A DNA stretch of 64,000 nucleotides from positions 6,234 to 70,233 of the forward strand of contig CAZMNA010000004.1 in NCBI GenBank assembly GCA_964567555.1, written 5' to 3'. The position numbers were made by a program, and so were the translations under genes. Origin of the DNA: an uncultured Candidatus Saccharibacteria bacterium (GTDB taxonomy: Bacteria > Patescibacteriota > Saccharimonadia > Saccharimonadales > UBA10212). Positions 1 to 64,000 of this stretch are shown here, one piece after another. Each line of letters starts with the position of its first letter. Positions within the stretch are counted from its first letter, which is position 1. The notes under the pieces are model-generated. The model was not told where the DNA came from. It saw nothing but the letters and a program-made list of their open reading frames with translations, and searched no databases.

Positions 1-782
1 ACCTAGCTACCGTTGGTGCCGGTTTGGCAGGTGTTGGGAAAATTCCATTTATATCTAGCTACGCGGCCTTTTCGCCAGGGCGAAATTGGGAACAAATCCG
101 TACGACTATTTGCCTGAATGACCGGCCAGTAAAAATTGCAGGGAGTCATGCCGGTGTAAGCGTCGGTCCAGATGGGGCTACCCACCAAATGCTGGAAGAC
201 ATTGTTTTGATGCGAGCGCTACCAAACATGGTTGTGCTGGCGCCGTGCGATAGCGTAGAGGCCGCCAAAGCTACAAAAGCCATGGTGGCGGACAAACGCC
301 CAAATTACATAAGACTAGCCCGGGAAGCCACGCCGGTAATCACCACCAAAATGACTCCTTTTGAAGTCGGTCCTGCCTATATTTTTCGCGGAGGCAGGGA
401 CGTCTCATTAGTTGCAACGGGCACGATGACATATCAGGCTCTGGAAGCGGCCAAGCTTCTGATTAAGCATGGCATTTCGGCAGAGGTCATCCACGTACCG
501 ACCATAAAACCGCTGGACGGCAAGACAATTTTGGCCAGCGCGGCCAAGACCCAGCACGTCGTTACATGTGAGGAAGGCCAAATTAACGGTGGACTGGGTG
601 GCGCAGTAGCGGAACTTTTGGGGGAGAATTTGCCTACCGCCATGCTTAGAATTGGCATGCGTGACCGGTTTGGCGAATCCGGTGAACCCGAAGAACTGCT
701 CAAGCATTTTGGCCTGGACGCTAGCCATATTGCGCTCACCGCACGCCATTTTTTGAGCAACCACACAGGCCACAAACACTAA
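1..782 (+). CDS. tkt: Transketolase, C-terminal subunit/section (5'-partial; frame is open from the window edge)
   Basis: Frame 3 is open from nt 3. The translation ...AGSHAGVSVGPDGATHQMLEDIVLMRALPNM... fits the pyrimidine-binding and C-terminal domains of transketolase-family ThDP enzymes. Stop TAA at 780-782. Confidence 0.85.
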   Translation, partial: LATVGAGLAGVGKIPFISSYAAFSPGRNWEQIRTTICLNDRPVKIAGSHAGVSVGPDGATHQMLEDIVLMRALPNMVVLAPCDSVEAAKATKAMVADKRPNYIRLAREATPVITTKMTPFEVGPAYIFRGGRDVSLVATGTMTYQALEAAKLLIKHGISAEVIHVPTIKPLDGKTILASAAKTQHVVTCEEGQINGGLGGAVAELLGENLPTAMLRIGMRDRFGESGEPEELLKHFGLDASHIALTARHFLSNHTGHKH

Positions 783-785
783 TTT

Positions 786-1676
786 ATGAGTTGGCAGCTG
801 CTTATATCGGCCAGCGTATTACTAAATACTGCTAGCTATTTGATTTACCGGCTGCTGGCTAAAGTTAACCGTTCTAAGTCCGCATCTTTAGCGATTCCAG
901 CCAGCCTATATTTTGCTCAGATTTTCGCAGTGTTGGTCTACCTAGCCCTCAATCCGCATGTGGATATGGCCAAAGTGGCCAGTTTTTGGTACCTCATAGC
1001 GCTAGGCGGAATTGGCTTTGGTTTTGCTAACTTCTTTTTATATAAGCTACTAAATTATCTAGATTCGGGCATAAGTAGCTTACTCGGGATGCTAAATGTT
1101 CTATTCACGGTCCTATTTGCCTATTTAATTTTGCACGAAAAATTAAGCTATATTCAGTTGGCGGGCTCCGTCTTGATGCTCGTAGCCGTGGCCTATGCTT
1201 TGTTAGTGGCATCCCAGCCCGGTAAGCATCGTCTGCACAGTCGTGCTTGGTCTTATGGTCTAGGTTTTGCGCTACTGGCCGGTGTTTTTTACGGTGCCGC
1301 CGCGGTCAATGAAAAATATTTGATTGAACATCTCAGTTTTGGTGCTTACCTTGTCTTTGGATGGGGTGCCCAGATTGTCGGTGCACAGCTGTTGCCAATA
1401 GTTTTCCAGCCCTCCTCCTACAAAGTCCTAAAAAATCTCAAAATATTTTGTCTTAGCATGGCCGGCGGGGGGCTGCGCGGTTTCTCAGGCCTACTGTATT
1501 TGCTTGCTCTGAAGCGCAGTAATAATGTCAGTCTGATGCAGGTCGTTCTTAACCTTCGCTTTATTCTTATAATCTTGTTTGGTGCGTGGCTTTTGCACGA
1601 ACATCATAAGCTTAAGCAAAAATTAGCTGCCGCATTGGTATCGGTTGTCGGTTTAACCATACTTTTGTGGAAATAG
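786..1676 (+). CDS. EamA/DMT-family membrane transporter
   Basis: 296-aa ORF that is hydrophobic throughout with many predicted helices, an EamA-like organisation. Starts 4 nt after the tkt stop. Confidence 0.65.
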   Translation: MSWQLLISASVLLNTASYLIYRLLAKVNRSKSASLAIPASLYFAQIFAVLVYLALNPHVDMAKVASFWYLIALGGIGFGFANFFLYKLLNYLDSGISSLLGMLNVLFTVLFAYLILHEKLSYIQLAGSVLMLVAVAYALLVASQPGKHRLHSRAWSYGLGFALLAGVFYGAAAVNEKYLIEHLSFGAYLVFGWGAQIVGAQLLPIVFQPSSYKVLKNLKIFCLSMAGGGLRGFSGLLYLLALKRSNNVSLMQVVLNLRFILIILFGAWLLHEHHKLKQKLAAALVSVVGLTILLWK

Positions 1677-1678
1677 CT

Positions 1679-1687
1679 TGGTAGAAT
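1679..1687 (+). promoter_or_regulatory. Extended -10 box TGgTAGAAT, 8 nt upstream of the fba ATG (leaderless-type)
   Basis: TG-n-TAGAAT at 1679-1687; ATG at 1696. No Shine-Dalgarno sequence lies in between. Confidence 0.5.
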
Positions 1688-1695
1688 ATAAGAAG

Positions 1696-2607
1696 ATGCC
1701 GCTTAAGTTAAAAGACATGAGGACCAACACATCACGGGCTCGTGAATGTTTTTCCCGCGCCCGGCGCGAGCACTTTGCGCTTGGGGCGTTTAATCTGGAT
1801 AACCAAGAAACGCTAATTGCCGTGTCGCGCGCGGCTGCGGCCCTAAAGGCGCCGATTTTGGTTCAAGCCAGTCATAGCGAAGTTGAGTCTATGGGGCTGG
1901 ATAACATACGCGACATGGTAGACAACTACAAGCGCGATTATAAGCTGGAGATGTATATAAATTTGGATCACAGCCCTAGCGTGGATGCGGCCATTGCTGG
2001 CATTACCGCCGGCTTTGAATGTATCCATATTGATATTTCCCAGGCCAACCATGGCGCCAGTGAAAAAGAAATTATAGCTGGCACTCGTAAAGTTGTGGCG
2101 GCGGCCAAACTGACCGGCGCCATGGTAGAGGCAGAACCGCATTATTTTGCCGGCGGCTCCAACGTCTTCACCAAAAAATTTGACTACGCGGAAATTAAAA
2201 AAACTTTTTCAACACCCGAGGGTGCTAAGAAATTTGTAGAAGCCACCGGAATTGATATATATGCTGCCGCCGTCGGCAATCTGCACGGCCACTACCCAGT
2301 ACCCAAAAAGTTGGACCTTGATCTTCTGCGCCAAATTCGGGCATCGATTGGCTGCAACATCAGCCTTCACGGCGGCAGTGGGACGCCGGCGCGCTATTTT
2401 ATAGAAGCTGCCAAGATTGGTGTTACTAAAATTAACATTAATACGGACATGCGCATTGCCTTCCGTGAAACTCTAGAAAAGGCCCTGGCTGACAACCCGC
2501 ACGAAACCTCCGTTGCTAAACTTATGTTTCCGGTCATAGGGGCGGTTCAAAAAGTCGTTGAATCTAAACTATCCGATTTCAACTCGGCCGGCAAAGCCAA
2601 GCCGTAA
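1696..2607 (+). CDS. fba: Fructose-bisphosphate aldolase, class II
   Basis: Class II aldolase hallmarks are present (..INLDHS.., ..VGNLHG.., ..ISLHGGSG..). The ORF track starts at TTG 1678. ATG 1696 (MPLKLKD...) is preferred because of the -10 box 8 nt upstream. Confidence 0.85.
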   Translation: MPLKLKDMRTNTSRARECFSRARREHFALGAFNLDNQETLIAVSRAAAALKAPILVQASHSEVESMGLDNIRDMVDNYKRDYKLEMYINLDHSPSVDAAIAGITAGFECIHIDISQANHGASEKEIIAGTRKVVAAAKLTGAMVEAEPHYFAGGSNVFTKKFDYAEIKKTFSTPEGAKKFVEATGIDIYAAAVGNLHGHYPVPKKLDLDLLRQIRASIGCNISLHGGSGTPARYFIEAAKIGVTKININTDMRIAFRETLEKALADNPHETSVAKLMFPVIGAVQKVVESKLSDFNSAGKAKP

Positions 2608-2616
2608 GCATTTTCG

Positions 2617-2625
2617 TGCTACAAT
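2617..2625 (+). promoter_or_regulatory. Extended -10 box TGcTACAAT upstream of the PfkB-family gene
   Basis: TG-n-TACAAT at 2617-2625. The next ATG (2636) opens a 7-codon mini-ORF that ends 2 nt before the kinase ATG at 2662. Confidence 0.45.
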
Positions 2626-2661
2626 CTAAGAGGTTATGGTTAAAAGAAAGAGCTTGTAAAA

Positions 2662-3669
2662 ATGGCACGGGCGCAGCTGGATGTATTAAGTGTCGGCGAC
2701 GTAGTCATAGACGATTTTATCCGTCTCTTGGATAACGAAGAGCGAGTAGAGAAACGCGATGGTGAGAGCTGGCTGGCTTTTCCGTTTGGCACCAAGATTC
2801 CATTTGACCACAGCGACGTCGTTCCCGGTGTGGGCAATGCTGCCAATGCGGCAGTGGCGTTTGCGCGCTTGGGTTTCCGTTCCGGATTGGTATCAAACGT
2901 TGGTGATGATGAGCATGGGCGCCAGATAACTTCCGCACACAAAGCAAATGATGTGGATACCCGCTTCATCCACATAAATCCTGGCAAAAAGAGCAACTAC
3001 CATTACGTACTTTGGTACAAGGCAGAGCGGACGATTTTAATCAGGCACGAAGAATATGATTACCACTGGCCGCGCTTTAGGGAGATTGATATCCCCGATT
3101 GGATTTACTTTAGCTCAGTCAGTAAACACGCACTGAATTATCATGATCAAATCGCTGACTGGCTGGACGAAAGCTCTGAAGTTAAGCTGGCCTTCCAGCC
3201 GGGCACTTTCCAAATAGAAGCGGGCGTCCACCGTCTGGCACGGATTTATAAACGCTCTGAAGTTTTGGCCGTCAACCGCGAAGAAGCCGCCACGATTTCC
3301 GGTGGCAAGCACAGTGACCTAGATGATTTGTTTGAACGCTTGCATAAACTCGGTCCTCGGATAGTCGTCATCAGCGACGGCCCGGCTGGGGCATATGCTT
3401 CTGACGGTGAAAAGAGGTTTAAGATGCCAATCTATCCTGATCCCAAAGAGCCGTATGACAGAACTGGCGCCGGTGATGCTTTTACCTCCACCTTTGTCGC
3501 CGCTATTATGAATGGCGCTGATATTGAGCAGGCGCTACTTTGGGCGCCGGTTAACTCTATGAGTGTCGTCCAAAAAGTCGGCGCTCAGGCAGGGCTTTTA
3601 ACCCAAGCCGAGGTTGAACATTATTTACGTGATGCGCCTAAATGGTACCACCCGGAGAGGATAAAATGA
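2662..3669 (+). CDS. PfkB-family carbohydrate/nucleoside kinase (ribokinase-like)
   Basis: N-terminal GVGNAANAAVAFARLG and C-terminal DRTGAGDAF (the DTxGAGDxF signature of the PfkB family). Confidence 0.8.
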   Translation: MARAQLDVLSVGDVVIDDFIRLLDNEERVEKRDGESWLAFPFGTKIPFDHSDVVPGVGNAANAAVAFARLGFRSGLVSNVGDDEHGRQITSAHKANDVDTRFIHINPGKKSNYHYVLWYKAERTILIRHEEYDYHWPRFREIDIPDWIYFSSVSKHALNYHDQIADWLDESSEVKLAFQPGTFQIEAGVHRLARIYKRSEVLAVNREEAATISGGKHSDLDDLFERLHKLGPRIVVISDGPAGAYASDGEKRFKMPIYPDPKEPYDRTGAGDAFTSTFVAAIMNGADIEQALLWAPVNSMSVVQKVGAQAGLLTQAEVEHYLRDAPKWYHPERIK

Positions 3670-4691
3670 GCCAAGCCTTGGCAGATCTATTGGGTAAGCC
3701 TAAGGAAGAAGTTGCCAAGTGGGTTGGGAACATGGAAGCAAGGACTGGCTTTAAGAGCCAGGACATCCGTGTTTTAGCAGATATGAACTTAAACTTGCGC
3801 CAAAAAATTTCCGCTTTGGGATTGGACCCAGACGACACGACTAGCGAGGAGCTCTACCATGCCTTAGTGGCGAAATACGGTAATGATTCGGAACTTATCA
3901 ACAAAGCTTTGGCCGTGGACGAGCGAGCAGACTTTGCGGCCCGCCAAAATCTAGCAATTGGTCTACTGAGTCACCTCGTACCGTCTGCCCACGGCTGGTC
4001 GCTCAAAAATACGGCAGCAAAGGCAATCATAAAGAACCTCCCACCCAAGAAAGTTATGAAGGTCTGGGGCTATCGCTCGGTTGACTCGCTACTCAAGCGT
4101 GAGGATGTTGCAGAGGTTGTGCTGGCCGCCAAGACAAGCGAGCCGACTATGTGGCAAAAAAACTTTGCTGCTGCCTCAAGGAAGGTGGGGCAGGCAGACT
4201 ACCAGCTGGCTCACGTGCGTGTTCTTAGACTCAAGGCCGAGCGCGACTACGGCGACGAATGGTGTGTAGAAAATGGTCAGCTGGCTGTGGTAGCGCTTAA
4301 CCCGGCCAAAACTCAGGATACGCCAGTTTTGTCCATGGCACTGCTGCTTTTAAAAGGAGTAGAGAGAACTAGCCTACGCTACGAGGCTAAGCCGCTAACT
4401 AAAATAAACCCGGCTCTATCTTTTTGGCAAGGCGCAGAACATTTACTGGCACGGGCCGAAGGTCCGCCTGTTTCGCTAAATATTAATGACGTTAGTCGCT
4501 CTCATGATGATGGCAACAAATTTGGAGAGCATTCCTTTGCCCACGCTGCTGACGGCTTGTTTAATGAACTCGCCAATAGCTATGAAGCTCTGGCTGCCCA
4601 AGTTTCTGGCGGAGCAGCTCAGTTGGAAGCTCAAGTTGATAAATCAATTAACCCTGTCCAAGACTTAGCGCTAGAGGCGGTTGAGGCCTAG
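3666..4691 (+). CDS. Hypothetical protein (no family recognised)
   Basis: Long ORF. ATG 3666 overlaps the kinase stop as ATGA, and the ORF ends 3 nt before the next start. No TM segments or known motifs seen. The ORF track lists an earlier start at 3642. Confidence 0.55.
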   Translation: MSQALADLLGKPKEEVAKWVGNMEARTGFKSQDIRVLADMNLNLRQKISALGLDPDDTTSEELYHALVAKYGNDSELINKALAVDERADFAARQNLAIGLLSHLVPSAHGWSLKNTAAKAIIKNLPPKKVMKVWGYRSVDSLLKREDVAEVVLAAKTSEPTMWQKNFAAASRKVGQADYQLAHVRVLRLKAERDYGDEWCVENGQLAVVALNPAKTQDTPVLSMALLLLKGVERTSLRYEAKPLTKINPALSFWQGAEHLLARAEGPPVSLNINDVSRSHDDGNKFGEHSFAHAADGLFNELANSYEALAAQVSGGAAQLEAQVDKSINPVQDLALEAVEA

Positions 4692-4694
4692 CCT

Positions 4695-5273
4695 ATGCAG
4701 GGTGGGCATTATCAAATTTGCGTTTCTGGTGCGGCCAAAGGCCCTAGTGTGGAGCGCGGCGCCGAACTAGCGCAGAGCTTAGGAGCGGCAATAGCCAAGG
4801 CCGGCCATTCGCTTTTGACGGGAGCTACCACTGGCCTGCCGGACGATGCCGCAACCGGCTATAAGAAGGCCGGCGGCAAAATAAGCTTTGGGCTTTCGCC
4901 GGCATCTTCAAAGGTAGAGCACGTCATGAAATACCGCTTGCCGGTAAAAAGCTATGACGTGATTTTATACACTGGCCTACACTATGGCGGGAGGGATTCG
5001 TTACTAATAAATTCTTGTGACGCCGTCGTCACTATAGGCGGCCGGCTTGGCACTCTGCACGAGTTCACTATTGCCGCCGAGACCCACACCCCGATTGGAG
5101 TATTGGAAGGGGCCGGCGGCATCAGTAGTCAGATAGAAATGCTGCTCAAGTTGCTACCCAACGCTAACCCCGATTACGTCGTTTTTGAAAAAGACCCCAA
5201 TAAGCTGATAGAGAAACTGACCAAACTGCTGGATAAAACCCATTCACACTATCACAGACTCTACTCTGATTGA
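4695..5273 (+). CDS. LOG / TIGR00725-like Rossmann-fold (SLOG) protein
   Basis: Size of about 190 aa, N-terminal ICVSGAA.. glycine-rich strand and ..TIGGRLGTLHEF.. resembling the (P)GGxGTxxE motif of the LOG/lysine-decarboxylase-like family. Confidence 0.6.
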   Translation: MQGGHYQICVSGAAKGPSVERGAELAQSLGAAIAKAGHSLLTGATTGLPDDAATGYKKAGGKISFGLSPASSKVEHVMKYRLPVKSYDVILYTGLHYGGRDSLLINSCDAVVTIGGRLGTLHEFTIAAETHTPIGVLEGAGGISSQIEMLLKLLPNANPDYVVFEKDPNKLIEKLTKLLDKTHSHYHRLYSD

Positions 5274-5282
5274 TAAAATATA

Positions 5283-7247
5283 ATGATGGCGAAGTTCCAT
5301 CTTAAAAGTGAATACAAGCCGACGGGCGATCAGCCGGCGGCGATTGAGGCCTTGACCAAAGGTTTGAAAAAAGGGGAGAAGAGCCAAGTTCTTTTGGGCG
5401 TTACCGGCAGTGGGAAAACCTTCACCATGGCCAATGTCATCAATAACGTGCAGCGGCCTACTCTAGTACTAAGTCATAACAAAACTCTAGCCGCCCAGCT
5501 TTATAACGAATTTCGCCAATTTTTCCCAGATAACGCCGTACACTATTTTGTAAGCTACTTTGATTATTACCAGCCGGAAGCCTACATGCCGCGCACTGAC
5601 ACCTATATTGAAAAAGACAGCGACATTAATGAAGAAATTGACCGTTTGCGGCATGCTGCTACGTCGGCTCTTCTGTCCCGGAGTGACGTAATTATAGTAG
5701 CGTCTGTTTCATGCATCTACGGTATAGGCTCGGTGCAGGATTATAACGATATGGCCGTCCGTCTAAAAGTTGGCGAGCGGAGAGTACGCGACAAATTCCT
5801 TCGCCAGCTGACGGACATCCAATATCACCGAAACGATGTGGCCTTTGAGCGCGGCAACTTTCGTGTACGCGGTGATGTGGTAGATATCTACCCGGCCGGC
5901 GAGGAGTCGGCCTACCGGGCAGAGTTTTTCGGCGACGAACTAGAACGTATTACCCGGATTAATCCCCTGACCGGTGAAATTGAAGCCAGTCTTGATCGAA
6001 CTACCATTTTCCCAGGCTCCCACTACGTCACTCCGGAAGAAAAACTTAAGAAGGCTCTGTCCAAAATTCGTGCCGAAGCCGATGAGCGTTTGACCTGGTT
6101 CAAAAAAGAAAATAAATTGCTAGAAGCTCAGCGGCTAGAGCAACGTGTTAAGTTTGACCTTGAAATGCTAGAACAAACCGGCTTTGTGAAGGGGATTGAA
6201 AATTACAGCCGCTATTTGACCAACCGCGAGCCAGGCGAACAGCCGGCCACTCTTTTGGACTACTTCCCGGACGATTACTTGATGGTGGTTGACGAGTCCC
6301 ATATGAGCATCCCGCAGGTGCGCGGCATGTACCACGGCGACCGCGCCCGAAAAGAAGTACTGGTAGAGTATGGCTTCCGCTTGCCATCGGCCCTAGACAA
6401 TCGGCCACTTAACTTCACGGAATTTGAGCACCATCTCAATCAAACAGTCTATGTTTCTGCCACACCGGCGGAGTATGAGCTTTCCCGCTCCCCCGAGCCC
6501 ATCCAGCAGGTTATTAGGCCAACCGGTCTACTGGACCCGGTTATTGAAGTTCGTCCGGTCAAAGGCCAGATTGATGACTTAGTTGCGGAGATTAAGTCAT
6601 CAACCAGCAAAAGCCAGCGGGTGTTGGTGACGACGTTAACTAAACGAATGGCCGAGGATCTGGCGGAATACCTGCAGGAGCTGCAAATGAAAGTCGCTTA
6701 CATTCATTCAGAAATTGAGACGTTGGAACGGACTGACATTTTGCGTGATCTGCGGCTCGGGATTTACGATGTGCTAGTCGGGATTAACTTGCTACGCGAA
6801 GGCTTGGATTTACCGGAAGTATCACTTGTAGCCATCATTGATGCCGATAAAGAAGGTTTCCTGCGCAGTGAGCAAGCGCTTATCCAGACTGTCGGCAGGG
6901 CAGCTCGCCACGTGGAGGGCCGAGTCATTATGTACGCCGATCATATTACGGGTTCCATGCAGCGTACAATTGATGAGACTAATCGTAGACGAAAAATCCA
7001 AGAGACTTATAACAAGAAACACGATATTACTGCAACCAGCATAAGTCGTGAGATTGGCGAGATGTTGCCGCGAACGGTTCAAGAAGAGACCAAACCCAAG
7101 CTGGATCTAAAAAAGATTCCAAAAGAAGAATACAAATTCTTAATTAAAGACTTGACGTCACAGATGGATTTAGCGGCTGCCAACTTAGAATTTGAAAAGG
7201 CCGCTGAGCTGCGCGACCTTATCGCCGAAGTCAAAGCCAAACTGTAG
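5283..7247 (+). CDS. uvrB: Excinuclease ABC subunit B
   Basis: Walker A GVTGSGKT, helicase motifs, and a C-terminal UVR motif [18 protein letters not shown]. An alternative ATG lies at 5286. Confidence 0.95.
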
Positions 7248-7286
7248 ATTTTTATGCAATAGTTGTGCTAAAGTCGCATTAATATT

Positions 7287-8384
7287 ATGCCGCAACCTAA
7301 CGTTTTGCCAGTAGGACTCGGTGATGGACTGGAGTTCGGGCCAGCGCCTCATTACTCACCCGCACAACATTCACCTAGGAGAGTTCCCGACGGTGTTAAG
7401 CTCGCTCCAACCTTAAGCGAAGGTAGCCAGCAAGCTATAGATGAAGCTCGCGGGGCTATGATGCGTGCGGGCATAGATGTTGATCATAGGGCCTTTGATG
7501 TTGTTGAAGCCACGGATCAAACGGTCGAAGCAATGAATGACCTCGGACTAGTGGAAGACAGAGAAATGGCAACAGAGTTGATTGCTCAGAAAATGCTTTC
7601 CCTATACTCAGCTTTACAAAACGAAGGAGTACATTCACCCGTTTTGCCATTCATCGGTCTAACAGTCAGTGAAAAAGGTATGTCATTTAATTCTCTTTGC
7701 CAACGATATAATCTTGGCCGTAGGCAAAATCCAAGCAGAAACCCAGAAGCAGTTATGTCGGCAGACTTTAAGAAAAACTATTCAGTGGCCAACGTCAATC
7801 GTCGAACCCTTGAGGGTCAACAGATTTATCTTCCTAGCGATCCAATTTACCCACTTGCCATGATAATTGGCGATGGTAAGAATGGATTAAGCCTAGCCAA
7901 GCATGAAGTTAAGGAGCAGCAAGAATACATTGCAAACCATAAACGAAAATACGACGAGAGTCATGAACTTAGTCAGATGCTGCTTATCAACCCGGTTGAT
8001 TATCTTATTATCAGTGCGATATTGAGAGTCCGCGGAGAACGACCGCTTGATCAGGGAGGTTTCGGTTCAAAAACGCGTTTTATTACAATGCCTGGATTCA
8101 CTGCCCGCAAGGATGGCTACAACATCAATGAATCTGCCATCGCTAGCTATGAAACTACTCCCGTCTCTGCGTCCTATAAAATGTATCCAAGCTATAAAAG
8201 CAAGTGGGATGGAGTTCGACCTGCACTTGCGCTCAAGGGTGACCTAGTTAATGATGATGAGGGAGAGCGACACCGAAGGATTGATGAACTGCGAAAAGAA
8301 ATGTTGAGCGCAGCCGGCAATCTAGACTACGAGAAAGCCATTGTACTACGTGATGAAATTGGAGAGTTAGAGCGCGCGACGTAA
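7287..8384 (+). CDS. Hypothetical protein with C-terminal UVR motif
   Basis: 365-aa ORF. The last ~35 aa (IDELRKEMLSAAGNLDYEKAIVLRDEIGELE) match the UVR motif of UvrB/UvrC. The remaining ~320 aa are unrecognised. AGR arginine codons are more frequent than in the flanking core genes. Confidence 0.6.
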   Translation: MPQPNVLPVGLGDGLEFGPAPHYSPAQHSPRRVPDGVKLAPTLSEGSQQAIDEARGAMMRAGIDVDHRAFDVVEATDQTVEAMNDLGLVEDREMATELIAQKMLSLYSALQNEGVHSPVLPFIGLTVSEKGMSFNSLCQRYNLGRRQNPSRNPEAVMSADFKKNYSVANVNRRTLEGQQIYLPSDPIYPLAMIIGDGKNGLSLAKHEVKEQQEYIANHKRKYDESHELSQMLLINPVDYLIISAILRVRGERPLDQGGFGSKTRFITMPGFTARKDGYNINESAIASYETTPVSASYKMYPSYKSKWDGVRPALALKGDLVNDDEGERHRRIDELRKEMLSAAGNLDYEKAIVLRDEIGELERAT

Positions 8385-8417
8385 CCGCTGTTAATTTTGC
8401 TATACTAAAGTAAATAT

Positions 8418-8711
8418 ATGGCAAAGTTGACTAAAGACCAGGTCTTAAAATTGGCTAAACTGAGCCGATTGAAGTTAACAGATGAAGAGGTTGAGAAATT
8501 TCAAACCGAATTATCGGAGATTCTGGACTACGTTGCTCAGCTAGATAATGCCGACACTAAGGGGTTGGGACCAACATACCAAGTGACCGGCCTGAAGGAC
8601 GTTATGCGTAAGGATACGCTGGTCGATTACCAAGCGAACTCCTCCGCTATTTTAAAATTAGCTCCAGCCCTAGAAAAGAACCAGTATAAAGTTAAACGAG
8701 TCCTGAATTAG
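8418..8711 (+). CDS. gatC: Asp/Glu-tRNA amidotransferase subunit C
   Basis: 97 aa with typical GatC sequence (LAKLSRLKLTDEEVEKF...LDYV..L) in the gatCAB context. Confidence 0.9.
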   Translation: MAKLTKDQVLKLAKLSRLKLTDEEVEKFQTELSEILDYVAQLDNADTKGLGPTYQVTGLKDVMRKDTLVDYQANSSAILKLAPALEKNQYKVKRVLN

Positions 8712-8713
8712 CG

Positions 8714-10138
8714 ATGAACGTGTGGCCAAAAGTAGCCGATATTGCTGCGTCTGTAAAAAAAGGTGAGCTCAAGGCCGTGGACTTAGTGGAGAAATCTTTT
8801 AAAGCCATCAAAGCCAACAAGAGCTTCGATGCCATAATCAGCAATATAGAAGACCGCGCGCGTGAGCGCGCGCGTGAGGTGGACTCTTTGGTAGCCTCTG
8901 GCAAAGACCCGGGCAAGCTAGCCGGAGTGCCGTTCATTGCCAAAGATAACTTCTTGACCTTTAGCACCAAGACGACTGCCGCCGCAAATTACTTAAAAGG
9001 TTTTGAAGCGCCGTATCAAGCGACGGCTGTAGAGCGATTAGAGGCCGAGGGTGCAATTTGTGTCGGCAAAGGCAATCTTGATGCTTGGGCTCACGGCAGC
9101 TCTACTGAAAACAGCGACTTTTTTACGACAAAGAACCCGCATGACAAAACCCGCGTACCCGGGGGCAGCTCGGGCGGCTCAACCACTGCTGTAGCTCTTG
9201 GGCTAGTTCCGTTTGCGCTCGGCACGGATACTGGTGGCTCTATCCGCCAGCCAGCTGCTTTCTGTGGAGTAGTCGGCTATAAGCCTACCTACGGGCTAGT
9301 ATCACGCTCTGGCATTGTCGCCATGGCTTCTTCAACAGACGTAGTCGGCCCAATCTCCGCAAGCGTGGAAGATGCGGCATTGATCCTAGACGTTATGGCT
9401 GGGCGCGACGAACTGGACTCAACCACGATTAAAAAGCCAGAAAAAGGGTTCGCCCAGTTAGATTTTGACTGGCACAGCAAAAAAGTTGGCGTCATAAGAG
9501 AATATATGGATGAGGGTCTAGAACCAGGCGTTAAAAAGCAAATTACGTCAGCCATTGACCGAATTAAAAAGGTGGGTGCTACAGTGGGTGAGATTGGCCT
9601 ACCGAGCCTACCGCTGGCCTTAGCAGTCTATTACATTATTTGTCCGGCAGAGGTCTCATCTAACCTGGCGCGTTATGATGGCCAGCGATACGGGCACTCG
9701 GCGAAAGAAGCAAAGGATTTAGTGGACAGTTATGAACTGGCTCGTGAGCAAGGCTTTGGCGCCGAAGCCAAGCGCCGCATTATGATTGGAACTTACGTTT
9801 TGTCCAGCGGCTACTACGACGCTTATTATAAAAAGGCCCTACAAGTTCGTACCAAAATCATCAATGAATTTACGGAAGCTTTCAAAACATATGACCTACT
9901 AATCGGCCCCACTACTCCAACTACAGCTTTTAAAATTGGGGCCAAGACCGATGATCCACTAAAGATGTATCTCAATGATATCTTGACAGTCGCCGCCAAT
10001 GTATCGGGCAACCCATCCATCAGTGTTCCGGCAGGAAAGACCGAAGGCTTGCCGGTTGGCCTGCAGATTATTGGGCCAATGCGCGGTGATTCGGAAGTTT
10101 TGTCTGCGGCTCAAGCTTTTGAGAGGCTAAGCAAATGA
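8714..10138 (+). CDS. gatA: Asp/Glu-tRNA amidotransferase subunit A
   Basis: Amidase signature ..GGSSGGS.., ..GTDTGGSIRQPA.. Confidence 0.95.
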   Translation: MNVWPKVADIAASVKKGELKAVDLVEKSFKAIKANKSFDAIISNIEDRARERAREVDSLVASGKDPGKLAGVPFIAKDNFLTFSTKTTAAANYLKGFEAPYQATAVERLEAEGAICVGKGNLDAWAHGSSTENSDFFTTKNPHDKTRVPGGSSGGSTTAVALGLVPFALGTDTGGSIRQPAAFCGVVGYKPTYGLVSRSGIVAMASSTDVVGPISASVEDAALILDVMAGRDELDSTTIKKPEKGFAQLDFDWHSKKVGVIREYMDEGLEPGVKKQITSAIDRIKKVGATVGEIGLPSLPLALAVYYIICPAEVSSNLARYDGQRYGHSAKEAKDLVDSYELAREQGFGAEAKRRIMIGTYVLSSGYYDAYYKKALQVRTKIINEFTEAFKTYDLLIGPTTPTTAFKIGAKTDDPLKMYLNDILTVAANVSGNPSISVPAGKTEGLPVGLQIIGPMRGDSEVLSAAQAFERLSK

Positions 10139-10539
10139 TTGTCTTCTTGGTAGCAATCATTGTATTCGGCTTTCTGATGATGGTAGCTGTCGGCTTAGTG
10201 ACTAAAAAGAAACCGTACGTCCTGCACAAAGATTACTTCCACAACAAATGGATGGATCTGCTTGCCCGAGTCAAATCGCCCGAGGGCATGATACTGGCTG
10301 TCATAGATGCCGACAAGCTACTTGATGAAGCGCTCAGAAAACGTCATTTCAGGGGTAAGACTACAGGAGAGCGTCTAGTCGCTGCTCAACGGCTGCTTAC
10401 TGACAATGATGGTGTTTGGTATGCCCACAAGCTTCGCAACCGTTTGGTTCACGAACAAAACCAAAGACTCGGGAAAAAAGAAGCCGTCAATGCGCTGGAA
10501 GGCTTCAAAAAAGCTCTACATGACCTAGGGGCACTTTAA
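10135..10539 (+). CDS. Small membrane-anchored protein with Rx4H (HEPN-like) motif, embedded in gatCAB
   Basis: ATGA overlap with the gatA stop and TAATG overlap with the gatB start. N-terminal TM helix (IVFLVAIIVFGFLMMVAVGLV). The helical C-domain carries ..GKTTGERL.. and ..AHKLRNRLVHEQ.. Confidence 0.6.
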   Translation: MIVFLVAIIVFGFLMMVAVGLVTKKKPYVLHKDYFHNKWMDLLARVKSPEGMILAVIDADKLLDEALRKRHFRGKTTGERLVAAQRLLTDNDGVWYAHKLRNRLVHEQNQRLGKKEAVNALEGFKKALHDLGAL

Positions 10540-11945
10540 TGGCAGATTTTATTCCAACAGTCGGCATAGAAACGCACGTGCAGCTAAAGACTGTCACCAA
10601 GTTGTTCAGCGGGGTAAGTAATGACGCCAGCCAGGCCGAGCCCAACAGTTTAATTAGTCATATTGACGCCGGTCTGCCGGGGTCTTTGCCGGTTCTTAAT
10701 GAAAAGGCTATTGAGCTGGCGGTCCGAGCAGCGTTTGCTCTCAATACCAAGCCGCAAAAATTTTCCAAATTTGACCGGAAGCACTACTTTTATCCGGATC
10801 TACCCAAGGGTTACCAAATTACTCAATATGACCAACCGATAATTTTGGGTGGCTTTGTAAAAACTCCTTCTGGCGTAAAAGTTGGAATTACTCGAATTCA
10901 TCTGGAAGAAGACGCCGGCAAAAACATTCATCCTGCTGGCGCCGACTATAGCCTGGTTGATCTCAACCGTGCCGGCACGCCACTACTAGAAATCGTTAGT
11001 GAACCAGAAATCCACAGTGCCGCTGATGCCAAAGCCTACGCACGGGAACTCTACCTACTCATGAAATATGCGGATGTGTCTGACTGCGACCTTTACCTGG
11101 GGCACATGCGTTTTGACATCAACGTTAGTTTGTCCAGCAAGCCGGGCAAACTCGGCACCCGCGCCGAGATTAAGAATCTAAACAGTTTTCGCAGTGTAGA
11201 AAACGCCGTAGCTTATGAAATTAAGCGCCAGACTGAGCTCCTGAAAAAGGGCCAAGAAGTTATTCAAGAAACTCGCGGCTGGGATGAAACCAAGCAAAAA
11301 ACGACCAGCCAGCGTGGCAAAGAAGAAGCCCATGATTACCGGTACATGCCCGAACCCGACATCCCACCGGTTGAGCTGACAGATGAGTTCATCGAAGAGG
11401 TCAAAGCAAATACGCCAGAGTCTCCAGCCGAACTTCGTTCGGACCTAAAGCACTCAGGCTTAAACGAAGAACAGATAGAATCCGTCTTAGACAATTATGA
11501 TATAGCGACTGCTTTCAGAAGCGCGATAAAGCAATCTGACAATCCTGCTGCTCTAAGACTATGGAGCCAAAGTGTAGTCAACAATGTCAAATTGCGAGAA
11601 AATCTTGCAAGGATTGAGAACAAAACAATAAAAAATTCTTTACTTGCAGCTACTGCCGCGTCGACAGGCAAGCTCAACAGCAATCAGTTCACGCATAGTT
11701 TAAATGAAATCATCCTCCACGGAAAAGACTTTTCGAGCCTTAACCTTATGCAGGTTTCCGACGAAGGACAGATAGAAAAATTAGTTACTGATATTATTAA
11801 AGCTAACTCGAGGGTGGTGGCAGACATCAAAGCTGGCAATGAAAAGGCCATTAGCTTTTTGGTCGGGCAGATTATGGCCAAAAGCAAAGGCCAAGTTAAT
11901 CCCCAAATGGTTCAGAAGATCATAAAAAAACAAATTGGCGTTTAG
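10539..11945 (+). CDS. gatB: Asp/Glu-tRNA amidotransferase subunit B
   Basis: Typical GatB N-terminus (IPTVGIETHVQL), ..DRKHYFYPDLPKGYQI.., ..DLNRAGTPLLEIVSEP.. and a C-terminal GatB/YqeY domain. Confidence 0.95.
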   Translation: MADFIPTVGIETHVQLKTVTKLFSGVSNDASQAEPNSLISHIDAGLPGSLPVLNEKAIELAVRAAFALNTKPQKFSKFDRKHYFYPDLPKGYQITQYDQPIILGGFVKTPSGVKVGITRIHLEEDAGKNIHPAGADYSLVDLNRAGTPLLEIVSEPEIHSAADAKAYARELYLLMKYADVSDCDLYLGHMRFDINVSLSSKPGKLGTRAEIKNLNSFRSVENAVAYEIKRQTELLKKGQEVIQETRGWDETKQKTTSQRGKEEAHDYRYMPEPDIPPVELTDEFIEEVKANTPESPAELRSDLKHSGLNEEQIESVLDNYDIATAFRSAIKQSDNPAALRLWSQSVVNNVKLRENLARIENKTIKNSLLAATAASTGKLNSNQFTHSLNEIILHGKDFSSLNLMQVSDEGQIEKLVTDIIKANSRVVADIKAGNEKAISFLVGQIMAKSKGQVNPQMVQKIIKKQIGV

Positions 11946-11974
11946 GCCAATTGCCCTGTTTTGCATAGCTGGGC

Positions 11975-11980
11975 TATAAT
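11975..11980 (+). promoter_or_regulatory. -10 box TATAAT, 6 nt upstream of ATG 11987 (leaderless-type)
   Basis: TATAAT at 11975-11980. A possible -35 TTGCCC lies at 11951-11956 with an 18-nt spacer. Confidence 0.5.
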
Positions 11981-11986
11981 TATGGT

Positions 11987-12247
11987 ATGAATACTACAGA
12001 AGAAGTTTTCTTTATTATCTTGTCGGTTAGCATGACTCTGCTATGCATTTTTCTGATAGCTGCCGCCATATACGTAGTTGGTATTTTGAAGCAGGTTAAG
12101 AAAGTGACTAGCCGGGCGGAGGAAGTGGCCGAAAGTGTAGAGTCCGCTGCAGACAGCGTAAGAGCGGCCGCTTCGCCTATAGCGGCTATAAAAATTATCG
12201 CCAAGATAGTTGAACGTGCGGCGGGCATAAATAAAAAAAGGAGATAG
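11987..12247 (+). CDS. Small membrane protein (DUF948-like: one TM + helical tail)
   Basis: 86 aa with one N-terminal TM followed by an Ala/Glu-rich helix. It sits directly upstream of a YtxH-like gene, a pairing also seen in Firmicutes. Confidence 0.55.
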   Translation: MNTTEEVFFIILSVSMTLLCIFLIAAAIYVVGILKQVKKVTSRAEEVAESVESAADSVRAAASPIAAIKIIAKIVERAAGINKKRR

Positions 12248-12251
12248 CCTT

Positions 12252-12662
12252 ATGTTTCAAAATAAAAATACTGGTAAGAAGTTGGCCGTGGGAACTATTT
12301 TTGGCGGCATAGTTGGATACGTAGCTGGTTTACTGACTGCACCGCAAAGTGGTGCTGAAACCCGCGAAGATATTGTTGACCAAACTGCCAACCTCAAAGA
12401 CGACACCTCGCTTGAACTAAGCATCGCCTATGACAAGTTAAGCGATGTTATCAAACGAGCCCAGACAAAAGCAGTCACCCTAAGTGCCCAAGCCCGCGAG
12501 GAGTTTAATGAATCGCTGATTCGTGCCAAAGACGCCCAGACAAAAGCTAAAGTCGTGTTAAAGGCCGTCAAGTCTGGCGGTTCGGACAACCCGGAACTTA
12601 ACAGGGCCGTCAAACAAGCCAAGCAAGCCACTAAAAACCTTGGCAAGTTCATGAAGTCTTAA
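12252..12662 (+). CDS. YtxH-domain protein
   Basis: N-terminal GGIVGYVAGLLTAPQSGAETRED matches the YtxH signature. A good SD (AGGAG) lies upstream. Confidence 0.7.
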   Translation: MFQNKNTGKKLAVGTIFGGIVGYVAGLLTAPQSGAETREDIVDQTANLKDDTSLELSIAYDKLSDVIKRAQTKAVTLSAQAREEFNESLIRAKDAQTKAKVVLKAVKSGGSDNPELNRAVKQAKQATKNLGKFMKS

Positions 12663-12683
12663 TTTGAACCGTAATTTAAAAAA

Positions 12684-12711
12684 GCTGTCCCCAAAGATGG
12701 GCGGCTTTTTT
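12684..12711 (+). terminator. Rho-independent terminator after the YtxH gene
   Basis: Stem GCUGUCC (12684-12690) pairs with GGGCGGC (12699-12705): 7 bp including 2 G-U pairs. The loop is 8 nt, followed by U6 (12706-12711). An A-tract lies upstream. Confidence 0.6.
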
Positions 12712-12718
12712 GTATAAT
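12711..12718 (+). promoter_or_regulatory. Extended -10 TGtATAAT, 8 nt upstream of the dnaE ATG (leaderless-type)
   Basis: TG at 12711-12712, TATAAT at 12713-12718, ATG at 12727. Confidence 0.5.
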
Positions 12719-12726
12719 CTAAGTAC

Positions 12727-15700
12727 ATGGCAAAAAAGGGGGTAAAGCTTCAGCCTTCAGATTATGTGCATTTGCACAATCATACCCAGTACTCTTTACT
12801 GGATGGTCTGACTAAAATCCCAGGGCTGATAAACACAGTTAAAGATATGGGTATGGAGGCCGTGGCTATAACTGACCACGGCACCATGAGCGGTGTTATT
12901 GATTTTTATAAGGTTGCAAAAAGTGCCCAAATTAAGCCAGTCGTAGGCATGGAGGCATATATTGCGCCGCGCTCTCACGAGGACAAAGACGTAACCAAGG
13001 ACCGGCAATATTTTCACCTGACAATGCTTGCCATGAATGAAGTGGGTTACCAAAATCTTATGAGGCTATCTACGATCGCCAATCTTGACGGTTTTTACTA
13101 CCGCCCGCGGATAGATCACGAGCTTTTAAAAAAATATAACGAAGGTTTAATTGTTCTATCTGGTTGTATCGGCGGCGAAGTCTCTGATGCGCTTAGAAAT
13201 GATGATAAGAAAAAAGCTAAATCAACCGCCGCGTGGTATAAATCTGTTTTTGGTGACCGCTATTACGTTGAACTTCAGGACCATGGCCACCCGGACCACC
13301 CAACTAGCTGGGCCGAGCAGCGCAAAGTAAACGAGGGCTTGTTGGAATTAGCCGAGGAGCTGGATGTGCCAGCACTGGTTACTTGTGACGCTCACTATCT
13401 TAAGCACCAAGACCAGGAGGCTCACGAGATTTTGCTGTGCGTTCAAACCGGTGCATTTTTATCCGACGAAAGCCGTTTTAGTCTTAAGGAGTTTGATCTG
13501 CACGTCATAGACCCAAATGAGATTATCGAACGTTGGGGAGGCAGCCATCCGGAGTTGATTACCAATACCAAGAGAGTCGCTAACCGCTGCCAACTTAAAA
13601 TACGGCTGGATGAAATTTTAATTCCCAAATTCCCGATGCCAAAAGGCGAGACTGAAAAGAGCCTGCTAGAAAAATTAGTTTGGCAGGGCCTGGCTTGGCG
13701 CTACGGCGGCAAGAGTCGTTCTGCCAGCGCTGAACTCTCGTCCGCTCAGGCCAGAAAATTACTGACAAAAGAGGTCATAAGTCGCGCTGAGTACGAGCTT
13801 TCGGTTGTCGATGATATGGGCTTCAACGGCTACTACTTGATAGTGGCCGACTTCATTAACTGGGGAAAGGACCGCACTATTGTGTTTGGGCCGGGCCGGG
13901 GTAGTGCGGCAAGTTCTATCTTGGCTTATGGGCTGAGAATAACTGAAATTGACCCGCTCAAGTATGATCTTTTGTTTGAAAGATTTCTAAACCCCGACCG
14001 TATCAGCATGCCCGATATGGACATTGATATTCAAGACACTCGGCGTGATGAGGTTATAAATTACTGTATAGAAAAATACGGCAAGGAGCGCGTAGCTAAT
14101 ATAGTCACTTTTGGCCGCATGGCAGCGCGTAACTCGGTACGGGATGTAGCCCGTGTGCTGGAGGTGCCCTATGCCGAGGCGGACAGACTGGCAAAGATGA
14201 TTCCGCCCCCTATCCAAGGCCGCCACACGCCTTTGAGTGAATCACTTCAAAACGTACCGGAGCTTAGAGCGGAGAATCAATCTAACGAGCAGTCTGCGCG
14301 TGTATTTGACCTTGCAACAAGACTGGAAGGCACAATCCGGAGCCACGGTGTTCATGCTGCCGGAGTTGTTATTGCCCCAGACGATATCGTAAATTACACA
14401 CCGTTAGAACTTGCCCAAAAAGGAGTTATCGCCACCCAGTACTCTATGGGTCCGATTGAAGAACTGGGCCTTCTCAAAATGGATTTTTTGGGCTTGTCTA
14501 ACTTGACAACCATCAAAAACGCTCTAAGAATTGTTAAAAAAGTTTATGGCAAAGATATAGAAGTAGGCGAATTACCGCTGGATAATAAAAAAACCTTTGA
14601 CCTGCTCCGGGCCGGCGAGACAACGGGGATTTTTCAGCTAGAATCAGCCGGCATGCGCCGCTATCTTAAACAACTTCAGCCTACTGTTTTTGAAGACATA
14701 ATTGCGATGGTCGCGCTTTATCGCCCGGGCCCGATGCAGTGGATTGATGATTTTATTGCCCGTAAACATGGCAATAAAAGTACTGAATATCTACACCCCG
14801 TAATGAAAGACGCGCTGGAAAATACCTATGGTGTGATTGTCTACCAAGAGCAAGTTATGCAAATAAGTAAAGACATGTGTGGCTTCACGGGCGGCCAAGC
14901 GGATACGCTAAGAAAAGCTATCGGCAAAAAGAATCCGTCTGTCATGGCAAAACTGAAGAGCGATTTTATTGAAGGAGCAATCAGGACAGTGGGGGCCGAC
15001 CGCAAAGTGATGGAAAAACTTTGGCAACAGCTAGAAGACTTTGCGGCTTATTGCTTTAACAAAGTACACTCGGCCTGCTATGCGCTAATTGCCTATCAGA
15101 CGGCTTACCTCAAGGCTAACTATCCAGCTGCTTTTATGGCCGCCCTAATGACCAGCGATTATGACGATATTGATCGCTTGGCAATCGAAATTAGCGAGTG
15201 TCAGCACATGGGAATTGAGGTTTTGCCCCCGGATGTTAACGAATCATTCCTGGAGTTTGGTGTCGTTGCAGGCAAGAGCCAAATTCGTTTTGGGTTGGAA
15301 GCTATAAAAAATGTCGGTGCTGGTGCTGCATCCGAGATCTTGCGTGGCCGCAAAGCGGCGGATGGCCGCTTCAAAACGCTCGAAGATTTTTGCAAATATG
15401 TGAACGTTGGTTTGGTTAATAAAAAGGCTCTTGATAGCCTTATCCGGGCCGGAGCTTTTGATAGTCTAGGCGACCGCTCGGTTATATACAACAGCCTTGA
15501 GAATATACTTGCCTTGGCGAATCGACTGCAAAGGGATACAGCCAGTGGTCAGGTGGATCTATTTGGAGATAGCAGTTCAGTTAGTCACGCAGCTTTACGA
15601 CTAGCCCTGAACAAAAACGGTCCAGTATACACCCAGAGTGAGCAGCTAAGCTGGGAGCGTGAGCTCATGGGGCTATATCTTAGCCAAAATCCTTTAGAAC

Positions 15701-16272
15701 CCTACGCTGAGATTTTAGGCATTCAAACTGCTCCGATTAACAGCATTTCTTTGGCTATGGAGGGCAAACCGGTTACAGTCGGCGGTGCCATCCGTGATAT
15801 TAGAGAAATAACGACCAAAAACGGCGCAAAAATGGCATTTGTTAAAATTGAAGATTTGACGGGTGGAGTTGAACTGGTTTTGTTCCCGCGAACCTACCAA
15901 GAGGTACAGGCTTTGTGCGTTAGGGATGACGTAGTCATTGTTAATGGCAAGGTTGGTGGTGGTCGCGGCCAGTCTTCTGACTCTGAACCAAAAATTTTAG
16001 TTGATCAACTTCAGAAACTGCAGACGGGTAAAGCCAGTATTCCAATAGAGCAGAAGCTATACATCCGCGTTGAGGATAGCTCGGACGAGGATTTGCTCCA
16101 GTCTCTTAAACTAAAACTGGACAATCACCACGGAGGCACAGAAGTCGTACTGGTTACCGGACCAAAAGACAAAAAACAAGTCATTAAGCTTCCGCAGTCG
16201 GTTGATATTAACGAGCAGAGTCTTAGGGAGCTGGCCGGTTTGTTTGGTTCAACAAACGTTGTCGTTAAGTAA
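12727..16272 (+). CDS. dnaE: DNA polymerase III alpha subunit
   Basis: PHP domain (HLHNHTQYSLLDG), pol III alpha core motifs and a C-terminal OB fold. The 1181-aa length leaves no room for an intein. Confidence 0.95.
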   Translation: MAKKGVKLQPSDYVHLHNHTQYSLLDGLTKIPGLINTVKDMGMEAVAITDHGTMSGVIDFYKVAKSAQIKPVVGMEAYIAPRSHEDKDVTKDRQYFHLTMLAMNEVGYQNLMRLSTIANLDGFYYRPRIDHELLKKYNEGLIVLSGCIGGEVSDALRNDDKKKAKSTAAWYKSVFGDRYYVELQDHGHPDHPTSWAEQRKVNEGLLELAEELDVPALVTCDAHYLKHQDQEAHEILLCVQTGAFLSDESRFSLKEFDLHVIDPNEIIERWGGSHPELITNTKRVANRCQLKIRLDEILIPKFPMPKGETEKSLLEKLVWQGLAWRYGGKSRSASAELSSAQARKLLTKEVISRAEYELSVVDDMGFNGYYLIVADFINWGKDRTIVFGPGRGSAASSILAYGLRITEIDPLKYDLLFERFLNPDRISMPDMDIDIQDTRRDEVINYCIEKYGKERVANIVTFGRMAARNSVRDVARVLEVPYAEADRLAKMIPPPIQGRHTPLSESLQNVPELRAENQSNEQSARVFDLATRLEGTIRSHGVHAAGVVIAPDDIVNYTPLELAQKGVIATQYSMGPIEELGLLKMDFLGLSNLTTIKNALRIVKKVYGKDIEVGELPLDNKKTFDLLRAGETTGIFQLESAGMRRYLKQLQPTVFEDIIAMVALYRPGPMQWIDDFIARKHGNKSTEYLHPVMKDALENTYGVIVYQEQVMQISKDMCGFTGGQADTLRKAIGKKNPSVMAKLKSDFIEGAIRTVGADRKVMEKLWQQLEDFAAYCFNKVHSACYALIAYQTAYLKANYPAAFMAALMTSDYDDIDRLAIEISECQHMGIEVLPPDVNESFLEFGVVAGKSQIRFGLEAIKNVGAGAASEILRGRKAADGRFKTLEDFCKYVNVGLVNKKALDSLIRAGAFDSLGDRSVIYNSLENILALANRLQRDTASGQVDLFGDSSSVSHAALRLALNKNGPVYTQSEQLSWERELMGLYLSQNPLEPYAEILGIQTAPINSISLAMEGKPVTVGGAIRDIREITTKNGAKMAFVKIEDLTGGVELVLFPRTYQEVQALCVRDDVVIVNGKVGGGRGQSSDSEPKILVDQLQKLQTGKASIPIEQKLYIRVEDSSDEDLLQSLKLKLDNHHGGTEVVLVTGPKDKKQVIKLPQSVDINEQSLRELAGLFGSTNVVVK

Positions 16273-17193
16273 TTATTTTATAAGACCGACATTTTGCCAC
16301 AGCACAACCGACAAGGCTATGACCGCCACTATTCCGGCATCAAAGATGGGGTGCTGCCAAACAAAGCGTTCTCCTGCATATACGTAGCGCCAAATCTTTC
16401 GGAAATGCTTCACTGCGAACACCAAAACACTGCAAGCCATCACTATGACTAAGGCATCGGGCGCCCAACCATTTACGAAACTACTTCCGAAGCCACCGGA
16501 GACGGCGCTGGCTTGGGTGCCCCCGGAATTAGCGGAGATAGTGCTGGCACTAGCTGGTCTAATGTTTGCTAGTGGCACTGCTCCCGCTGGCTGTGCGTAA
16601 AAGGCCACAAAAATTGTTGCCGGCTGCCCACCGATAGCTGTGTAGTGACTAGAATTAGCAAAACCAAACCCAACCTGGGAAAAGCTTGGATCTAGGAGGT
16701 TCTGGCGGTGTGTCATGCTTGCCATCCAAGCATTGATTACGGCCTGTTCGTTGCCGAAGCCAGTTGCTAAATTTTCACCAAATGCCTGGTAGCTATAGCC
16801 GGCGGCTGTTGCAAAACTCCAAGGTGGGCTGCCGTCCGGTGCGTAGTGACTAAAGTAGTTGCGTGTAGCCATATCCTTTGCCTTAACGGCAGCGGCGCTA
16901 GAAAGCTCGGCGTTGACTTGTAAAAGCGGCTCGCCGTATTTTTGGCGCTGAGCGTTTGTGTCTATTAACATTGCGTTGGCGTTTTCGCTGACGGCGTAAG
17001 ATAGGACTTTGCCGCCGGGGTGTTTGATAAAGCTAGCCAGTGAGCCGGTAGAAACGGCAGAAGCCAGCAGCAAGCCGATAACAACAAGTACAGGGATAAA
17101 AGGCCAGTAGACTTTCTCGAATTTACGTCTGTCTGAACCTTTTGGGCGTGGGCTTGCGTGATGAACCATCGGTTGTTTTATTTTGGCGCTCAT
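16273..17193 (-). CDS. CAP/SCP-domain (YkwD-like) membrane-anchored protein
   Basis: Central CAP domain (..NYFSHYAPDGS.., ..GENLA.., ..HRQNLL..) flanked by an N-terminal TM and C-terminal hydrophobic segments. Confidence 0.7.
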   Translation of the reverse strand: MSAKIKQPMVHHASPRPKGSDRRKFEKVYWPFIPVLVVIGLLLASAVSTGSLASFIKHPGGKVLSYAVSENANAMLIDTNAQRQKYGEPLLQVNAELSSAAAVKAKDMATRNYFSHYAPDGSPPWSFATAAGYSYQAFGENLATGFGNEQAVINAWMASMTHRQNLLDPSFSQVGFGFANSSHYTAIGGQPATIFVAFYAQPAGAVPLANIRPASASTISANSGGTQASAVSGGFGSSFVNGWAPDALVIVMACSVLVFAVKHFRKIWRYVYAGERFVWQHPIFDAGIVAVIALSVVLWQNVGLIK

Positions 17194-17214
17194 TTAGCTA
17201 TAATTTTAAAACGT

Positions 17215-17715
17215 TTACGCTAATTTGTCCAAGTAAGTCAGATGATATAGAGCAATCGCACCGGCGACGGCGACGTTAAACGACTCTTTCTTTCCTTGCA
17301 TGGGAATCTCTACTACCTGGTCAAGTTGTGAAAGTTCGACCTGCGTTAAGCCGCCAATCTCTGGACCTACAATCAGCGCAACTTTGCCGGTTGGCCGCCA
17401 GCTACTTAGTAAGGTCGCACCCGCGGCTTGCTCGAGTCCGACTGCTTGGAAGCCTCTGTGGCGAAGCTTGGCTAGACATTCCTGGAGGCTCTCGAATCTT
17501 TGCCAAGGGACGTTTGTCTCAGCGCCCAGCGCGGTTTTATGTATGCGTTTGTTAATTTCAGTAGCCAGGTGGGGCAGTCGTTCATCGCCCTGTTGAGCCG
17601 GCCAAGGGGTATAGCCGCATAAGTATATTTCTTTGACGCCTAGTCCGTCGGCAGTTCTAAAGAGACTACCAACGTTATAGGCGGAGCGGACGTTATGTAA
17701 GACCAATATAACCAT
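17215..17715 (-). CDS. SpoU/TrmH-family RNA 2'-O-methyltransferase
   Basis: Motifs NVRSAYNVGSLFRTADGLG, IVGPEIGGL and IPMQGKKESFNVAVAGAIALY. ATG 17715 (MVILVLHNV) is preferred over the track start at 17775 because a -10 box lies 7 nt upstream. Confidence 0.8.
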   Translation of the reverse strand: MVILVLHNVRSAYNVGSLFRTADGLGVKEIYLCGYTPWPAQQGDERLPHLATEINKRIHKTALGAETNVPWQRFESLQECLAKLRHRGFQAVGLEQAAGATLLSSWRPTGKVALIVGPEIGGLTQVELSQLDQVVEIPMQGKKESFNVAVAGAIALYHLTYLDKLA

Positions 17716-17722
17716 AGCCTTT

Positions 17723-17728
17723 AGTATA
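17723..17728 (-). promoter_or_regulatory. -10 box TATACT (minus strand), 7 nt upstream of ATG 17715
   Basis: The minus-strand sequence reads ggcTATACTaaaggctATG. Confidence 0.45.
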
Positions 17729-17803
17729 GCCGGGCGTGGCTTTTTTAAGCGGTGTGAGTGCTTTATAATGAACACTGATAGAAATGGTGGGAAAAGATAA
17801 AAA

Positions 17804-19411
17804 ATGGTTCAAGATGCCGCCCGCGCTTTAGAAGAAGAATCCACAGCAAGTCGAGCCCAACTACTGGGCCTTGATTACGTTGATACGTCCCGCGTTCAAA
17901 AGCGTCTTTTCAAAGACATTTTAAAAGTGGCTGAAATGTACGAAATTAAAATGGTACCTCTGGTGGCTGATGCTCACAACATTCACTTTGGCATTACCAC
18001 GCATACCTCTCAGCAAACCATAGACGCCCTAAAGAAGCGTTTCACTGACCAGAGGTTAGTCTTTTCGCTTATTTCCGAGGCGGGTTTTCGTGATTATATG
18101 GCGCTTTATGATCCGCCGCCGGATGTCCATTACGAGGACATTGAATTTTCTAAAGGCTCGGGCGCCAACCAAAAAATTATTGAAGACGTCAGCCAAAGCC
18201 TGGGGCAGGTAAAGCCCGATGATATGCTGGCGTATTTAGTTAGCCAGGCCTATGGACTAAGTGCCAGTGATATTCACCTTGAAAATTTGCGAGACCGCGT
18301 CCGGGTCCGTTTTAGGGTTGATGGAGTCCTCCACCCGGTTGCATATATGGAGACAGAAAAATACCGGCACCTAATAGCGGCCATCGCTAGTGCAGCCAAC
18401 ATAAGCACGTCCGAAGCGGAGGCCCAGACTGGCCATATCAGCCGGTCTTATAAAATGGCAGATGGCACGAACGTAATGTTAAACCTCAGGATTGAATCAA
18501 TTACCAGTGTTTATGGAATGGATATTGTTATGCGACTTTTCAACCAGCGCTTGGAACTTTTCAAGCTAGAAAATTTGGGCTTGAGTGTATCGGAGGCTGA
18601 AAGAGTGAACGATGTGATTAGCCACCCCACTGGCATGGTCTTGGTAGTAGGGCCGACTGGATCGGGCAAGACGACCACTCTTTACTCCCTTATCAATACG
18701 CTCAATTCGCCAGAGCGGAAAATTATAACCTTAGAGGATCCAGTTGAATATAATTTACCCGGCGTCACCCAGATACCAGTTAGCGGCGGTCTGGACCGTC
18801 AAGATTTTGCTGAACATCTCAGAGCAGTTCTAAGATTAGATCCGGACATTGTTATGGTCGGGGAAATTCGTGACCCGGATACCGCCAGAACTGCTTTGCA
18901 GGCGGCCCTGACCGGCCATTTAGTCTTATCAACCTTCCATGGTGCCAGCGCGGCGGCGGCATTAACTAGAATGCTTGATATGGTCGGCCCGAATCCGCTT
19001 TTTGTCAGCGCCATCCACCTTGTCATGGCTCAGCGTCTAGTGCGCCGGCTAGACGACAAGAGTAAGCAGGGGTATATGCCCGACGAGTCGCTCAAGCGTC
19101 ATCTTAAGACGGTTATAGACTCTCTGCCCCCCTCCGTGACCCGCCCTAAGCTCGATAACATCAAACTCTATAGGCCCGGTGTTTCGCCGGACAATCCATT
19201 TGGCTACCGCCGCCAGCTGGCTATCCGCGAGCAGATGGTAATGACGCCTGGGGTAGTAAAAATTTTAAAACTGCCGCCCAACCAAATAACTTCCCAGATG
19301 CTTGAAGATGAAGCAGTTAAAGACGGCATGAAAACCATGCTACAAGACGGCGTACTAAAGGCTCTCGCGGGGCTGACCTCAATAGAAGAAATATATAGAG
19401 TTGTCGAGTAG
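17804..19411 (+). CDS. GspE/PilB-family secretion/type IV pilus assembly ATPase
   Basis: Walker A GPTGSGKTTT, ..LEDPVEY.., ..LRLDPDIVMVGEIRD.. and ..GHLVLSTFH.., plus an N-terminal T2SE_N-like region. Confidence 0.85.
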   Translation: MVQDAARALEEESTASRAQLLGLDYVDTSRVQKRLFKDILKVAEMYEIKMVPLVADAHNIHFGITTHTSQQTIDALKKRFTDQRLVFSLISEAGFRDYMALYDPPPDVHYEDIEFSKGSGANQKIIEDVSQSLGQVKPDDMLAYLVSQAYGLSASDIHLENLRDRVRVRFRVDGVLHPVAYMETEKYRHLIAAIASAANISTSEAEAQTGHISRSYKMADGTNVMLNLRIESITSVYGMDIVMRLFNQRLELFKLENLGLSVSEAERVNDVISHPTGMVLVVGPTGSGKTTTLYSLINTLNSPERKIITLEDPVEYNLPGVTQIPVSGGLDRQDFAEHLRAVLRLDPDIVMVGEIRDPDTARTALQAALTGHLVLSTFHGASAAAALTRMLDMVGPNPLFVSAIHLVMAQRLVRRLDDKSKQGYMPDESLKRHLKTVIDSLPPSVTRPKLDNIKLYRPGVSPDNPFGYRRQLAIREQMVMTPGVVKILKLPPNQITSQMLEDEAVKDGMKTMLQDGVLKALAGLTSIEEIYRVVE

Positions 19412-19454
19412 GGCTTGTAGGTAGCAGGCTTTTGCAGTAAAATAGACCCCTGTT

Positions 19455-20030
19455 ATGCAATCAGTTGCCCAAAAAATTATGAACGCACAAAAGAAGTCGG
19501 CTGTTGTTAATGTTAAGTCTGGCGATAGTGTTCGTGTCCACCAAAAAGTGGTTGAAGGGGGCAAAGAACGCATTCAGATTTTTGAGGGATTGGTGATTAA
19601 GACCGGCCGAGCGGCCAGCTTAACCAGTACTTTTACTGTACGTCGAGTTGCCAGTGGCGTCGGTGTAGAAAAGACTTTTCTAATTCATTCTCCGTCTATC
19701 TTGAAGGTGGAAGTCGTTCGTCGTAGTAAGGTCCGCCGGAACCGCCTAAATTACATGCGTCAGCTATCCGGCCGCAGCACTAGGTTGAGCGGAGTCGATT
19801 TTGATCGCGAGGCCGTCAATGCTGTACAAGACGACGCTGCCATCGCCGAGGAGGAGCGCATTCACGAGGAACAGACAGAAAATTATGATCCGGCCGAAGC
19901 CGAAGCCGCTAAGGCGGAGGCCAAAGCCGCTAAGGCCGAGGGCTCAGATGACACCGCTAAGTCAGAAGTAAACTCACCCGAAAAGCCAAGCGCCCAAGAC
20001 TCGCCGGCTAAAGACCAAAACAAACAATAA
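19455..20030 (+). CDS. rplS: 50S ribosomal protein L19 with ~75-aa acidic/Ala-Lys-rich C-terminal extension
   Basis: The L19 core (..[26 protein letters not shown]..) ends near aa 115. The tail contains [16 protein letters not shown] repeats. Confidence 0.9.
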
Positions 20031-20071
20031 AACTGGCGTCGACTACCTTAAATCTTATATCCTAATAACAA

Positions 20072-20644
20072 ATGGTTGGCGTAGACGAAGTTGGTCGGGG
20101 TTGTTTGGCGGGTCCGCTCCTAGTTGTTGCAGCCAGACCGCTGGGCAAACTGCCTGAGGGTCTAGACGACTCGAAAGTTCTGAGCCGAGCTCGCCGAGAG
20201 AAACTTTTTGAACTTTTGAGTGGCTGCTGTGAGTTTGGAGAGGGCTGGGTGACACCGACCCAAATCAATCGCTTGGGTCTGGCTGGCGCTATGCGCTTGG
20301 GCGTCCGCCGAGCCATGCGCTCCCTTGAAGTGGATAAAACTGAACTAGTTATCATGGACGGACGAGTCAACTATGCGCCCAAAATCTATACTAATGTTCA
20401 GTGCATTATTGATGGCGATGCACTAGTCCCATCAGTTTCGGCTGCCAGTGTCTATGCAAAAGTTAAAAGAGATAATTACATGCGAACCTTGGGTGAGCGA
20501 CACAGCCGATATGGCTTTAAAACCAATGTGGGCTACGGCACGATTGAACATCTTAAAGCCCTTGGCAAATACGGTTATCTCAAGACAGTTCACCGTCGCT
20601 ACTTTGGACCAGTCCGCCTGCTGGAACAGACAAAGCTATGCTGA
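20072..20644 (+). CDS. rnhB: Ribonuclease HII
   Basis: N-terminal VGVDEVGRGCLAGPL; 190 aa. Confidence 0.9.
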   Translation: MVGVDEVGRGCLAGPLLVVAARPLGKLPEGLDDSKVLSRARREKLFELLSGCCEFGEGWVTPTQINRLGLAGAMRLGVRRAMRSLEVDKTELVIMDGRVNYAPKIYTNVQCIIDGDALVPSVSAASVYAKVKRDNYMRTLGERHSRYGFKTNVGYGTIEHLKALGKYGYLKTVHRRYFGPVRLLEQTKLC

Positions 20645-20976
20645 GTACAGATATTGGCCAAAAGGCCGAGCAGAATGTGGCTGAATATTTGAATCAAAGA
20701 GGCTTTAAGATTCTTGTCCGAAACTGGCGCCGGCCTCGTTGTGAGGTAGATATTGTTGCCCAAAAAGACGAAGTTGTTTATTTTGTCGAAGTCAAATACC
20801 GGGGAAGCGATATCCAAGGCGAGGGCTTTGAATATGTAACCACGAAAAAACAAAAGCAGCTTTTATATGCGGCTAACCTGTGGTGCCAGGAAAGTAACTT
20901 TAGCGGAGACATGCGTCTATTGGCTGCGTCGGTTAGCGGAACTGATCTTAATAAAATAAACGTAGTAGAAATCTAA
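20638..20976 (+). CDS. yraN: YraN-family (UPF0102) endonuclease-like protein
   Basis: GQKAEQNVAEYLNQRGFKILVRNWR..CEVDIVA..VYFVEVKYR pattern. Overlaps the rnhB stop by 7 nt, a common synteny. Confidence 0.8.
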   Translation: MLSTDIGQKAEQNVAEYLNQRGFKILVRNWRRPRCEVDIVAQKDEVVYFVEVKYRGSDIQGEGFEYVTTKKQKQLLYAANLWCQESNFSGDMRLLAASVSGTDLNKINVVEI

Positions 20977-21006
20977 TTTTGACAGCCAGCCAACTTCTTT
21001 TTGAGC

Positions 21007-21012
21007 TATAAT
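21007..21012 (+). promoter_or_regulatory. -10 box TATAAT, 8 nt upstream of ATG 21021 (leaderless-type)
   Basis: gagcTATAATatttcctaATG. Confidence 0.5.
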
Positions 21013-21020
21013 ATTTCCTA

Positions 21021-22232
21021 ATGCCCTTTGTGCCGACCGACAAGATTTTAGATCGATACGCCAAAGTTATGGTTAATTATGCCTTGGGCGGGGGCAAAGG
21101 CATAAAGCCCGGGGATGTGGTTTTATTACAAGTACCGCTAAGCGCGCTGACTTTTTACAGAGCCCTCCGCAAGCAAATTCTACTAAGCGGTGGCTTGACG
21201 ATTGGCGGTCTCGCGGACGACATGAGCGGTGCCGGCCGCTACTTTTATGATAACGCCAACAAATGGCAGCTTACTAGTTTTATGGACAAATATTGGAAAG
21301 GTCTGGTAGAACAGGTGGATCACCGATTGGCCGTTCTGGCTGATCACGACGTGCACGAGCTGGACAAGGTTGATCCTAAAAAGATGATGCTGGTCCAAAA
21401 AAGCTCCAAACCCCTGATCAAGTGGTTCGGCCAAAAAGAAAATGCCGGCAAATATACCTGGAGCCTAGCCTTATACGGAACCGCTTCAATGGCAAAAGAG
21501 GCTGGGCTGAGCCAGCAAGACTACTGGAAGCAAATCATCAATGCTTGCTACCTCGACAAGGCAGACCCGATTGCGCAGTGGAAGCAAACATCCAAAGAAG
21601 TCCAGCGGGTTGCTACCAGGTTGACAGCTTTGAAAATAAAAAGTTTGCACGTCAAAGGACAGGATGCGGACTTGAAGGTCACTGTCGGCGAGCGGCGCAA
21701 ATGGCTAGGCGGCGGCGGCCGTAATATTCCAAGTTTTGAAGTGTTTACCTCGCCGGACTGGCGTGGTACGGAAGGCTGGGTGCGTTTTAATCAGCCTCTA
21801 TATTATTACGGGCCTAAGGTCGAGAGTATTCGTCTGGAATTTAAGGCAGGCCGAGTCGTGAGCGCCAGTGCTTCTAAAAATCAAAAGCTGCTTAAGGAAA
21901 TGTTAGCTACAGACGAAGGCGCTTCTCAATTAGGCGAATTTTCACTGACTGACAAACGCCTTAGCCGTATTAGCAAATTCATGGCTGAGACTCTTTTTGA
22001 TGAAAATATCGGCGGACCTTATGGCAATAACCATCTGGCGGTTGGCCGATCGTATGAAGACACTTTTGATGGCGATGTTTCGAGGTTGACCGACCACCAA
22101 ATCAAACGGCTTGGCTATAATGAGTCAGTCATTCATGTAGACATGATCTCAACTGCCGATAGAACCGTCAGCGCCGAACTACCCGGCGGAGCAGAAAAAG
22201 TAATCTATAAAAAGGGTCAGTTTACAGTCTAA
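21021..22232 (+). CDS. M29-family aminopeptidase (AmpS/PepS/aminopeptidase T-like)
   Basis: 403 aa. The N-terminal ..LDRYAKVMVNYALGGGKGIKPGDVVLLQ.. and overall layout resemble thermophilic metalloprotease M29. Confidence 0.7.
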   Translation: MPFVPTDKILDRYAKVMVNYALGGGKGIKPGDVVLLQVPLSALTFYRALRKQILLSGGLTIGGLADDMSGAGRYFYDNANKWQLTSFMDKYWKGLVEQVDHRLAVLADHDVHELDKVDPKKMMLVQKSSKPLIKWFGQKENAGKYTWSLALYGTASMAKEAGLSQQDYWKQIINACYLDKADPIAQWKQTSKEVQRVATRLTALKIKSLHVKGQDADLKVTVGERRKWLGGGGRNIPSFEVFTSPDWRGTEGWVRFNQPLYYYGPKVESIRLEFKAGRVVSASASKNQKLLKEMLATDEGASQLGEFSLTDKRLSRISKFMAETLFDENIGGPYGNNHLAVGRSYEDTFDGDVSRLTDHQIKRLGYNESVIHVDMISTADRTVSAELPGGAEKVIYKKGQFTV

Positions 22233-22300
22233 ACAGCGCGGCCTGCTTGCTCGGATTCGAATATTGGTAATAGTCCAAAAACTGTACAGCACACAGAAAA

Positions 22301-22309
22301 TGGTATATT
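22301..22309 (+). promoter_or_regulatory. Extended -10 TGgTATATT upstream of the nusA leader
   Basis: TG-n-TATATT at 22301-22309. The -35 is weak. Confidence 0.4.
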
Positions 22310-22322
22310 ATAAGACTCGTTG

Positions 22323-22347
22323 TCCGGCCAAATAGGTCGGATTTTTT
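22323..22347 (+). terminator. Terminator-like hairpin + U6 between the putative promoter and the nusA start (candidate attenuator)
   Basis: UCCGGCC (22323-22329) pairs with GGUCGGA (22335-22341): 7 bp including 1 G-U pair. Loop AAAUA, then U6 (22342-22347). Confidence 0.5.
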
Positions 22348-22353
22348 CATGCA

Positions 22354-23562
22354 ATGATTAAGGAATTAGAAAATATGGATATGGATTTTAAACAATTAGC
22401 TCAGGCGATAAAACTAATTGCCGAAGAAAAGAATCTGCCCGAAAATCAAGTGGCTGACATTGTCGAGCAAGCCCTAGCGGCAGCTTGGCGCCGGGACTAC
22501 GGAGAGCGAGACCAGGAAGTCAGGGTGACCATGAATCTCAATACCGGCGAAGTCACAGCGTTTGTTACAAAGGAAGTTGTAGGGCATGTAGAAGACCCGC
22601 ATATGCAAATTAACCTTGCTGAAGCTCAAGCCGTTCGCAAAAACGCAAAGCTTGGCGAGAGCGTGGAATTGATTCAAAAAATTGATGACTTTGGCCGCGT
22701 AGCCGCGCAGACAGCCAAGCAAGTTATAATGCAGCGCTTGCGAGAAGCTGAGCGTGAAATTGTGATGGCGGAATTTGAAGATAAAATCGGCACCCTAGTC
22801 AACGGAATAGTAACGCGTGTAGAGGGCCGGGTTGTTAGGGTTGAACTTGGTAGAGCCCAAGGGCTTTTGCCTGCCAGTGAGCAAATTCAGGGCGAGCGAT
22901 ACTACCCGGGCCAACGACTCAAGCTATTTTTGAAAGATGTTGAAAAAGGTCCACGCGGCCCGCAACTAATTGTTAGCCGTGGCGCCAAGGAATTTATTGA
23001 GCAGCTTTTCAGGGCTGAAGTACCCGAGATGGAATCGGGTGCAGTAGAAATTAAGGCTATTTCACGGGAAGCCGGCGTTCGCTCCAAGATTGCCGTTGCC
23101 AGTACTGTTCCGGGCGTAGACCCGGTCGGCACGTTCGTGGGCGGGCACGGTACGCGTATTAACGCCGTTCGGGACGAAATCGGCAATCAAGAGATGATTG
23201 ACATCATCGTTTGGGATGAAGACCTGGCAGTCTTTATAGCCAACGCGATGAAACCTGCCAATGTCGTGCGGGTTGAAATTGGCAACGACGGCAAAGCCAA
23301 AGTTTTCGTTGAAGATGATCAGCTATCAATAGCTATTGGCAAATCTGGACAAAATGTTCGGTTGGCTGGAAAGCTTACAGATCACGAGTTAGATGTAGAG
23401 GGCAAAGACGGTGGGCAAGCAAGCGCGAAGCCAGAGATCCAGAAGACTGAATCAAAGCCAGTAGTCCAAAAACTAAAGAAGAAATCAGACCTAGAAGATT
23501 CCCTTCTCAAAGCGATTGAGCAGCACGGGACTGAAGCCGAAGACAAAAAGGACTTATCGTAA
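22354..23562 (+). CDS. nusA: Transcription termination/antitermination factor NusA
   Basis: N-terminal domain, S1 (..GTLVNGIVTRVEGRVVRVELG..) and two KH domains (..PGVDPVGTFVGGHGTRINAV.., ..AIGKSGQNVRLAGKLT..). An in-frame ATG at 22375 with AGGA 10 nt upstream is an alternative start. Confidence 0.9.
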   Translation: MIKELENMDMDFKQLAQAIKLIAEEKNLPENQVADIVEQALAAAWRRDYGERDQEVRVTMNLNTGEVTAFVTKEVVGHVEDPHMQINLAEAQAVRKNAKLGESVELIQKIDDFGRVAAQTAKQVIMQRLREAEREIVMAEFEDKIGTLVNGIVTRVEGRVVRVELGRAQGLLPASEQIQGERYYPGQRLKLFLKDVEKGPRGPQLIVSRGAKEFIEQLFRAEVPEMESGAVEIKAISREAGVRSKIAVASTVPGVDPVGTFVGGHGTRINAVRDEIGNQEMIDIIVWDEDLAVFIANAMKPANVVRVEIGNDGKAKVFVEDDQLSIAIGKSGQNVRLAGKLTDHELDVEGKDGGQASAKPEIQKTESKPVVQKLKKKSDLEDSLLKAIEQHGTEAEDKKDLS

Positions 23563-23563
23563 A

Positions 23564-23590
23564 TTAGCACTCTTGACTTGAGAGTGCTAA
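23564..23590. promoter_or_regulatory. CIRCE (HrcA operator) inverted repeat upstream of clpC
   Basis: TTAGCACTC-ttgacttga-GAGTGCTAA matches the consensus TTAGCACTC-N9-GAGTGCTAA at 18 of 18 positions. Confidence 0.8.
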
Positions 23591-23603
23591 TTTGTGGTAT
23601 CAT
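23574..23603 (+). promoter_or_regulatory. Candidate sigma70-type promoter overlapping CIRCE
   Basis: TTGACT (23574-23579, inside the CIRCE spacer), an 18-nt spacer, then TGgTATCAT (23595-23603). A second, leaderless-type TATAAT lies at 23661-23666, 9 nt before ATG 23676. Confidence 0.5.
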
Positions 23604-23675
23604 TTTTATATGCGGCTAGTGCCGTAAACTTGCTCACAGAAAGCTGTAAGCTACAAAGAATATAATCATCCAAAT

Positions 23676-26171
23676 ATGATTCCAAATTCACCAGATTTTC
23701 AAGAATTTTTGTCGCACCTAACCAATAACGCGCTGCATAGCCTAAAGCACGCTGACGCTATAGCCCGCGCTAGTGGCAGTGCCTATATTGGTACAGAGCA
23801 CCTACTGCTTGGAGTACTGGCTCAAGAAGGATCCATTGCTTCTAAAATATTAGAAAATTCCGGCATTACTCTTGATCGTGCCCGGCTAGCCTTAAACCTT
23901 ACTCCAAAAACTTTAGTCATAAATATGGGCGGCAAAGGCTTATCTGAGACTGCAAAGCTCACCCTAAAGATGGCCTGGGAGATTGCCCAGGAATTCGGCC
24001 AAGATTACTGCGGCACAGAGCACGTCTTATATAGCATCTTGAGTCAAAAAAATGCCCGGGCTACCACATTACTCAAGGACATGAACGTGGACGTTGATAA
24101 CTTATCGGGCGAGGTAGAGCAGTTTCTTAATCGGCAACAGTTTGAAGCCGACGGTGCAGCGAGCAACAATCGGCGGCGCGGCAAAGCTGGCAAACAATCC
24201 GCCCTAGAACTCTTTGGTTCGGATCTGACTAAGTTAGCGCGCGACGGCAAACTGGACCCGGTAGTTGGTCGTGAACCCCAGATTAAACGGGTAATTACAA
24301 TTTTAAACCGCCGGACGAAGAACAATCCGGTATTAATCGGGGAACCAGGCGTCGGCAAGACGGCTATCGTTGAGGGCATCGCTCAGAGGATCGTAAATGA
24401 AGAAGTCCCCGACTCGCTTTTAGATAAACGAATTATTACGCTAGACCTGGCCGGCATGATTGCAGGCACTAAGTACCGCGGCGAATTTGAAGATCGTCTT
24501 AAAAAAGTCCTGGCAGAACTTGAGCAGGATAAAAATACGATAGTCTTTATTGACGAGTTGCACTTGATTGTTGGTGCTGGCGCTGCTGAAGGCTCAATGG
24601 ATGCAGGTAATATATTAAAACCCAGCCTCGCTCGCGGCAAAATCCAGCTGGTTGGTGCAACTACAACAGATGAATACTCAAAGCATGTCGAAAAGGACGC
24701 GGCCTTAGAGCGCCGATTCCAGCCTGTCCAGGTGCCCGAGGCTACACCCGCGGAGACACTCGCTATCCTAAAAGGCCTCAGAAGTCATTATGAAGAGTTC
24801 CATAATGTCAAAGCATCTGACGAAGTCTTGGAAGATACAGTCAATTTTGCTCGCCGTTACATCAATGACCGCTATATGCCCGATAAGGCAATTGACCTGC
24901 TCGATGAGACGGCAGCCTACTTGCGGGTTAACCTTGGCAAAACCCCGCCTCAACTTCGAGGGCTACAAAAAGAACTAAAGCTAATCAACAGTCGGATTGA
25001 TGACGCAGTGGATAATGAGGATTACGAGAAAGCGGCCGTAGAAAAGCAAAAGGCCAGTGTATTAAATGAAAAGATTACCAAGCTGGAAGAAACGCACAAG
25101 ACGGGCAAGGCCATTATTATGAGAAGCGATGACGTGGCAGAAACGGTTGCTCGTATGACAGGAGTCCCGGTAACCAAAGTTATTCGCTCAGAAGCAAAAT
25201 ATCTGATTAACCTTGAAAAGAATTTGGCTAAATATGTCATCGGACAAGAAGAGGCCGTGTCAATGGTTGCCAAGGCCGTTCGCCGCTCTCGTTCAGGCAT
25301 ATCCAGCGAAAAGCGTCCGATTGGTTCATTCATTTTTCTTGGACCAACCGGAGTGGGTAAGACCGAATTAGCTCGGGTACTGGCGAGGGAATTTTTCGGC
25401 TCTGAGGATGCTCTTATTAAAATTGATATGAGCGAATTCGGTGAACACCACACTGTCGCCCGTTTGGTGGGGGCACCAGCCGGCTATGTTGGCTACGATG
25501 ACGGCGGTCAGCTAACCGATAAGGTTCGCCGCCAGCCCTACTCCGTAGTGTTGTTTGATGAAATCGAAAAGGCCCATCCGGACATATTCAACATTCTTTT
25601 ACAGATTCTTGAGGACGGTCATCTTGCCGATGCCAAAGGTCGTAGGATTGATTTTTCAAATACCATAGTCATTATGACCTCTAACATTGGTGCCGATAAG
25701 CTCCAGAAGGAAGCTAGCTTTGGCTTTAGCGCCATTAATCCGGGTGCCCTGGGTAACCTAGATGAGTTGCATGAATCTAACAAGGCTAAAGTCACTGACG
25801 ATTTAAAGAAGATAATGCGCCCTGAACTTTTAAACCGGATTGATAAGGTTGTCGTCTTCCGGGCACTGTCCAAAAAAGACGTCATGAGTATACTTGATCT
25901 TCAACTGGACGAGTTGCGTTCGCGGTTAATCAAAAAAGGTATCGGTCTTGATGTTAACGAACAAGCCAAGCAATACCTACTAGAGAACGGCTACGACGCC
26001 CACAATGGTGCTAGGCCAATGCGGCGCCTTCTGCAAGAGACCGTTGAGGATGCTATTGCCGCCGGCCTTCTGGATGAGAGCTACCATAAAGGTGATGTGG
26101 TGACTGTGGCGATTAAACAGAGTCCGCGCTCAGAAAAGACAGAATTAGTTTACGCAGCGTCACCAGAATAG
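23676..26171 (+). CDS. clpC: ATP-dependent Clp protease ATP-binding subunit ClpC
   Basis: Two Clp_N repeats, two AAA+ modules ([13 protein letters not shown]; [12 protein letters not shown]) and a UVR-like linker (..[14 protein letters not shown]..). Confidence 0.9.
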
Positions 26172-26194
26172 GTTTTGTTATACTCTAAAACCAG

Positions 26195-27175
26195 ATGAGT
26201 TCTATCAAGCTTGGTCGTCTAATTTGTTTTGCTGCCCTAATAGCTATGCTGACTTTTGGCTGGCTAAATGCCAATGCCATATCCGATTGGCTGAAGCTGC
26301 GTGGCTACTCGCCCTCGCCCCAAATTTCTACCCTGGCAGCCGAGGATACCATGACTGCTTATACCAAGCATCTTTTCTATGTTGACCATCCCCAGCTAAT
26401 TGCAAGTGTTAATGAATTTAGGCAGGATTGCCCTGATAGCCCCAGCACTATTGTACTTGGCTGTTATCACCCTGGCCTAAACGGCATTTATATATATAAC
26501 GTGGCTTCGCCAAAATTAGCTGGCGTAACTCAGGTAACGGCGGCTCACGAGGTCTTGCACGCCGTCTATGAACGCCTAAGTTCTTCAGATCGAAGCAAGC
26601 TGAACTCAGAGCTGGAAGAATATTATAAAAACAAGCTTAGCGATCCACGCGTCTTGGATGAGGTAAGAATATATCAGCAGACCGAGCCAAATGACGTTTA
26701 TGATGAAATGAGCTGTACGTTCGGCACAGAGATTGCTAACCTACCGACGTCTCTAAGCGACTACTATAAAAAATATTTCGGCGATCGTTTAAAAGTGGTC
26801 GCTTACGAGACCCAGTACGAGAGCGCTTTTACTAGCCGCCAAGCCGAGTTATCGGCTGACGATATCAAGCTAAGTATCTTAAAAAGTCAAATCGACAGCC
26901 AGCAAGCTGAGCTGCAAGTCCAACTCAGCCAGATTAACTCTGACAAGGCTCGTCTTGATAGTGAACGGGCCGCTGGCGACTATTCTTCGTATAACTCCGG
27001 CGTCCTTGCCTACAACAGTGAAATTGATGCGTATAACTCAAAAGTAAACCAGCTCCGCTTGAATATAAGTACCTACAACAGCCTTGTCGCCCAGCGGAAC
27101 CAAATTGCCACTGATTTAGCGGCTCTTCAGAAATCGCTCGATACCCGAACCGTACCCCAGGCAGTCGGTCGGTAA
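26195..27175 (+). CDS. Hypothetical membrane-anchored protein with HExxH motif and C-terminal coiled coil
   Basis: N-terminal TM (LICFAALIAMLTFGWL), ..TAAHEVLHAVYE.. (HExxH), and a C-terminal ~110 aa of heptad-like Q/S/L repeats with recurring YNS. Confidence 0.6.
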   Translation: MSSIKLGRLICFAALIAMLTFGWLNANAISDWLKLRGYSPSPQISTLAAEDTMTAYTKHLFYVDHPQLIASVNEFRQDCPDSPSTIVLGCYHPGLNGIYIYNVASPKLAGVTQVTAAHEVLHAVYERLSSSDRSKLNSELEEYYKNKLSDPRVLDEVRIYQQTEPNDVYDEMSCTFGTEIANLPTSLSDYYKKYFGDRLKVVAYETQYESAFTSRQAELSADDIKLSILKSQIDSQQAELQVQLSQINSDKARLDSERAAGDYSSYNSGVLAYNSEIDAYNSKVNQLRLNISTYNSLVAQRNQIATDLAALQKSLDTRTVPQAVGR

Positions 27176-27195
27176 TATAAGTTAAAATATAACGT

Positions 27196-28551
27196 ATGGC
27201 TAAAACGATTGGCGTAAAGTTCGTCTGCTCAACTTGCGGGACAGGCTACGGCAGCTGGAGCGGACGTTGTTCTAACTGTGGCGAATGGAACAGCCTGGTT
27301 GAGCAAGTTAATATAGACAGCTCGGCTCAACTAAAAGCCAGCGGAAAAAATCTTGAAGTTCGTTCAGTTATGGATGCTGCCACTCAAAAGTTGGCTCGAA
27401 TCAAAACAGGCATTGAGGAGTTTGATGAAGTACTGGGCGGAGGCATGGTGGCTGGATCGGTTAACTTATTGGCCGGTCAGCCGGGGATAGGCAAAAGCAC
27501 GCTATTGCTGCAGTTAGCCAGTAACGTATCCGCCAAGAAAAAAGTGCTGTACATAAGTGGCGAGGAATCAGCGCGGCAAGTCGGCATACGCGCGGAGAGG
27601 CTCGGTGCCACAAATAAAAAATTGCACCTAGCCGTAGCATCATCGGCTAATGATATAGCCACTACCGTCGCGTCTAGTGGGCTTGATCTTGTCATTGTTG
27701 ATTCAATTCAAGCTGTCGCGGTTAATGAGATTGCCAGTGCCGCCGGTAGTGTTAGCCAAATAACAAACAGCACCCAGCTGTTGAGCAGTGCAGCTAAGGC
27801 TAGCGATACAGCCCTCATACTCGTGGGTCATGTTACTAAAGAAGGGCAGGTAGCTGGCCCTAAGGTGCTCGAACATATAGTTGATGTGGTCTTACAGCTA
27901 GAGGGAGACCGCTATGGGGGCTTTAAAGTTTTGCGAGCTACCAAGAATCGCTATGGTTCAACCACCGAAACAGGAATCTTTGAAATGACCGATAAAGGCC
28001 TCACCTCAGTTGCAAACCCTTCTGCTGCCTTACTCGCAGAGCGCCAGGCCAGTGACGGTTCAATCGTTCTAGCCACCATGGAGGGCAGCCGCCCACTGCT
28101 GGTTGAAGTCCAGGCGCTCGTTAATCCTACTGCATATGGCTATCCAAAACGCACCGCCAGCGGTATTGATTTAAATCGGGTAAATCTGCTAATAGCTATG
28201 TTAGAACGCCGAACGAAACTAAAACTGGCAGACAAAGATATTTATATCAATATTGTAGGTGGTCTCCAGATTCGTGAGCCAGCTGCCGATTTGGCAGTTT
28301 GCATGGCTATTGCTAGTGCTAGCCGGGGCATGCAGTTAGACAAAGACGTAGTCGTTTTCGGTGAAGTCGGCCTATCGGGGGAGGTTCGTCATGTGCCTTT
28401 TGTAGAGAAGCGCCTGGCAGAAGCAAAAAAGCTGGGCTTTGGACGAGCAATTGGCCCCCAGATCAGAGGTGGTAGCTTGCCGACAGGTTTGCTCCCGGTC
28501 ACAAACGTTAGGGCGGCCCTAAATACGTATTCAGAGAAAGATACGGCTTAA
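27196..28551 (+). CDS. radA: DNA repair protein RadA
   Basis: Zinc finger CSTCG..CSNCGEW, Walker A GQPGIGKST, KNRYG motif and a Lon-like C-terminal domain. Confidence 0.95.
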   Translation: MAKTIGVKFVCSTCGTGYGSWSGRCSNCGEWNSLVEQVNIDSSAQLKASGKNLEVRSVMDAATQKLARIKTGIEEFDEVLGGGMVAGSVNLLAGQPGIGKSTLLLQLASNVSAKKKVLYISGEESARQVGIRAERLGATNKKLHLAVASSANDIATTVASSGLDLVIVDSIQAVAVNEIASAAGSVSQITNSTQLLSSAAKASDTALILVGHVTKEGQVAGPKVLEHIVDVVLQLEGDRYGGFKVLRATKNRYGSTTETGIFEMTDKGLTSVANPSAALLAERQASDGSIVLATMEGSRPLLVEVQALVNPTAYGYPKRTASGIDLNRVNLLIAMLERRTKLKLADKDIYINIVGGLQIREPAADLAVCMAIASASRGMQLDKDVVVFGEVGLSGEVRHVPFVEKRLAEAKKLGFGRAIGPQIRGGSLPTGLLPVTNVRAALNTYSEKDTA

Positions 28552-28574
28552 ACACATCCGAACTTGTGGTGACT

Positions 28575-31406
28575 TTAAGGTCCCTTACTGGTAGTGACTG
28601 TCACGGGGTCTGAGGTTGAATCATAAAGAACACTATCAATCACTTGGGCGGTCACGGTTATTTGGTGGCCTTTGCCGGTAACCTTATAAGTAAAGCTATA
28701 AGGGCCGCCGCTTTTAGTGTGGAAGGTTTTAAATATACTACCGTTTACTAGGATGTTAACCGTGCCGGGGAACTGCGAGCGCTTCGGATCGTCCAGCGGA
28801 TATTTTCCAGCTGTTGGAGCCGCTGTTATGGTGCAGCTGCCTGTACAGCTATTAGCAGCGTTAGGATTAGCTGGCGGTGAATTATTGTCAGTAACCGTAA
28901 CAGAAACGGCCGGGTAGTCGCTAGGATTACAGCTATGAACATTGTCTGAGCCAAGTGTGCTGTAGCTGGAATTGGAATTGCCGCCGGGAGGATAGAAAAT
29001 ATCAATTGAATATGCGTTGGCCCGGGAACTGCCGCCAACTGTCTGTTTTGCCAAAGCGGGCGTACAGCTAGTTGCCAATTTGCCAGAAACCTTGTCAATA
29101 ACCGAAGTGGTTTGCCCTACTATTGACTTTGGCTTATACCAGCTTGGAAAAATATCGGTTGTCACTGCTGGACCCTGGCCTGCATAAGGCAAAGCACTAC
29201 GGTAAGCCGGAAAGGTTTGAATTCCAGCCGGCTGCTTCCAGTTAGCAGGAGTGCCCGCACTGTCGAGCGCCTCTTGGATTACAGTTCTGGTCACCGGCTC
29301 GGTCACGTACTCCATTTCTGTGTTAAGAGCTTGCGTCCGGGTGTGGTATCCCACCCAGGTGCCGACTGCGTACTTCGTGCTCCATGCCATCATTAAGCCG
29401 TCGTAGTTATCATTAGTGGTACCGGTTTTGACTGCGACATCCCAACCCTTGTAGTGTTGAAATTTGTAGTAACTGCCAAGGTAAGAAGCTGCCGGATCGG
29501 ATAACATGTTGTTAAGGATGTAGGCTGTCTGCGGGTTCATTACCTGGTTGGTTTTAGGTGGAGTCCAGCTATAGAACGGCTTGCTGGAAGCATCCTTGTA
29601 GATTTTTAAAATATATGTGGCAGGAAGCGCTTGGCCCATACGCCCCAAGGTGGAAAGCCCGTTGAGATGCTGATCAAGGTGTAAATATCCACCGTCGCCA
29701 ATGCCCGATGACGGGGTACAGTCCATTTGATCACTAGCTGAAGCTTTGACCACATTGGTTCCGGGTTGATAACAGTGGTAACCGACGCTTCCGTCCATCA
29801 TAGCGTCAGCTAATTTATCAACTTTGTTAATTGACGCCTGGGTGTCACCGGGCACAACTGACAATGTGGCTTTAACAGCTGGAATGTTTCGCGAACCTCC
29901 AAGTGCATAACGAATAGTCAAGGCACCAGGTGATCTTCGGTCAAAATCCCAAAGACAGTTGCCGTTCGGAGGGAGCGCTCGAACAGTACAAGGATAACCT
30001 GGGAGAGGTGCGACGACGTCGTACAGAACCGACCCAGCGCCAGCGTTTGTATTTTGGATTAGCGCGCTATAGTCATATGGCTTAATACTTGAGCCGGGTG
30101 AGATGGGCCACTGGGCGTAATTAATTTTGCCATGCCCTGGATTGTTAAAGTCAACTCCTCCGACCAGTGCCAACATTTGACCTGTTTGGACATCTTCTGT
30201 GACGGTTGCTTCTTCGTCTCCGCCGTGGATTAGGACATTTGACAGATTTGCCTGTACGGCTTTTTCGGACTGCCGTTGTTTGGTCATATCGAGAGTGGTA
30301 ATAATTTTCCATCCGCCAACTTTAGCTGACTGGGCAGCGAAATCACGCTCCAATTGGCTCTCGGCCGCCAGCACAAAATAAGGCGCCTGAATACCAGAGT
30401 ACTTAGTCTGCTGCGGATGGACTTGAGCCAGTACGTCAACCTTTTTGGCGGCGTTAGCTTCGGTCTTACTAACCATGTGCTGTGCCACCATCTGATCGAG
30501 TATGTAGTTAGTCCGGCCGGCTAGGGCTGCCTGATCAAAATATTCTTTATCATAAGGCGAGTAATATGCCGGCGATTGAGGAATAGCCGCCAAGAACGCC
30601 GCTTGTGCAAGGGTCAGATCCTTAGCGTTTTCGTGAAAGTAGTCGCTAGCGGCTACCTGTACTCCGTAGTCGATTCCGCCGTATGGAGCAGCGTTAAGAT
30701 AGCCCGTTAAAATTTGGTCTTTTGAGTAAGTTCGATCTACTTCTACTGCTAGAATTAACTCCTTTACTTTAAGTGCTAAGTTACGATTTTGGTGAAAGTC
30801 CTGAGTAAGTTTGACAAGTTGCTCTGTGATGGTAGAGCCGCCCTGAACTGTCCCGTGGTGCAAAAGATCATCAACTGTGGCCCTAGCTACACCGCGCAGG
30901 TCAAAGCCATGGTTTGTGTAAAAAGTCTTGTCCTCAACCGCTACGGTTGCCTGCTTCATATATTTAGAGATTTGATCGCTAGGGACTGGTACACGTTTGG
31001 ATCCTACGTTGTCTTGCCAGAGGAGGATCTTGCCTGTACGGTCGTAGAAACTCAGGCTGCCACCTAAATCACTACCTGAAATATCTGTGATATTAGGTAG
31101 ATCGCGTCTAAAAAATGCGAAAACCCCCAGCGCCAAAATAAATAGAGCCAGAATCCCGATGCCGACTATCTTAAGAGCAGCAATTGCACCGTCTCGGCTG
31201 AACCAAAAATCGCGCAGGCGGGATGGAGAGAGATACCACGCAAGGCGCTTAAGTCTTGACTTAGGCAGTCCTCGCATGCGCTCAACCTTGCGGCGCAGCT
31301 TGTCATCTCGCATGCCTGTCCAACGCTCACCCAATGACCGATTCACCCTCACAGTTCGTCCACTACGAGTTCTGATTTGGTCCGACCGCTTAGGCCGTTT
31401 AGCCAT
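28575..31406 (-). CDS. Class A penicillin-binding protein (PBP1A-type transglycosylase/transpeptidase) with C-terminal extension
   Basis: TM anchor, GT51 motifs (EDKTFYTNHGFD, GGSTITEQLVK), and transpeptidase SSIK and KTGTT. A C-terminal ~200-aa Ser/Thr/Pro-rich beta-type extension follows. ATG 31406 has GAGG 9 nt upstream. The track start TTG 31421 is an alternative. Confidence 0.9.
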   Translation of the reverse strand: MAKRPKRSDQIRTRSGRTVRVNRSLGERWTGMRDDKLRRKVERMRGLPKSRLKRLAWYLSPSRLRDFWFSRDGAIAALKIVGIGILALFILALGVFAFFRRDLPNITDISGSDLGGSLSFYDRTGKILLWQDNVGSKRVPVPSDQISKYMKQATVAVEDKTFYTNHGFDLRGVARATVDDLLHHGTVQGGSTITEQLVKLTQDFHQNRNLALKVKELILAVEVDRTYSKDQILTGYLNAAPYGGIDYGVQVAASDYFHENAKDLTLAQAAFLAAIPQSPAYYSPYDKEYFDQAALAGRTNYILDQMVAQHMVSKTEANAAKKVDVLAQVHPQQTKYSGIQAPYFVLAAESQLERDFAAQSAKVGGWKIITTLDMTKQRQSEKAVQANLSNVLIHGGDEEATVTEDVQTGQMLALVGGVDFNNPGHGKINYAQWPISPGSSIKPYDYSALIQNTNAGAGSVLYDVVAPLPGYPCTVRALPPNGNCLWDFDRRSPGALTIRYALGGSRNIPAVKATLSVVPGDTQASINKVDKLADAMMDGSVGYHCYQPGTNVVKASASDQMDCTPSSGIGDGGYLHLDQHLNGLSTLGRMGQALPATYILKIYKDASSKPFYSWTPPKTNQVMNPQTAYILNNMLSDPAASYLGSYYKFQHYKGWDVAVKTGTTNDNYDGLMMAWSTKYAVGTWVGYHTRTQALNTEMEYVTEPVTRTVIQEALDSAGTPANWKQPAGIQTFPAYRSALPYAGQGPAVTTDIFPSWYKPKSIVGQTTSVIDKVSGKLATSCTPALAKQTVGGSSRANAYSIDIFYPPGGNSNSSYSTLGSDNVHSCNPSDYPAVSVTVTDNNSPPANPNAANSCTGSCTITAAPTAGKYPLDDPKRSQFPGTVNILVNGSIFKTFHTKSGGPYSFTYKVTGKGHQITVTAQVIDSVLYDSTSDPVTVTTSKGP

Positions 31407-31435
31407 CAAATTTAACCTCAACTTCCTGAGAATAA

Positions 31436-31444
31436 ATTATACCA
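31436..31444 (-). promoter_or_regulatory. Extended -10 TGgTATAAT (minus strand) for the PBP gene
   Basis: The minus strand reads ttTGGTATAATttattctcaggaagttGAGGttaaatttgATG. This is a short leader with an SD, not a leaderless arrangement. Confidence 0.5.
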
Positions 31445-31547
31445 AAATCTACCGAAACCTACTGCCAAAACCCTTATGTGCTATTTGCTAGCACGTCTCG
31501 GTTTATGCCGATTAATAGGGTATGATAAATTAGCTTAGAGATAGCTT

Positions 31548-32738
31548 ATGAGATTAAGTGAAGATTTAGTTTGGCGCGGACTTATTAAAGACAAGACCTT
31601 TGAAAACGAGTCTTGGCTTGATAGCCCTAAAACTTTTTATCTTGGGATAGACGCTTCTGCAAGCAGTCTGACGGTTGGTAATTTGGCGATTATACTGCTG
31701 GCTAGGAGGCTGTGTGCCGCCGGCTGGAAAACCACCTTACTAATTGGCGGTGGTACGTCACTGGTCGGGGATCCAGGCGGTAAGGTCCAAGAGCGCGAGC
31801 TTAAAAAGGCCGAAGAAGTTGAGGAAAACATTGCTTCTATCAGGAGGCAGATCGTTAGGCTTTTTGCCGGCAAGCAGTTTGAGCTGCTTAATAATTTCGG
31901 CTGGCTGCACAAGCTTGGCTACTTAGAGTTCTTGCGTGATATCGGCAAACACTTTTCTATGACGGAACTTATGCAAAGGGAGTTTGTAGCCGAGCGCATG
32001 AACGAGGGTGGCAATGGCATTAGCTATGCAGAATTCAGCTATTCACTAATACAAGGTTATGATTTTTGGCACCTATTTAAGGATAAGGGCGTAGAGTTGC
32101 AAATCGGCGGCTCGGACCAGTGGGGGAACATGCTCTCGGGAGTTTCCCTAATTCGTAAAAAAGAAGCTAAAGAGGCTCACGCGCTATCCATGCCGCTTGT
32201 GGTAGATAAGTCTACCGGTCAAAAGTTTGGCAAAAGCGAGTCGGGCGCGGTTTGGCTGGATGCAGACATGACTCCGCCACCTGAGTTTTATCAGTTTTGG
32301 GTTAATACTGCTGACGCAGACGTAGAGGCCTACCTAAAGGTCTTTACCTTTCTGGATAAGCAAGAAGTTGAAGGGGTGGTCCGACTGCATGAAAATGATC
32401 CTGCAAAACGAAGTGCGCAAAGACGCTTGGCTGATGCCGTGACCGTCCTAGTGCACCAAGAGGCTGGTCTAGCTCAGGCTCGCCTGCACGCCGAGTCTAT
32501 TAGGGGAGGTTCCGTTGGTGCCGAAGCAGTCCCACTAAAATCTGGCGTTAGTGTTATTGATGCATTGGTCCAAACAGGCCTTGCAACCTCAAATAGTGAT
32601 GCAAGACGGATTATAGATGAAGGCGGTGTCTATGTGGATAATGAACACTACGCAAAAGTAACTCTTGATGCCAACGGTCGGGTTGTGCTCCGGCGTGGCA
32701 AAAAACTAAGTAATTCTGTTTTAATAGAACTTAAGTAA
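31548..32738 (+). CDS. tyrS: Tyrosine--tRNA ligase (HIGH signature replaced by TVGN)
   Basis: ..GGGTSLVGDPGGK.., KMSKS-equivalent KFGKS and a C-terminal S4-like domain. At the HIGH position the sequence is SLTVGNL. Confidence 0.9.
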   Translation: MRLSEDLVWRGLIKDKTFENESWLDSPKTFYLGIDASASSLTVGNLAIILLARRLCAAGWKTTLLIGGGTSLVGDPGGKVQERELKKAEEVEENIASIRRQIVRLFAGKQFELLNNFGWLHKLGYLEFLRDIGKHFSMTELMQREFVAERMNEGGNGISYAEFSYSLIQGYDFWHLFKDKGVELQIGGSDQWGNMLSGVSLIRKKEAKEAHALSMPLVVDKSTGQKFGKSESGAVWLDADMTPPPEFYQFWVNTADADVEAYLKVFTFLDKQEVEGVVRLHENDPAKRSAQRRLADAVTVLVHQEAGLAQARLHAESIRGGSVGAEAVPLKSGVSVIDALVQTGLATSNSDARRIIDEGGVYVDNEHYAKVTLDANGRVVLRRGKKLSNSVLIELK

Positions 32739-33502
32739 TGCCCATCGTAAAAATCAAGAAAGCCGATCAATACGATGACCCCAAGTTTAACTACGAAAAC
32801 TATTGGGTCGGTCGTGAATATGAGCATGCTGCTGAAGAGCTGGCTATCAAACGCCTACTGCGTGGCAAATATTTTAAGTTGGCAGTTGATGTTGGTGGTG
32901 GCTATGGCCGTCTTAGCAAGCTCCTGACCAAATTCGCAGATGGAATCATTTTAGCGGAACCAAGCCAGCAACAGCTGGATATGGCCAAAATCTACCTTGC
33001 AAAGACACCGCAAGTAGAGCGTAAGCTTTTGCAAGCGGCAGATCTTAAACTAAAAGCTGGATCAGCAGACCTAGTGCTGGTAGTCCGGGTTTTGCACCAC
33101 CTACCGGACCCAACCGCTGAGTTTGCTGAAATTGCCCGTGTGCTTAAACCGGGCGGTACTTTTTTGTTGGAATTTGCCAATGATGCCCATTTTCTAAATC
33201 GCATACGCTACGGACTTCATGGCAAGAGCGTTCCAAGAAAGCCAATCAGTATTCAAGATGAAGCCAAAGTTAAGGCCGGATCACTGCCTTTTGTAAACCA
33301 CCACCCCAAGACAATTATCAAGTTACTGCAAGATGCTGGCTTTGAACTCGAGATGACCTTATCTGGCTCTAATTTGCGTTCGCCAACCCTAAAAAGGGTA
33401 TTGGGAAGAACTCCGCTGCTTGCGGTAGAAAAGCTGCTTCAGCCACTGCTCGCGCCAATCTACTTTGGACCAAGCGTCTGGCTGCGACTCAAGAAGAAAT
33501 AG
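32738..33502 (+). CDS. Class I SAM-dependent methyltransferase
   Basis: Motif I VDVGGGYGRL, with ..LKPGGTFLLEF.. downstream. TAATG overlap with the tyrS stop. Confidence 0.75.
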   Translation: MPIVKIKKADQYDDPKFNYENYWVGREYEHAAEELAIKRLLRGKYFKLAVDVGGGYGRLSKLLTKFADGIILAEPSQQQLDMAKIYLAKTPQVERKLLQAADLKLKAGSADLVLVVRVLHHLPDPTAEFAEIARVLKPGGTFLLEFANDAHFLNRIRYGLHGKSVPRKPISIQDEAKVKAGSLPFVNHHPKTIIKLLQDAGFELEMTLSGSNLRSPTLKRVLGRTPLLAVEKLLQPLLAPIYFGPSVWLRLKKK

Positions 33503-33519
33503 CTGATAGTCTATAAACA

Positions 33520-35550
33520 GTGACTCTAAACTCTCCCATAGGCGAACTTAAGGGTGTGGGCGATGAGCTGGCAAAAAAGCTGGCGGTGCTCGGTGTACGC
33601 ACAGTAGGCGAGCTCATCGAATATTTCCCGCGCCGCTATGAGGATTATTCAAACATTGCGCCCATTAAAGATATGCACCCGGGCACTGTAACACTGGAAG
33701 CTCATATTAAGCAGACTAGCGGTCGGTACGTACGCCGGGGCATGCATATTACAGAGGCTATCGCATCAGATGGCACGGGTTCAGTACGTCTGGTTTGGTT
33801 CAATCAACCCTACCGTTCCGGGTCCATAAAACCTAACCAAAAATACTTTATCTCCGGAGATTATGAATTGCGTCGCGGTCGTTTCTCGATTCTCAATCCA
33901 TCAGTTGAGCTAGCCAGTGATTTTCTAGTTAATACGGCGCGCATCATACCGGTTTACCGTGAAACCAGGGGCCTTAAGTCAAGCCAAATCAGACGACTAG
34001 TGCGTGAAGCCATTATGCAGGTCAAAGAATTGCCAGAGCATTTACCCTCATGGTTGCTTGAGCGACAGGATTTGATTGTTTATGCCCGCGCGGTCACTGA
34101 GATACACTTCCCGAGCGGTAATAAAGCTCTAAATTTTGCTCGCAAAAGACTTGGTTTTGAAGAGATTTTTCAACTGACACTGGCGGCTTTACTAAACAAG
34201 CAGGAAAATAGTCACGGCAAAAGTCTAAAAATTCCGTTTCAAGAAAAGTTGGCCCGAACTTTTGTTGCAAAATTGTCCTTTAAGCTGACTAACGCTCAAC
34301 GCAAGATCGTCTGGCAGATTTATCAAGATATGACCAAACCCCAGCCCATGAATCGCTTGGTAGAGGGCGACGTTGGTTCCGGCAAAACCGTTGTAGCAGC
34401 TATGACGACCCTCATGGCTATGGCACAGAGTTTTCAGGTGGCTTTCATGGCGCCCACTGAGATTCTAGCTCGCCAACACGCCGAGACTTTGTTCAAACTG
34501 CTTGAAGCGGTTGGTTTTGGTGATCAGGTTGGGCTTTTAATTGGCGGGCTCAAGCCGGCTCAGAAAAAAGCCATGCACGAGCGAATCGCCAAGGGCGATG
34601 TTCGTTTAATTGTTGGCACGCACGCCCTCATCTCAGAAAAAGTCAGGATGGCTAAACTGGGCTTGATTATCGTTGATGAACAGCACCGTTTTGGTGTAGA
34701 CCAGCGCAAGAAGTTGCAGGCTAAAGCTGGGCACATGCCGCATGTACTTCACATGACGGCCACGCCTATCCCCCGTAGCCTAGCCCTAACTCTTTACGGC
34801 GAGCTAGATATATCAGTGCTGGACGAAATGCCACCTGGCCGCCAAACGATTATCACGGACATTTGTTCACCTAATTCACGAGCTGCCTTATATAAGAAAG
34901 TAGACAGGGAGCTCAAGGATGGTCGTCAGATGTTTGTTGTCTGCCCGCTGATTACAGAAGGCAAGTCAGAATTATCGGCTGAAGCGGTGTATAAAAAGCT
35001 CAGTCAGGCTGACTTTAAACATCGCCGGGTGGCTTTACTTCACGGACGGATGAAATCAGTTGAAAAGGAAAAAATTATGGCTGACTTTCTGGCGCACAAA
35101 TATGACATCTTGGTCAGTACCACTGTTATAGAAGTCGGGATTGATGTACCCAATGCCTCGATAATGCTAATTGAAGGCGTTGACCGCTTTGGTCTGGCGC
35201 AAATCCACCAGCTTCGTGGCCGCGTCGGCCGTGGTGCGCATCAGAGTTATTGCTATCTGATGATGAGCGATTCTAAAGCTCCTAGCCCGCGCATGCGAGC
35301 GCTAGAAACTACGACCGATGGCTTTAAACTGGCGGAGCTGGACTTAGAACTTCGCGGGCCCGGAGCGATTTATGGCACGTTTCAGCACGGAGCTCTGGAC
35401 TTACGTGTTGCTAAACTCAGTGATGTGAAGCTGATTGCTGCCGCTCGCAGGGCCGCACAGGAATTCATAGATAAGAAGGAGAAGCTCGCTAAATACCCTC
35501 ATCTGGAGGCGCGAGTTAGTGCCTTGCGGGCGGTAACTAACCTAAACTAG
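33520..35550 (+). CDS. recG: ATP-dependent DNA helicase RecG
   Basis: GTG start. Wedge/OB N-domain, GDVGSGKT, DEQHRFG, ..QLRGRVGRG.. Confidence 0.95.
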   Translation: MTLNSPIGELKGVGDELAKKLAVLGVRTVGELIEYFPRRYEDYSNIAPIKDMHPGTVTLEAHIKQTSGRYVRRGMHITEAIASDGTGSVRLVWFNQPYRSGSIKPNQKYFISGDYELRRGRFSILNPSVELASDFLVNTARIIPVYRETRGLKSSQIRRLVREAIMQVKELPEHLPSWLLERQDLIVYARAVTEIHFPSGNKALNFARKRLGFEEIFQLTLAALLNKQENSHGKSLKIPFQEKLARTFVAKLSFKLTNAQRKIVWQIYQDMTKPQPMNRLVEGDVGSGKTVVAAMTTLMAMAQSFQVAFMAPTEILARQHAETLFKLLEAVGFGDQVGLLIGGLKPAQKKAMHERIAKGDVRLIVGTHALISEKVRMAKLGLIIVDEQHRFGVDQRKKLQAKAGHMPHVLHMTATPIPRSLALTLYGELDISVLDEMPPGRQTIITDICSPNSRAALYKKVDRELKDGRQMFVVCPLITEGKSELSAEAVYKKLSQADFKHRRVALLHGRMKSVEKEKIMADFLAHKYDILVSTTVIEVGIDVPNASIMLIEGVDRFGLAQIHQLRGRVGRGAHQSYCYLMMSDSKAPSPRMRALETTTDGFKLAELDLELRGPGAIYGTFQHGALDLRVAKLSDVKLIAAARRAAQEFIDKKEKLAKYPHLEARVSALRAVTNLN

Positions 35551-35554
35551 TCTT

Positions 35555-36088
35555 ATGAGAATTATCAGCGGAAAGCTAAAAGGCCAGACTATCAACGAGC
35601 CTCACGGACGCGCCACTCACCCTATGGCCGAAAAAGTGCGCGGAGCACTGTTTAATGTGCTTGGCGGTATCGAAGGCCTGAGTGTACTAGACTCCTTTGC
35701 CGGCACTGGTTCGCTGGGGTTTGAGGCGCTAAGTCGTGGCGCTAGCCGGGTTATCGCGGTCGAGAACGACAAACCAGCTCTTGAAGCTATGAAACGCACA
35801 CAGGCGACTTTAAATCTATCAGGCTTCAAGGCAGTGCGCACCAATATTTTGACCTGGAGCAACGGCAACTTGAACGAAGTTCTCGACATTGTGCTACTTG
35901 ACCCACCTTACAATGATTTAAGACGCGATCAACTACTAAAGATAATCGACAGACATCTTAAAGGCGGCGGTATAGCAGTGCTATCCTGGCCAGGTAAAGA
36001 GCCGGTGCCAATTTTTGAAGGGCTACAAATCGAGCAAAACAAATTATACGGCGACTCTCAACTGGTGTTTTACCGAAAAAATAGCTAG
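35555..36088 (+). CDS. rsmD: 16S rRNA (guanine966-N2)-methyltransferase RsmD
   Basis: MRIISGKLKG.., ..LDSFAGTGSLGFEALSRGA.., ..LDPPY.. Confidence 0.85.
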   Translation: MRIISGKLKGQTINEPHGRATHPMAEKVRGALFNVLGGIEGLSVLDSFAGTGSLGFEALSRGASRVIAVENDKPALEAMKRTQATLNLSGFKAVRTNILTWSNGNLNEVLDIVLLDPPYNDLRRDQLLKIIDRHLKGGGIAVLSWPGKEPVPIFEGLQIEQNKLYGDSQLVFYRKNS

Positions 36089-36102
36089 AATACATCTGTT
36101 AC

Positions 36103-36187
36103 GGGCGAGTGGTGAAATTGGTATACACGCTAGTTTTAGGAACTAGTGGGGCAACCCGTGGAGGTTCAAGTCCTCTCTCGCCCACCA
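36103..36187 (+). tRNA. tRNA-Leu (anticodon UAG), type II with long variable arm, CCA encoded
   Basis: Acceptor GGGCGAG/CTCGCCC has 7 of 7 pairs. Anticodon stem CTAGT/ACTAG with loop TTTAGGA. Variable arm TGGGGCAACCCGT. T-arm GGAGG-TTCAAGT-CCTCT. Discriminator A followed by CCA. Confidence 0.9.
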
Positions 36188-36195
36188 AATTGGTC

Positions 36196-36918
36196 TTAGA
36201 CTAATTTTTTGAGCTGTTCGTAGCGAAGCGCTGGAGCGATAGAATAAAGTGCACCGACAACAAATGAAGCCAGGCTGCCGATTAGGGGCAAGACGCCAAC
36301 GAGGCTAATCAAGAACATAACCCCAATTAATCCCCAAACGGCCCCTGTATTGGTCAGACCTAATTGATGACTTTCTTCCAAAGCCTGCTTAATACCGCAT
36401 TTCTTTTCTAGCATTACATAGGGCGCGAATATATAACGTCTGATCATGAATAAGCCGGGAATCAGTAGTAAAATTAAACCCGCCAAAAATATCAGCACCA
36501 TCACAATATATAGACCAATCATAGGTCGCCACATTTTTTTGGCGGTCTGCCAAGCTCGGCCTATATCCGGTTTTTTAGTGGAGACAACATCAAGCTGCGA
36601 CTTTTGAAGCATAATCTGAACCATCAATCCGACAATGATTGCAAAGATAAACCATAAGATGGAGAACCCTATCAGCGCAGCGTTGAAGCTTCCGGGAAAT
36701 GTCCAGCTGTAGTTTGCATCACTACTTCGACTCCATAAGTTCAAGCCGTGAGTTGGGGTTGAAATCCAGCTATGTAGCCATAGAAGTGCCGGAATAATAT
36801 AAAGCAGTCCAAAAACGTCTATATGTTTCAGAAATAGATCTTTGCTAGGGGTAAACAAGCCAAAGGCGCTCGGGATATAAAAGGGTGAACTCCTGCGGGC
36901 ACGGCGACGGGCACTCAT
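36196..36918 (-). CDS. Multi-pass membrane protein, unknown function
   Basis: 240 aa with an Arg-rich N-terminus and 5-6 hydrophobic helices. Confidence 0.6.
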   Translation of the reverse strand: MSARRRARRSSPFYIPSAFGLFTPSKDLFLKHIDVFGLLYIIPALLWLHSWISTPTHGLNLWSRSSDANYSWTFPGSFNAALIGFSILWFIFAIIVGLMVQIMLQKSQLDVVSTKKPDIGRAWQTAKKMWRPMIGLYIVMVLIFLAGLILLLIPGLFMIRRYIFAPYVMLEKKCGIKQALEESHQLGLTNTGAVWGLIGVMFLISLVGVLPLIGSLASFVVGALYSIAPALRYEQLKKLV

Positions 36919-36927
36919 AATGTTTAG

Positions 36928-36933
36928 ATTATA
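36928..36933 (-). promoter_or_regulatory. -10 box TATAAT (minus strand), 9 nt upstream of ATG 36918
   Basis: The minus strand reads gagagTATAATctaaacattATG. Confidence 0.45.
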
Positions 36934-36971
36934 CTCTCTGCGTTATCGTTATAAAGACTTCTAAACTTCGC

Positions 36972-36977
36972 TATAAT
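36972..36977 (+). promoter_or_regulatory. -10 box TATAAT, 8 nt upstream of the hisS ATG (leaderless-type)
   Basis: cgcTATAATagccatagATG. Confidence 0.5.
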
Positions 36978-36985
36978 AGCCATAG

Positions 36986-38275
36986 ATGAAGCTGTCTACT
37001 AGTCCCTACAAAGGCGCCCGAGATTTCTATCCGGCAGATAAACGTCTCCAGAAGTACATGTTCAACTGCTTGCGCGAAGTCGTAGAGGGCTTTGGCTACC
37101 AAGAGTATGATGCCCCGATTTTAGAGCCACTGGACATCTACCTGGCTAAGACGGGCGAGGAAATTATCAACGACCAGCTCTATTCATTTACCGACCGAGG
37201 CGGCAGACAAATTGCTATTAGACCAGAGATGACACCGTCTGTTAGCCGCATGGTCGCGGCCCGCCGCCAGGAACTGGCCTATCCTCTCCGGCTTTATAGC
37301 ATACCGAACCTTTGGCGTTATGAAAGGCCCCAGCGTGGGCGATTACGTGAGCATTGGCAGCTTAACGTAGATATTTTTGGTGTATCTGGGTTGGTTGCGG
37401 ATCACGAAATTATCCAGATCGCCAGTAATATAATGCGCAGGCTTGGTGCTCCGGAAAATAGTTACGTTATCCGGATTAGCAGCCGGCAACTGCTTGAATA
37501 TTTTCTACATGACGTACTTGGCCTAGAAGTTAGACAATCACTGGATGCTCAAAAACTCGTTGATAAAAAATACAAAATCACAAGATCTAAGTTTACGGCT
37601 GAAGCCGAGGCCCTTTTAAAAAACTCTAACCACGTGGCACAGCTCCTAGAATTCTTAAGTGCAAATAGTCTTTCCGCACTGCCGGCATCTTTACAAAGTC
37701 ACCCTTCAGTAACCGAGCTAGAGAAGCTATTTAAAATGCTGGCGGCATCAGGTGCCACCGAAGCAGTTTTCGACACCTCGATTGTCCGCGGCATGGAGTA
37801 CTACACAGATATCGTTTTTGAGGTTTTTGACACCAACCAAGAGAATATTCGCTCGCTCTTCGGCGGTGGCCGCTATGATGGGCTGGTGGGTCTTTTCGGA
37901 GTAGAGCCGGTGCCAACGGTTGGTTTCGGGATGGGCGACGTAACTTTGCAAAACTTCTTAATGACGCACAAACTTTTGCCAAATCTAAAACCTGAGACGG
38001 ACGCCACTGTTATTTTGATTGGTGATGTGTATGAATCCTGTCAGAATATTCTTGGTTCGTTAAGAGCTAGCGGCCTGAGACTGGCTGTTGATGACACCGA
38101 CCGCAAGCTAGACTCTCAAATTAAAAATGCTGTTAAGTCAGGAATTCGCTACGTGATTTTTCTGGGCGAAGAAGAGCTAAGGGCTAAAAAGTTTAAACTG
38201 CGCGACTTGTCCCGTGGCAGCGAGCAAAGTCTCAGCCAGGTGGAACTTGTCAGCACGCTAAAAGCCGCTCGTTAG
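36986..38275 (+). CDS. hisS: Histidine--tRNA ligase
   Basis: ..KGARDFYP.., motif 2 ..WRYERPQRGRLREHWQ.., motif 3 ..GGGRYDGL.. and an anticodon-binding C-domain. Confidence 0.95.
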   Translation: MKLSTSPYKGARDFYPADKRLQKYMFNCLREVVEGFGYQEYDAPILEPLDIYLAKTGEEIINDQLYSFTDRGGRQIAIRPEMTPSVSRMVAARRQELAYPLRLYSIPNLWRYERPQRGRLREHWQLNVDIFGVSGLVADHEIIQIASNIMRRLGAPENSYVIRISSRQLLEYFLHDVLGLEVRQSLDAQKLVDKKYKITRSKFTAEAEALLKNSNHVAQLLEFLSANSLSALPASLQSHPSVTELEKLFKMLAASGATEAVFDTSIVRGMEYYTDIVFEVFDTNQENIRSLFGGGRYDGLVGLFGVEPVPTVGFGMGDVTLQNFLMTHKLLPNLKPETDATVILIGDVYESCQNILGSLRASGLRLAVDDTDRKLDSQIKNAVKSGIRYVIFLGEEELRAKKFKLRDLSRGSEQSLSQVELVSTLKAAR

Positions 38276-38309
38276 CTCTAAATGACTGGAACCAAGCTTA
38301 GCTTACCGC

Positions 38310-38315
38310 TATAAT
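38310..38315 (+). promoter_or_regulatory. -10 box TATAAT, 10 nt upstream of the tig ATG
   Basis: ccgcTATAATccaaaagcttATG. Confidence 0.45.
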
Positions 38316-38325
38316 CCAAAAGCTT

Positions 38326-39609
38326 ATGATCATTACTCGCACCGATGAGCCTAATAATAAAATAAAGCTTCTAATAAGTTTGGATTCAAGTGAGCTTGGG
38401 CCCGTCAAGGATCACGTCATAGCCAAACACTTTGGCGACGTAAAAGTTCCTGGCTTTAGGGTTGGGCGTGCACCAGCGCAAGTTATTGAACAAAATCTTG
38501 ATCAAAAATTGGTGGTTAACGATTTTTTGGAGCACGCCATTAATGAATACTTTCCACGGGCTCTTCAACAGGAAAATGTGCGAGGTGTTGGTCAGCCCGA
38601 CATTCAAGTAAAAAAGTTTGTACCTTACGACCAGCTAGAGTTCGAGGCGTCTTTGGCCGTCGTCGGTCCGGTTAAACTGCCCGACTATAAGAAAATTAAG
38701 CTGACTAGGCCAAAGGTCGAAATTTCTACAACCGAAGTAAATGAAGTTCTGAGGTCACTACAGCAGCGAACGGCCAATCGCAAAGAATCAAGTGCCGCAA
38801 TCAAGACAGGCGATGAGGCAATCATTGACTTTGTCGGCAAAGATGACAAATCAAAACCGGTGCCGGGTGCTGAAGGCAAAGATTTTTCGGTTGTAATTGG
38901 TGCTCAAGCTTTAATCCCTGGCTTCGAGGATAATCTAATTGGACTAAAGGCAGGTGATACTAAGAAATTTGCGCTTGCCTTTCCTAGTAACTATGGACTG
39001 CCAGAATTGCGCTCAAAGAAAGTTAGTTTTAGCGCAGAGGTCAAACAGGTCAATGAACTAACTGAGCCTAAACTGGATGATGCATTTGCTGGCAAAATCG
39101 GGCCTTTTAAAAACCTCGCCGACCTCAAAGCCGATATTAAAAAACAGCTGATGGCCGAGCGAGAGATGCAGGCGCAGCGTGATGTTGAGAGCCGCTTAGT
39201 TAAACAAATCGTTGATAAATCTACGGTTGATATACCACAGAGTTTGGTTGAAGAGCAACTGCAGCTCATGGAAGACGAAGAAAAGCGTAATTTAGCCCAC
39301 CGCGGGCAAACCTGGCAGGAACATCTCAGGGCTGAGGCGGTCTCTGCCGAACAACACCGTGAACGCTACCGCTCTGAGGCTGCCGAGCGTGTCAAGGCTG
39401 GTCTAGCCCTGAGTGAGATTTCTATACGCGAAAAGATCCAAGTCACGCCCGAAGAAATAAATAGCCGCATTGCCGAGCTCAAAGGTCAATATGCCGACGA
39501 AGCAATGCGAGCCGAACTTGATAACCCGGCTAATAGACAGGACGTCGCAGCACGCCTGCTAACCGACAAGACGCTTCAAAAACTACTTGAATACTCAACC
39601 ACGAATTAG
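38326..39609 (+). CDS. tig: Trigger factor
   Basis: N-terminal ribosome-binding domain (..GFRVGRAP..), FKBP-type middle domain (..IDFVGKDD..GFEDNLIGLKAGD..) and a helical C-domain. Confidence 0.9.
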   Translation: MIITRTDEPNNKIKLLISLDSSELGPVKDHVIAKHFGDVKVPGFRVGRAPAQVIEQNLDQKLVVNDFLEHAINEYFPRALQQENVRGVGQPDIQVKKFVPYDQLEFEASLAVVGPVKLPDYKKIKLTRPKVEISTTEVNEVLRSLQQRTANRKESSAAIKTGDEAIIDFVGKDDKSKPVPGAEGKDFSVVIGAQALIPGFEDNLIGLKAGDTKKFALAFPSNYGLPELRSKKVSFSAEVKQVNELTEPKLDDAFAGKIGPFKNLADLKADIKKQLMAEREMQAQRDVESRLVKQIVDKSTVDIPQSLVEEQLQLMEDEEKRNLAHRGQTWQEHLRAEAVSAEQHRERYRSEAAERVKAGLALSEISIREKIQVTPEEINSRIAELKGQYADEAMRAELDNPANRQDVAARLLTDKTLQKLLEYSTTN

Positions 39610-39632
39610 CACTCTTGACTTGCGAGTGCCAA
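39606..39632. promoter_or_regulatory. CIRCE-like (HrcA operator) inverted repeat upstream of clpP
   Basis: TTAGCACTC-ttgacttgc-GAGTGCCAA matches the consensus at 17 of 18 positions. The first 19 nt (AATTAGCACTCTTGACTTG) are identical to the clpC copy. TTGACT in the spacer lies 16 nt upstream of TAAGCT (39638-39643), which is 9 nt before ATG 39653. Confidence 0.7.
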
Positions 39633-39652
39633 CCGGCTAAGCTGGTTTTATT

Positions 39653-40252
39653 ATGAATAATACTTCTCAGGTCCTGGTGCCAACTGTTATAGAACAAGAA
39701 GGCCGTATGGAGCGGGCATATGACATCTACAGTCGTCTTTTGAAGGACCGCATTATTTTCCTTGGCGATGAAATCAATCAGCACACTGCCAATCTAGTAG
39801 TTGCCCAGATTCTTTTTTTAGAAAACGAGGAGCCAAACCGCGACATTATTCTTTACCTTAATAGTCCAGGTGGAAGTGTCTACGACGCCCTTGCGATTTA
39901 TGACACCATGAAATTTGTTAAAAGCGATATCCAGACCGTTGGGATTGGCGTCCAAGCGTCTGCTGCTGCCTTTATTTTAAGTTCCGGCACCAAAGGCAAG
40001 CGCTTGCTGCTACCTAACACCACGGTAATGATTCACCAGCCATCAAGTGCTAGTCAGCGCGCTAAGATCTCTGACCTAGAAATTGATCTTCGTGAGGGCA
40101 TCCGATTAAAGAAGCTGCTAAACGAAATCATGGCTAAAAACACCGGTCAGCCAATTAGCAAGGTTGAAAAAGATGTAGACCGCGACTATTGGATGACGGC
40201 CGATGAGGCCAAAAAATACGGATTAGTCGACAAGGTTATTACGAACCGGTAG
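39653..40252 (+). CDS. clpP: ATP-dependent Clp protease proteolytic subunit
   Basis: ..[13 protein letters not shown].., catalytic Ser context [11 protein letters not shown], His in VMIHQP and Asp in DRDYWM. Confidence 0.95.
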
Positions 40253-40302
40253 ACCGCTCGACACAAGGGAGCTTTACGCGTGTATAATAGCTCCCAAAGC
40301 CA

Positions 40303-41109
40303 ATGACTGAACTAGCAGCTGAACCACTAGAACGCGAAGACCGTGACGATTTTTTCTACGTAAAGTATGGGGGTTATAACTTTCCGATAGCTGAAGACGG
40401 CGGCCTCCGCATCAGTAGGGTCAATAGTTCAAGCCCCGAGAGATACCACCAAGCTGCGACAAGAGAAATGATTGAGCGGTGGAGACGCTGGAGACCTGTG
40501 AGTGGCGAGAGCTCGGTAGCATTTTCTGGACCTAGCAATGCCGACCTTGCTGCAGAAACTCGACGCTACTTAGGGGAATTGCCAACTGAAGGTTTGCATG
40601 TCAATGTTAAGGCATCATTGCCTGTATTGCCGTTTAGTTTTTGGCAGAGAGGCGTAACGCGGCGCGTCGAGGGTCCGGACCGCAATCTCGACCTCCCGGT
40701 AGGATTCGGCTATGCTAAACGGTTGGGCCGTAGACTTGATGGTTTTACTGACGTTGGCAATATCGTTGTTGATCCTGACTACAGGGGTCTGGGCGTCGGG
40801 CGAACTATCTTGCACTCGCTTTTAAGAGAGTCTCCTCAGTATGTGGAGGTCGAAGCGATGATCCGAAGAGATGATGAGAGGATTAAAGAACTTGCCGTAG
40901 CTCTAGGCTTCAGCGCCGTTCCGTTTAGAGAGCACATGATGGACGTGGGCGAGCCCCTAGATTTGTACAGAGCATCTTCCGCAAGAGAGGTGTTGGCCTA
41001 CCTCGAACGAGCCAATCCATGGCTGCAAACAAGGCAACCTGTTCGGCCCATTAGGCCAGCTTCAACAAAAAGCGGCGGAAAAGTGTTGACATCTAGCTCA
41101 GTAACATAG
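40303..41109 (+). CDS. GNAT-like acetyltransferase with unrecognised ~150-aa N-terminal region
   Basis: ..NIVVDPDYRGLGVGRTILHSLL.. is GNAT motif A (R/Q-x-x-G-x-G/A). The protein is Arg-rich and uses many AGR codons, unlike its neighbours. Confidence 0.55.
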   Translation: MTELAAEPLEREDRDDFFYVKYGGYNFPIAEDGGLRISRVNSSSPERYHQAATREMIERWRRWRPVSGESSVAFSGPSNADLAAETRRYLGELPTEGLHVNVKASLPVLPFSFWQRGVTRRVEGPDRNLDLPVGFGYAKRLGRRLDGFTDVGNIVVDPDYRGLGVGRTILHSLLRESPQYVEVEAMIRRDDERIKELAVALGFSAVPFREHMMDVGEPLDLYRASSAREVLAYLERANPWLQTRQPVRPIRPASTKSGGKVLTSSSVT

Positions 41110-41114
41110 ATAAT
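41086..41114 (+). promoter_or_regulatory. Near-consensus sigma70 promoter for rpoBC, overlapping the 3' end of the GNAT ORF
   Basis: TTGACA (41086-41091), a 17-nt spacer, then GATAAT (41109-41114). This predicts a ~110-nt leader before rpoB. Confidence 0.5.
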
Positions 41115-41232
41115 TATCACTCAAGAAGTAGTGTACTTTGGTGCTTGCTGTAGATTTATAACATTTTTTGCATCGCCGAACGTAGTAGAGCTTCGTATTA
41201 GCGACATCTAAGAAGCAAGGGGTTGTCTTTAC

Positions 41233-44200
41233 ATGGTCAAAGGCATGGGCGTTATCGGAAAGCGCACTTACTTTACTAGTTCGGATGATATTATTAGTCC
41301 ACCGAATCTGGTTGATCACCAAAACAAATCATTTGAATGGTTTGTTAGAGAGGGCTTAGGCGAACTACTAGAAGAGATCAGCCCAGTTGATGATTACACC
41401 GGCACAAAGCTAAGCCTACGTTTCAAGGGCTACCACTTTGAAGACCCCAAGATGACTGAGTCTGAGGCACGGGAGAATAACGTTAGCTATGATGCGCCGC
41501 TAAAAGCCACGGTTGAGCTGACCAATAAAGTAACCGGCGAGGTCAAAGAGCAGGAAATATACTTAGGCGATTACCCGTGGATGACCACCCGCGGAACGTT
41601 TGTTATTAACGGAGCCGAGCGAGTTGTCGTTAGCCAGCTGATCAGGTCCAGCGGCGTGTTTTTCACAGGAGATCCTCATAGTGGTACCAACCTTTATGGA
41701 GCAAAGATAATTCCGGTACGTGGTGCGTGGCTGGAATTTGAAACGGCGGCTAGTGGCGTGCTTTACGTAAAGATTGACCGAAAGCGCAAGATTGCTGTAA
41801 CTACACTTTTGCGGGCACTTGGCATGAGCGCTGAGCAAATCAAGGACGCTTTCAAGCACGTTGATTCCGGCGAGAATAGTTTTGTTGATGCAACATTGGA
41901 CAAAGACCCGTCGGGCTCTTCAAACGAGGCCTTAATTGAGGTTTACCGCCGTCTGCGGCCAGGTGATCTGGCGACTGTTGACAACGCTCGTTCTTTGATT
42001 GAGAACATGTTTTATAACTTTAAGCGCTTTGACTTTGGGCGGGTCGGCCGGTATAAGCTCAATAAGCGTTTGAATCTGGACGTTGATAACACTACTGCCA
42101 ACAGAATTTTACGGCTTGAAGATCTCCTGGCCATCATTGCAGAAATTATTCGTCTAAACGTTACTCAGGACCCCGCAGACGAGATAGACTCGCTAGCTAA
42201 TCGACGCGTTAAATTGGTCGGTGAGCTAGTACAACGCCAGTTTAGGATAGGTTTGCTCAGGATGGAGCGCAACGCTAAGGATCGTATGAGTATGTCAGAG
42301 ATTGAAACGGTCACGCCGGCCCAGCTAATCAACGCCCGACCTGTTGTGGCTGCGGTTCGCGAGTTCTTTGCCAGCTCACAGCTGAGTCAGTTCATGGATC
42401 AAATCAACCCGCTTTCTGAACTTGCTCATAAGCGACGTCTTTCATCTATGGGACCCGGTGGTTTATCGCGCGAGCGAGCCGGCTTTGAAGTCCGTGATGC
42501 ACACGCTACCCACTACGGCCGCATTTGCCCAGTAGAAACACCGGAAGGGGCCAACATTGGTCTTGTTTTGAATCTTGCAGGCTTTGCACGTATAAACGAA
42601 TACGGCTTCATTGAAACCCCTTACCGCAAAATCATTAATGCAGTAGCTGCCCGCGACAGCGCGGGCCACATCGCCAACGGTGATTTAACAGACGAAAAGG
42701 GCAAGGTCATCATTAAAAGCGGTGCTGTTATAACCCCAGCTGCCGCTAAACGCCTAGCTGCCGTCAAGTCTCAAGCCACCTGGCCAATTAAGGCAAAAGT
42801 AACCGACAAAATTGTTTACTTAGATGCCGCCGAGGAAGAGCAGGCTGTCGTCGCGGGAGCCGGTAATGAAATTGATGCCAATGGTTACTTTATAGAACCG
42901 CGTCTCAGTGCCCGCAACCGGCTTGAGCCGGGCGAATTTGATGCTAACGAAATAACACACATGGATAGCTCTCGGTCACAGACCATTGGCTCTAGCGCCG
43001 GTCTAATCCCGTTTGTGGAGAAGAACTACGTGCTGAGAAGCTTGATGGGCTCAAACCAGCAACGTCAAGCTGTGCCCTTGATTAAACCCGAACCACCCAT
43101 TGTTGGCACCGGCCTAGAATCAGTCGTTGCTGCCAACACGGGGCAGATCATAGTAGCCGAAGACGATGGTACTGTCCAAAAGGCAACAGCTGATGAAATC
43201 ATTGTTAAGTACAAGTCTGGTAAGAGCGGTAAGTATCACCCCAGTCACTTTATTCGCAGCAATGAAGGAAGCTCGGTCAATCAGCTAGTTGTTGTCAACA
43301 GCGGCGATAAAGTAAAAGTTGGGCAGCCGCTGGCCGAAGGCATGAGTATTGCTGATGGCGAACTTGCTCTTGGCAAAGATTTACTTGTGGCTTTTATGCC
43401 ATGGGCTGGTTATAACTTCGAGGACGCCATTATCCTGTCCCGCCGTCTTGTAGAGGATGATGCTCTGACCTCAATCCACATTGTTGATTACATGACCGAA
43501 GTCCGGGAGACCAAGCTCGGCCCCGAGATTGTCACTGGTGACATTCCTAACGTTTCGGAAGAAAGTCTACGCCACTTAGATGAAGACGGCATCGTTCGTA
43601 TTGGTGCCGAAGTACACCCGGGTGACATTTTAGTAGGCAAGATTACCCCTAAGGGTGAGCAAGAACTTTCCAGCGAGGAACGCCTTCTGCGTGCGATTTT
43701 TGGCGAAAAAGCCAAAGAGGTTCGTGACACTTCTCAGCGCATGAGTACTGGCCGCCACGGCAAAGTGGTTGGCGTAAAGGTGTTTTCACGAGCTAACGGT
43801 CACGAGCTAAAAGCGGGCGTTATTATGCAAATCCAAGTTTTTGTGGCACAGATGCGCAAAATTAGTGTCGGCGACAAGCTTGGTGGCCGTCACGGCAACA
43901 AAGGTGTCATTGCCAGAATTTTGCCGGTTGAGGACATGCCATTTACAGAAGACGGCACACCGATTGATATCATCTTAAACCCACTTGGCGTACCAAGCCG
44001 TATGAACATTGGCCAGCTGTTCGAAACGCACCTCGGCATGGCGGCAAGAGCTTTAGGCATTCGGGTGGCTAGTCCGGCCTTCAACGGTGTGCCGATTCCT
44101 AGGATCAGGGAGCTCCTCGTAGAAGCTGGCCTCTCAGAAGACGGCAAGCAGCAGCTCTATGACGGCCGCAGCGGTCACGCCTTTTCGGAAAGAACCACTG

Positions 44201-44778
44201 TCGGCAGTATGTATATCATCAAGCTAAATCACATGGTGAGCGACAAAATTCATGCCCGTTCCACTGGTCCTTACACGATGGTTACCCAACAGCCGCTGGG
44301 TGGAAAAGCCCAAAATGGCGGCCAACGATTTGGCGAAATGGAAGTCTGGGCGCTGGAAGCTTATGGCGCAGCCAATACCTTACAGGAAATGCTAACTATA
44401 AAGTCAGACGATGTTTATGGGCGGGCCAAAGCCTATGAGTCAATCATAAAAGGCATGCCTATTCAGGGGCCGAAGGTGCCAGAGAGCTTCAATGTGCTAG
44501 TCAAGGAGCTGCAAGGACTCGGTCTAAAGGTTGACCTAATGACAAAAGGCAAGGTTGTGGACGCCGAAGAAGTATTAGCAGAGAACATTAAAGACGAGGC
44601 CAAGCATGCACCGGATAAAGAGATAGCTCCGGAACGTACGCCCGAGGATGGGGCAACCGAAGAGGCTGTTGAACAAGAAATTCGGATGATGGACGATCCT
44701 ATGATTGCAGTTATGAGCGACGATTCGACGGCATCCAAACCTACTAACGAAGGTGGAGAGAAGGCCAAAAAACAATGA
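41233..44778 (+). CDS. rpoB: DNA-directed RNA polymerase beta subunit
   Basis: Full-length RpoB motifs (..GYNFEDAI.., ..NMGQ/NIGQLFETHLG.., ..GGQRFGEMEVWALEAYGA..). An alternative ATG lies at 41245. Confidence 0.97.
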   Translation: MVKGMGVIGKRTYFTSSDDIISPPNLVDHQNKSFEWFVREGLGELLEEISPVDDYTGTKLSLRFKGYHFEDPKMTESEARENNVSYDAPLKATVELTNKVTGEVKEQEIYLGDYPWMTTRGTFVINGAERVVVSQLIRSSGVFFTGDPHSGTNLYGAKIIPVRGAWLEFETAASGVLYVKIDRKRKIAVTTLLRALGMSAEQIKDAFKHVDSGENSFVDATLDKDPSGSSNEALIEVYRRLRPGDLATVDNARSLIENMFYNFKRFDFGRVGRYKLNKRLNLDVDNTTANRILRLEDLLAIIAEIIRLNVTQDPADEIDSLANRRVKLVGELVQRQFRIGLLRMERNAKDRMSMSEIETVTPAQLINARPVVAAVREFFASSQLSQFMDQINPLSELAHKRRLSSMGPGGLSRERAGFEVRDAHATHYGRICPVETPEGANIGLVLNLAGFARINEYGFIETPYRKIINAVAARDSAGHIANGDLTDEKGKVIIKSGAVITPAAAKRLAAVKSQATWPIKAKVTDKIVYLDAAEEEQAVVAGAGNEIDANGYFIEPRLSARNRLEPGEFDANEITHMDSSRSQTIGSSAGLIPFVEKNYVLRSLMGSNQQRQAVPLIKPEPPIVGTGLESVVAANTGQIIVAEDDGTVQKATADEIIVKYKSGKSGKYHPSHFIRSNEGSSVNQLVVVNSGDKVKVGQPLAEGMSIADGELALGKDLLVAFMPWAGYNFEDAIILSRRLVEDDALTSIHIVDYMTEVRETKLGPEIVTGDIPNVSEESLRHLDEDGIVRIGAEVHPGDILVGKITPKGEQELSSEERLLRAIFGEKAKEVRDTSQRMSTGRHGKVVGVKVFSRANGHELKAGVIMQIQVFVAQMRKISVGDKLGGRHGNKGVIARILPVEDMPFTEDGTPIDIILNPLGVPSRMNIGQLFETHLGMAARALGIRVASPAFNGVPIPRIRELLVEAGLSEDGKQQLYDGRSGHAFSERTTVGSMYIIKLNHMVSDKIHARSTGPYTMVTQQPLGGKAQNGGQRFGEMEVWALEAYGAANTLQEMLTIKSDDVYGRAKAYESIIKGMPIQGPKVPESFNVLVKELQGLGLKVDLMTKGKVVDAEEVLAENIKDEAKHAPDKEIAPERTPEDGATEEAVEQEIRMMDDPMIAVMSDDSTASKPTNEGGEKAKKQ

Positions 44779-47700
44779 GAAACTACACGCCAGGTACCAA
44801 CATAGCCGATTTTGATGCCGTTCGCCTAGCGATTGCTAGTCCGGAAGACATCATGGAGTGGAGCTATGGAGAGGTGACCAAACCAGAAACAATTAACTAT
44901 CGTACTCAGAAACCCGAACGCGACGGGCTATTCTGTGAACGAATATTCGGCCCAGTTAAAGACATCAATCCGCACGACGCTAAGTTCAAGGGAGTCCGGA
45001 GCCGAGAAGCAGCTGTTGATAAAAATGGCGAACTAGTAACTCGTTCAATAGTACGACGCGAGCGTATGGGTCATATTAACTTAGCGTCTCCTGTCGCCCA
45101 CATTTGGTTTTTGCGTGGCACTCCGAGTGCCATCGGCCTCGTTCTTGGCATAACGGTAAAAAATCTAGAGCGGGTATCATATTTTGCTAGCTATATCGTC
45201 AAGTCAGTTGATGCAGAAAAACGAGATAAGATTTGGAAAGACAAACAAGCTGAAAATCAAGTTGCTGAAAAAGCAATCAATGCCCGCTATGAAGCCGAAG
45301 CCGCCAAAGAGGGCGCTGACGTCAAATCTATAGCCGAAGCAAGGACTCGGGAGTTAGAGGAACTAGCACAAGGCTTTGAACTATATAAAAGCCAGGTGGA
45401 TAGTTTGGATAAATACCGCTTAATGAGCGAAACTGACTTTCGCAACTTGCCCGATGAGCTGGCAGAGCTCGCAACTGTTGGCATGGGCGGCTCAGTCATA
45501 AAAGAGTTATTAGAAGAAGTAGAGCTTAAGAAGTTAATTAAAGAGCTGAATAAAGAAGCCGAAGAAGCCAAGGGACAACGCAAAAAGAAAATAATGAAGC
45601 GCCTAAGACTGCTAGAAAGTATGGAGCGTGCTGGCATAAAGCCATCTAGCATGTGTGTATCTGTATTACCAGTCATCCCGCCCGACCTGAGACCTATGGT
45701 CCAGCTTACTGGTGGCCGCTTTGCCACAAGCGACCTTAATGACCTTTACCGACGTGTGATTAATCGTAACAACCGCTTAAAGAAACTAATTGAGCTCAAC
45801 GCGCCTGAAGTGATTAAGCGCAATGAGCAGCGTATGCTTCAAGAAGCGGTTGATGCTCTCATAGATAACAACAGTGCCAGGTCAGGTAGAGCAGTAGCTG
45901 CTACAGGACAGCGCCGGCGCCTAAAATCACTTTCCGACATGCTCAAAGGCAAACAGGGTCGCTTCCGCCAGAACCTGCTCGGCAAACGTGTAGACTATTC
46001 CGGTCGGTCGGTGATTGTGGCTGGTCCAGAGCTAAAAATGTATCAGTGCGGTCTGCCTAAAACCATGGCGTTAGAGCTATTTAAGCCCTTTGTCATTGGG
46101 CGCCTCATAGATCAAGAGCTGGCCCATAATATCCGCAGTGCTACCAGAATGATTGAAATGGGCGAGCCATCCGTCTGGGACGCGCTGGATGAAGTAATTC
46201 ACAATAAGTACGTTTTACTTAACCGCGCCCCAAGTTTGCACCGATTATCAATTCAGGCTTTCCAGCCCGTCTTGATAGAAGGTAAAGCTATCCAGTTGCA
46301 TCCGCTGGTGTGTAAAGGTTTTAATGCCGATTTCGACGGCGACCAGATGGCCGTTCATCTGCCACTATCCGAAGCTTCTCAAACTGAAGCCCGGGAAATT
46401 ATGGCTTCAAACAAAAACTTGCTAAAGCCAGCCGACGGCTCACCGATACTCCACGTAGAGCAAGACATCGTTTTGGGCTGCTACTACCTAACTTACGTTA
46501 AGCCGGGCACTGAAAAAGCAGAGGCTAAAAACTTCTCTGGCGTAGACGAAGTTATCTTAGCGCTAGATAGACAAAAAATAACTATGCAGACCCGTGTTTT
46601 AGCGCCTTTCCGGGGCGAGTTGCGTGACACTACGGCCGGTCGCCTGCTATTTAATGAAATTCTACCCGAGGACTTTACGTTTCAGAACGAGGCTATGACC
46701 TCGAAAAAACTAGATAAAGTTATGTCCAAAATTTACCAAAAGTATGGTCAAGATAAGACCGCTGAGATAGCTGACGACTTAAAAGACTTAGGCTTCCGTT
46801 ACGCAACTCTTTCTGGCCTATCTATTGGTATGGGCGACTTCACTGATATCGCGGTACTGCCAAAGGTCGTGTCCGAAGGTGAAAAACGTGCTACGGAAAT
46901 TTCTGAGCAATATAGCCAGGGCTTTATCACCGATGACGAGCGCTATCGTCTGACAGTAGAAACTTGGACGGACGTAGATACCGCAGTTGAAAAGGCCCTG
47001 GCTGAGCAATTCGCTAAAGAGGATAACACGATGTCTATCGCGGTCGCGTCTGGCGCTCGCGGCAACATTAGCCAGATGAAAAAATCTGTCGGCATGCTCG
47101 GCATGTTTGCCGATGCTACGGGGCGTGCGATTGAGCTGCCTGTAAGAAGCAACTACAAATACGGTCTTAATCCGCTGGAATACTTTACTGCCACGCGAGG
47201 CACCAGAAAATCATTAATCGACATTGCGCTTCGCACGGCTGATTCCGGCTACTTGACCCGACGTTTGGTAGACGTAGCCCAAGATGTGTTTACACTAGAA
47301 GAAGATGTAGCTGACCCAGGCTTTTTGACTCATCGCGAGGATGCAAAACTTGTTGGTGTGAATTTCTCAGCCAGGCTGGCTGGTCGCTACAGTGCCGATA
47401 AACTCAAAAACTATGTTAAGTCTGGTGAACTAATCACTCCAGAAATTGCTCAAGCTATCGACGAGGACGTTTCGGTCAACTCAGTTCGAATCATGAGTGT
47501 GCTGTCTTGCACAAGCTCTCGAGGCGTAAGCCAAAAATGCTATGGCATTGATTTAGCAACTGGCGAATTGGTAGCCGCCCATCACCCGATTGGAGTGATC
47601 GCCGCTCAGTCTATTGGTGAACCAGGCACTCAGCTTTCCCTGGACTCTAAGCACCGTGCCGGCGCTGTCACCGCTGGCGACGACGTGACCCAAGGCTTGA

Positions 47701-48581
47701 CTCGCGTAGAAGAAATTCTGGAAGTACGTACGCCCAAGGGCCAAGCGTATCTAACTGACATCTCGGGCAAAGTAAAGGTCTGGGAAGAGGGCGATACTTA
47801 CATGGTTCAAGTGACCGGTAAGGAGCAAGACCCCCTTACTATCCCGTTAAATGGCCGCGAATCTAGTCTAAGTGATGGCGATGAAATTGCTATTGGTGAT
47901 ACGGTTGCATCTGGCAACGCAGGCACAGAGGCAATTGTCGCAGCTATGGCCGGCAAGATTAAACTCACTGAAACGTCAGTCACTATCACACCGACTGCAA
48001 AGAGCGTAGTCCGTTATGAAATCCCCGGCTACAAGCAACTAACCGTAAAGGACGGCGATACCGCGGTGGCTGGTCAGCGTTTGACGAACGGTTCTATAAA
48101 CCTGCACGAGCTGATGCGCTTGCAGGGCGTAGAAGCAACTCAGCGCTACATCATGACAGAAGTACTTTACATCTTTGCTAGCCAAGGCCAGAACATAGCC
48201 GATAAGCATTTGGAAGTCATTGTCCGGCAAATGTTTAGCCGAGTCCAGATTGAAGATTCTGGTGACAGCGAGTTCATCACCGGCGATATCGTCAGCAAGC
48301 TGGCGGTAGAAGAAGTCAACGAGGAATTGACTAAGGGCGGCAAGCAACCTGCCCGCTATATCCAACTTTTACTTGGCATCACCAAGGCATCGCTTGCAAC
48401 TGATTCGTTCCTTTCGGCCGCTTCGTTCCAAGACACAACCAGAGTGCTGATTGCTGCAGCTACAAGCGGCAAAGTAGATCATTTATACGGTCTGAAGGAG
48501 AACGTTATCTTAGGCCGAAAGATTCCGGTCGGCACGGGTGCTCACAATAGAGGCGATGGGGCTGTTGAACCCAAAGGGTAA
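44775..48581 (+). CDS. rpoC: DNA-directed RNA polymerase beta' subunit
   Basis: ATGA overlap with rpoB. The catalytic NADFDGDQM motif is present along with ..[13 protein letters not shown].. Confidence 0.97.
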
Positions 48582-48603
48582 ATTTGTTAGGATTTAAAAC
48601 CGT

Positions 48604-49014
48604 ATGCCAACAGTAAATCAACTAGTCAGAAAACCGCGCAAATCGACCGGACACAAAAGTAAGAGTCCGGCACTTTTGCGAGTGACCAACAACCTGAAGA
48701 CCCGAAGCTACGAGAAGCCCGGCCCATTCAAGCGGGGAGTATGTATACGTGTTACTACCAAAACTCCTAAGAAACCAAACTCTGCCCTTCGAAAGGTAGC
48801 TCGTGTGCGCCTAACCAACGGTCATGAAGTTTGGGCTTACATTGGCGGCGAAGGCCACAACCTACAAGAGCACGCGGTTGTACTAGTGCGCGGTGGCCGC
48901 GTCAAAGACTTACCGGGCGTACGTTATCATATTGTTCGCGGTTCACTTGACTTGCAGGGTGTTCAAAATCGCAAGCAGGGTCGCTCTAAATACGGTGCAA
49001 AGAAGCCAAAATAG
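48604..49014 (+). CDS. rpsL: 30S ribosomal protein S12 (with ~13-aa insertion after ..SPAL)
   Basis: [10 protein letters not shown].., ..[17 protein letters not shown].., ..[15 protein letters not shown].. Confidence 0.95.
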
Positions 49015-49016
49015 CG

Positions 49017-49496
49017 ATGCCGCGTAAAGTTACTAAATCGTTGGTGAGACAGGTTCAACCCGATAGGCTATACAATAACGTGTTTGTGACAAAGCTCATC
49101 AACCGAGTAATGCTCGGCGGTAAAAAACAATTGGCCGAAAAAATAGTCTACGGCGGCATGCAAAAGGCTGCCGATAGGCTCAAGATTCAAAACCCTTTGG
49201 AGGTTTTTGAGCAAGCAATGAAAAATATCCAGCCTCACATGGAGACTCGGTCTCGCCGAGTCGGTGGCGCCAACTACCAGATTCCGTTTGAAGTCAGTGG
49301 GCAGCGCCAACAGCACCTCACGATTATGTGGTTTGTTGAGGCAGTTCGGGCTCGCTCCGGCATGCCAACAGATGAGCGAATTGCCGCAGAGCTAGTCGAG
49401 GCTTATAACAATGGTGGTGCAGCAGTAAAGAAAAAAGAAGACACCCACCGAATGGCCGAGGCCAATCGCGCCTTCGCCCACTTTGCCAGGAGCTAA
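49017..49496 (+). CDS. rpsG: 30S ribosomal protein S7
   Basis: ..GKKQLAEKIVY.., ..RRVGGANYQIP.., ..AHFARS C-terminus. Confidence 0.95.
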   Translation: MPRKVTKSLVRQVQPDRLYNNVFVTKLINRVMLGGKKQLAEKIVYGGMQKAADRLKIQNPLEVFEQAMKNIQPHMETRSRRVGGANYQIPFEVSGQRQQHLTIMWFVEAVRARSGMPTDERIAAELVEAYNNGGAAVKKKEDTHRMAEANRAFAHFARS

Positions 49497-49767
49497 GTTG
49501 GAACTGCTCAATAGGTGTAATAATTGTTCGGGTATATGCGACGACTTGTTCGAGGTCGCTGCTAGGGCTGAGCTTATATCAGCTAGAACAGTAGATGAAA
49601 ATGTTGCAAGGACTAGGGATGCCTTAGACTTAGCAGCAGACATGGTTACACGAAACAGGACTACATCCATTGACACATTACGCACAGTGGCGAACTGCAT
49701 GCTTACCGAACTAGAAATTGGTGAAAATATAACAAAGTTAAAGATGGAAGCAGAAAATGGCAGATAA
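49483..49767 (+). CDS. Uncertain: 94-codon ORF (TTG start) filling the 260-bp rpsG-fusA spacer; may instead be a structured RNA or leader
   Basis: The only starts are TTG (49483 or 49498); the first ATG is at codon 54. The ORF has atypical codons (AGG/AGA, ATA) and a CNNCSGIC cluster. The region also folds into a long-range helix (49555-49564 with 49631-49641) plus two internal hairpins. Confidence 0.3.
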
Positions 49768-51856
49768 AAAATACGAATTAAAAGACCTCCGAAACATTGG
49801 CATTATTGCCCATATTGATGCCGGTAAAACTACCACCACAGAAGGTATCCTGTATCGCACTGGCCTAAAGCATAAGATCGGCGCCGTGCACGAAGGCGAA
49901 ACGACAACCGACTGGATGGCTCAGGAAAAGGAACGTGGCATCACCATAACCGCTGCAGCCGTTACTGCTTTTTGGAAAGACCACAAGATTAACATCATTG
50001 ACACTCCTGGCCACATTGATTTCACGGTTGAGGTAGAAAGATCCTTGCGCGTGCTTGACGGTGCTGTGGTTGTCTTTGATGGCAAGATGGGCGTAGAGAG
50101 CCAGTCTGAAACAGTCTGGCGCCAAGCCGACAAGTACAATGTGCCGCGCATATGTTTTATTAACAAAATCAATCAAACGGGCGGGGATTTTTACAAGTCG
50201 CTTGACAGCATTCATCACCGTCTCAGTAAGCGTGCTTTACCAATCCACTTGCCCATCGGCTTTGAACAATCAGTTAACGGTGTTATAGATCTTCTTTCTA
50301 TGAAGGCTTACACGTACAGAGAGTTCACTGATCATGAACTGATTGAAACTGAAATTCCGGCCGATATGCTGGACAAAGCTAAACGCTACCGGTCGCTTCT
50401 TGTCGAAGCAGCCGTAGAGGCTGACGATGACACCATGATGAAGTACCTCGAGGAGGGCGAAGACTCGCTTTCTGATGAAGAAATCCGCACGGCAGTCCGC
50501 AAGGCCGTCTTGACTGGCAAATTTTATGCGGTTACAGGCGGTGATGGCCGTGGCGTGATCGTAGAAAAGCTACTTGACGCTGTGACTGATTTTTTGCCAT
50601 GTCCGCTTGACCGTGGTTCAGTTTGGGGAACCAACCCGAAAAATGGCGAGGAGATTGAAAGAAAACCTGATATAAATGATCCATTTGCCGCATTAGCCTT
50701 TAAGATTGCCACTGACCCATTTGTTGGTAAATTGGCATTTTTTAGGGTTTACTCAGGCAAAGTTACAGCAGGCAGCTATATATTAAACGGCTCTACAGGC
50801 GAGAGAGAGCGGGTTGGACGCATTGTTCGGCTTCACGCCGATAAGCGAGAAGACGTAACAGAGATTGAAGCTGGAGATATCGCTGCTATCGTCGGCCTGA
50901 AGGGCACGACTACCGGTAATACTCTTTGTGACGTCAGTAATCCGATATTGCTTGAAAGTATTAAATTCCCAGAACCGCCAGTGTCAATTGCAATCGAGCC
51001 TAAGACTAAGGCTGATCAGGAGAAGATGAGCATAGCATTGCAGCGCCTGGCCGAAGAAGACCCGACTTTCAGGATCCGCGTGGACCACGAGACCGGACAG
51101 ACAATTATTTCCGGCATGGGCGAGTTGCACCTTGAAATTATTGTTGACCGTATGAAACGCGAGTTTACTGTGGAGGCCACGATCGGAGAACCACAGGTTG
51201 CCTACCGTGAAACTATTCGCAAGGACGGTGTCGAGCAGGAAGGTAAATTCATAAGGCAATCCGGCGGCCGCGGTCAGTACGGCCATGTATGGCTTAGGCT
51301 TTCCCAGAACGAAGCAGGCAAGGGCTTTGAATTTAAAAATTCTATTAAGGGCGGTTCTGTACCAGCCGAATACATACCAGCCGTTCAGGCCGGGATTGAG
51401 GAAGCCATGAGCAACGGTGTGATTGCTGGCTACCCGGTAGTTGACATACGTGCGGAACTTTACGATGGTTCTTTTCACGAAGTTGACTCTTCTGAAATGG
51501 CATTTAAAATTGCCGGCAGTATGGCTTTCCAGGAGGGTGTCAAAAAAGCCAACCCCGTACTAATGGAACCTATTATGAAGGTGGTTGTAGTTACTCCCGA
51601 AGAGTTTATGGGAGACGTAATCGGCGATTTAAACGGCAAGCGGGGGCGCGTGGAGGCCATGGAAGACCTGAACCCAGGCATCAAAGAAATCACCGCCTTT
51701 GTGCCGCTTGGCGAAATGTTTGGCTACACCACAAACCTGCGGAGCATGACTCAAGGCCGAGCAGCTTCGTCTATGGAGTTAGATCACTACGCGGACATGC
51801 CCGCAAGCGTGGCCCAGCAAATCATTGCTAAGTCGGGCAAGACAGACTCTAAATAA
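49757..51856 (+). CDS. fusA: Elongation factor G
   Basis: ..[17 protein letters not shown].., ..DTPGHIDF.., with domains II-V present. Confidence 0.97.
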
Positions 51857-51873
51857 GCTACTGCCTATAACCC

Positions 51874-51902
51874 TTTACAAAAGCAGCTAGTTTATCTATA
51901 AT
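51874..51902 (+). promoter_or_regulatory. Internal promoter for tuf
   Basis: TTTACA (51874-51879), a 17-nt spacer, then TATAAT (51897-51902). AAGGAG lies 10 nt before ATG 51986. Confidence 0.55.
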
Positions 51903-51985
51903 CACGGGTATAAGCTCACGTGGTGGCTATTGCTGTCACACGCGATTTTTTAGAAGTTAAGTTCGACTTAAGGAGACCAATCTAA

Positions 51986-53167
51986 ATGGCAGATTTTGAT
52001 CGCTCAAAGCCTCACGTAAACGTTGGCACTATGGGTCATGTTGACCACGGAAAAACAACTCTAACCGCAGCTATTACCTCAGTTTTAGCCAAGAAGTTAC
52101 CTTCCGATATTAATAAACCGGTCGCCTACGACCAGATCGACAATGCACCCGAAGAAAAACAGCGTGGTATTACTATTGCTACCTCTCACCAGGAGTATGA
52201 ATCTGAAAAGCGTCATTACGCGCACGTTGATATGCCTGGTCATGCCGACTACGTTAAGAATATGATCACCGGTGCCGCTCAGATAGACGGGGCCATATTG
52301 GTTGTATCTGCCGCTGATGGTCCAATGCCTCAAACCCGCGAGCACGTGCTTCTGGCCCGCCAGGTTGGTGTTCCTAAAATTTTAGTTTTTCTAAACAAGA
52401 TGGATCTGGCCGACGCAGAGTTGGTAGAGCTGGTTGAAGAAGATGTCCGCGATCTGCTCGCAAAATATGAATTTGACCGTGACTGCCCAATCATCAAGGG
52501 TAGCGCTACCAAAGCTCTAGAGGGCGACGGGCCTAACGAAGACGCTATCATGGAATTGGTCAAGGCTATGGATGACTACATCCCCGAGCCAGTCCGAGAC
52601 TTAGACAAGCCTTTCCTGATGCCTATTGAAGACGTCTTTTCGATTAAAGGTCGTGGCACCGTTGCCACCGGCCGTATTGAAACCGGAGTAGTGAAGATTA
52701 ACGAAGAAGTCGAAATCGTAGGTATTCGTCCAACCAAAAAGACAGTTGTAACTGGTATTGAGGCTTTCAAGAAAAATCTTGACCAAGGCCAGGCCGGCGA
52801 TAATGCGGGCGTCTTACTGCGTGGTATTGAGCGCGAGGACATCGAGCGGGGTCAAGTTCTAGCTAAGCCTGGGACCATAACACCTCACACCGAATTTGAC
52901 TCCGAAGTTTACATCCTAACCAAAGAAGAAGGCGGCCGACACACACCTTTCTTTAAAGGCTACAAACCCCAGTTTTACTTCCGCACCACAGATGTTACCG
53001 GTGAAGTTGAACTGCCAGCCGACAAAGAAATGGTCATGCCAGGCGATACTATCTCCTTCAAGGTTAAATTATTGGCGCCAATTGCGATGGATCAGGGCTT
53101 GCGCTTCGCTATTCGTGAAGGCGGCCGAACCGTCGGCGCCGGCGTCGTCACCAAAGTCACCAAATAA
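51986..53167 (+). CDS. tuf: Elongation factor Tu
   Basis: ..[13 protein letters not shown].., ..DMPGHADY.., ..NKMD.. Confidence 0.98.
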
Positions 53168-53499
53168 TGACAGCAGACACTAAAGAGCCGGAAGTAAAAC
53201 AGAGGATACGGATACGCCTCAAAGCCTATGACCACAAAGTCATAGATCAAAGCTCAAAGCAAATAGTAGATACTGCCCTAAGAACAGGCGCTAAAATTTC
53301 CGGCCCTATTCCATTGCCAACCAAAAAGAGTACCTTTACTGTCATTAAAAGCCCGCATGTCTACAAAAAGGGCCGTGAGCAGTTTGAAATGCGTGTCCAC
53401 AAGCGCTTAATTGATATATCTGACCCCACGCCCAAAACTATAGATTCACTTATGAACCTGTCTTTGCCCGCCGGCTGTGACGCCGAAATCAAGATGTAG
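53167..53499 (+). CDS. rpsJ: 30S ribosomal protein S10
   Basis: ..[16 protein letters not shown].., ..[23 protein letters not shown].. The start overlaps the tuf stop (TAATG). Confidence 0.95.
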
Positions 53500-53514
53500 C
53501 CCCAGGCTACAGCG

Positions 53515-54261
53515 CTAGTTACTCAGTATGAATGTCGATCTAGAAAGGCGTTTTTTGCGTGCTTTTTGAGCCATCTCTAAATCACGTCTCATACTGTCCT
53601 TTACCCGGGCCGTTAGGGCTCTAATTTCTGGAGTTAGGGCTCTAAGATCGCCGCGGCTATTCATATCAAATCCCTCCACCTTATCCACCGGAATTTCTTC
53701 ACCGTAGACAATATCTATGTGGTGTCGTTCCCGCGTCCCTGCAATCCCAGCTGTGGTTATAGGCAGGCCATAAGCTAAAGCCATGGTCGCTGGGCCGCTT
53801 TTTACTTCATCTCCCACAACGTACGGATCGTGGCTATATCTGGATTCTTGGGCAAAGTTCACAATCGCACAGCCGGATTTTACTAGTTGGTCAAGCTTGT
53901 GTAAGAATTTAACTTGCTCGCTTAGAGGCCGGCTTTTTTCTATATATGTCATTCCCGCAGGCACTAAAACTGCATTTGCTAGTTTACTGAGCCGATTCGT
54001 CTCACCCAACTGGCTTTTTGCCAAAAAATGCAGGTATCGCTTTGCTTCCCAGGCAGTCACGCCCAAAGCTGAAACATCAAGCCAGTCCTCGTGGTTTGGG
54101 ACCACAAGATGCGGACCGTCAGCTGCTAGCGCTTCTACGTTGTCAGACTCAACTCCACCGCGAAACTTAAAGAAACCTTTGCTCATCAAGCGGAATAGGT
54201 GATAGAGCACCACGTCCGGAGGTGCACTTGAATCGTTACTGGTATATAGACGCTCGAACAT
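53515..54261 (-). CDS. PlsC-family (lysophospholipid/1-acyl-sn-glycerol-3-phosphate) acyltransferase
   Basis: HX4D motif in ..[12 protein letters not shown].. and ..FAQESRY.. (the EGTR-like position is degenerate). 248 aa. Confidence 0.65.
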
Positions 54262-54320
54262 CAGTTAATTCATAACATAAGATAAGCGTTTTGTCTAGTT
54301 GTAGTGTAATAATCAACAGA

Positions 54321-54348
54321 TTGACAGGTGTTTACCTCTTGTGATAAT
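54321..54348 (+). promoter_or_regulatory. Promoter for the rplC-led ribosomal protein operon
   Basis: TTGACA (54321-54326), a 16-nt spacer, then TGtGATAAT (GATAAT at 54343-54348). Confidence 0.6.
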
Positions 54349-54373
54349 CTGTTCAGAGTAAAACGAACCTAAA

Positions 54374-54440
54374 ACTTGGTCTTTAGAGGTAAGTCTGCTT
54401 CAAAAACAGAGGTAGAAACTGCCAAAGACCAAGTATTTTT
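54374..54440 (+). promoter_or_regulatory. Leader hairpin + U-tract upstream of rplC (candidate attenuator / r-protein binding site)
   Basis: ACUUGGUCUUU (54374-54384) pairs perfectly with AAAGACCAAGU (54424-54434). The 11-bp stem encloses 39 nt and is followed by AUUUUU (54435-54440). Confidence 0.45.
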
Positions 54441-54482
54441 AAGGCCTTTTGTTTTATTAACCAATCCTAAAAAGGAGCCAAC

Positions 54483-55094
54483 GTGAAGGCACTCATAACC
54501 AAAAAAGTGGGTATGGCTAGCGTCATAGATGAGAATGGCGCGGTTATTGGCGTTACCCTTCTTTCGGCTTCTCCCAATATTGTTACAAATATAAAAACCA
54601 TTGAACAGCACGGTTATGAAGCTTTTGCGCTGGGCTACGGTGAGAATGAGAAAGCCGGGAAGACCCTCAAGAACCAATACAAGGCAGCTGGCGTTACCCC
54701 AAAGATTATTAGTGAGTTCCGCACAGACGAGGCGGATGCAGAGCTTAAAGTCGGCGATAAGATTAGCGCCGACGTTTTTAATGTTGGCGACAAGGTTGAT
54801 GTGACTGGTCTGAGCAAAGGCAAAGGATTTGCTGGCACTATTAAGCGTCACAACTTCAAGCTTGGCCGTAAGACCCACGGTGGCATGAGCTATCGCCGTC
54901 CCGGCTCTATCGGCTCAATGTATCCGCAGCATATTCTCAAAGGCAAAAAAATGGCTGGTCAAATGGGCGTCAAGCGCATTACCACGAAACGTTTAAAGGT
55001 AGCCCTAGTTGATATAGAGAGTAACGTTATCGGGGTTGTTGGCGCGGTGCCCGGGCCTCGTAAGGGTGCTGTTCTCATTAGAGAGGCTAAATAG
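54483..55094 (+). CDS. rplC: 50S ribosomal protein L3
   Basis: GTG start 5 nt after AAGGAG; ..KGKGFAGTIKRHNF.. motif. Confidence 0.95.
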   Translation: MKALITKKVGMASVIDENGAVIGVTLLSASPNIVTNIKTIEQHGYEAFALGYGENEKAGKTLKNQYKAAGVTPKIISEFRTDEADAELKVGDKISADVFNVGDKVDVTGLSKGKGFAGTIKRHNFKLGRKTHGGMSYRRPGSIGSMYPQHILKGKKMAGQMGVKRITTKRLKVALVDIESNVIGVVGAVPGPRKGAVLIREAK

Positions 55095-55735
55095 TGGCTG
55101 TAGCAACCTATAGTAAGTCGGGCGCAAAGTCTCAAACCCCTGCCAAGCTGCCAGCGAACGTATTTGGAGAAAAAGATGTCAATCACCAACTACTAAAAGA
55201 CGCATACTTGGCGTATTCGGCAAATGGCCGGGCCAATTTGGCGGTTACAAAAAAGCGCGGCGAAGTTAGTGGTGGCGGCCGCAAGCCGTGGCGTCAAAAA
55301 GGAACTGGCCGAGCCCGCTTCGGGTCCAGCCGTAATCCCATCTGGACGGGTGGCGGTGTGGCGTTTGGGCCATCAGGTAATGAGAACTACTCCCGTAAGC
55401 TCAATGTTAAAGCTAAGAGAACTGCCTTACGTCATGCTTTAAGCTTGGCTGCCGCTGAAGATCGAATTAAGATTATCGAAACTTTTGCTTGTCCAGAGGG
55501 AAAAATTAAGCCAACGCTCGATTTATTAAACAAGATTGACGCCAAGGGTAAAACATTAATTGTTGTGTCAATCAAGGACGACCTAGTTGACCGAGCTACC
55601 CGAAATATTACAAACGTTAGGGCGACTCAAGCTAACTTCTTGAATGTTCCAGCTGTTTTGGACGCCGACACTGTCGTTATAAGCAAAAAATCCATTGACG
55701 TTATCCAGCAGTGGCTCGGAGGCAATCGTGAGTAA
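55094..55735 (+). CDS. rplD: 50S ribosomal protein L4
   Basis: GTG start overlapping the rplC stop; ..GGGRKPWRQKGTGRAR.. Confidence 0.95.
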   Translation: MAVATYSKSGAKSQTPAKLPANVFGEKDVNHQLLKDAYLAYSANGRANLAVTKKRGEVSGGGRKPWRQKGTGRARFGSSRNPIWTGGGVAFGPSGNENYSRKLNVKAKRTALRHALSLAAAEDRIKIIETFACPEGKIKPTLDLLNKIDAKGKTLIVVSIKDDLVDRATRNITNVRATQANFLNVPAVLDADTVVISKKSIDVIQQWLGGNRE

Positions 55736-56060
55736 GCTTCTAGCTTTAAAACCGCGCATCAGCGAGAAAGCCTACGCCCTAAGTGAAGCGTCTGGAACTT
55801 ATGTCTTTGATGTGTCAAGATCCGCCAACAAACATACTGTGGCACAAGCTGTAGCCGAGCAGTATTCAGTCAAGGTCGCCAGTGTCCGCCTAGCCAATGT
55901 TGCCGGCAAGGCAATCAGGTTAGTCCGTCGGCGCGGCCGGTCACAAGATGCCAAGCGCTCCGACATCAGAAAAGCTTATGTAACTTTGATAAAAGGTGAA
56001 AAAATGCCGCTGTTTGCTGCTACAGAAAATGAAAAGGCAGCAAAAAAGGAGACTAAGTAA
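55728..56060 (+). CDS. rplW: 50S ribosomal protein L23
   Basis: GTG 55728 lies 6 nt after GGAGG and is in frame with the track ORF starting at 55695. ..ISEKAY.., ..YVFDVSRSANKHTV.. Confidence 0.9.
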   Translation: MSKLLALKPRISEKAYALSEASGTYVFDVSRSANKHTVAQAVAEQYSVKVASVRLANVAGKAIRLVRRRGRSQDAKRSDIRKAYVTLIKGEKMPLFAATENEKAAKKETK

Positions 56061-56896
56061 TGGCTGTTAAGACATATAAGCCAACAACAGCTGGCAGGCG
56101 GGGCATGTCAACCCAGGATTTTGATAGCATAACCTCTAAAAAACCTTTGCGCAGCCTTCTGGCTCCGAAAAAAGGTCCAGTAGGCCGTAATAATCAAGGC
56201 CGCATTACCACCCGCCACAAGGGCGGTGGAGCTAAGCAGCATTACCGGATTGTTAATTTTAAGTTGCCGGCTGGCACCAATGCCGCTGTTGAACATATTG
56301 AGTACGACCCAAACCGTAGCGCCCGAATTGCGCGTATTAAAGATCAAGAGGGCAAATATCACTATGTTTTAGCGGTACGTGGCATGAAGCCCGGCAAAAA
56401 ATTCATTGTATCTGACGAAGCTTCTATTGAGTCGGGCAACCGTTTGCCGCTAGCTAGTATACCGGCCGGCACCACCGTCCACTCACTTGAGCTACAGCCA
56501 GGACGTGGCGCTCAAATTGTGCGTAGCGCTGGTACAGGCGCTCAGCTGGTAGCTAAGGAAGATGATTACGCCCAAGTCCGTCTGCCAAGTGGTGAAGTCA
56601 GGCTATTTAAAGTCGATTGTATGGCAACCATTGGTACGGTCGGCAACGAACAGCACCAGAATATTAAAATTGGCAAAGCTGGCCGTAAACGACACATGGG
56701 TATCCGCCCGACCGTCCGTGGTGTTGTGATGGCTGCAGCCGACCACCCCCACGGTGGTGGTGATGGTGGACGTCATGGTACCGCTAAAGCCCCACGTACT
56801 CCCTGGGGTCAAAAAACCCTGGGTTATAAGACTCGCCGCCGCAAATCTACAACTAAGCTTATAGTCAGAAGCCGCCACCAAGGGAAGAGGAAATAA
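56060..56896 (+). CDS. rplB: 50S ribosomal protein L2
   Basis: [14 protein letters not shown].., ..HPHGGGDG.. Confidence 0.97.
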
Positions 56897-57183
56897 TGTC
56901 TAGAAGCTTAAAAAAAGGGCCTTTCGTAGATCCTAAACTGGCCAAGAAGGTTGGTGCACTAGGACCGGAAGACCGCACAGTCATCAAGACGTGGGCGAGG
57001 GCAAGCTCCATTGCACCAGAGTTTGTTGGCAGGACTATAGCCGTCCATAACGGTAAGGTGCACGTGCCAGTCTTCGTTACCGAGAACATGGTCGGTCATA
57101 AGCTTGGTGAATTCGCACCAACTAGAAAATTCCGTGGGCACGGTGGTAAGTTAGCGAAAAGCCAGGGCAGTACAGGAGCTTAA
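56896..57183 (+). CDS. rpsS: 30S ribosomal protein S19
   Basis: [12 protein letters not shown].., ..[10 protein letters not shown].. Confidence 0.95.
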
Positions 57184-57185
57184 GT

Positions 57186-57569
57186 ATGCCAGCCATAGCC
57201 ACAGCCAAAAGTGTACGTGTTAGCCCGCAAAAGCTAACTTTGGTAGCTGCTTTAGTACGCGGCCGGAGCGTAACCGATGCTCTAGTCATCCTTGAACATA
57301 CGCCCAGACGGGGCGCAAAGTACGTCATGGAAACCATTAAGAGCGCCCAAGCCAACGCCGAGCATAACCACGGTTATAAGCCGGGCACACTGGACATATC
57401 CGAAATATCGGTTACTCCTGGACCGCGTCTTAAAAGATGGCGGCCGGTTTGGCGGGGTATGGCACACCCCTATCAGCATAAGACCAGCCACATTCGCGTC
57501 GTGGTTGACGGCCAAAAGCGTGAAGTCAAAAAGCCGGCAGCCAAAGCCGCTAAAGAGGAGTCCAAGTAA
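57186..57569 (+). CDS. rplV: 50S ribosomal protein L22
   Basis: ..RVSPQKLTLVAALVRG.., ..KRWRP.. Confidence 0.95.
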   Translation: MPAIATAKSVRVSPQKLTLVAALVRGRSVTDALVILEHTPRRGAKYVMETIKSAQANAEHNHGYKPGTLDISEISVTPGPRLKRWRPVWRGMAHPYQHKTSHIRVVVDGQKREVKKPAAKAAKEESK

Positions 57570-58198
57570 TGGGTCAGAAAGTTAATCCAATCTCCATGCG
57601 CCTACAGGTCAATAAGGATTGGCGCTCTAAGTGGTTTGCCGGCAAACGAGAATATGCTGCTTACCTTCAACAGGATTTGTCTGCCCGCAGGTTGATTGAT
57701 CAAAATTTGGGCTCGCGCGCTTCTATCAGCAAGGTAGATATCGAGCGCTCTCCGAATCTCGTTACCGTTACTATCCAGACCGCCAAAGCCGGTGTGGTAA
57801 TCGGCCGTGGTGGCTCTGGTGCCAATGAGCTAAAGACTGCGATTGAAAAACTTTACGGTGTGCCGGTACGAGTAAACATAGAGGAAATTAAGAGACCGGA
57901 GCTGCAAGCCAAATTGGTGGCTGAAAACATCGCCCACCAACTAGAGCGAAGAATTGCTTTTAGGCGGGCTATAAAAAGCTCGGCTGCCGCCAGCATGCGT
58001 GCTGGAGCCAAAGGGATACGCATTGAAGTTTCTGGCCGTTTGGGAGGCATGGAGATGAGCCGCAGGGAAAAAGTAGTAGAGGGCAGCGTACCTCTCCATA
58101 CGATTAGAGCTGATATTGATTTTGCGAGTGCCCGCGCACTTTACCCCGGTGCAGGCATTATTGGCGTTAAGGTTTGGATCTATAGAGGAGAAACCTAG
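57569..58198 (+). CDS. rpsC: 30S ribosomal protein S3
   Basis: MGQKVNPISMRL.., KH domain ..VIGRGGSG.. Confidence 0.95.
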   Translation: MGQKVNPISMRLQVNKDWRSKWFAGKREYAAYLQQDLSARRLIDQNLGSRASISKVDIERSPNLVTVTIQTAKAGVVIGRGGSGANELKTAIEKLYGVPVRVNIEEIKRPELQAKLVAENIAHQLERRIAFRRAIKSSAAASMRAGAKGIRIEVSGRLGGMEMSRREKVVEGSVPLHTIRADIDFASARALYPGAGIIGVKVWIYRGET

Positions 58199-58615
58199 AT
58201 GTTGATGCCCTCTAGAACAAAGCACCGAAAGGTGAGAAAGGGCCGCATTCACGGGGGCACCGCTACCTCATTGGCTCAGATCGCTTACGGCAAGTATGGT
58301 CTTGCTAGTCTTGAGAGTGAGCGCATTAGCGCCCGTCAAATAGAGGCCGCACGTCAGGCCATGACTCGCTACGTTAAACGTGGCGGCCAGATTTGGATTA
58401 GAATATTCCCGCACACACCCATTACTCGCAAGCCACAAGATGTAAAGATGGGTAGCGGTAAAGGTAACCCTGAGTTTTTTGCTGCCAAGGTCAAACCCGG
58501 CACAATTATGTTTGAAATGGACGGAATTGAAGAGTCGGTGGCCCGTGAAGCAATGCGTTTAGCCGGCCACAAACTACCGGTTAAGACTAGCTTTGTCATT
58601 AAGGAAGAGGCTTGA
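58199..58615 (+). CDS. rplP: 50S ribosomal protein L16
   Basis: [11 protein letters not shown].., ..MGSGKGNPE.. Confidence 0.95.
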
Positions 58616-58623
58616 GGGGAATT

Positions 58624-58824
58624 ATGAGAGTAGCCGATATCCGTAAGCTTAAGACAGGGGAGTTGACCAAGCAGGTCGGTGATCTGCGCGAGGAGATAAA
58701 TGAATTGCGCCGCCGCCTGTATTCTGGCGAGGCCCAAAATGTGCGCATCGTCCGTGCTAAGCGTAAAGACCTGGCTCGGATGCTAACAGTACTTAGTGAG
58801 CAGCTGCAAAAGGAGCGTATCTAA
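58624..58824 (+). CDS. rpmC: 50S ribosomal protein L29
   Basis: ATG 58624 lies 4 nt after GAGGGG; the track lists TTG 58612. ..ELTKQVGDLREEINELRRRL.. Confidence 0.9.
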   Translation: MRVADIRKLKTGELTKQVGDLREEINELRRRLYSGEAQNVRIVRAKRKDLARMLTVLSEQLQKERI

Positions 58825-59195
58825 TGGCTAAGCAAATTACCGGCACAGTGACTAGCGATAAAGCCGATAAAACTATCGTTATTAGCGTTGCCGAACGCCG
58901 CACACACCCGCTTTATAAGAAGCAATACACCATCACGACTAAGTACATTGCTCATGATGGGGCGGGTGAGGCTAAACTCGGTGACAAGGTTGTGATTGTT
59001 GAGACTCGTCCGATAAGTCGTCGCAAGAACTTTAAGCTAGAGAAGATTATTGCAAAGGCTGGCATTGCGTTTATCGAAACTGACGCTACAGCAGATGTAC
59101 CGAAAGACGTGATTGAAGAGAAAATAGCTGAACAACCCGCTAAAGAGACAGCTCAGGATAAGCCAGTCAGGCCCGCTAAGAAGGAGGCCGCATGA
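58824..59195 (+). CDS. rpsQ: 30S ribosomal protein S17 (with ~45-aa C-terminal extension)
   Basis: ..[22 protein letters not shown].. Confidence 0.93.
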
Positions 59196-59563
59196 TTCAG
59201 CAAGAGTCCCGGCTAAGCGCCGCTGATAACTCAGGTGCCCGTTCGCTACTTTGCATACGTGTTTTAGGTGGCTCTGGCCGCCGCTACGCGCGCGTTGGTG
59301 ATGTAATTGTAGCTAGTGTAAAAACAGCTAATCCAGCTGGCGGAGTTAAGCGTAAAAGTGTCGTTAAGGCGGTAGTGGTTCGAACCAGGAGCCCTATACA
59401 CCGCAAAGACGGCACCGTTGTTCGCTTTGATGACAATGCCGCCGTACTGCTAGCCGAAGATAACCGCTCGCCGCGTGGAACGCGTATTTTTGGGCCTGTG
59501 CCGCGTGAACTCCGCGATAAAGGCTACAGCCGAATCATTTCACTTGCACCGGAGGTGCTTTAA
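59192..59563 (+). CDS. rplN: 50S ribosomal protein L14
   Basis: [17 protein letters not shown].. Confidence 0.97.
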
Positions 59564-59896
59564 ATGATCCAGACGATTTACAAAATTCGGTTAAAGGTGG
59601 GCGATACGGTAATGATCCGCTCCGGAAAACACAAAGGTAGAACCGGCAAAATAACGGCCGTTCATCCCATGCTAAACAAAGTTACTGTCGAAGGCATTAA
59701 TGTGGTGAAACGTCATGTTAAACCAACCCGTACACACCCGCAAGGAGGCATTTTTGAAGCGACCAAGCCAATCTGGACAAGTAAGGTAGGCCTTCTTGAC
59801 AGCACCAAGAAAAAGCCATCTAAGATCAGCTACAAAGTTACCAAGGACGGTACTAAGACGCGTGTACTTACCTCGTCCGGGAAGGAAACAAAATAA
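59564..59896 (+). CDS. rplX: 50S ribosomal protein L24
   Basis: KOW motif ..VGDTVMIRSGKHKGRTGKI.. Confidence 0.95.
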   Translation: MIQTIYKIRLKVGDTVMIRSGKHKGRTGKITAVHPMLNKVTVEGINVVKRHVKPTRTHPQGGIFEATKPIWTSKVGLLDSTKKKPSKISYKVTKDGTKTRVLTSSGKETK

Positions 59897-60486
59897 TGGC
59901 TGAACCTGATGCTAAATTAAAGACGCTGAGTCATAAGCCTAACTTGAAAAAACTCTACCAAGATGTCACCAAAGACCTCCAAGCGGAGCTCGGGTTGTCT
60001 AATATACATGAGGTGCCACGGCTTGAAAAAATCATTGTAAGCGCCGGCTTAGGCAAGGCTAAAGATGAGAAACGCCTGCTTGAAGTAGCTGCCAATACTA
60101 TATCTAAAATTACTGGCCAAAACCCAGTTGAGACAACCGCCCGGATGTCTATTGCCTCGTTTAAGCTACGCGAAGGTTCTAAAATCGGTAGCAAGGTTAC
60201 GCTACGCGGCAATCGAATGTATGAGTTCGCCGACAGGTTTATCAACCTAGTCTTGCCTCGTCTGCGTGACTTTCACGGCGTATCAAGCCGTTCGTTTGAC
60301 AAACAAGGAAATTACAATATTGGCTTGCAGGATCAGTCAGTCTTTCCTGAACTAACGTACGAGGACACCGCAACAGCGCATGGGCTGCAGGTCACGTTTA
60401 CTATAAAAACTAAGAATCCCGAGCATGCTAAGGCTTTACTGCAAAAGCTTGGCATGCCCTTTGAAAAGGAGGCAGCTAATGGCTAA
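59896..60486 (+). CDS. rplE: 50S ribosomal protein L5
   Basis: ..[17 protein letters not shown].., ..RDFHG.. Confidence 0.95.
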
Positions 60487-60748
60487 AAAATCAATTTTGG
60501 CACGAGACGCCAAGAGAATAACAATGATTAACAAGTATGCCGCCAAGCGTGCTGAGTTAAAGGCCGCCGGCGACTGGGAAGGTTTGGCTGGCTTGCCGCG
60601 CAACTCTAGCCCCAGCCGCCGCACCAACCGCTGCGCCGAAACCGGCCGTCCGCGCGCCTACATGCGACAGTTCGGTTTATCACGGATTGCTTTTAGGGAA
60701 CACGCCAGCCGCGGTGAAGTTCCAGGAGTAACTAAGAGTAGTTGGTAG
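60479..60748 (+). CDS. rpsN: 30S ribosomal protein S14 (long, zinc-independent type, 89 aa)
   Basis: ATG 60479 lies 7 nt after AGGAGG ([13 protein letters not shown]..). No CxxC pairs are present. C-terminal ..[12 protein letters not shown]. Confidence 0.9.
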
Positions 60749-60750
60749 AT

Positions 60751-61158
60751 ATGAAGAGTGTAGTTATACAAACCGATCCCGTCGCCGACATGCTAAGCCG
60801 TATCCGCAATGCTATGGCTGTGGGAAAGAGCGAGGTAGAGATGCCACATTCACGGCTCAAGGAAAATGTTGCAAAAGTCCTGGTAAAATATGGATTTTTA
60901 GATGACGTTAAGACTGATAAGGATGAAAAATTCAAGATACTGAAAATTACTATCAACTCCGCTGACGAATCTTCAAAAATTACTGAAATTGCACGCCTCA
61001 GCCGCCCAGGCCGGCGGGTTTACGCCTCTGCCGGTAAAATTCCGACCGTCAAGCACGGCCGGGGCATTATTGTTATATCTACATCTAGTGGCGTAATGGC
61101 TTCACCCGATGCTAAAGCCAAAGGTGTGGGCGGTGAATTAATCTGTGAGGTCTATTAG
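60751..61158 (+). CDS. rpsH: 30S ribosomal protein S8
   Basis: ..TDPVADMLSRIRNA.. ATG 60751 lies 2 nt after the rpsN stop; the track lists TTG 60742. Confidence 0.93.
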   Translation: MKSVVIQTDPVADMLSRIRNAMAVGKSEVEMPHSRLKENVAKVLVKYGFLDDVKTDKDEKFKILKITINSADESSKITEIARLSRPGRRVYASAGKIPTVKHGRGIIVISTSSGVMASPDAKAKGVGGELICEVY

Positions 61159-61704
61159 ATGAGCCGCGTAGGTAAAATGCCCATCTCTGTCCCCGGCGGG
61201 GTTACTGTGTTCACGACCGACGGTCAAGTCAGCGTTAGCGGCCCAAAGGGCAGTTTGCGAACTCTGCTCCTACCAGGCATTTCACTTCAGCAGGAGGGCG
61301 AGACCGTAACCTTGACACGCTCAAGCGAGGAAAAGTCCCAACGCGCACAGCACGGCTTGATGCGTGCTTTGGTCTCCAATATGGTTGAAGGCGTTAGTAA
61401 GGGTTTCGTGAAGAAGTTAGAGCTTCACGGTGTCGGTTTCCGCGTCAATATGTCCGGCAGTGATCTTAAGTTCAACCTTGGATTCTCCCACGAAGTAGTG
61501 TATAAAATACCGGCCGGGGTAAGCGTCTCTGTTGAACAGAATGTAATTACTGTTAGCGGACCCGATAAGCAGCAGGTCGGCCAAGCAGCCGCCGAAATCC
61601 GGGCTTTACGTAAACCCGAACCCTACAAGGGCAAAGGAATTCGTTATAGTGACGAAAGAGTCCTCCGCAAATCCGGCAAAAGCGGTAAGGAAACGACCTC
61701 CTAA
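61159..61704 (+). CDS. rplF: 50S ribosomal protein L6
   Basis: MSRVGKMPI.., ..PEPYKGKGIRY.. Confidence 0.95.
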   Translation: MSRVGKMPISVPGGVTVFTTDGQVSVSGPKGSLRTLLLPGISLQQEGETVTLTRSSEEKSQRAQHGLMRALVSNMVEGVSKGFVKKLELHGVGFRVNMSGSDLKFNLGFSHEVVYKIPAGVSVSVEQNVITVSGPDKQQVGQAAAEIRALRKPEPYKGKGIRYSDERVLRKSGKSGKETTS

Positions 61705-62057
61705 TGAATAGACTAGACCTGAAGAAGAACTTGACGATGCGGCGCGCCCAGCGGGTACGCGCGCACATTAAAGGTACAGCCAGCCGCCCCCGTCTAAGCG
61801 TTCATGTGTCACACCTGCATGTCACAGCTCAAATTGTAGACGACGCTGCAGGCAAGACTTTAGCTTACGTCACAACTGCCGGCTCTAAGGCTAGTGGCAC
61901 TATGACCGAAAGGGCCGCTTGGGTTGGCACCGAAGTTTCCAAAAAAGCTAAAAAAGCCAACATTACCAAGGTAGTCTTTGACCGCGGCGCCAGGAAATAT
62001 CACGGCCGTATTAAGGCGCTGGCTGACGCAGCCCGCAGCGAAGGACTGGAGTTTTAG
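61704..62057 (+). CDS. rplR: 50S ribosomal protein L18
   Basis: ..RPRLSVHVSHLHVTAQIVDD.., ..FDRGARKYHGRIKALADAAR.. Confidence 0.95.
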   Translation: MNRLDLKKNLTMRRAQRVRAHIKGTASRPRLSVHVSHLHVTAQIVDDAAGKTLAYVTTAGSKASGTMTERAAWVGTEVSKKAKKANITKVVFDRGARKYHGRIKALADAARSEGLEF

Positions 62058-62058
62058 C

Positions 62059-62616
62059 ATGGCTAACAACGCCCCAGCCAGACAGGCTCCTAGACGACCT
62101 GCTCAAGAGATAGAAAAAGAATTTGATGAGCGCGTCGTTTATGTAAACCGCGTTGCCCGTGTTGTTAAAGGCGGCCGGCGCTTCCGCTTCCAGGCCCTTG
62201 TGGTTGTTGGTGACCACGCCGGCCGTGTCGGCGTGGGTGTTGCAAAGGGCGCCGACGTATCGGCTGCGGTTACCAAAGCTACTGAGACCGCTAAGAAACG
62301 TGTTGTTAAGGTGCCTATTTATAACACCACTCTTACCCATGAGGTTGAAGGTAAGATAGGTGGCGCTAAAATTTTGATATTTCCAGCAGCACCGGGCACA
62401 GGTCTAATTGCCGGTGGTGTAGTCCGAACCGTACTGGAAGTTTCTGGCATTGAAAACGCGCTGTCTAAATCAATCGGGTCAGCAAATCGAATCAACGTTG
62501 CTTATGCGGCCTTGCGGGCTTTGGCCAGCATGGAGCCGTCTCGAAATTGGGTCGTAAAGCCCGTTAAGAAGAACATGCCCCCTAAATCTAAACCTAAAAT
62601 GGAAGATACAAAGTGA
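62059..62616 (+). CDS. rpsE: 30S ribosomal protein S5 (with basic C-terminal tail)
   Basis: ATG 62059 lies directly after the rplR stop (MANNAPARQ..). ..VNRVARVVKGGRRFRF.. Confidence 0.93.
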   Translation: MANNAPARQAPRRPAQEIEKEFDERVVYVNRVARVVKGGRRFRFQALVVVGDHAGRVGVGVAKGADVSAAVTKATETAKKRVVKVPIYNTTLTHEVEGKIGGAKILIFPAAPGTGLIAGGVVRTVLEVSGIENALSKSIGSANRINVAYAALRALASMEPSRNWVVKPVKKNMPPKSKPKMEDTK

Positions 62617-63083
62617 AATTCAATGAATTAAAAACTAGCCGACAGCAGCTACCCAGACGATCTGGGCGTGGCATTTCGGCGGGCCATGGCAAGACAGCCG
62701 GCCGCGGCACGAAGGGCCAAGGCGCGCGTAAGAGTCCGGTGAAGCTCGGCTTTGAAGGCGGCCAGACACCAATCCACATGCGTCTGCCCAAGCTGCGCGG
62801 CTTTAAAAGCCACCGTCCCGCGACCGAAACTATATATACTGGAGAGTTGGAGCAATTAAAGACCTCTACAGTGGACAATGCTGTGTTGGCTCAAGCTGGT
62901 CTGGTTGAAAGCGCCCACTCTAGAGTCAAGCTCATTGTAGGCGGCGAGCTTAAGTCTAAAAAAGCCGTTAAACTGCAAGGTGCTAGTACCTCTGCTATAG
63001 AAGCGATCACAAAAGCCGGCGGCGACTTTGAAAAGGTACCTCAGGTCGCTCGTCAATCAAAAAAAGACCAAGACAAAGCTTAG
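62613..63083 (+). CDS. rplO: 50S ribosomal protein L15
   Basis: GTG 62613 overlaps the rpsE stop. MKFNELK.., ..GRGISAGHGKTAGRGTKGQ.. Confidence 0.93.
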   Translation: MKFNELKTSRQQLPRRSGRGISAGHGKTAGRGTKGQGARKSPVKLGFEGGQTPIHMRLPKLRGFKSHRPATETIYTGELEQLKTSTVDNAVLAQAGLVESAHSRVKLIVGGELKSKKAVKLQGASTSAIEAITKAGGDFEKVPQVARQSKKDQDKA

Positions 63084-63099
63084 TGTATAATTAACCCCA

Positions 63100-64000
63100 G
63101 TGAACTGGGGAATAATACTCAAATCTCTTAACCATAAAGAGATGCGCAACCGCATTTTAGCGGTGCTTGGCATGCTATTAGTCTTCCGTATTCTGGCGCA
63201 TATCCCGGTACCTCTGGCCGACCCCCACACACTCCGCCAAGTCTTAAGCAACTTGTTCTCTCAAACTAACTCAAACCAATTTCTAGGCTTTCTTAACGTT
63301 TTATCTGGCGGCGCATTAGCCAACTTTTCAATTATGCTGGTGGGCTTGGGCCCTTACATTAACGCTTCAATTATCATGCAGCTGCTCACTAAGGCCCTGC
63401 CTAAGCTAGAAGCCATGAACAAAGAGGGTGAATATGGGCGCAAACGCATAAACCAATACACTCGTATGCTAACTTTCCCCTTGGCCATTATCCAGTCTAT
63501 CGGCATGGTTTATATAATTCGCCAGGCAGCAGCTCAAATTGGTGGCCTGGGCGATATAACCGCGCACACCTCAATGATGCAATGGGTTCTTATGATAGGC
63601 GCTTTAACCGGCGGCTCAATGGTCTTGATGTGGCTAGGTGAACTTATCACCGAACGTTCCATCGGTAACGGGATCTCTCTTTTGATTACAGTCGGTATAG
63701 TGAGCCGTTTGCCAACCCTGTTCGGACAGATGTGGTCTGGTGCCTATTGGACAAGCTCTTTAGCTACGCACGACAAATTTCATTTTTTAAGCCGCAATTT
63801 TTCCAAACACGGGCTGCTTGTCTTTGGTCTATTCTTGCTTGCAATCGTCTTTGTAACTTGGGCAGTTGTTAAACTCAATGAGGCCTCGCGTCGCCTAACA
63901 GTCAATTATGCAAAACGTGTACAGGGCAACCGTGTTTACGGTGGGGTCACCACAACTTTGCCGGTTAAGCTAATCACAGCAGGGGTAATCCCGATTATTT
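63100..64000 (+). CDS. secY: Preprotein translocase subunit SecY (3'-partial, runs off the window)
   Basis: The frame is open to nt 64000 and absent from the ORF track because it has no stop. ..RNRILAVLGMLLVFRILAHIPVP.., ..GPYINASIIMQLL.., ..GNGISLLI.. The start is either GTG 63100 (8 nt after TGtATAAT at 63084-63091) or ATG 63142. Confidence 0.9.
   Translation, partial: MNWGIILKSLNHKEMRNRILAVLGMLLVFRILAHIPVPLADPHTLRQVLSNLFSQTNSNQFLGFLNVLSGGALANFSIMLVGLGPYINASIIMQLLTKALPKLEAMNKEGEYGRKRINQYTRMLTFPLAIIQSIGMVYIIRQAAAQIGGLGDITAHTSMMQWVLMIGALTGGSMVLMWLGELITERSIGNGISLLITVGIVSRLPTLFGQMWSGAYWTSSLATHDKFHFLSRNFSKHGLLVFGLFLLAIVFVTWAVVKLNEASRRLTVNYAKRVQGNRVYGGVTTTLPVKLITAGVIPII

Follow-up and report, generated by a model that had tools for sequence, protein, structure and literature searches.

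A homologue of DGR variable proteins with a C-terminal UVR hairpin in the uvrB-gatC interval of a Saccharimonadales bacterium

The gene between uvrB and gatC

The window, by which we mean the whole 64-kb stretch of Saccharimonadales DNA that was analysed (64,000 nucleotides), contains a run of genes in the order sugar kinase, 349-aa ORF, SLOG protein, uvrB, orphan gene, gatC, gatA, a small conserved ORF of 134 aa and gatB. The orphan gene is located at positions 7287 to 8384 on the plus strand, runs from ATG to TAA and encodes 365 amino acids, made up of a body that belongs to a family of variable proteins of diversity-generating retroelements (DGRs) and a C-terminal UVR hairpin. An ORF directly 3' of uvrB had been reported in the first-pass annotation, and its exact coordinates, strand and length were reproduced in our analysis. 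The upstream neighbour uvrB (5283 to 7247, plus strand; 1062 bits with the NCBIfam UvrB model) has a UVR domain of its own at residues 620-652 (nt 7140-7238), and the downstream neighbour gatC (8418 to 8711, plus strand) is the gene that lies directly 3' of uvrB in the closest relatives. The orphan is encoded on the same strand as uvrB and starts 39 nt after the uvrB stop codon, with no convincing promoter or terminator in the spacer between the two, and its end is separated from gatC by 33 nt.

An identical product of 365 aa was found on five contigs from four sources (NCBI, JGI, Logan and ENA), the longest of which measures 733,923 nt. The gene has a GC content of 0.463 compared to a gene mean of 0.487 ± 0.022, and its GC3 of 0.397 is the lowest among the 38 genes of the window (mean 0.493 ± 0.030). 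The A/T-richness that had been noted for this gene was thus confirmed, whereas the use of AGR codons for arginine, noted at the same time, is not unusual: 8 out of 25 Arg codons are of this type (0.32, against a mean of 0.19 ± 0.12), which is within the spread of the other genes. The highest Kyte-Doolittle mean over 19 residues is 1.57, in a segment of the conserved core, and the protein has neither a signal peptide nor a clear transmembrane segment.

The best matches of the UvrB of the window are 82-83% identical and come from Saccharimonadales, which assigns the window to Candidatus Saccharimonadales (TM7, Patescibacteria). In the closest Saccharimonadales relatives for which the locus was compared (L006, L007 and L012, with UvrB 76-83% identical), uvrB is followed directly by gatC with a gap of only ~20-45 nt, and in L006 and L007 the flanking genes are the same as in the window. 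Comparison of gene order with these three loci shows that the orphan corresponds to an insertion of ~1.17 kb (7248 to 8417). None of the 13 Saccharimonadales uvrB loci surveyed had the orphan 3' of uvrB, and no orthologue outside the same organism was found among ~15 billion proteins; a conserved linkage to uvrB, the lack of which the first-pass annotation had named among the points that would count against its proposal, was therefore not found. The earlier suggestion of a lineage-specific or acquired gene, on the other hand, agrees well with the lack of the gene between uvrB and gatC in the closest relatives and with its having the lowest GC3 in the window.

Several other relatives carry different genes in the same gap. 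A 367-aa ORF and a 293-aa ORF, both on the minus strand, are present in L009 and L010, respectively, a peptidoglycan-binding protein is encoded in L011, and the gap contains two minus-strand ORFs in L013 and two small ORFs in L037. We considered these ORFs as possible diverged orthologues of the orphan and rejected this, as none of them gave a match with BLAST or with the family HMM.

The body of the protein and its DGR-linked relatives

The N-terminal region (aa 1-65; 7287 to 7481, plus strand) has a short GL.F.P-like motif of the family, followed by a lineage-specific insertion of ~40 aa in which one helix is predicted at aa 45-60 based on AlphaFold2 and the family alignment; the model has a pLDDT of less than 50 over aa 1-41. 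The conserved scaffold (aa 66-273; 7482 to 8105, plus strand) shares homology with that of the DGR variable proteins of Patescibacteria and was modelled with pLDDT values of mostly 80-95. It is followed by the counterpart of the variable region (aa 274-318; 8106 to 8240, plus strand), which is diverged and ~8 aa longer than in the family and ends in D-G-V-R-P-A-L-A-L, where the family consensus is GVRLSVG.

Residues 1-320 gave no match in Pfam, NCBIfam, PHROGs, PADLOC or PDB sequences, either as a single sequence or as a profile, and the nuclease or DNA-binding fold that had been put forward for this part of the protein was found in none of these libraries. Similarly, a word-indexed search of 5.8 billion proteins with the orphan as query returned a truncated allele of the orphan itself as the sole match, and no relatives were detected among GTDB representative genomes. 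A phmmer search of aa 1-322 against 1.84 billion representatives gave 20 matches, 18 of which are real relatives; the other two are the orphan's own truncated copy (P0001) and a low-complexity repeat artefact (P0003) that was discarded. The relatives are 243-341 aa long and 25-36% identical to the orphan, align over its residues ~64-280 and were found with E values of 5.4e-15 to 7.5e-4. Hence the first-pass statement that the ~320 aa preceding the tail match nothing holds for the curated libraries and fails for raw homologues. An additional 12 members came from a later alignment search, and a narrow-alignment scan of metagenomes yielded only two short contigs. Pfam and NCBIfam give no assignment for any member of the family.

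A profile that excluded the orphan was built from eight family members, namely six with an adjacent DGR, P0005, whose contigs are too short to tell, and P0019, which is a solo copy. This profile matched residues 66-273 of the orphan with 106 bits and an E value of 1e-34 for one sequence. The relatives share the motifs NPxDY..nAQRRExG..LLD..TxTRFxQL and a terminal GVRLSVG, and the residues that are invariant in the family (D91, N171, R173, L201, D238 and G309 in orphan numbering) are all kept in the orphan, as is R311, which is present in at least 90% of the family sequences. The profile alignment ends at aa 273, at the start of the variable region of the family, and the next 45 residues retain the beta-strand pattern and the D-G-V-R motif, the remainder being diverged and longer. 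At the level of sequence homology, these searches show that the body belongs to an unannotated Patescibacteria family of proteins of ~250 aa.

Six relatives (P0004, P0007, P0009, P0011, P0012 and P0016) are encoded in a cassette that consists of an RT gene (plus strand), the target gene (plus strand), ~230 nt, a template repeat and bAvd (minus strand), an arrangement shared by all relatives that have both sufficient flanking sequence and a neighbouring element. The RTs match RVT_1, and the Avd proteins match the NCBIfam model 'diversity-generating retroelement protein Avd'. The variable and template repeats form pairs of 116-121 nt, in which the template is an intergenic copy of the 3' end of the gene and encodes an Asn-rich peptide, TA(N/D)GNSWVPNANSN..NDGVRLSV. 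The mismatches between the repeats fall at template adenines in 27 of 28, 18 of 19, 21 of 22, 18 of 20 and 21 of 24 cases. Because mismatches located almost only at template adenines are the signature of DGR mutagenic retrohoming, it is shown that the family consists of DGR target (variable) proteins. They are small and soluble, without signal peptide, and in the DGR-bearing members the last ~40 residues are the hypermutated ligand-binding surface. These findings agree with a published survey in which DGR targets are described as modular and those of the CPR as mostly devoid of recognisable domains and membrane anchors (Roux et al. 2021, PMC8144416).

The order of beta strands and other secondary-structure elements in the model of the orphan is the same as in that of P0009, a DGR-linked member that was modelled with a pLDDT of 91.8 and a pTM of 0.89. 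When the P0009 model was compared to the PDB with Foldseek, the top matches were mostly C-type-lectin-like and included the DGR variable protein TaqVP (PDB 5vf4), the Bd2740 C-terminal domain, EMS16, CD72, mannose-receptor CTLDs and rhodocetin; all matches had E values of at least 0.9 and were non-significant, with TM-scores normalised to the target of up to 0.47. No Pfam signal for FGE-sulfatase or DUF1566 was detected in the family. We therefore treat a C-type-lectin fold as a lead given by the predicted models.

As a separate observation, in the DGR RT genes of the family the codons for G-I-P-I-G-N are immediately preceded by a tandem repeat of non-triplet units, which takes the form (GCAA)n, (GTCAGAG)n or (CAGAA)n depending on the element. 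Most contigs break at this repeat. One element was recovered from two samples, with nine copies that keep the reading frame in L045 and five copies that are out of frame in L046, and in L044 there are 11 copies and the RT is split. The pattern looks like slipped-strand on/off switching of hypermutation, and the differences in copy number may also be due to assembly error. Slipped-strand switching of a DGR RT was absent from the titles and abstracts in our literature search, and this by-product of the analysis may outweigh the original finding.

No RT, Avd or template-repeat-like sequence was found in the 64 kb of the window by direct-repeat search, tblastn and phmmer, and an adenine-tolerant scan of both strands over the 64 kb detected no partner for nt 8040-8280. 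Other solo copies of the family exist, namely P0002, P0019 and P0029, and a template repeat is absent within 6-10 kb of each. P0002, the closest relative of the orphan, adjoins genes for a Y1 transposase and DnaD-like proteins. P0019 lies within a type-IV-secretion-like cluster and has a canonical-looking variable region. P0029 is upstream of a GAPDH operon, and in L043 a full cassette is found upstream of a similar GAPDH operon. Judged from its sequence, the variable-region counterpart of the orphan looks frozen. A DGR elsewhere in the ~0.7-Mb genome could act on it, as DGRs are able to diversify their targets in trans.

Two further loci bear on the history of the interval between uvrB and gatC. 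In L008, with a UvrB that is 79% identical to that of the window, a DGR-type RT begins at the uvrB stop codon and shares 65% identity with its counterpart in L044, and in L045 the end of a cassette is immediately followed by a gatC with 59% identity to that of the window. Both contigs are broken inside the RT, so that the order uvrB, cassette, gatC is assembled from two molecules; pieced together, they suggest that a complete DGR cassette occupies the uvrB-gatC slot in some relatives. The three closest relatives (82-83% UvrB identity) have no cassette in the gap, and the identity of the orphan to family members is only 25-31%, compared to 60-83% between its flanking genes and their counterparts in relatives. 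For these reasons an independent acquisition of the orphan is as likely as the decay of a cassette in place, and the low GC3 combined with the 25-31% identity decisively favours neither history. Under both histories the slot takes varied cargo, so that the adjacency to uvrB is explained without a function in repair; we infer that it is an accident of the insertion slot and not a sign of repair.

The UVR tail and the stop-codon allele

The first-pass annotation had recognised a UVR motif at the C terminus of the orphan, and this was verified: residues 330-363 (8274 to 8375, plus strand) match Pfam PF02151 over profile positions 2-35 of 36 with 32.7 bits and an E value of 5.8e-8, above the curated gathering score of 21.5 bits, and the UVR domain of the neighbouring UvrB scored 37.8 bits in the same search. 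A helical hairpin is predicted for this segment, formed by helices 320-344 and 348-364 in the AlphaFold2 model, with pLDDT values of 91-92 for residues 331-360. The UVR domain of the orphan is genuine and far beyond chance. Weak local matches of the same residues to the NCBIfam models of UvrC, UvrB and McsA are too weak to assign a subtype.

The tail is 48% identical over 31 aa to the UVR domain of the neighbouring UvrB, with no similarity at the nucleotide level, and we therefore rejected a recent duplication of the 3' end of the neighbouring uvrB as its origin; for comparison, 26 of 31 positions match between the tails of the window UvrB and its orthologue in L006. The similarity to the UvrB of L034, a distant Patescibacteria member, amounts to 54% over 35 aa and includes the helix that precedes the Pfam motif, so that the tail resembles UvrB tails of distant Patescibacteria at least as closely as that of its neighbour. 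A derivation of the tail from the opposite-strand Avd was also rejected, as there is no similarity between the two. None of the ~30 family members, including the 12 later additions, has a UVR tail. As an above-threshold UVR stretch cannot be produced by read-through into random DNA, the fusion is built from a pre-existing UVR-coding segment. UVR hairpins act as self-association or docking modules in UvrB, UvrC, ClpC and McsA, and by analogy to these proteins the hairpin of the orphan is most likely such a module.

At the junction of body and tail, codon 326 (8262 to 8264, plus strand) is GGA (Gly) in the window and TGA (stop) in a sibling contig (L005) that equals window positions 5571-8362 but for this G to T change at 8262. 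The substitution is located precisely between body and tail, and the TGA allele encodes a protein of 325 aa, the canonical length in the family, with nine residues left after the terminal motif, which is in the usual range of the family. A reading of UGA as Gly (code 25) was dismissed, since TGA ends rpoB, gatA and other genes and is missing inside long ORFs. The truncated product is found on one contig of 2.8 kb and the full-length product on five; the full-length fusion is therefore the main form, and the truncated allele represents either a minor variant or an error. Should it be real, the tail can go while the body stays untouched.

Interpretation and comparison with known systems

Taken as a whole, the orphan is a homologue of DGR variable proteins with a unique domain fusion that occurs in one lineage only. 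We consider it probable that it is a solo soluble, possibly lectin-like binding protein of the DGR type which is stranded without its diversification machinery, now has a fixed surface and has gained a UVR hairpin for self-association or docking. In such a course of events, a target copy of the DGR family would have been stranded in the uvrB-gatC slot without RT, Avd and template repeat. Its former variable surface would have become fixed, which may have left a binding module of fixed specificity, and the UVR hairpin would have been gained as a putative module for self-association or docking.

The lowest GC3 of 38 genes, a variable-region counterpart that falls outside the family profile match, the loss of RT, template repeat and Avd, the nonsense allele and the singleton lineage would also suit a decaying relic on its way to a pseudogene, in which the UVR fusion is a neutral product of read-through or rearrangement. 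We consider this unlikely, as the ORF of 365 codons is intact and its product identical on five contigs from several sources, all family-invariant residues are kept and the scaffold is modelled with confidence, and a 35-aa UVR stretch above threshold is not obtainable by random read-through. Less likely still is the proposal of the first-pass annotation that the tail docks on the UvrB hairpin in the manner of the UvrC tail, which would make the orphan an accessory factor of NER, a competitor of UvrC or an alternative effector. The UVR hairpins of UvrB and UvrC bind one another, the tail of the orphan is genuine with an intact A-A-x-N-L-D-Y-E-K-A-x-x-L-R-D-E-I core, its similarity to UvrB proteins extends to the helix before the Pfam motif (the 54% over 35 aa seen with L034), and the 39-nt distance and shared orientation make co-transcription with uvrB possible. 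However, the gene is missing from 13 of 13 Saccharimonadales uvrB loci and has no orthologues elsewhere, unrelated cargo fills the uvrB-gatC slot of other relatives, the UVR domain is absent from all family members and one population variant is without the tail. The body, moreover, has no match to nuclease or DNA-binding domains (GIY-YIG, RNase H-like/EndoV-like or HhH) and is homologous to DGR variable proteins. With no linkage, no UVR-tailed relative and a body of the DGR variable-protein family, the docking proposal is left without support, although docking on UvrB or UvrC is physically conceivable.

The other possibilities receive little credit from us. It is very unlikely that a DGR located elsewhere in the genome actively diversifies the orphan as a remote target, with the UVR as an extra domain past a live variable region. 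Diversification in trans is known for DGRs and solo copies with canonical-looking variable regions exist, as in P0019, but the window and L005 do not differ in the segment concerned, exactly the same protein is present on five contigs, the segment is unlike the strongly conserved template peptide of the family, TA(N/D)GNSWVPNANSN...NDGVRLSV, and template-repeat-like sequence is absent from the 64 kb. We find it equally improbable that the UVR of a domesticated DGR protein docks UvrB or UvrC and would recruit, block or retarget UvrB depending on the ligand of its now fixed, lectin-like former variable surface, with G or T in codon 326 as an on/off switch in the population. Least probable is a tie of the hairpin to protein quality control of the Clp/McsA type, as an adaptor or a substrate tag. 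The tail does give a weak match to the UVR part of the McsA model (NCBIfam NF053706, E 0.0086), and the window encodes a ClpC/ClpB-type ATPase (23676-26171); the McsA match is, however, weaker than those to UvrC and UvrB, the ATPase has no Pfam UVR at E ≤ 0.001 and there is no genomic linkage.

A motif shared with the neighbouring gene and adjacency to that gene can both come from insertion into a variable slot, which leaves the repair-factor story unsupported. If docking to UvrB or UvrC were true, the orphan would be the first DGR-derived binding module linked to excision repair, which is unlikely on current evidence. The family signature NPxDY...AQRRExG...LLD...TRFxQL...GVRLSVG, for which there is no Pfam or NCBIfam model, gives access to a family of CPR DGR targets that lacks annotation. 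Additionally, solo copies in slots that hold complete cassettes in relatives offer material on the stranding and freezing of targets and on their re-use by domain fusion.

Two known systems can be set beside the orphan. The tail resembles the UVR domains of UvrB and UvrC in its A-A-x-x-L-[DE]-[FY]-E-x-A-x-x-L-R-D core, its hairpin and its above-threshold score, and differs from them in being joined to a non-repair body. In its scaffold, terminal G-V-R, size, order of secondary structure and lack of a signal peptide or clear transmembrane segment, the orphan is like the DGR variable proteins of Patescibacteria/CPR (DGR clade 2, PMC8144416). In contrast to these proteins, RT, Avd and template repeat are all missing from the 64 kb around it, its variable-region counterpart is longer and diverged, and an insertion of 40 aa is present near the N terminus. 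Furthermore, its variable region is not at the extreme C terminus: 49 residues, the UVR domain included, follow Leu316, the last residue of the terminal motif, and the reading frame runs 47 residues past the GVR...G motif of the family. DGR targets do not typically extend in this way past their variable region.

The uvrB-gatC gap and its conserved neighbours

Comparison of window positions 7248-8417 with the contigs of relatives L006-L013 and L037 indicated that the gap between uvrB and gatC is a variable slot in Saccharimonadales. The gap is empty in L006, L007 and L012, and holds an RT in L008. Unrelated genes occupy it in L009 (a 367-aa ORF on the minus strand), L010 (a 293-aa ORF that matches VWA weakly), L011 (one for a PG_binding_1 protein), L013 and L037.

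In the window, two plus-strand ORFs that match no family are conserved nearby. A 134-aa ORF with a hydrophobic N terminus (10135-10539) lies between gatA and gatB, overlapping both. It occupies the same place in L006, L007, L012 and L037, and the gatCAB operon thus seems to include it as a lineage-specific member. The other ORF (349 aa, 3642-4691) shares 28 nt with the end of the PfkB-type sugar kinase gene before it. Its counterparts in L006 and L007, of 347 and 418 aa respectively, likewise precede the SLOG protein gene and uvrB.

A tandem repeat within DGR reverse-transcriptase genes

The DGR RT genes adjoining relatives of the orphan carry a non-triplet tandem repeat, (GCAA)n, (GTCAGAG)n or (CAGAA)n, immediately 5' of the G-I-P-I-G-N codons. 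It was located at L044:5504-5549, L046:~106-130, L045:22-57, L008:2541-2592, L043:1-28, L055:2-29, L039:1-49, L040:2-29 and L047-L049:1-30. The majority of the contigs terminate within the repeat.

L045 and L046 carry the same DGR element, with 1 mismatch in 2136 nt; the repeat is present in 9 copies, in frame, on L045 and in 5 copies, out of frame, on L046. On L044 there are 11 copies and the RT is split. Judged from these sequences, the repeat is a candidate phase switch, by which strand slippage would turn DGR activity on or off; alternatively, the pattern may have arisen as an assembly artefact. Among the papers searched by title and abstract, none dealt with such a repeat in DGRs.

Solo target genes and their surroundings

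The closest relative of the orphan, P0002, lies in a region resembling a mobile element (L002:392-10539), together with an IS200-type Y1 transposase, a DnaD_N/HTH_36 protein, DUF5681 and an unannotated 1579-aa protein; a divergently oriented ClpB-like AAA ATPase was seen in this region in L003. P0019, a solo family copy, is located within a type-IV-secretion or conjugation-like cluster (L052:248-12512) with six T4SS_pilin genes, TrbL_3, PrgI, a TraC-like protein and a TraG-type ATPase.

Another solo copy, P0029 (L053:6001-6747), precedes a GAPDH-RpiB-Rpe-transketolase operon. On L053 it is without RT, Avd or, within 6-10 kb, a template repeat; a PF05635 (Avd-related) gene lies 2.3 kb upstream. 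In a different organism, a complete DGR cassette precedes a similar GAPDH operon (L043:484-2050). This comparison suggests that the DGR machinery has been repeatedly lost and the target gene left behind.

Follow-up and report, generated by a model that had tools for sequence, protein, structure and literature searches.

In the window (the whole stretch of DNA that was analysed, 64 kb), nusA is followed by a palindromic element and by a gene encoding a ClpC-type AAA+ unfoldase, and a sister element precedes clpP. The coordinates of the features are collected in Table 1. A single base (23563) separates the nusA stop codon from the first palindrome, which lies 85 nt before the clpC ATG, over the predicted -35 box and the -35/-10 spacer. 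ClpC-type Hsp100 proteins are marked by a Clp_N domain, two AAA+ modules, a short middle domain, and a ClpP-docking (I/L/V/F)GF loop. The 831-aa ORF downstream of the palindrome has Clp_N, two AAA modules with approximately 60 aa between D1 and D2, a short middle domain, and an FGF loop at 682-684, and it was therefore assigned to the ClpC type, with a score below the cut-off of the ClpC-specific HMM. The same protein is found verbatim in soil and rhizosphere metagenome assemblies. The sequences nearest to it carry the label Candidatus Saccharimonadales, which assigns the window to a Saccharibacterium (TM7, Patescibacteria/CPR) of soil. Between clpC and radA lies a 326-aa ORF (26195-27175) without a Pfam or NCBIfam match, which occupies the same position in all contigs with this ClpC and has its own leaderless-type TATACT box.

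Table 1 Features of the clpC and clpP loci in the window.
Feature	Position	Strand	Basis or remark
nusA	22354-23562	+	TIGR01953, 358 bits; upstream neighbour of the clpC CIRCE
CIRCE operator at clpC (predicted)	23564-23590 (left arm 23564-23572, spacer 23573-23581, right arm 23582-23590)	+	18/18 match
-35-like hexamer TTGACT in the CIRCE spacer	23573-23578	+	Orientation-specific in relatives
Extended -10 TGgTATCAT, promoter P1 (predicted)	23595-23603 (hexamer 23598-23603)	+	19 nt after the -35; TG at 23595-23596
Five-codon ORF ATGCGGCTAGTGCCGTAA (MRLVP)	23610-23627	+	Starts 6 nt after the P1 -10
TCACAG, copy of TYACAG	23634-23639	+	Motif recurrent in clpC leaders of relatives
Proximal TATAAT, candidate leaderless promoter P2	23661-23666	+	9 nt before the clpC ATG; without a -35; beyond the reach of the operator
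clpC-type AAA+ unfoldase, 831 aa	23676-26171	+	Pfam domains and FGF motif
Sister CIRCE at clpP	39606-39632	+	17/18 match; spacer TTGACTTGC; TTGACT at 39615-39620
-10 TAAGCT of clpP	39638-39643	+	Spacing to the -35, 17 nt; gap to the clpP ATG, 9 nt (leaderless geometry)
clpP, 199 aa	39653-40252	+	PF00574, 253 bits

The element at clpC reads TTAGCACTC-TTGACTTGA-GAGTGCTAA (in full, TTAGCACTCTTGACTTGAGAGTGCTAA). A preliminary description of this DNA had claimed a perfect CIRCE at 18 positions, and the comparison with the consensus TTAGCACTC-N9-GAGTGCTAA confirmed it with 18 of 18 matches and no mismatch. The palindrome is further lengthened by flanking AAA/TTT. In shuffled sequence, matches with at most three mismatches are expected at a mean of 0.05 per window, and two matches occurred in none of 100 shuffles. 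At the same threshold, a scan of the 64-kb window returned one match besides the clpC site, namely the sister element that the preliminary description had also reported at clpP; a looser scan of the window (five mismatches, spacers of 7-11 nt) gave nothing else convincing. The sister element reads TTAGCACTC-TTGACTTGC-GAGTGCCAA (one mismatch) and lies 20 nt before the clpP ATG. The tig-clpP junction is very compact: the stop codon TAG of tig (38326-39609) lies at 39607-39609, inside the left arm of the sister CIRCE, the -10 TAAGCT falls within a terminator-like hairpin (39631-39647), and the ATG follows 9 nt on. No alternative promoter for clpP was seen in the window. In Bacillus, clpC and clpP are CtsR (class III) targets. 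A scan of the window for the CtsR box (RGTCAAA-N4-RGTCAAA, three mismatches) found five sites, against 6.2 expected by chance, and none near clpC or clpP. The arrangement with ctsR-mcsA-mcsB upstream of clpC is absent from the window, where nusA stands in that place.

Conservation of the element at clpC in relatives, which the preliminary description had set as a refutation test, held. The relatives were 80 metagenome loci picked solely by the similarity of their protein to the ClpC of the window (72-86% identity), and a CIRCE with at most three mismatches was sought within 400 nt upstream. It was found upstream of clpC in all 76 loci with at least 226 nt of upstream sequence, and 32 of these elements are perfect; the four loci without a CIRCE have just 87-173 nt of upstream sequence. 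In the closest relatives, an identical CIRCE-TTYGTGNTATNAT block is kept and the rest of the intergenic region has diverged. The upstream neighbour is nusA in 29 of 66 judgeable loci, and the CIRCE is kept at clpC in the other 37, indicating that the element belongs to clpC and not to nusA.

The geometry around the element resembles a promoter. According to the preliminary description, the CIRCE spacer contains TTGACT and an extended -10, TGgTATCAT, follows 18 nt downstream; both boxes are present, but the spacing is 19 nt. The extended -10 starts 5 nt after the operator, and the right half-site fills the -35/-10 spacer. The -35 boxes of the window are mostly weak, and the consensus TTGACT of the CIRCE promoters is therefore conspicuous. 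Among the 71 distinct elements of the ClpC-selected set, TTGAC is in the gene orientation in 64 and GTCAA occurs in none. This strict orientation argues for a promoter role rather than a symmetric contact with the repressor. TTGAC stands at the start of the spacer in 54 of the 64 forward elements and is shifted by 4 nt in ten; a good -10 follows in 62, and 46 have a TGn extension. The alternative register nnnnTTGAC, in which TTGAC takes the last five spacer positions, was seen in L153, L154, L157, L158, L163, L164, L168, L171, L177, L179, and L222; in eight of the ten shifted elements the -10 is unmoved, so that the spacing is 15 rather than 19 nt. The commonest -10 start in the clpC clade is CIRCE position 35, as in the window, which gives a spacing of 19 nt, or 15 nt in the shifted register.

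The optimum -35/-10 spacing is 17 plus or minus 1 nt. Since both 19 and 15 nt are off this optimum, P1 may rely mainly on its extended -10, and the sequences suggest that this box may carry much of the promoter load in the clade. For the wider phylum, the exact element TTAGCACTCTTGACTTGNGAGTGC was scanned in one genome per species (GTDB representatives), which gave at least 120 loci, with 126 elements listed. The search pattern fixes TTGAC in these elements; the orientation counts given above are from the ClpC-selected set. Among the matches listed, a -10 agreeing with TATAAT in at least five of six positions lies 16-20 nt after TTGACT in 107 of the 126 elements, compared with 36 of 504 control positions, and the best-scoring -10 hexamer lies at 17-18 nt in 111 of the 126. 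The role of TTGAC as a -35 is thus less certain in the clade of the window than in the wider phylum with its spacing of 17-18 nt. In column statistics of the listed elements, the -10 signal is visible, the region upstream is rich in A, and AA/TT lengthens the palindrome. In every case the -35 and the -10 flank the right half-site, so the footprint of RNA polymerase would overlap with an HrcA dimer bound there.

The palindromes might instead be primarily intrinsic terminators, of nusA at the first site and of tig at the sister site, with a likeness to CIRCE that is incidental or secondary. Their positions fit this idea, with one element one base after the nusA stop codon and the other overlapping the tig stop codon. 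A terminator scan flags 23555-23599 as a stem followed by TCATTTTTAT, and the RNA of the clpC palindrome folds at -22.8 kcal/mol (z = -7). However, a hairpin needs no 18/18 match to a protein-binding consensus, and an oriented TTGAC with a -10 box would serve nothing in a terminator. The CIRCE tracks clpC, not nusA, in 37 relatives and is specific to the position before heat-shock genes. Moreover, the U-run is off the core stem, since the T-run adjoins only an extended, G-U-containing stem, and at clpP the separate hairpin at 39631-39647 is the more terminator-like structure. We regard a primary terminator function as extremely improbable. A dual role, in which the clpC palindrome would also end nusA transcripts, is less likely than not but has an appreciable probability.

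The genes downstream of the elements point to a heat-shock regulon. Of the loci obtained in the GTDB scan (at least 120), 92 are labelled Saccharibacteria or Saccharimonadales, and most of the others are Patescibacteria (Kerfeld-, Yanofsky-, and Parcubacteria) or unclassified. Among the 126 listed elements, the gene directly downstream is clpC in 44, clpP in 33 (in other species), dnaK in 18, hrcA in 14, and hsp20 in two; lon, dnaJ, groES, and a cyanobacterial groEL account for one each. The identity of some other downstream ORFs is doubtful, or they are unrelated. The dnaJ gene of a gut Saccharimonas has its own CIRCE. In four hrcA loci picked by protein similarity, a CIRCE with a TTGAC or TTGAG spacer precedes both hrcA-grpE and dnaK-dnaJ (4/4), and a contig of 809,595 bp from one relative (DATFHW010000025.1) carries hrcA, CIRCE-dnaK, and CIRCE-clpC together. 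The occurrence of the same element before clpP, dnaK, hrcA, hsp20, lon, and dnaJ as well as clpC indicates that it marks a heat-shock regulon that would include both ClpC and ClpP, in support of the earlier proposal that ClpCP belongs to the HrcA regulon in this lineage. Identical 24-nt elements also occur outside Patescibacteria (L014, Scytonema; L092, Clostridia; L064, L066, and L093), for example before the cyanobacterial groEL. The MAGs labelled Dormiibacterota (L040) and Gammaproteobacteria (L056) probably contain mis-binned Patescibacteria contigs, because the clpP and hrcA genes adjacent to the elements look Saccharibacteria-like.

The repressor gene itself was not found in the window by tblastn with HrcA, DnaK, GroES, Hsp20, and Lon of relatives. 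The 10 kb beyond each window end (84 kb together with the window) contain no hrcA and no further CIRCE, and comparison of the hrcA neighbourhoods of relatives with the window revealed no synteny. Three candidates for the HrcA of this genome, P0027, P0033, and P0066, chosen by their source and contig profile, turned out to belong to other samples. HrcA (Pfam PF01628 and PF03444) is plentiful in the lineage, with more than 8000 homologues, and hrcA is presumably present in this particular genome as well. The HrcA proteins of Saccharimonadales and other Patescibacteria have 225-270 aa (P0046, P0027, P0033, and P0066; L010, L029, L032, and others), compared with 338 aa in Thermotoga maritima HrcA (1STZ). 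Pfam recognises the winged-helix domain in them and, of the HrcA domain, no more than the C-terminal half; in the lineage, the sensor/dimerisation part appears to lack approximately 100 residues. Their winged-helix N-terminus aligns to 1STZ (E = 5e-18); by this alignment the DNA-binding module is conserved, in agreement with the unchanged half-sites. An AlphaFold model of the short HrcA is of low confidence (pLDDT 61), and its best fold match is 1STZ, followed by IclR and GAF proteins, which faintly hints at a layout of winged helix plus GAF-like domain.

In model organisms, GroESL keeps HrcA active (the titration model). The only groES gene in the scan follows one of the 126 CIRCE(TTGACTTG) elements among the matches listed (L027:3133-5176), and the nearest relatives of the GroEL encoded there are labelled Parcubacteria or Buchananbacteria, none of them Saccharibacteria. 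A GroEL search returned only matches labelled Parcubacteria, Buchananbacteria, or Patescibacteria group, and no GroESL in Saccharibacteria-labelled data.

Alternatively, the element could function at the RNA level, as a hairpin for stability or processing, or be the target of a regulator different from HrcA. For B. subtilis, it has been proposed that CIRCE acts post-transcriptionally. The clpC palindrome could form a strong hairpin, and some arm variants in relatives are symmetric (TTGGCACTC...GAGTGCCAA and CTAGCACTC...GAGTGCTAG), but variants without symmetry, G/T and A/C at positions 3/25, are frequent as well. Given a -35 within the spacer, the predicted transcription start is downstream, so the element would not be in the clpC or clpP mRNA. 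The arms are the invariant HrcA consensus, and the lineage has an HrcA whose winged helix is conserved. Action in RNA or through another regulator is accordingly a very improbable reading.

The region between P1 and clpC is longer than in many relatives, where a distance of 6-14 nt separates the CIRCE-linked -10 from the start codon of clpP, clpC, or hrcA. At one hrcA locus (L129:5985-6031, protein P0027), gene callers place the hrcA start within the CIRCE of the gene itself and so predict a product of 245 aa; the true start is likely an ATG approximately 7 nt after the -10, which would make this hrcA leaderless. In the window, 72 nt separate the P1 -10 from the clpC ATG, and from the -10 geometry transcription from P1 would start at approximately 23610. 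The five-codon ORF at this point occupies the site of the leaderless clpC start in some relatives; the ORF is not conserved in relatives, and it may therefore be a vestige of an insertion that made the 66-nt leader. The TYACAG motif lies approximately 37-42 nt before the clpC ATG in about half of the leader-bearing relatives (L143-L222), often after a small variable hairpin. An Rfam search of 23400-23800 gave only noise, and apart from the recurrent TYACAG, comparison of the clpC leaders of relatives found no conserved RNA structure or upstream ORF. A P1 transcript with its long leader lacks a good Shine-Dalgarno sequence in this genome.

The preliminary description had also pointed to a second, leaderless-type TATAAT at 23661. 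It is present with a gap of 9 nt to the ATG, and such a geometry is overrepresented in this genome: 11 of 55 window genes have a TATAAT-like hexamer whose end lies 7-12 nt ahead of the start codon, approximately 8-fold over other offsets. Leaderless-type promoters of this kind precede the starts at 12727, 21021, 23676, 26195, 27196, 36986, 38326, and 36918 (minus strand), among others, and internal operon genes of the window have GGAG 8 nt upstream of the start. Since a 9-nt gap belongs to the leaderless class, a proximal, operator-free promoter is plausible, and clpC probably also has this promoter, P2, for basal expression. The P2 TATAAT is partly conserved in relatives, where G-rich motifs also occur. 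We considered whether it could be a leftover Shine-Dalgarno region and judged this less likely, as the GGTGG/GAGGG motifs of relatives sit 12-18 nt from the ATG, compared with 8 nt for ribosome-binding sites here. The promoter reading of this TATAAT is preferred over a Shine-Dalgarno remnant because TATAAT at 7-12 nt is the leaderless signature of the genome. Should P2 be the dominant promoter, HrcA might have a modest influence on clpC.

P2 also gives rise to the possibility that the CIRCE is a relic here, with hrcA lost or P1 dead and clpC transcribed constitutively from the proximal TATAAT. The perfect TATAAT 9 nt before the ATG, the suboptimal P1 spacing of 19 nt, the decay in the window leader of the Shine-Dalgarno-like motif of relatives, and the absence of hrcA from 84 kb of the source genome would all fit. 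Against this, the genome retains two intact operators (18/18 and 17/18), both with undamaged -35 and -10 boxes, which argues for ongoing selection; the CIRCE-TTYGTGNTATNAT block is identical in the closest relatives while its flanks diverge, clpP has no alternative promoter, and HrcA was found at every examined locus of relatives. We consider loss of function improbable.

We propose that the clpC palindrome is a true HrcA operator (CIRCE) that forms part of a sigma-70-type promoter, P1, which would be repressed by occlusion and induced under stress; we put the probability of this reading at roughly 80%. With the -35 TTGACT in the 9-nt spacer of the operator and the right half-site in the -35/-10 gap, an HrcA dimer on both half-sites would exclude RNA polymerase. 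Its release under proteotoxic stress would induce clpC. The same operator-promoter design at clpP, 16 kb away, would yield a nearly leaderless mRNA, and in relatives the design recurs at hrcA-grpE, dnaK-dnaJ, hsp20, and lon. The chaperones and the ClpCP protease of Saccharibacteria thus appear to form one HrcA regulon. More tentatively, and with less than even confidence, a shortened HrcA (approximately 235 aa, apparently without the insertion of approximately 100 aa found in characterised HrcAs) could be the single regulator of the DnaK system, small heat-shock proteins, and ClpC/ClpP/Lon in Saccharibacteria and probably much of Patescibacteria, acting through the cassette with the -35 in the spacer, often on leaderless mRNA and possibly without GroEL feedback.

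Saccharibacteria and other CPR/Patescibacteria are ultrasmall epibionts, and to our knowledge their gene regulation is almost uncharted. Full-text literature searches yielded no paper that connects Saccharibacteria or Patescibacteria with HrcA or CIRCE. The analysis offers a concrete, testable regulon for Saccharibacteria (hrcA-grpE, dnaK-dnaJ, hsp20, clpC, clpP, and lon) with a defined cassette and a compact repressor. It suggests that, in a reduced genome, a single repressor can take charge of both the chaperone (class I) and the protease (class III) circuit of the heat-shock response. For this phylum, evidence at the sequence level on how promoters are built and on leaderless translation is rare, and the conserved geometry supplies some; the cassette could serve as an inducible promoter in new Saccharibacteria genetic systems. 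A preprint on the TM7x transcriptome describes clpB and clpP changing together and gives no regulator. What is new here is the lineage-wide composition of the regulon and the standardised operator-promoter design; the HrcA/CIRCE mechanism and occlusion are already established, so the advance is incremental and not conceptual.

In B. subtilis, CIRCE lies around or after the transcription start, whereas here the operator encloses the -35. The CIRCE consensus and the class I regulon, with HrcA/CIRCE at the dnaK and groE operons, were taken as quoted in PMC3842655, and the half-sites TTAGCACTC-N9-GAGTGCTAA are identical here. As in that regulon, hrcA is predicted to be autoregulated and stands beside grpE and dnaK in Saccharibacterial relatives; in contrast to it, clpC and clpP are among the predicted targets here, many of the target mRNAs are predicted to lack a leader, and HrcA is approximately 100 aa shorter. 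In Mollicutes, CIRCE/HrcA is found at the operon of dnaK and at clpB and lon (PMC5138195), which bears out the precedent invoked in the preliminary description. Those bacteria likewise have reduced genomes, HrcA is their one conserved regulator of stress, and CIRCE reaches an AAA+ protein (ClpB) and a protease (Lon) (PMC5138195), whereas the targets here are the ClpC unfoldase and the ClpP peptidase, the lineage (Patescibacteria) is unrelated, and the -35 lies in the spacer. Going by its title, as cited in PMC3842655 and PMC6305308, the work of Chastanet and Msadek (2003) places clpP of Streptococcus salivarius under both CtsR and HrcA. On the strength of that title, the CIRCE at clpP is shared with S. 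salivarius, but HrcA there acts with CtsR, whereas here no CtsR box lies near clpC or clpP and clpC is included too. The HrcA operators of Helicobacter pylori overlap the -35/-10 core promoter and the transcription start and repress by occlusion (PMC6032397), and HrcA itself senses temperature in the H. pylori/Campylobacter systems (PMC6032397; PMC8533110). An HrcA operator over the core promoter is common to these systems and ours (PMC6032397), whereas the operators there are degenerate, resemble CIRCE, and function together with HspR at chaperone operons only. In Oenococcus oeni, CtsR alone controls dnaK, groEL, and the clp genes, so that there, too, a single repressor unites chaperone and protease control in a streamlined genome (PMC6305308). 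The two cases are mirror images: the surviving regulator is CtsR in O. oeni and apparently HrcA here.

Follow-up and report, generated by a model that had tools for sequence, protein, structure and literature searches.

A CIRCE heat-shock operator on the predicted clpP promoter of an uncultured Saccharibacteria bacterium

In Bacillus subtilis and other bacteria, CIRCE and its repressor HrcA make up the class I heat-shock operator that controls the dnaK and groESL operons, with the B. subtilis element lying between the transcription start site and the ribosome-binding site. The clpP and clpC genes of the Firmicutes belong to class III of the heat-shock response, and carry upstream the operator of CtsR, a heptad direct repeat. 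Streptococcus salivarius clpP, which Chastanet and Msadek are said to have described in 2003 as being under the dual control of CtsR and HrcA, provides a precedent for clpP as a member of an HrcA/CIRCE regulon. In Mycoplasma pneumoniae, HrcA regulates proteases as well as chaperones, with the protease gene lon lying downstream of tig and driven by the tig promoter, and with CIRCE acting as the control element of lon (PMC7737663). This tig-CIRCE-lon arrangement is the closest precedent of the tig-CIRCE-clpP arrangement described here, which lies in a 64-kb stretch of DNA (the window) from an uncultured Saccharibacteria bacterium.

As in M. pneumoniae, the window derives from a genome-reduced bacterium in which CIRCE is posed between the genes of trigger factor and the main ATP-dependent protease, however this protease is ClpP rather than Lon, the two organisms belong to different phyla, and the operator in the window carries its own predicted -35 and -10 elements. 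The similarity to B. subtilis CIRCE extends to the 9-9-9 inverted repeat, to a location in the promoter region of a gene for protein quality control, and to the occurrence of the Saccharibacteria motif before hrcA, dnaK, and groESL as well. In contrast to B. subtilis, the targets within the window are clpP and clpC rather than a chaperone operon, and the proposed -35 is placed inside the operator spacer, with a transcript that is probably leaderless. The HrcA proteins of the Saccharibacteria lineage are also short, at ~234 residues compared with ~340 residues in other bacteria. The target genes are the same as those of the Firmicutes CtsR system, in which a repressor site likewise lies over the promoters of Clp protease genes, however the two systems differ in both DNA motif and repressor. 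Unlike S. salivarius clpP, which reportedly has a CtsR operator in addition, neither clpC nor clpP of the window has a CtsR-type box (RGTCAAA-NAN-RGTCAAA) nearby, with the window as a whole containing five weak matches (3 mismatches) against 6.2 expected; this absence suggests HrcA as the sole stress repressor of the two genes here.

Table 1. Coordinates of the features at the tig-clpP junction and of the related operator at clpC (window positions).
Feature	Position	Strand	Description
Sister operator at clpC	23564..23590	+	Perfect CIRCE, TTAGCACTC-ttgacttga-GAGTGCTAA; consensus search
tig (trigger factor)	38326..39609	+	ORF; Pfam Trigger_N, FKBP_C, Trigger_C
CIRCE left arm	39606..39614	.	TTAGCACTC; 9/9 to consensus
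Spacer	39615..39623	+	ttgacttgc, 9 nt; opens with TTGACT (39615-39620), the proposed -35 of the clpP promoter
CIRCE right arm	39624..39632	.	GAGTGCCAA; 8/9, one mismatch to consensus GAGTGCTAA
Terminator-like hairpin	39631..39652	+	AACCGGC-TAA-GCTGGTT then TTTTATTAT; listed as terminator-like; stem-loop 39631-39647
Proposed -10 of clpP	39638..39643	+	TAAGCT; 5 nt beyond the right arm, where relatives have their -10
Predicted transcription start	39650	+	Inferred; ~7 nt after the -10, giving a 3-nt 5' UTR (AUU)
clpP, predicted regulated gene	39653..40252	+	Pfam CLP_protease, E = 1.9e-75

Comparison of the arms with the CIRCE consensus TTAGCACTC-N9-GAGTGCTAA, as quoted in PMC3842655, confirms the original prediction of a match at 17 of 18 positions for the operator at 39606-39632 (TTAGCACTC-ttgacttgc-GAGTGCCAA), which is separated from the clpP ATG downstream by 20 nt. 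The single mismatch is a T-to-C variant of the right arm, giving an ending of CAA, which is the second commonest ending among the lineage cassettes (14/124), and judging from these counts the variant is normal for the lineage. A consensus search of the window allowing up to 3 mismatches yields exactly two CIRCE sites, the clpP copy and a copy at clpC, both directly upstream of clp genes and both with the TTGAC of the spacer oriented with the gene. That the clpP site is a random palindrome, or is bound by a regulator with no relation to HrcA, sits poorly with these two sites, as shuffled sequence yields a mean of 0.05 sites per window and two sites in 0/100 shuffles. The clpC copy directly follows the stop codon of nusA (23560-23562), 85 nt before clpC (23676-26171), with arms that extend to 11 bp (AATTAGCACTC / GAGTGCTAATT). 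Both copies contain the same 19-mer (AATTAGCACTCTTGACTTG, at 23562-23580 and 39604-39622; chance expectation 0.01), and this stretch, already proposed to be common to the two, occurs nowhere else in the window even with 3 mismatches. The flanking 10 kb on both sides of the window (contig k141_1400948) contained no further CIRCE.

The tig stop codon, TAG (39607-39609), falls inside the left arm of the operator, and the predicted overlap of operator and tig stop thus stands. The gene order hisS-tig-clpP-rpoB is common to the window and Saccharibacteria MAGs, with the homologues of Tig named Saccharimonadales or Saccharibacteria (the nearest being 58% identical, and thus not a close relative), and with the ClpP of the window 60–76% identical to Saccharibacteria ClpP. 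The clpP ORF begins at the ATG at 39653; this is the first possible clpP start, as an in-frame TAA (39638-40) has no start codon after it before this ATG, and the resulting N-terminus, M-x4-Q-[VI]-L-V-P-T-V-I-E, aligns with those of relatives. Ten contigs of the same species are all identical over the tig-clpP intergenic stretch compared (39560-39680), and therefore add no information on the operator.

Relatives for the conservation test were sampled without regard to the presence of CIRCE. The element was found upstream of 12/14 Saccharibacteria-type clpP genes compared with 0/70 clpP loci of other lineages (Fisher's exact test, p = 8e-13), and is therefore not missing at clpP in relatives. 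A metagenome scan with the Tig protein of the window gave 102 pattern matches, none of which encodes a relative, and a scan of metagenomes by ClpP alignment was used in its place. Among the metagenome clpP loci, CIRCE with at most 2 mismatches is present in 6/8 of the Saccharibacteria type, 46-66 nt before the start of the ClpP match, and in none of the 70 loci of other lineages within 350 nt, even at 3 mismatches. Amongst relatives picked only by Tig similarity, all six carry CIRCE with 0-1 mismatch before clpP. The element is found before clpP even where another ORF separates tig and clpP, indicating that it follows clpP. The two loci without CIRCE (L134 and L135) have the same upstream sequence, in which clpP abuts the upstream gene.

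With a chance of ~8e-6 for a CIRCE site (≤2 mismatches) in an upstream region of 380 nt, this degree of conservation leaves the explanation by chance or by an unrelated regulator close to refuted, as does the identical motif before hrcA in the lineage, which is the usual autoregulated arrangement. Nothing direct speaks for that explanation, and what can be set on its side is that a search for homologues of the lineage's HrcA found no hrcA in the 64-kb window or in the 10 kb on either side (contig k141_1400948). On comparative sequence evidence, the site at 39606-39632 is a genuine copy of the known heat-shock operator CIRCE on the predicted clpP promoter; since relatives keep CIRCE at clpP, it adds a further case of a switch already described, and not a new kind of element.

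The same cassette recurs across the lineage, with the pattern TTAGCACTCTTGACNNNNGAGTGC matching at least 120 genome loci, mostly in Saccharibacteria MAGs. Among the matches listed, the genes downstream of the cassette encode ClpC (31), HrcA (27, identified by Pfam PF01628 and PF03444), DnaK (27), ClpP (11), and Hsp20 (7). CIRCE with TTGAC in its spacer is thus found in Saccharibacteria MAGs before hrcA, dnaK, clpC, clpP, and hsp20, and in one MAG groES-groEL also lies behind CIRCE. The lineage contains at least 8000 clusters of short HrcA proteins, with hrcA preceded by the same TTGAC-spacer cassette. A lineage DnaK query found no homologue in the 64-kb window. Two HrcA candidates (P0007 and P0008) were rejected as the organism's own, as both belong to different samples and hence to other species. 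Together, the conservation at clpP, the regulon pattern, and the position of the -10 support the original prediction that clpC and clpP are under coordinated HrcA-type control, rather than carrying a chance palindrome. Within the collection of papers searched, none connects Saccharibacteria, TM7, or Patescibacteria with either CIRCE or HrcA.

The placement of the proposed promoter elements agrees with that in relatives. In 102/124 lineage cassettes, a TAnnnT -10 lies 16-19 nt after TTGACN, and the clpP orthologues have their -10 at a distance of 5-6 nt from the end of the right arm, which is also where TAAGCT lies in the window. The gap between TTGACT (39615-20) and TAAGCT (39638-43) measures 17 nt (39621-37), and not 16 nt as had been predicted; the location of TAAGCT 9 nt before the clpP ATG was correct. 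TAAGCT agrees with TATAAT at only 3/6 positions (T1, A2, and T6), and is therefore missed by a generic promoter scan. A generic-scan promoter, GTGCCA-17-TATTAT (39626-39654), was rejected as the promoter of clpP, as its -10 overlaps the ATG and it could not yield the conserved ClpP N-terminus.

The clpP mRNA is probably effectively leaderless. No Shine-Dalgarno sequence is present in the region inspected before the clpP ATG (39633-39652), and in 12/21 clpP cassettes the ATG lies 18-25 nt after the right arm, likewise without a Shine-Dalgarno sequence. Many of the clpP copies of relatives have their ATG 6-10 nt after the -10, again lacking a Shine-Dalgarno sequence, and this supports a leaderless transcript. 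Of the relatives picked by Tig similarity, L234, L235, and L238 share the 9 nt between -10 and ATG observed in the window, with 10 nt in L233. The promoter geometry of relatives, these short distances, and the absence of a Shine-Dalgarno sequence are consistent with the leaderless-type promoter, with its -35 within the operator, that was originally proposed.

The poor match of TAAGCT to the -10 consensus could suggest that the operator is decaying or weak and has no promoter role of its own, with clpP expression relying mostly on transcripts that run on from the tig promoter, however TAAGCT keeps the defining TAnnnT positions at the ideal spacing of 17 nt. The mismatch in the right arm might be taken in the same way, but this C variant is common in cassettes that are otherwise intact. 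Such sites can decay, as evident in L234 and L238, in which an intact copy is preceded by what appears to be a degraded CIRCE-like sequence, yet these relics have lost a whole arm, whereas nearly every arm position is kept in the window. Furthermore, as tig ends inside the element, tig transcripts must enter the operator, but a read-through transcript would offer no Shine-Dalgarno sequence for internal initiation on clpP, and the hairpin and U-tract between operator and ATG would curb read-through. We consider such a relic unlikely.

The hairpin itself (39631-39647) is weak, with a 7-bp stem that includes one G-U pair and a dG of about -8.0 kcal/mol, and overlaps the proposed -10; it is a possible weak terminator of tig. 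Folded together, the CIRCE stem-loop and this adjacent hairpin reach -16.2 kcal/mol (z = -2.25, with 7/200 shuffles folding as well), and UUUUAUUAU follows the second hairpin, which is listed as terminator-like. These features would fit a role mainly in RNA, with the two hairpins closing the tig mRNA at its 3' end as a terminator or stabiliser, rather than a DNA operator. However, the arms are conserved in sequence and not just in pairing, and match a protein-binding consensus, and in relatives with a gene between tig and clpP (L233, L235, L237, and L238) CIRCE lies at clpP and not at the tig 3' end. The same motif also stands before hrcA, dnaK, clpC, and hsp20 in many upstream contexts, and the second hairpin is not conserved in the clpP upstream sequences of the relatives compared, with no Rfam match over the region at E values up to 1. 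An RNA element in place of an operator is thus improbable, somewhat more so than a relic site, and a secondary role of the second hairpin as a terminator is compatible with the HrcA-operator explanation.

With a probability of roughly 0.8, we favour a functional CIRCE, the predicted binding site of HrcA, merged with a clpP promoter of the housekeeping sigma factor, with HrcA repressing clpP by covering the -35. We infer that hrcA is present in the genome, that HrcA binds the site, that transcription starts at the predicted position, and that clpP is induced by heat. In the proposed mechanism, the -35 TTGACT would lie within the 9-nt spacer between the operator arms, and the right arm would occupy most of the spacer between -35 and -10, with TAAGCT just beyond it, such that the transcription start would fall 2-3 nt ahead of the ATG and the clpP mRNA would be essentially leaderless. 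In unstressed cells, the -35 would be covered by an HrcA dimer seated on the arms, excluding RNA polymerase, and since the end of tig falls within the left arm, this dimer would also obstruct polymerase reading through from tig. As unfolded proteins accumulate, HrcA activity would be lost, which in the classical model results from the titration of GroEL, and derepression of clpP would follow. This derepression would be joint, including clpC through the sister cassette, and hrcA-grpE, dnaK, hsp20, and groESL elsewhere in the genome.

No new mechanism is involved, as the motif, the repressor family, and HrcA-controlled proteases are already known. On balance, we lean towards a wider reading in which the Saccharibacteria, and probably the wider Patescibacteria, have merged class I control (chaperones under HrcA) and class III control (Clp under CtsR) into one CIRCE regulon. 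This design may include a truncated HrcA, which at ~234 residues would lack ~100 residues of the canonical middle region, as well as a -35 posed in the operator spacer and transcripts that are often leaderless. It may also include two tiers of control, with dnaK having two operators and the consensus TTGACA, and with clpC and clpP having one operator, a non-consensus -35, and a leakier basal level. The clpP site of the window may then be one instance of an undescribed regulon design.

If HrcA controls both clpP and clpC, one small repressor and one motif would govern refolding (DnaK, GroESL, and Hsp20) as well as degradation (ClpCP). The Saccharibacteria proteostasis regulon would then be predictable from sequence, and the genetic tools under construction in cultivated TM7 strains would gain a defined operator-promoter cassette. 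This would also represent a clear instance of regulon rewiring in which HrcA fills the role that CtsR holds in the Firmicutes, and would place proteostasis under the control of a single repressor in ultrasmall episymbiotic bacteria with few regulators.

The intergenic region between tig, encoding trigger factor, and clpP holds an element reading TTAGCACTC-ttgacttgc-GAGTGCCAA, which matches the CIRCE consensus TTAGCACTC-N9-GAGTGCTAA (PMC3842655), the binding site of the heat-shock repressor HrcA, at 17 of 18 positions, as originally predicted. With up to three mismatches allowed, the window contains only one other such site, a perfect copy before clpC, compared with a mean of 0.05 in shuffled window sequence, and the 19-mer AATTAGCACTCTTGACTTG proposed to be common to the two operators occurs at exactly these two places in the window. 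The tig stop codon lies within the left arm, confirming the proposed overlap, and an in-frame TAA downstream is followed by no start codon before the ATG at 39653, which is therefore the earliest possible start of clpP; the ClpP N-terminus from this ATG aligns with those of relatives.

Coordinates of the features discussed, in window positions
Feature	Position	Remark
CIRCE before clpC	23564–23590	perfect match
Extended palindrome before clpC	23562–23592	arms of 11 bp
tig (trigger factor)	38326–39609	ORF upstream of operator
CIRCE at tig-clpP	39606–39632	17/18 match
tig stop codon TAG	39607–39609	within left arm
TTGACT	39615–39620	proposed -35, in spacer
Hairpin	39631–39652	7-bp stem
In-frame TAA	39638–39640	ahead of clpP ATG
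TAAGCT	39638–39643	proposed -10
clpP (ClpP)	39653–40252	ORF downstream of operator
ORF between clpP and rpoB	40303–41109	268 aa

The best Tig homologues are named Candidatus Saccharimonadales or Saccharibacteria and are at most 58% identical, and Saccharibacteria MAGs have the window's arrangement of genes, hisS-tig-clpP-(x)-rpoB; by these measures the host is a Saccharibacterium (TM7, Patescibacteria) without a close sequenced relative. Proteins identical to the window's ClpP, Tig, and ClpC are encoded on metagenome contigs, with ten same-species contigs identical over the compared intergenic stretch (39560–39680). NCBI assigns one Saccharibacteria-type trigger factor (P0125, 58% identical to the window Tig, with tig-clpP-rpoB synteny at locus L233) to the archaeon 'Candidatus Nitrosopolaris sp.', probably through a contaminating contig in that MAG. 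The slot between clpP and rpoB is variable, holding in the window an ORF with a weak GNAT acetyltransferase match, and in relatives spanning <300 nt to >1 kb, with a different ORF in at least L234.

Conservation at clpP was assessed in two independent samples of clpP loci drawn without reference to CIRCE. Among metagenome loci retrieved by ClpP alignment, those of Saccharibacteria type were defined by ≥60% identity and synteny (a tig match of ≥34%, rpoB downstream, or both), with L138, too short to include neighbours, counted by identity alone. Six of these eight loci carry a CIRCE (≤2 mismatches) 46–66 nt before the start of the ClpP match; the exceptions, L134 and L135, have a common upstream sequence, with the upstream gene abutting clpP in both. 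At the other 70 clpP loci, a search of 350 nt tolerating up to 3 mismatches found no CIRCE at all. The six nearest relatives by Tig similarity alone (L233–L238) all carry a CIRCE with 0–1 mismatch before clpP, and where an extra ORF separates tig from clpP (L233, L235, L237, and L238) the CIRCE remains beside clpP. Pooled, the frequencies are 12/14 versus 0/70 (Fisher p = 8e-13), with the chance of such a CIRCE in one upstream region being ~8e-6, so that the refuting condition named in the original prediction, absence upstream of clpP in relatives, does not hold. Retention of the element at clpP, and the two sites in the window against 0.05 per shuffle, likewise bear out the earlier argument that this is no chance palindrome; the sequence, location, and phylogenetic behaviour of the element identify it as a CIRCE.

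Relatives also preserve partial copies of the operator. In L234 the tig stop TAG lies inside TTAGCACTC, as in the window, in a copy (~3777–3803) whose right arm is lost (TTAGCACTCTTGACCCCAGCACTAA), with an intact CIRCE (3887–3913) beside clpP ~100 nt further on, and in L238 a comparably degraded copy, TTAGCACTCTGGGTTGACCCCAGCACCAA (~4160–4195), lies upstream of the intact CIRCE (4260–4286). These degraded copies suggest an old origin for the overlap of tig stop and left arm, and operator duplication followed by decay in this region. A CIRCE promoter lies 133–175 nt from clpP in L237 (~4300–4435) and L236 (3830–4005), and in L237 the stretch between promoter and clpP, which opens with ATGAATCC as clpP does, may represent either a short upstream ORF of leaderless type or a partly duplicated clpP start.

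The TTGACT of the spacer and the downstream TAAGCT are separated by 17 nt, the optimal spacing for sigma-70, rather than the 16 nt first claimed. Alignment of 21 clpP cassettes (CIRCE with a -35 in the spacer and a -10 downstream) reveals nearly invariant arms and a variable spacer, apart from a TTG-type -35 at either its start or its end. Where the -35 is at the spacer start, as in the window, the -10 (e.g. TATCAT, TATACT, TAATAT, or TACAAT) falls 5–6 nt past the right arm, exactly the place occupied by TAAGCT, which retains T1, A2, and T6. The ATG lies 18–25 nt past the right arm without a Shine-Dalgarno in 12 of the 21 cassettes, the remainder having a short leader with GGAG, and the distance from -10 to ATG is 9 nt in the window, L234, L235, and L238, and 10 nt in L233. 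A start predicted ~7 nt past the -10 would fall at A39650, giving a 3-nt leader; comparison with the relatives' cassettes thus backs the putative leaderless-type promoter proposed for clpP.

A hairpin, AACCGGC-TAA-GCTGGTT followed by TTTTATTAT (ΔG -8.0 kcal/mol), is found between operator and start codon; with its U-tract it was called terminator-like by a scan, and it overlaps the putative -10 of clpP and runs up to the ATG. As there is no space for a tig terminator ahead of the operator, the hairpin may be a weak tig terminator superimposed on the -10. It occurs in this species only, the tig-clpP regions of relatives showing no conserved counterpart, and is therefore treated as a local add-on; an Rfam search of the region gave no family match.

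The sister operator directly follows the nusA stop, 85 nt upstream of clpC, with its extended palindrome (AATTAGCACTC...GAGTGCTAATT) beginning on the final base of that stop codon and predicted to fold as RNA at -19.8 kcal/mol. The best -10, TATCAT, lies 19 nt from TTGACT and is preceded by TGG, so that the clpC promoter looks like an extended -10 promoter.

Scanning one genome per species for TTAGCACTCTTGACNNNNGAGTGC yielded at least 120 loci, mostly in Saccharibacteria or other Patescibacteria MAGs. When the 124 listed sites were oriented by TTGAC and their first downstream genes grouped, ClpC followed at 31, HrcA at 27, DnaK at 27, ClpP at 11, and Hsp20 at 7, and in one Saccharibacteria MAG groES-groEL follows a CIRCE on the opposite strand. 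The HrcA group includes five normal-length (344–360 aa) Streptococcus proteins; three of its short members (225–234 aa) were scanned, with PF01628 present in all three and PF03444 in two. Such a set of genes is characteristic of an HrcA regulon, here enlarged by Clp protease genes. TAnnnT follows TTGACN at 16–19 nt in 102 of the 124 cassettes among the matches listed, indicating that the spacer TTGAC, as predicted, supplies a real -35 and is not decoration; a right arm ending in CAA, as at the window's clpP, is the second commonest form (14/124 among the matches listed).

Two CIRCE lie 45–49 nt apart at 21 of the 27 listed dnaK promoters (e.g. L013, L021, L024, L039, and L130), one over the -35 and the other past the -10, with pairs found at 0/31 clpC, 0/11 clpP, and 2/22 hrcA loci among those listed, which implies that dnaK is repressed more tightly than the clp genes. 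Among the listed cassettes (L011–L130), the spacer -35 is the consensus TTGACA at dnaK (25/27), hrcA (20/27), and hsp20 (6/7), and has a non-A final base at clpC (22/31) and clpP (8/11), both window copies being TTGACT; clp promoters may be tuned unlike chaperone promoters.

No hrcA was found in the 64-kb window or in the 10 kb flanking it on each side. Two candidates for the host gene, picked among at least 8000 clusters of short HrcA, were rejected as belonging to other samples; both loci show the typical Saccharibacteria order ftsH-murJ-lepA-gmk-hrcA-grpE-dnaK-dnaJ. HrcA of Saccharibacteria and Patescibacteria is ~225–250 aa, versus 338–360 aa elsewhere (loci L049, L055, L066, L067, L091, and others; proteins P0001–P0120), and a profile of the short form aligns to Thermotoga maritima HrcA (PDB 1STZ) at residues 15–100 and 233–330 only. 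In place of ~130 residues in the middle of the canonical protein, the short form has ~45. The replaced region includes the inserted dimerising domain.

Conservation at clpP, the regulon pattern, and promoter geometry support the original reading of the clpP site as a putative HrcA-type operator, and we infer that the host genome encodes an HrcA that would bind here and render clpP inducible. HrcA on both arms would mask the -35 together with the spacer between it and the -10, excluding RNA polymerase from the clpP promoter, and would also obstruct polymerase completing tig. Under folding stress HrcA activity would be lost, and clpP, clpC, and the chaperone genes would be derepressed jointly; classically, this is triggered by GroEL/ES titration (Mogk et al. 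1997, cited in PMC7737663).

The closest precedent to this tig-CIRCE-clpP arrangement is the tig-CIRCE-lon of Mycoplasma pneumoniae, where lon lies downstream of tig under CIRCE control and HrcA regulates both proteases and chaperones (PMC7737663). Streptococcus salivarius clpP is under HrcA together with CtsR, according to the title of a study cited in PMC3842655. A search for CtsR-type boxes found none near clpC or clpP in the window, from which HrcA appears to have taken over CtsR's role at the clp genes. Our literature search found no paper linking CIRCE or HrcA with Saccharibacteria, TM7, or Patescibacteria, and a TM7x transcriptome study reports clp genes as differentially expressed, with no regulator named.

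CIRCE is a known kind of element, to which the clpP operator adds a member in an under-studied phylum. As read from the genomes compared, the lineage pattern is a tidy but unsurprising rewiring of a regulon, with an HrcA regulon that includes clpC and clpP, the -35 in the operator spacer, frequent predicted leaderless transcripts, and a truncated HrcA.

Follow-up and report, generated by a model that had tools for sequence, protein, structure and literature searches.

The 64,000-nucleotide stretch of Saccharibacteria DNA analysed here (the window) carries a str operon with a 260-nt spacer (49497–49756) between rpsG and fusA. This spacer is probably a small protein-coding cistron of the string rpoB-rpoC-rpsL-rpsG-X-fusA-tuf, one that occupies a slot at the rpsG-fusA junction. 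Few bacterial gene strings are as conserved as the str operon, and fusA normally stands right next to rpsG in it. We read the spacer as a translationally coupled small gene because of the reading frame, coupled ends, codon composition and dN/dS found in relatives, together with the lack of an RNA signal. A large clade of Patescibacteria appears to retain an extra coupled cistron at rpsG-fusA whose position and frame are conserved and whose sequence is not. Literature searches on a small protein between rpsG and fusA, on the str operon of Saccharibacteria and on Cys-rich small proteins of Saccharibacteria found nothing relevant.

Gene layout of the rpsG-fusA region

The rpsL gene (48604–49014) is followed after a gap of 2 nt by rpsG (49017–49496, + strand), an entry of the ORF list that encodes ribosomal protein S7 (Pfam Ribosomal_S7, E 5e-54) and ends with TAA at 49494–49496. 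The fusA ORF, encoding EF-G, occupies 49757–51856 on the + strand (its Pfam domains were precomputed for an identical gene), and tuf lies at 51986–53167. The rpsG stop at 49496 and the fusA start at 49757 confirm the distance of 260 bp given by an earlier, sequence-only reading of this DNA. ORFs of at least 100 aa are separated by a median of 21.5 nt in this genome, so a non-coding gap of 260 nt would be unusual here. No repeats or mobile-element hallmarks were found at the spacer borders in the window, and no paralogues of the small ORF elsewhere in it.

As that reading described, one + strand ORF (49483–49767, 94 codons) spans the spacer, with TTG starts at 49483 and 49498, no in-frame ATG near its 5' end, and a stop inside fusA. 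The predicted small protein gene (49498–49767, + strand) starts with TTG, contains 89 codons and stops with TAA at 49765–49767. It begins 1–2 nt past the S7 stop and ends +11 into fusA, so that the two genes overlap by 11 nt on the + strand (49757–49767; AAT GGC AGA TAA in the small gene, ATG GCA GAT AAA in fusA). A Shine-Dalgarno (SD)-like AGGAG (49488–49492, + strand) lies within the final rpsG codons, 5 nt upstream of TTG 49498. The anti-SD duplex upstream of this TTG has an energy of -6.6 kcal/mol, compared with +1.9 upstream of TTG 49483. The 94-codon version starting at the upstream TTG (extension 49483–49497, + strand) is judged unlikely, because no SD-like sequence precedes it and the ORFs of relatives start after the S7 stop.

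From this arrangement, ribosomes terminating on S7 would reinitiate at TTG 49498, aided by the AGGAG in the last rpsG codons. They would then translate the 89 codons and terminate inside the fusA start region, and this termination-reinitiation junction may hand ribosomes on to fusA. The SD of fusA itself is weak in the window (-3.6 kcal/mol; random mean -3.0).

Coding potential of the window ORF

The + frame of the window spacer is fully open, which was equalled by none of 200 dinucleotide shuffles, and three gene callers called the 89-aa product identically. Under the codon model of the window itself, the ORF has a log-likelihood of 0.108 per codon. This value lies inside the range of real genes, at its low edge (real genes: mean 0.212, 5th percentile 0.092; off-frame 95th percentile -0.118). 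When sense codons only were scored, the frame of the ORF was the best of the three (-0.036 vs -0.437 and -0.250). The atypical codons reported before are present: the counts of two AGA and three ATA stand, and AGG occurs five times rather than four. AGG, AGA and ATA are rare in this genome, at 0.5%, 0.6% and 1.2% of codons, respectively.

The spacer has one and the same sequence in nine contigs of this species. The tenth (L008, 918 nt) differs by a single SNP, a G-to-T change at 49597 (+ strand) that converts Glu34 of the small ORF into a stop. P0008, the second member of the protein cluster, is this protein again, with an L written at its front. The caveats for this gene are its TTG start, which the window ORF alone among the slot occupants uses, its poor codon adaptation and the nonsense variant in one 918-nt contig.

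Predicted product

The product is an acidic protein of 89 aa with a pI of 4.6 and four Cys. The CNNCSGIC cluster noticed before is found at 49516–49539 (+ strand) and contains Cys7, Cys10 and Cys14 in the translation, and the single C-terminal Cys, Cys67, is encoded at 49696–49698 (+ strand). The layout is thus 3+1, compared with 2+2 in the Cys subclass of slot ORFs described below, and the relative position of Cys67 (0.75) matches that of the C-terminal Cys of relatives. AlphaFold2 predicted helices with low confidence (pLDDT 56.5), which was too low for the model to enter the fold search. The product is predicted to be a cytoplasmic, acidic, all-helical protein with four Cys.

Searches of 1.84 billion representatives and 5.8 billion clusters in two metagenome-scale protein libraries retrieved only the window ORF itself. 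It matched no other slot occupant by tblastn (160 loci), by phmmer or by hhalign to two occupant subfamilies, and no Pfam family, PF05635 included. Sequence searches of the PDB, run for the window ORF as well as for a profile of the family of occupants around locus L018, returned chance matches only (E >1). Because no homologue is detectable, the window ORF is only tentatively placed in the Cys family, by its position and Cys pattern.

A ribosomal protein, which would be basic, slowly evolving and universal, was considered and rejected: the pI is 4.6, the dN of the slot ORF is about four times that of S7 and EF-G in the one pair of loci that could be compared (L018/L169), and 18 of 62 relatives lack the gene.

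The rpsG-fusA slot across Saccharimonadales

The sequence-only reading had treated the spacer as an unusual insert in this operon. Among 62 distinct Saccharimonadales loci, the rpsG-fusA spacer is at least 150 nt long in 43 and shorter than 100 nt in 18. Most of the sampled loci have a long spacer filled by an ORF, and the idea of a one-off insert is wrong. Openness was assessed for the 40 spacers of 150–700 nt. In 38 of them, 80% or more of the spacer is open in a + frame (mean 0.92, vs 0.47 in shuffles), and + strand openness reaches p <= 0.05 in 37. On the minus strand the mean is 0.59, and at least 80% of the spacer is open in 6/40 only. The comparison with relatives that had been proposed does not refute the earlier reading: the spacer and its reading frame are kept, and the sequence is not.

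The ends of the slot ORFs are also conserved in position. The start lies 0–14 nt past the S7 stop in 35/40, and in 33/40 the stop falls between -30 and +12 nt relative to where fusA starts; the +11 overlap of the window also occurs in L022 and L027. The length of the slot ORFs is 55–168 aa. Their frames relative to S7 are spread about evenly over all three, for which reason a programmed frameshift or readthrough extension of S7 was rejected.

With stops excluded, the ORF frame scores best of three in 40 of 41 ORFs, compared with 38% of random stop-free sequences. First-position G is 0.38 in slot ORFs and 0.39 in S7 and EF-G, and the third codon positions of slot ORFs are A/T-rich, unlike those of the neighbouring genes. 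Eight long rpsG-fusA spacers from outside Saccharimonadales contain no gene-like ORF; a + frame covers 0.36–0.75 of the spacer in six of them and about 0.9 in two.

About half of the slot ORFs have 4–5 Cys, with one pair near the N-terminus and another near the C-terminus. The Cys counts are bimodal, with 20 ORFs carrying at least four Cys and 20 carrying 0–1, and Cys makes up 2.17% of slot ORF residues vs 0.40% in the long ORFs of the window (about 5-fold). The N-terminal pair is CxxC, often CxxCP, or Cx6C, and the spacing of the C-terminal pair is 4–16. Most slot ORFs have a pI of 4.2–5.9. The Cys pairs may bind a metal, putatively zinc, and so clamp the two ends of a helical body to each other.

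Domain searches were performed with a Cys-class set of 21 ORFs, comprising the window ORF and 20 relatives. No zinc-ribbon Pfam model scored above noise, and a single ORF of the 21 had a sub-threshold match to Zn_ribbon_6 (E 0.098). None of the 21 matched the phage and defence collections PHROGs and PADLOC, and NCBIfam gave two chance-level matches only. The structure model of the L018 family is mostly helical and of low confidence (pLDDT 68.1), and a Foldseek search of the PDB with it revealed no structural neighbour (best E 3.4).

Selection and turnover of slot occupants

L018 and L169 are the sole alignable pair of slot ORFs for a substitution analysis (74% amino acid identity). They differ by one in-frame 3-codon indel, and the comparison gives a dN of 0.161, a dS of 1.12 and a dN/dS of 0.14. 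The dN/dS test for coding that had been suggested for the spacer thus gave a positive answer in this pair, and the contigs of the window ORF itself are near-identical. From these sequences, the slot ORF of L018/L169 is judged to be under purifying selection. For the neighbouring genes of the same pair, dN is 0.038 (S7) and 0.047 (EF-G), so the slot ORF evolves about four times faster.

Homology between occupants over deep divergence is found in part of the family. The ORFs of L027 and L110 share 27% identity (E 8e-12) in backgrounds where S7 is only 77% and EF-G 83% identical, and the ORFs of L014 and L018 match with E 1.5e-12. Comparison of the two alignable subfamilies by hhalign gave no signal. 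Close relatives can carry unrelated slot contents, as seen for L027 vs L114 and L028, L010 vs L013, and L023 vs L024. The occupant of L028 is a 23S_rRNA_IVP protein (PF05635, E 5.6e-35), the only occupant matching this family. Given such unrelated contents in close relatives, the position acts as a hypervariable slot, and about 70% of the sampled Saccharimonadales have it filled. Its sequence turns over so fast, through divergence or replacement, that most occupants are mutually unrecognisable.

Alternative readings of the spacer

Besides a small protein, the sequence-only reading had offered a structured RNA. In such a reading the spacer would either regulate fusA in cis as its leader, for instance as an operator bound by S7, or encode a small ncRNA. 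The 2-nt gap between rpsL and rpsG leaves no room there for an operator of the E. coli type, and the three helices proposed before are present on the + strand (49554–49641): a long-range helix of 49554–49564 with 49631–49641 and hairpins at 49567–49583 and 49613–49627. A repeat search also found an inverted repeat of 49558–49572 with 49623–49637 (80% complementary), and the + strand of the window spacer folds somewhat better than shuffled sequences (z -1.98; 3/200 shuffles fold as well), a modest signal. Against this, the long-range helix is missing from the minimum-energy fold, and no folding advantage over fusA-internal controls is seen in the spacers of 35 relatives (mean z -0.40 vs -0.52, Mann-Whitney p 0.48). 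The Rfam scan that had been recommended identified one tRNA only at gathering score in the whole window, and two chance-level matches only in 49300–49900 at E up to 10. No nucleotide similarity was found among the spacers of relatives, so there is nothing to covary. A structured RNA would also leave the strand- and frame-specific ORF signal unexplained. The RNA reading is largely refuted at the family level and is very improbable for the window. The small-protein alternative is the one supported, with the frame kept, the ends coupled, the composition gene-like and purifying selection in one pair.

The opposite strand is open as well, as had been observed, and the ORF list contains a 102-aa ORF there (49392–49700, minus strand). 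Two gene callers took this ORF, read from 49700 to 49392, for the real gene, and it is called in L001 and L002; it begins with ATG and stays open through the spacer (p 0.025 vs shuffles). It would, however, share 105 nt with the 3' end of rpsG and run antisense in a string whose genes all point the same way. With a codon score of 0.024 it falls short of the 5th percentile of real genes, the one Pfam match it has (E 0.042) does not come near the threshold, and the openness of the minus strand among relatives is near shuffle expectation. The L008 variant creates a stop in the antisense frame too. We judge it not to be a gene, and give this reading almost no credence.

The remaining rival accepts translation and denies the peptide a function: the ORF would be open merely for ribosome transit from rpsG to fusA, serving coupling or mRNA protection. 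In this species, the ORF may then be an occupant in decay or one that arose recently. In line with this rival, openness and coupled ends persist where sequence does not, and the A/T-rich third codon positions, the weak fusA SD in the window, the nonsense variant in L008 and the window ORF's TTG start, rare codons and lack of homologues can all be counted in its favour. However, gene-like composition specific to the frame in 40/41 ORFs is not expected from stop avoidance alone, nor do the dN/dS of L018/L169, the homology recognisable across deep divergence in L027/L110 and the paired, about 5-fold enriched Cys fit a functionless peptide. The fusA gene generally has an SD of its own in long-spacer loci (mean -5.4 kcal/mol vs random -3.0), and coupling needs no spacer, because 18/62 relatives do without one. 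We regard a functionless translated spacer as unlikely, and retain the small protein-coding cistron.

Possible roles and comparison with known systems

As to function, our best guess, a tentative one, is that the small gene is cargo: it would profit from the high, coupled expression of the str operon while being subject to conflict-like selection particular to its lineage. An accessory protein acting directly on EF-G or the ribosome ranks second and is doubtful. More speculative, and improbable, is a dedicated slot, with expression assured by coupling to the genes on either side, in which Cys-clamped helical proteins diversify or are exchanged by recombination through the conserved flanks, either in an arms race on EF-G or the ribosome or as a cradle of new proteins. 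The opponents in such an arms race could, for example, be translation inhibitors of these episymbionts that derive from hosts or phages; in the cradle variant, new proteins would be born from an obligatorily translated spacer.

The E. coli-type str operon (rpsL-rpsG-fusA-tufA) has the same gene order, and the tight junctions of the window imply translational coupling. In E. coli, S7 exerts translational feedback on the operon, fusA is coupled to rpsG, and the S7 operator lies in the approximately 100 nt between rpsL and rpsG. This operator has no counterpart in the window, since the rpsL-rpsG gap is 2 nt. The window differs further from E. coli in its additional cistron between rpsG and fusA, and the Saccharimonadales spacers yielded no conserved RNA element.

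Small Cys4 or zinc-ribbon proteins, including forms of the ribosomal proteins L31, L33, L36, S14 and S18, likewise carry two separated Cys pairs and are encoded among translation genes, and they resemble the slot ORFs in having Cys-containing and Cys-free forms at the same position. The slot ORFs differ from them in being acidic rather than basic, mostly helical by prediction and variable in the spacing of the C-terminal pair, and from slowly evolving ribosomal proteins in their rate in L018/L169. EF-G-binding proteins of the FusB/FusC type consist of a helical domain and a Cys4 treble-clef zinc finger. The helical body and Cys4 site are alike, and the neighbourhood makes a link to EF-G conceivable; however, none of the 21 Cys-class ORFs matches such a Pfam model at E <= 0.1, and they are about half the size.

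Variable slots of the capsule or O-antigen type share with the rpsG-fusA slot the ultra-conserved flanks and the unrelated contents in close relatives. The similar ORFs in the distant backgrounds of L027 and L110 also recall recombining slots, exchange being putative here. In contrast to capsule and O-antigen loci, this slot holds a single small ORF and no pathway, and the window has no flanking repeats or mobile hallmarks. The 23S rRNA intervening-sequence proteins are another case of small genes in highly expressed loci; the L028 occupant belongs to them and the window ORF does not.

The ribosomes of these organisms are already unusual, and the product is a candidate for a lineage-specific partner of their translation apparatus. 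The slot may also offer a natural system for the turnover rate of small proteins under guaranteed high expression. At present this small-protein family is annotated inconsistently, as hypothetical, uncalled or on the wrong strand, and since gene callers disagree on the strand, the slot loci lend themselves well to testing small-ORF annotation.

The Small ORF in the rpsG-fusA Spacer

The genes rpoB (41233-44778), rpoC (44775-48581), rpsL (48604-49014), rpsG (49017-49496), fusA (49757-51856), tuf (51986-53167), and rpsJ (53167-53499) form a co-directional string in the window, whose closest public-genome relatives are Candidatus Saccharimonadales / Saccharibacteria MAGs. The S7 identity of the rpsG product was assigned by Pfam (E 5e-54). 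The spacer between rpsG and fusA (49497-49756) measures 260 nt. Gaps between ORFs of at least 100 aa have a median of 21.5 nt in this compact genome; elsewhere in the ribosomal operons, gaps reaching 150 nt or more are, we presume, sized like small ribosomal-protein genes.

The spacer is occupied by a translationally coupled small ORF on the + strand. The sequence-only reading had described this ORF with two TTG starts, a CNNCSGIC cluster, and an 11-nt overlap with fusA, all of which are present in the sequence where it placed them; its coordinates for an antisense ORF (49392-49700) and three RNA helices are likewise correct, and its four AGG codons become five on recounting. An AGGAG motif (49488-49492) lies 5 nt upstream of TTG 49498, with an anti-SD duplex energy of -6.6 kcal/mol, and no SD-like site precedes TTG 49483 (duplex energy +1.9). 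The ORF is probably translated from TTG 49498, which would yield a stable protein of 89 aa. The SD of fusA is weak (-3.6 versus a random mean of -3.0), which would fit a hand-over of ribosomes to fusA through the ATGGCAGATAA overlap. Three independent gene calls gave exactly the 89-aa product, and two others gave the antisense ORF. Calls on identical DNA (49392-49767) conflict between the same-species contigs L001/L002 and L003/L006/L007/L174, giving an antisense 102-aa ORF, the + strand 89-aa ORF, or nothing.

Conservation of the Slot in Saccharimonadales

S7-to-EF-G junctions were obtained from 160 loci in one species-representative genome collection and metagenome contigs, and the S7 stop and fusA start were mapped in each. 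Spacer length is bimodal among the 62 distinct Saccharimonadales loci, with 18 below 100 nt, one of 100-149 nt, 39 of 150-500 nt, and four above 500 nt. The position of this spacer (the slot) is conserved across a clade. In a rough NJ tree of S7 and the EF-G N-terminus, the slot is filled throughout a large environmental clade, with scattered losses, and oral TM7 lineages have short spacers. Judged by record names, the filled-slot clade appears to come mostly from soil and freshwater metagenomes. In some oral lineages fusA does not follow rpsG at all. The str operon of oral Nanosyncoccus-type Saccharibacteria (L042-L045) is broken precisely at the rpsG-fusA junction, with no EF-G match within 3 kb downstream of rpsG; in L043, the region 3' of rpsG (3480-6474) presumably carries glyceraldehyde-3-phosphate dehydrogenase-like and sugar-phosphate genes, named by reading the translations.

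Reading frames were compared in 40 distinct spacers of 150-700 nt. The longest stop-free + strand stretch spans 92% of the spacer on average, and at least 80% in 38 of the 40. Dinucleotide shuffles reach 47% coverage (p <= 0.05 for 37 of the 40 spacers). On the minus strand the mean is 59%, and just six spacers reach 80%. Eight long rpsG-fusA spacers from other phyla, with + frame coverage of 0.36-0.75 in six and about 0.9 in two, contain no gene-like ORF.

The slot ORFs are 55-168 aa long (median 110). They start with ATG in 39 cases and GTG in one, the TTG of the window ORF being the exception. In 35 of 40 the start codon lies 0-14 nt past the S7 stop, and in 33 of 40 the stop codon falls -30 to +12 nt from the fusA start. 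The three frames relative to S7 are used evenly (14, 14, and 12), which rules out that these ORFs extend S7 by frameshifting or readthrough.

The structured-RNA alternative offered by the sequence-only reading was not supported. Rfam gave no match in the window spacer, either at the gathering score or with E relaxed to 10, and the proposed long-range helix is absent from the minimum-energy fold. The fold of the + strand RNA is modestly more stable than those of shuffles (z -1.98; 3 of 200 shuffles equally good), and that of the minus strand is not (z -0.15). Among relatives, only identical duplicates are similar at the nucleotide level, and as a group the spacers show no excess folding (mean z -0.40 versus -0.52 in fusA-internal controls, p 0.48). 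Since + frame openness is kept where neither nucleotides nor folding are shared, the conserved feature is the + strand reading frame and not an RNA.

Coding Signal, Selection, and Cysteine Pattern

ORFs at the slot position are gene-like in composition. When stop codons are left out of the comparison, the ORF's own frame is the most gene-like of the three in 40 of 41 ORFs, compared to 38% of random stop-free sequences, and first-position G is 0.38 versus 0.39 in S7 and EF-G. Third codon positions are A/T-rich, unlike those of the highly expressed neighbours. In a per-codon model fitted to the genes of the window itself, the window ORF scores 0.108 and the antisense ORF 0.024, against a mean of 0.212 and a 5th percentile of 0.092 for real genes and a 95th percentile of -0.118 for off-frame windows.

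Purifying selection on the slot ORF was detected in one lineage pair. A profile search with the slot ORF of locus L018 retrieved one relative at 72-74% identity (protein P0006), encoded by locus L169. Between them, dN is 0.161, dS 1.12, and dN/dS 0.14, with a single in-frame 3-codon indel. The values for S7 are 0.038, 2.64, and 0.014; for EF-G, dN is 0.047 and dS is saturated, so that dN/dS is not computable. The product is therefore under purifying selection, yet its rate of evolution is roughly fourfold that of its neighbours.

Cysteine makes up 2.17% of residues in slot ORFs versus 0.40% in the window's proteins, and its count is bimodal, with 20 slot ORFs having at least four and 20 having none or one. 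A scaffold of paired cysteines recurs in about half of the occupants, with one pair near the N-terminus (CxxC, often CxxCP, or Cx6C) and another near the C-terminus (spacing 4-16); these pairs probably bind metal. Most occupants are acidic and hydrophilic, without a hydrophobic segment. The window ORF (pI 4.6) has Cys at positions 7, 10, 14, and 67, and its AlphaFold2 model consists of helices at low confidence (pLDDT 56.5). In the L018-family model (pLDDT 68), helices form a long hairpin, and a small beta knuckle holds the C-terminal Cys pair; no structural neighbour was found for this model in the PDB.

The main rival explanation is that the frame is held open merely for ribosome transit. 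In the window species this would suit the TTG start, the poor codon adaptation, and a nonsense variant. Across ten same-species contigs from different samples (L001-L008 and L174, with L007 retrieved twice), the spacer is identical in nine; the exception, the 918-nt contig L008 (ERZ27245386), carries G49597T (its position 613), which converts Glu34 to a stop and, by reading of the codon, would also make a stop in the antisense ORF. The variant may be a genuine polymorphism or an artefact of assembly. The transit explanation is weakened by the frame-specific codon composition, the dN/dS value, the Cys pattern, and the 18 relatives that manage without any spacer.

Turnover and Novelty of Slot Contents

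The window ORF matches only itself in libraries of 1.84 billion representatives and 5.8 billion clusters, has no link to other slot ORFs by tblastn, phmmer, or hhalign, and has no paralogue within the window. Cys-free ORFs occupy the slot in its nearest phylogenetic neighbours, L133 and L089, and Cys4 ORFs in the next nearest, L091 and L098. Links between other slot ORFs were found for L014-L018 (E 1.5e-12), L018-L019 (E 0.009), L026-L027 (E 7e-4), and L027-L110 (E 3e-10; BLASTP 27% identity over 106 aa, E 8e-12). The flanks of L027 and L110 (S7 77%, EF-G 83%) are as distant as the window is from its relatives, so the family is old, at least in part.

Slot contents also differ radically between close relatives. 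L027 and L114 share 95% S7 identity, yet their slot ORFs are unrelated and differ in length, as do those of L010-L013 and L023-L024 with flanks at 93-95%. The L027 ORF thus resembles that of distant L110 and not that of close L114, a pattern compatible with either an exchange of cassettes or episodic divergence. Replacement probably contributes to the turnover and may proceed by recombination via the conserved flanks. In L028 the slot (3521-3886) encodes a 121-aa 23S_rRNA_IVP / bAvd-like four-helix bundle protein (PF05635, E 5.6e-35), a family known elsewhere from rRNA-gene inserts. The junction tolerates larger insertions in some relatives, including two consecutive ORFs (L010 and L030) and multi-kilobase inserts; large spacers measure 657 nt (L010), 860 nt (L030/L120), 992 nt (L104), and 2578 nt (L038).

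No curated protein or RNA family matched the window ORF, 20 Cys-class slot ORFs of relatives, or the window spacer, one relative's slot ORF is annotated by NCBI as a hypothetical protein, and no description of an rpsG-fusA cistron in Saccharibacteria was found in the searchable library. Here an extra, hypervariable cistron encoding proteins of no known family is added between rpsG and fusA, and we classified this arrangement as a new variant of the str operon. The operon context suggests a role in translation or transcription, and the way in which slot contents turn over suggests a gene of the conflict or cargo type riding on guaranteed expression.

Other features were observed near these loci. 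A near-consensus sigma-70-like promoter (51874-51902; TTTACA, 17 nt, TATAAT; 11/12 matches) lies inside the 129-nt fusA-tuf gap and may provide tuf with its own promoter. A 247-aa acyltransferase gene on the minus strand (53515-54261; PF01553, E 8e-9), between rpsJ and rplC (54483-55094), breaks the otherwise co-directional tuf-S10 operon string. In L169, fusA is followed not by tuf but by a 95-aa ORF (5433-5720) without a Pfam match and then by an antisense chorismate synthase gene.
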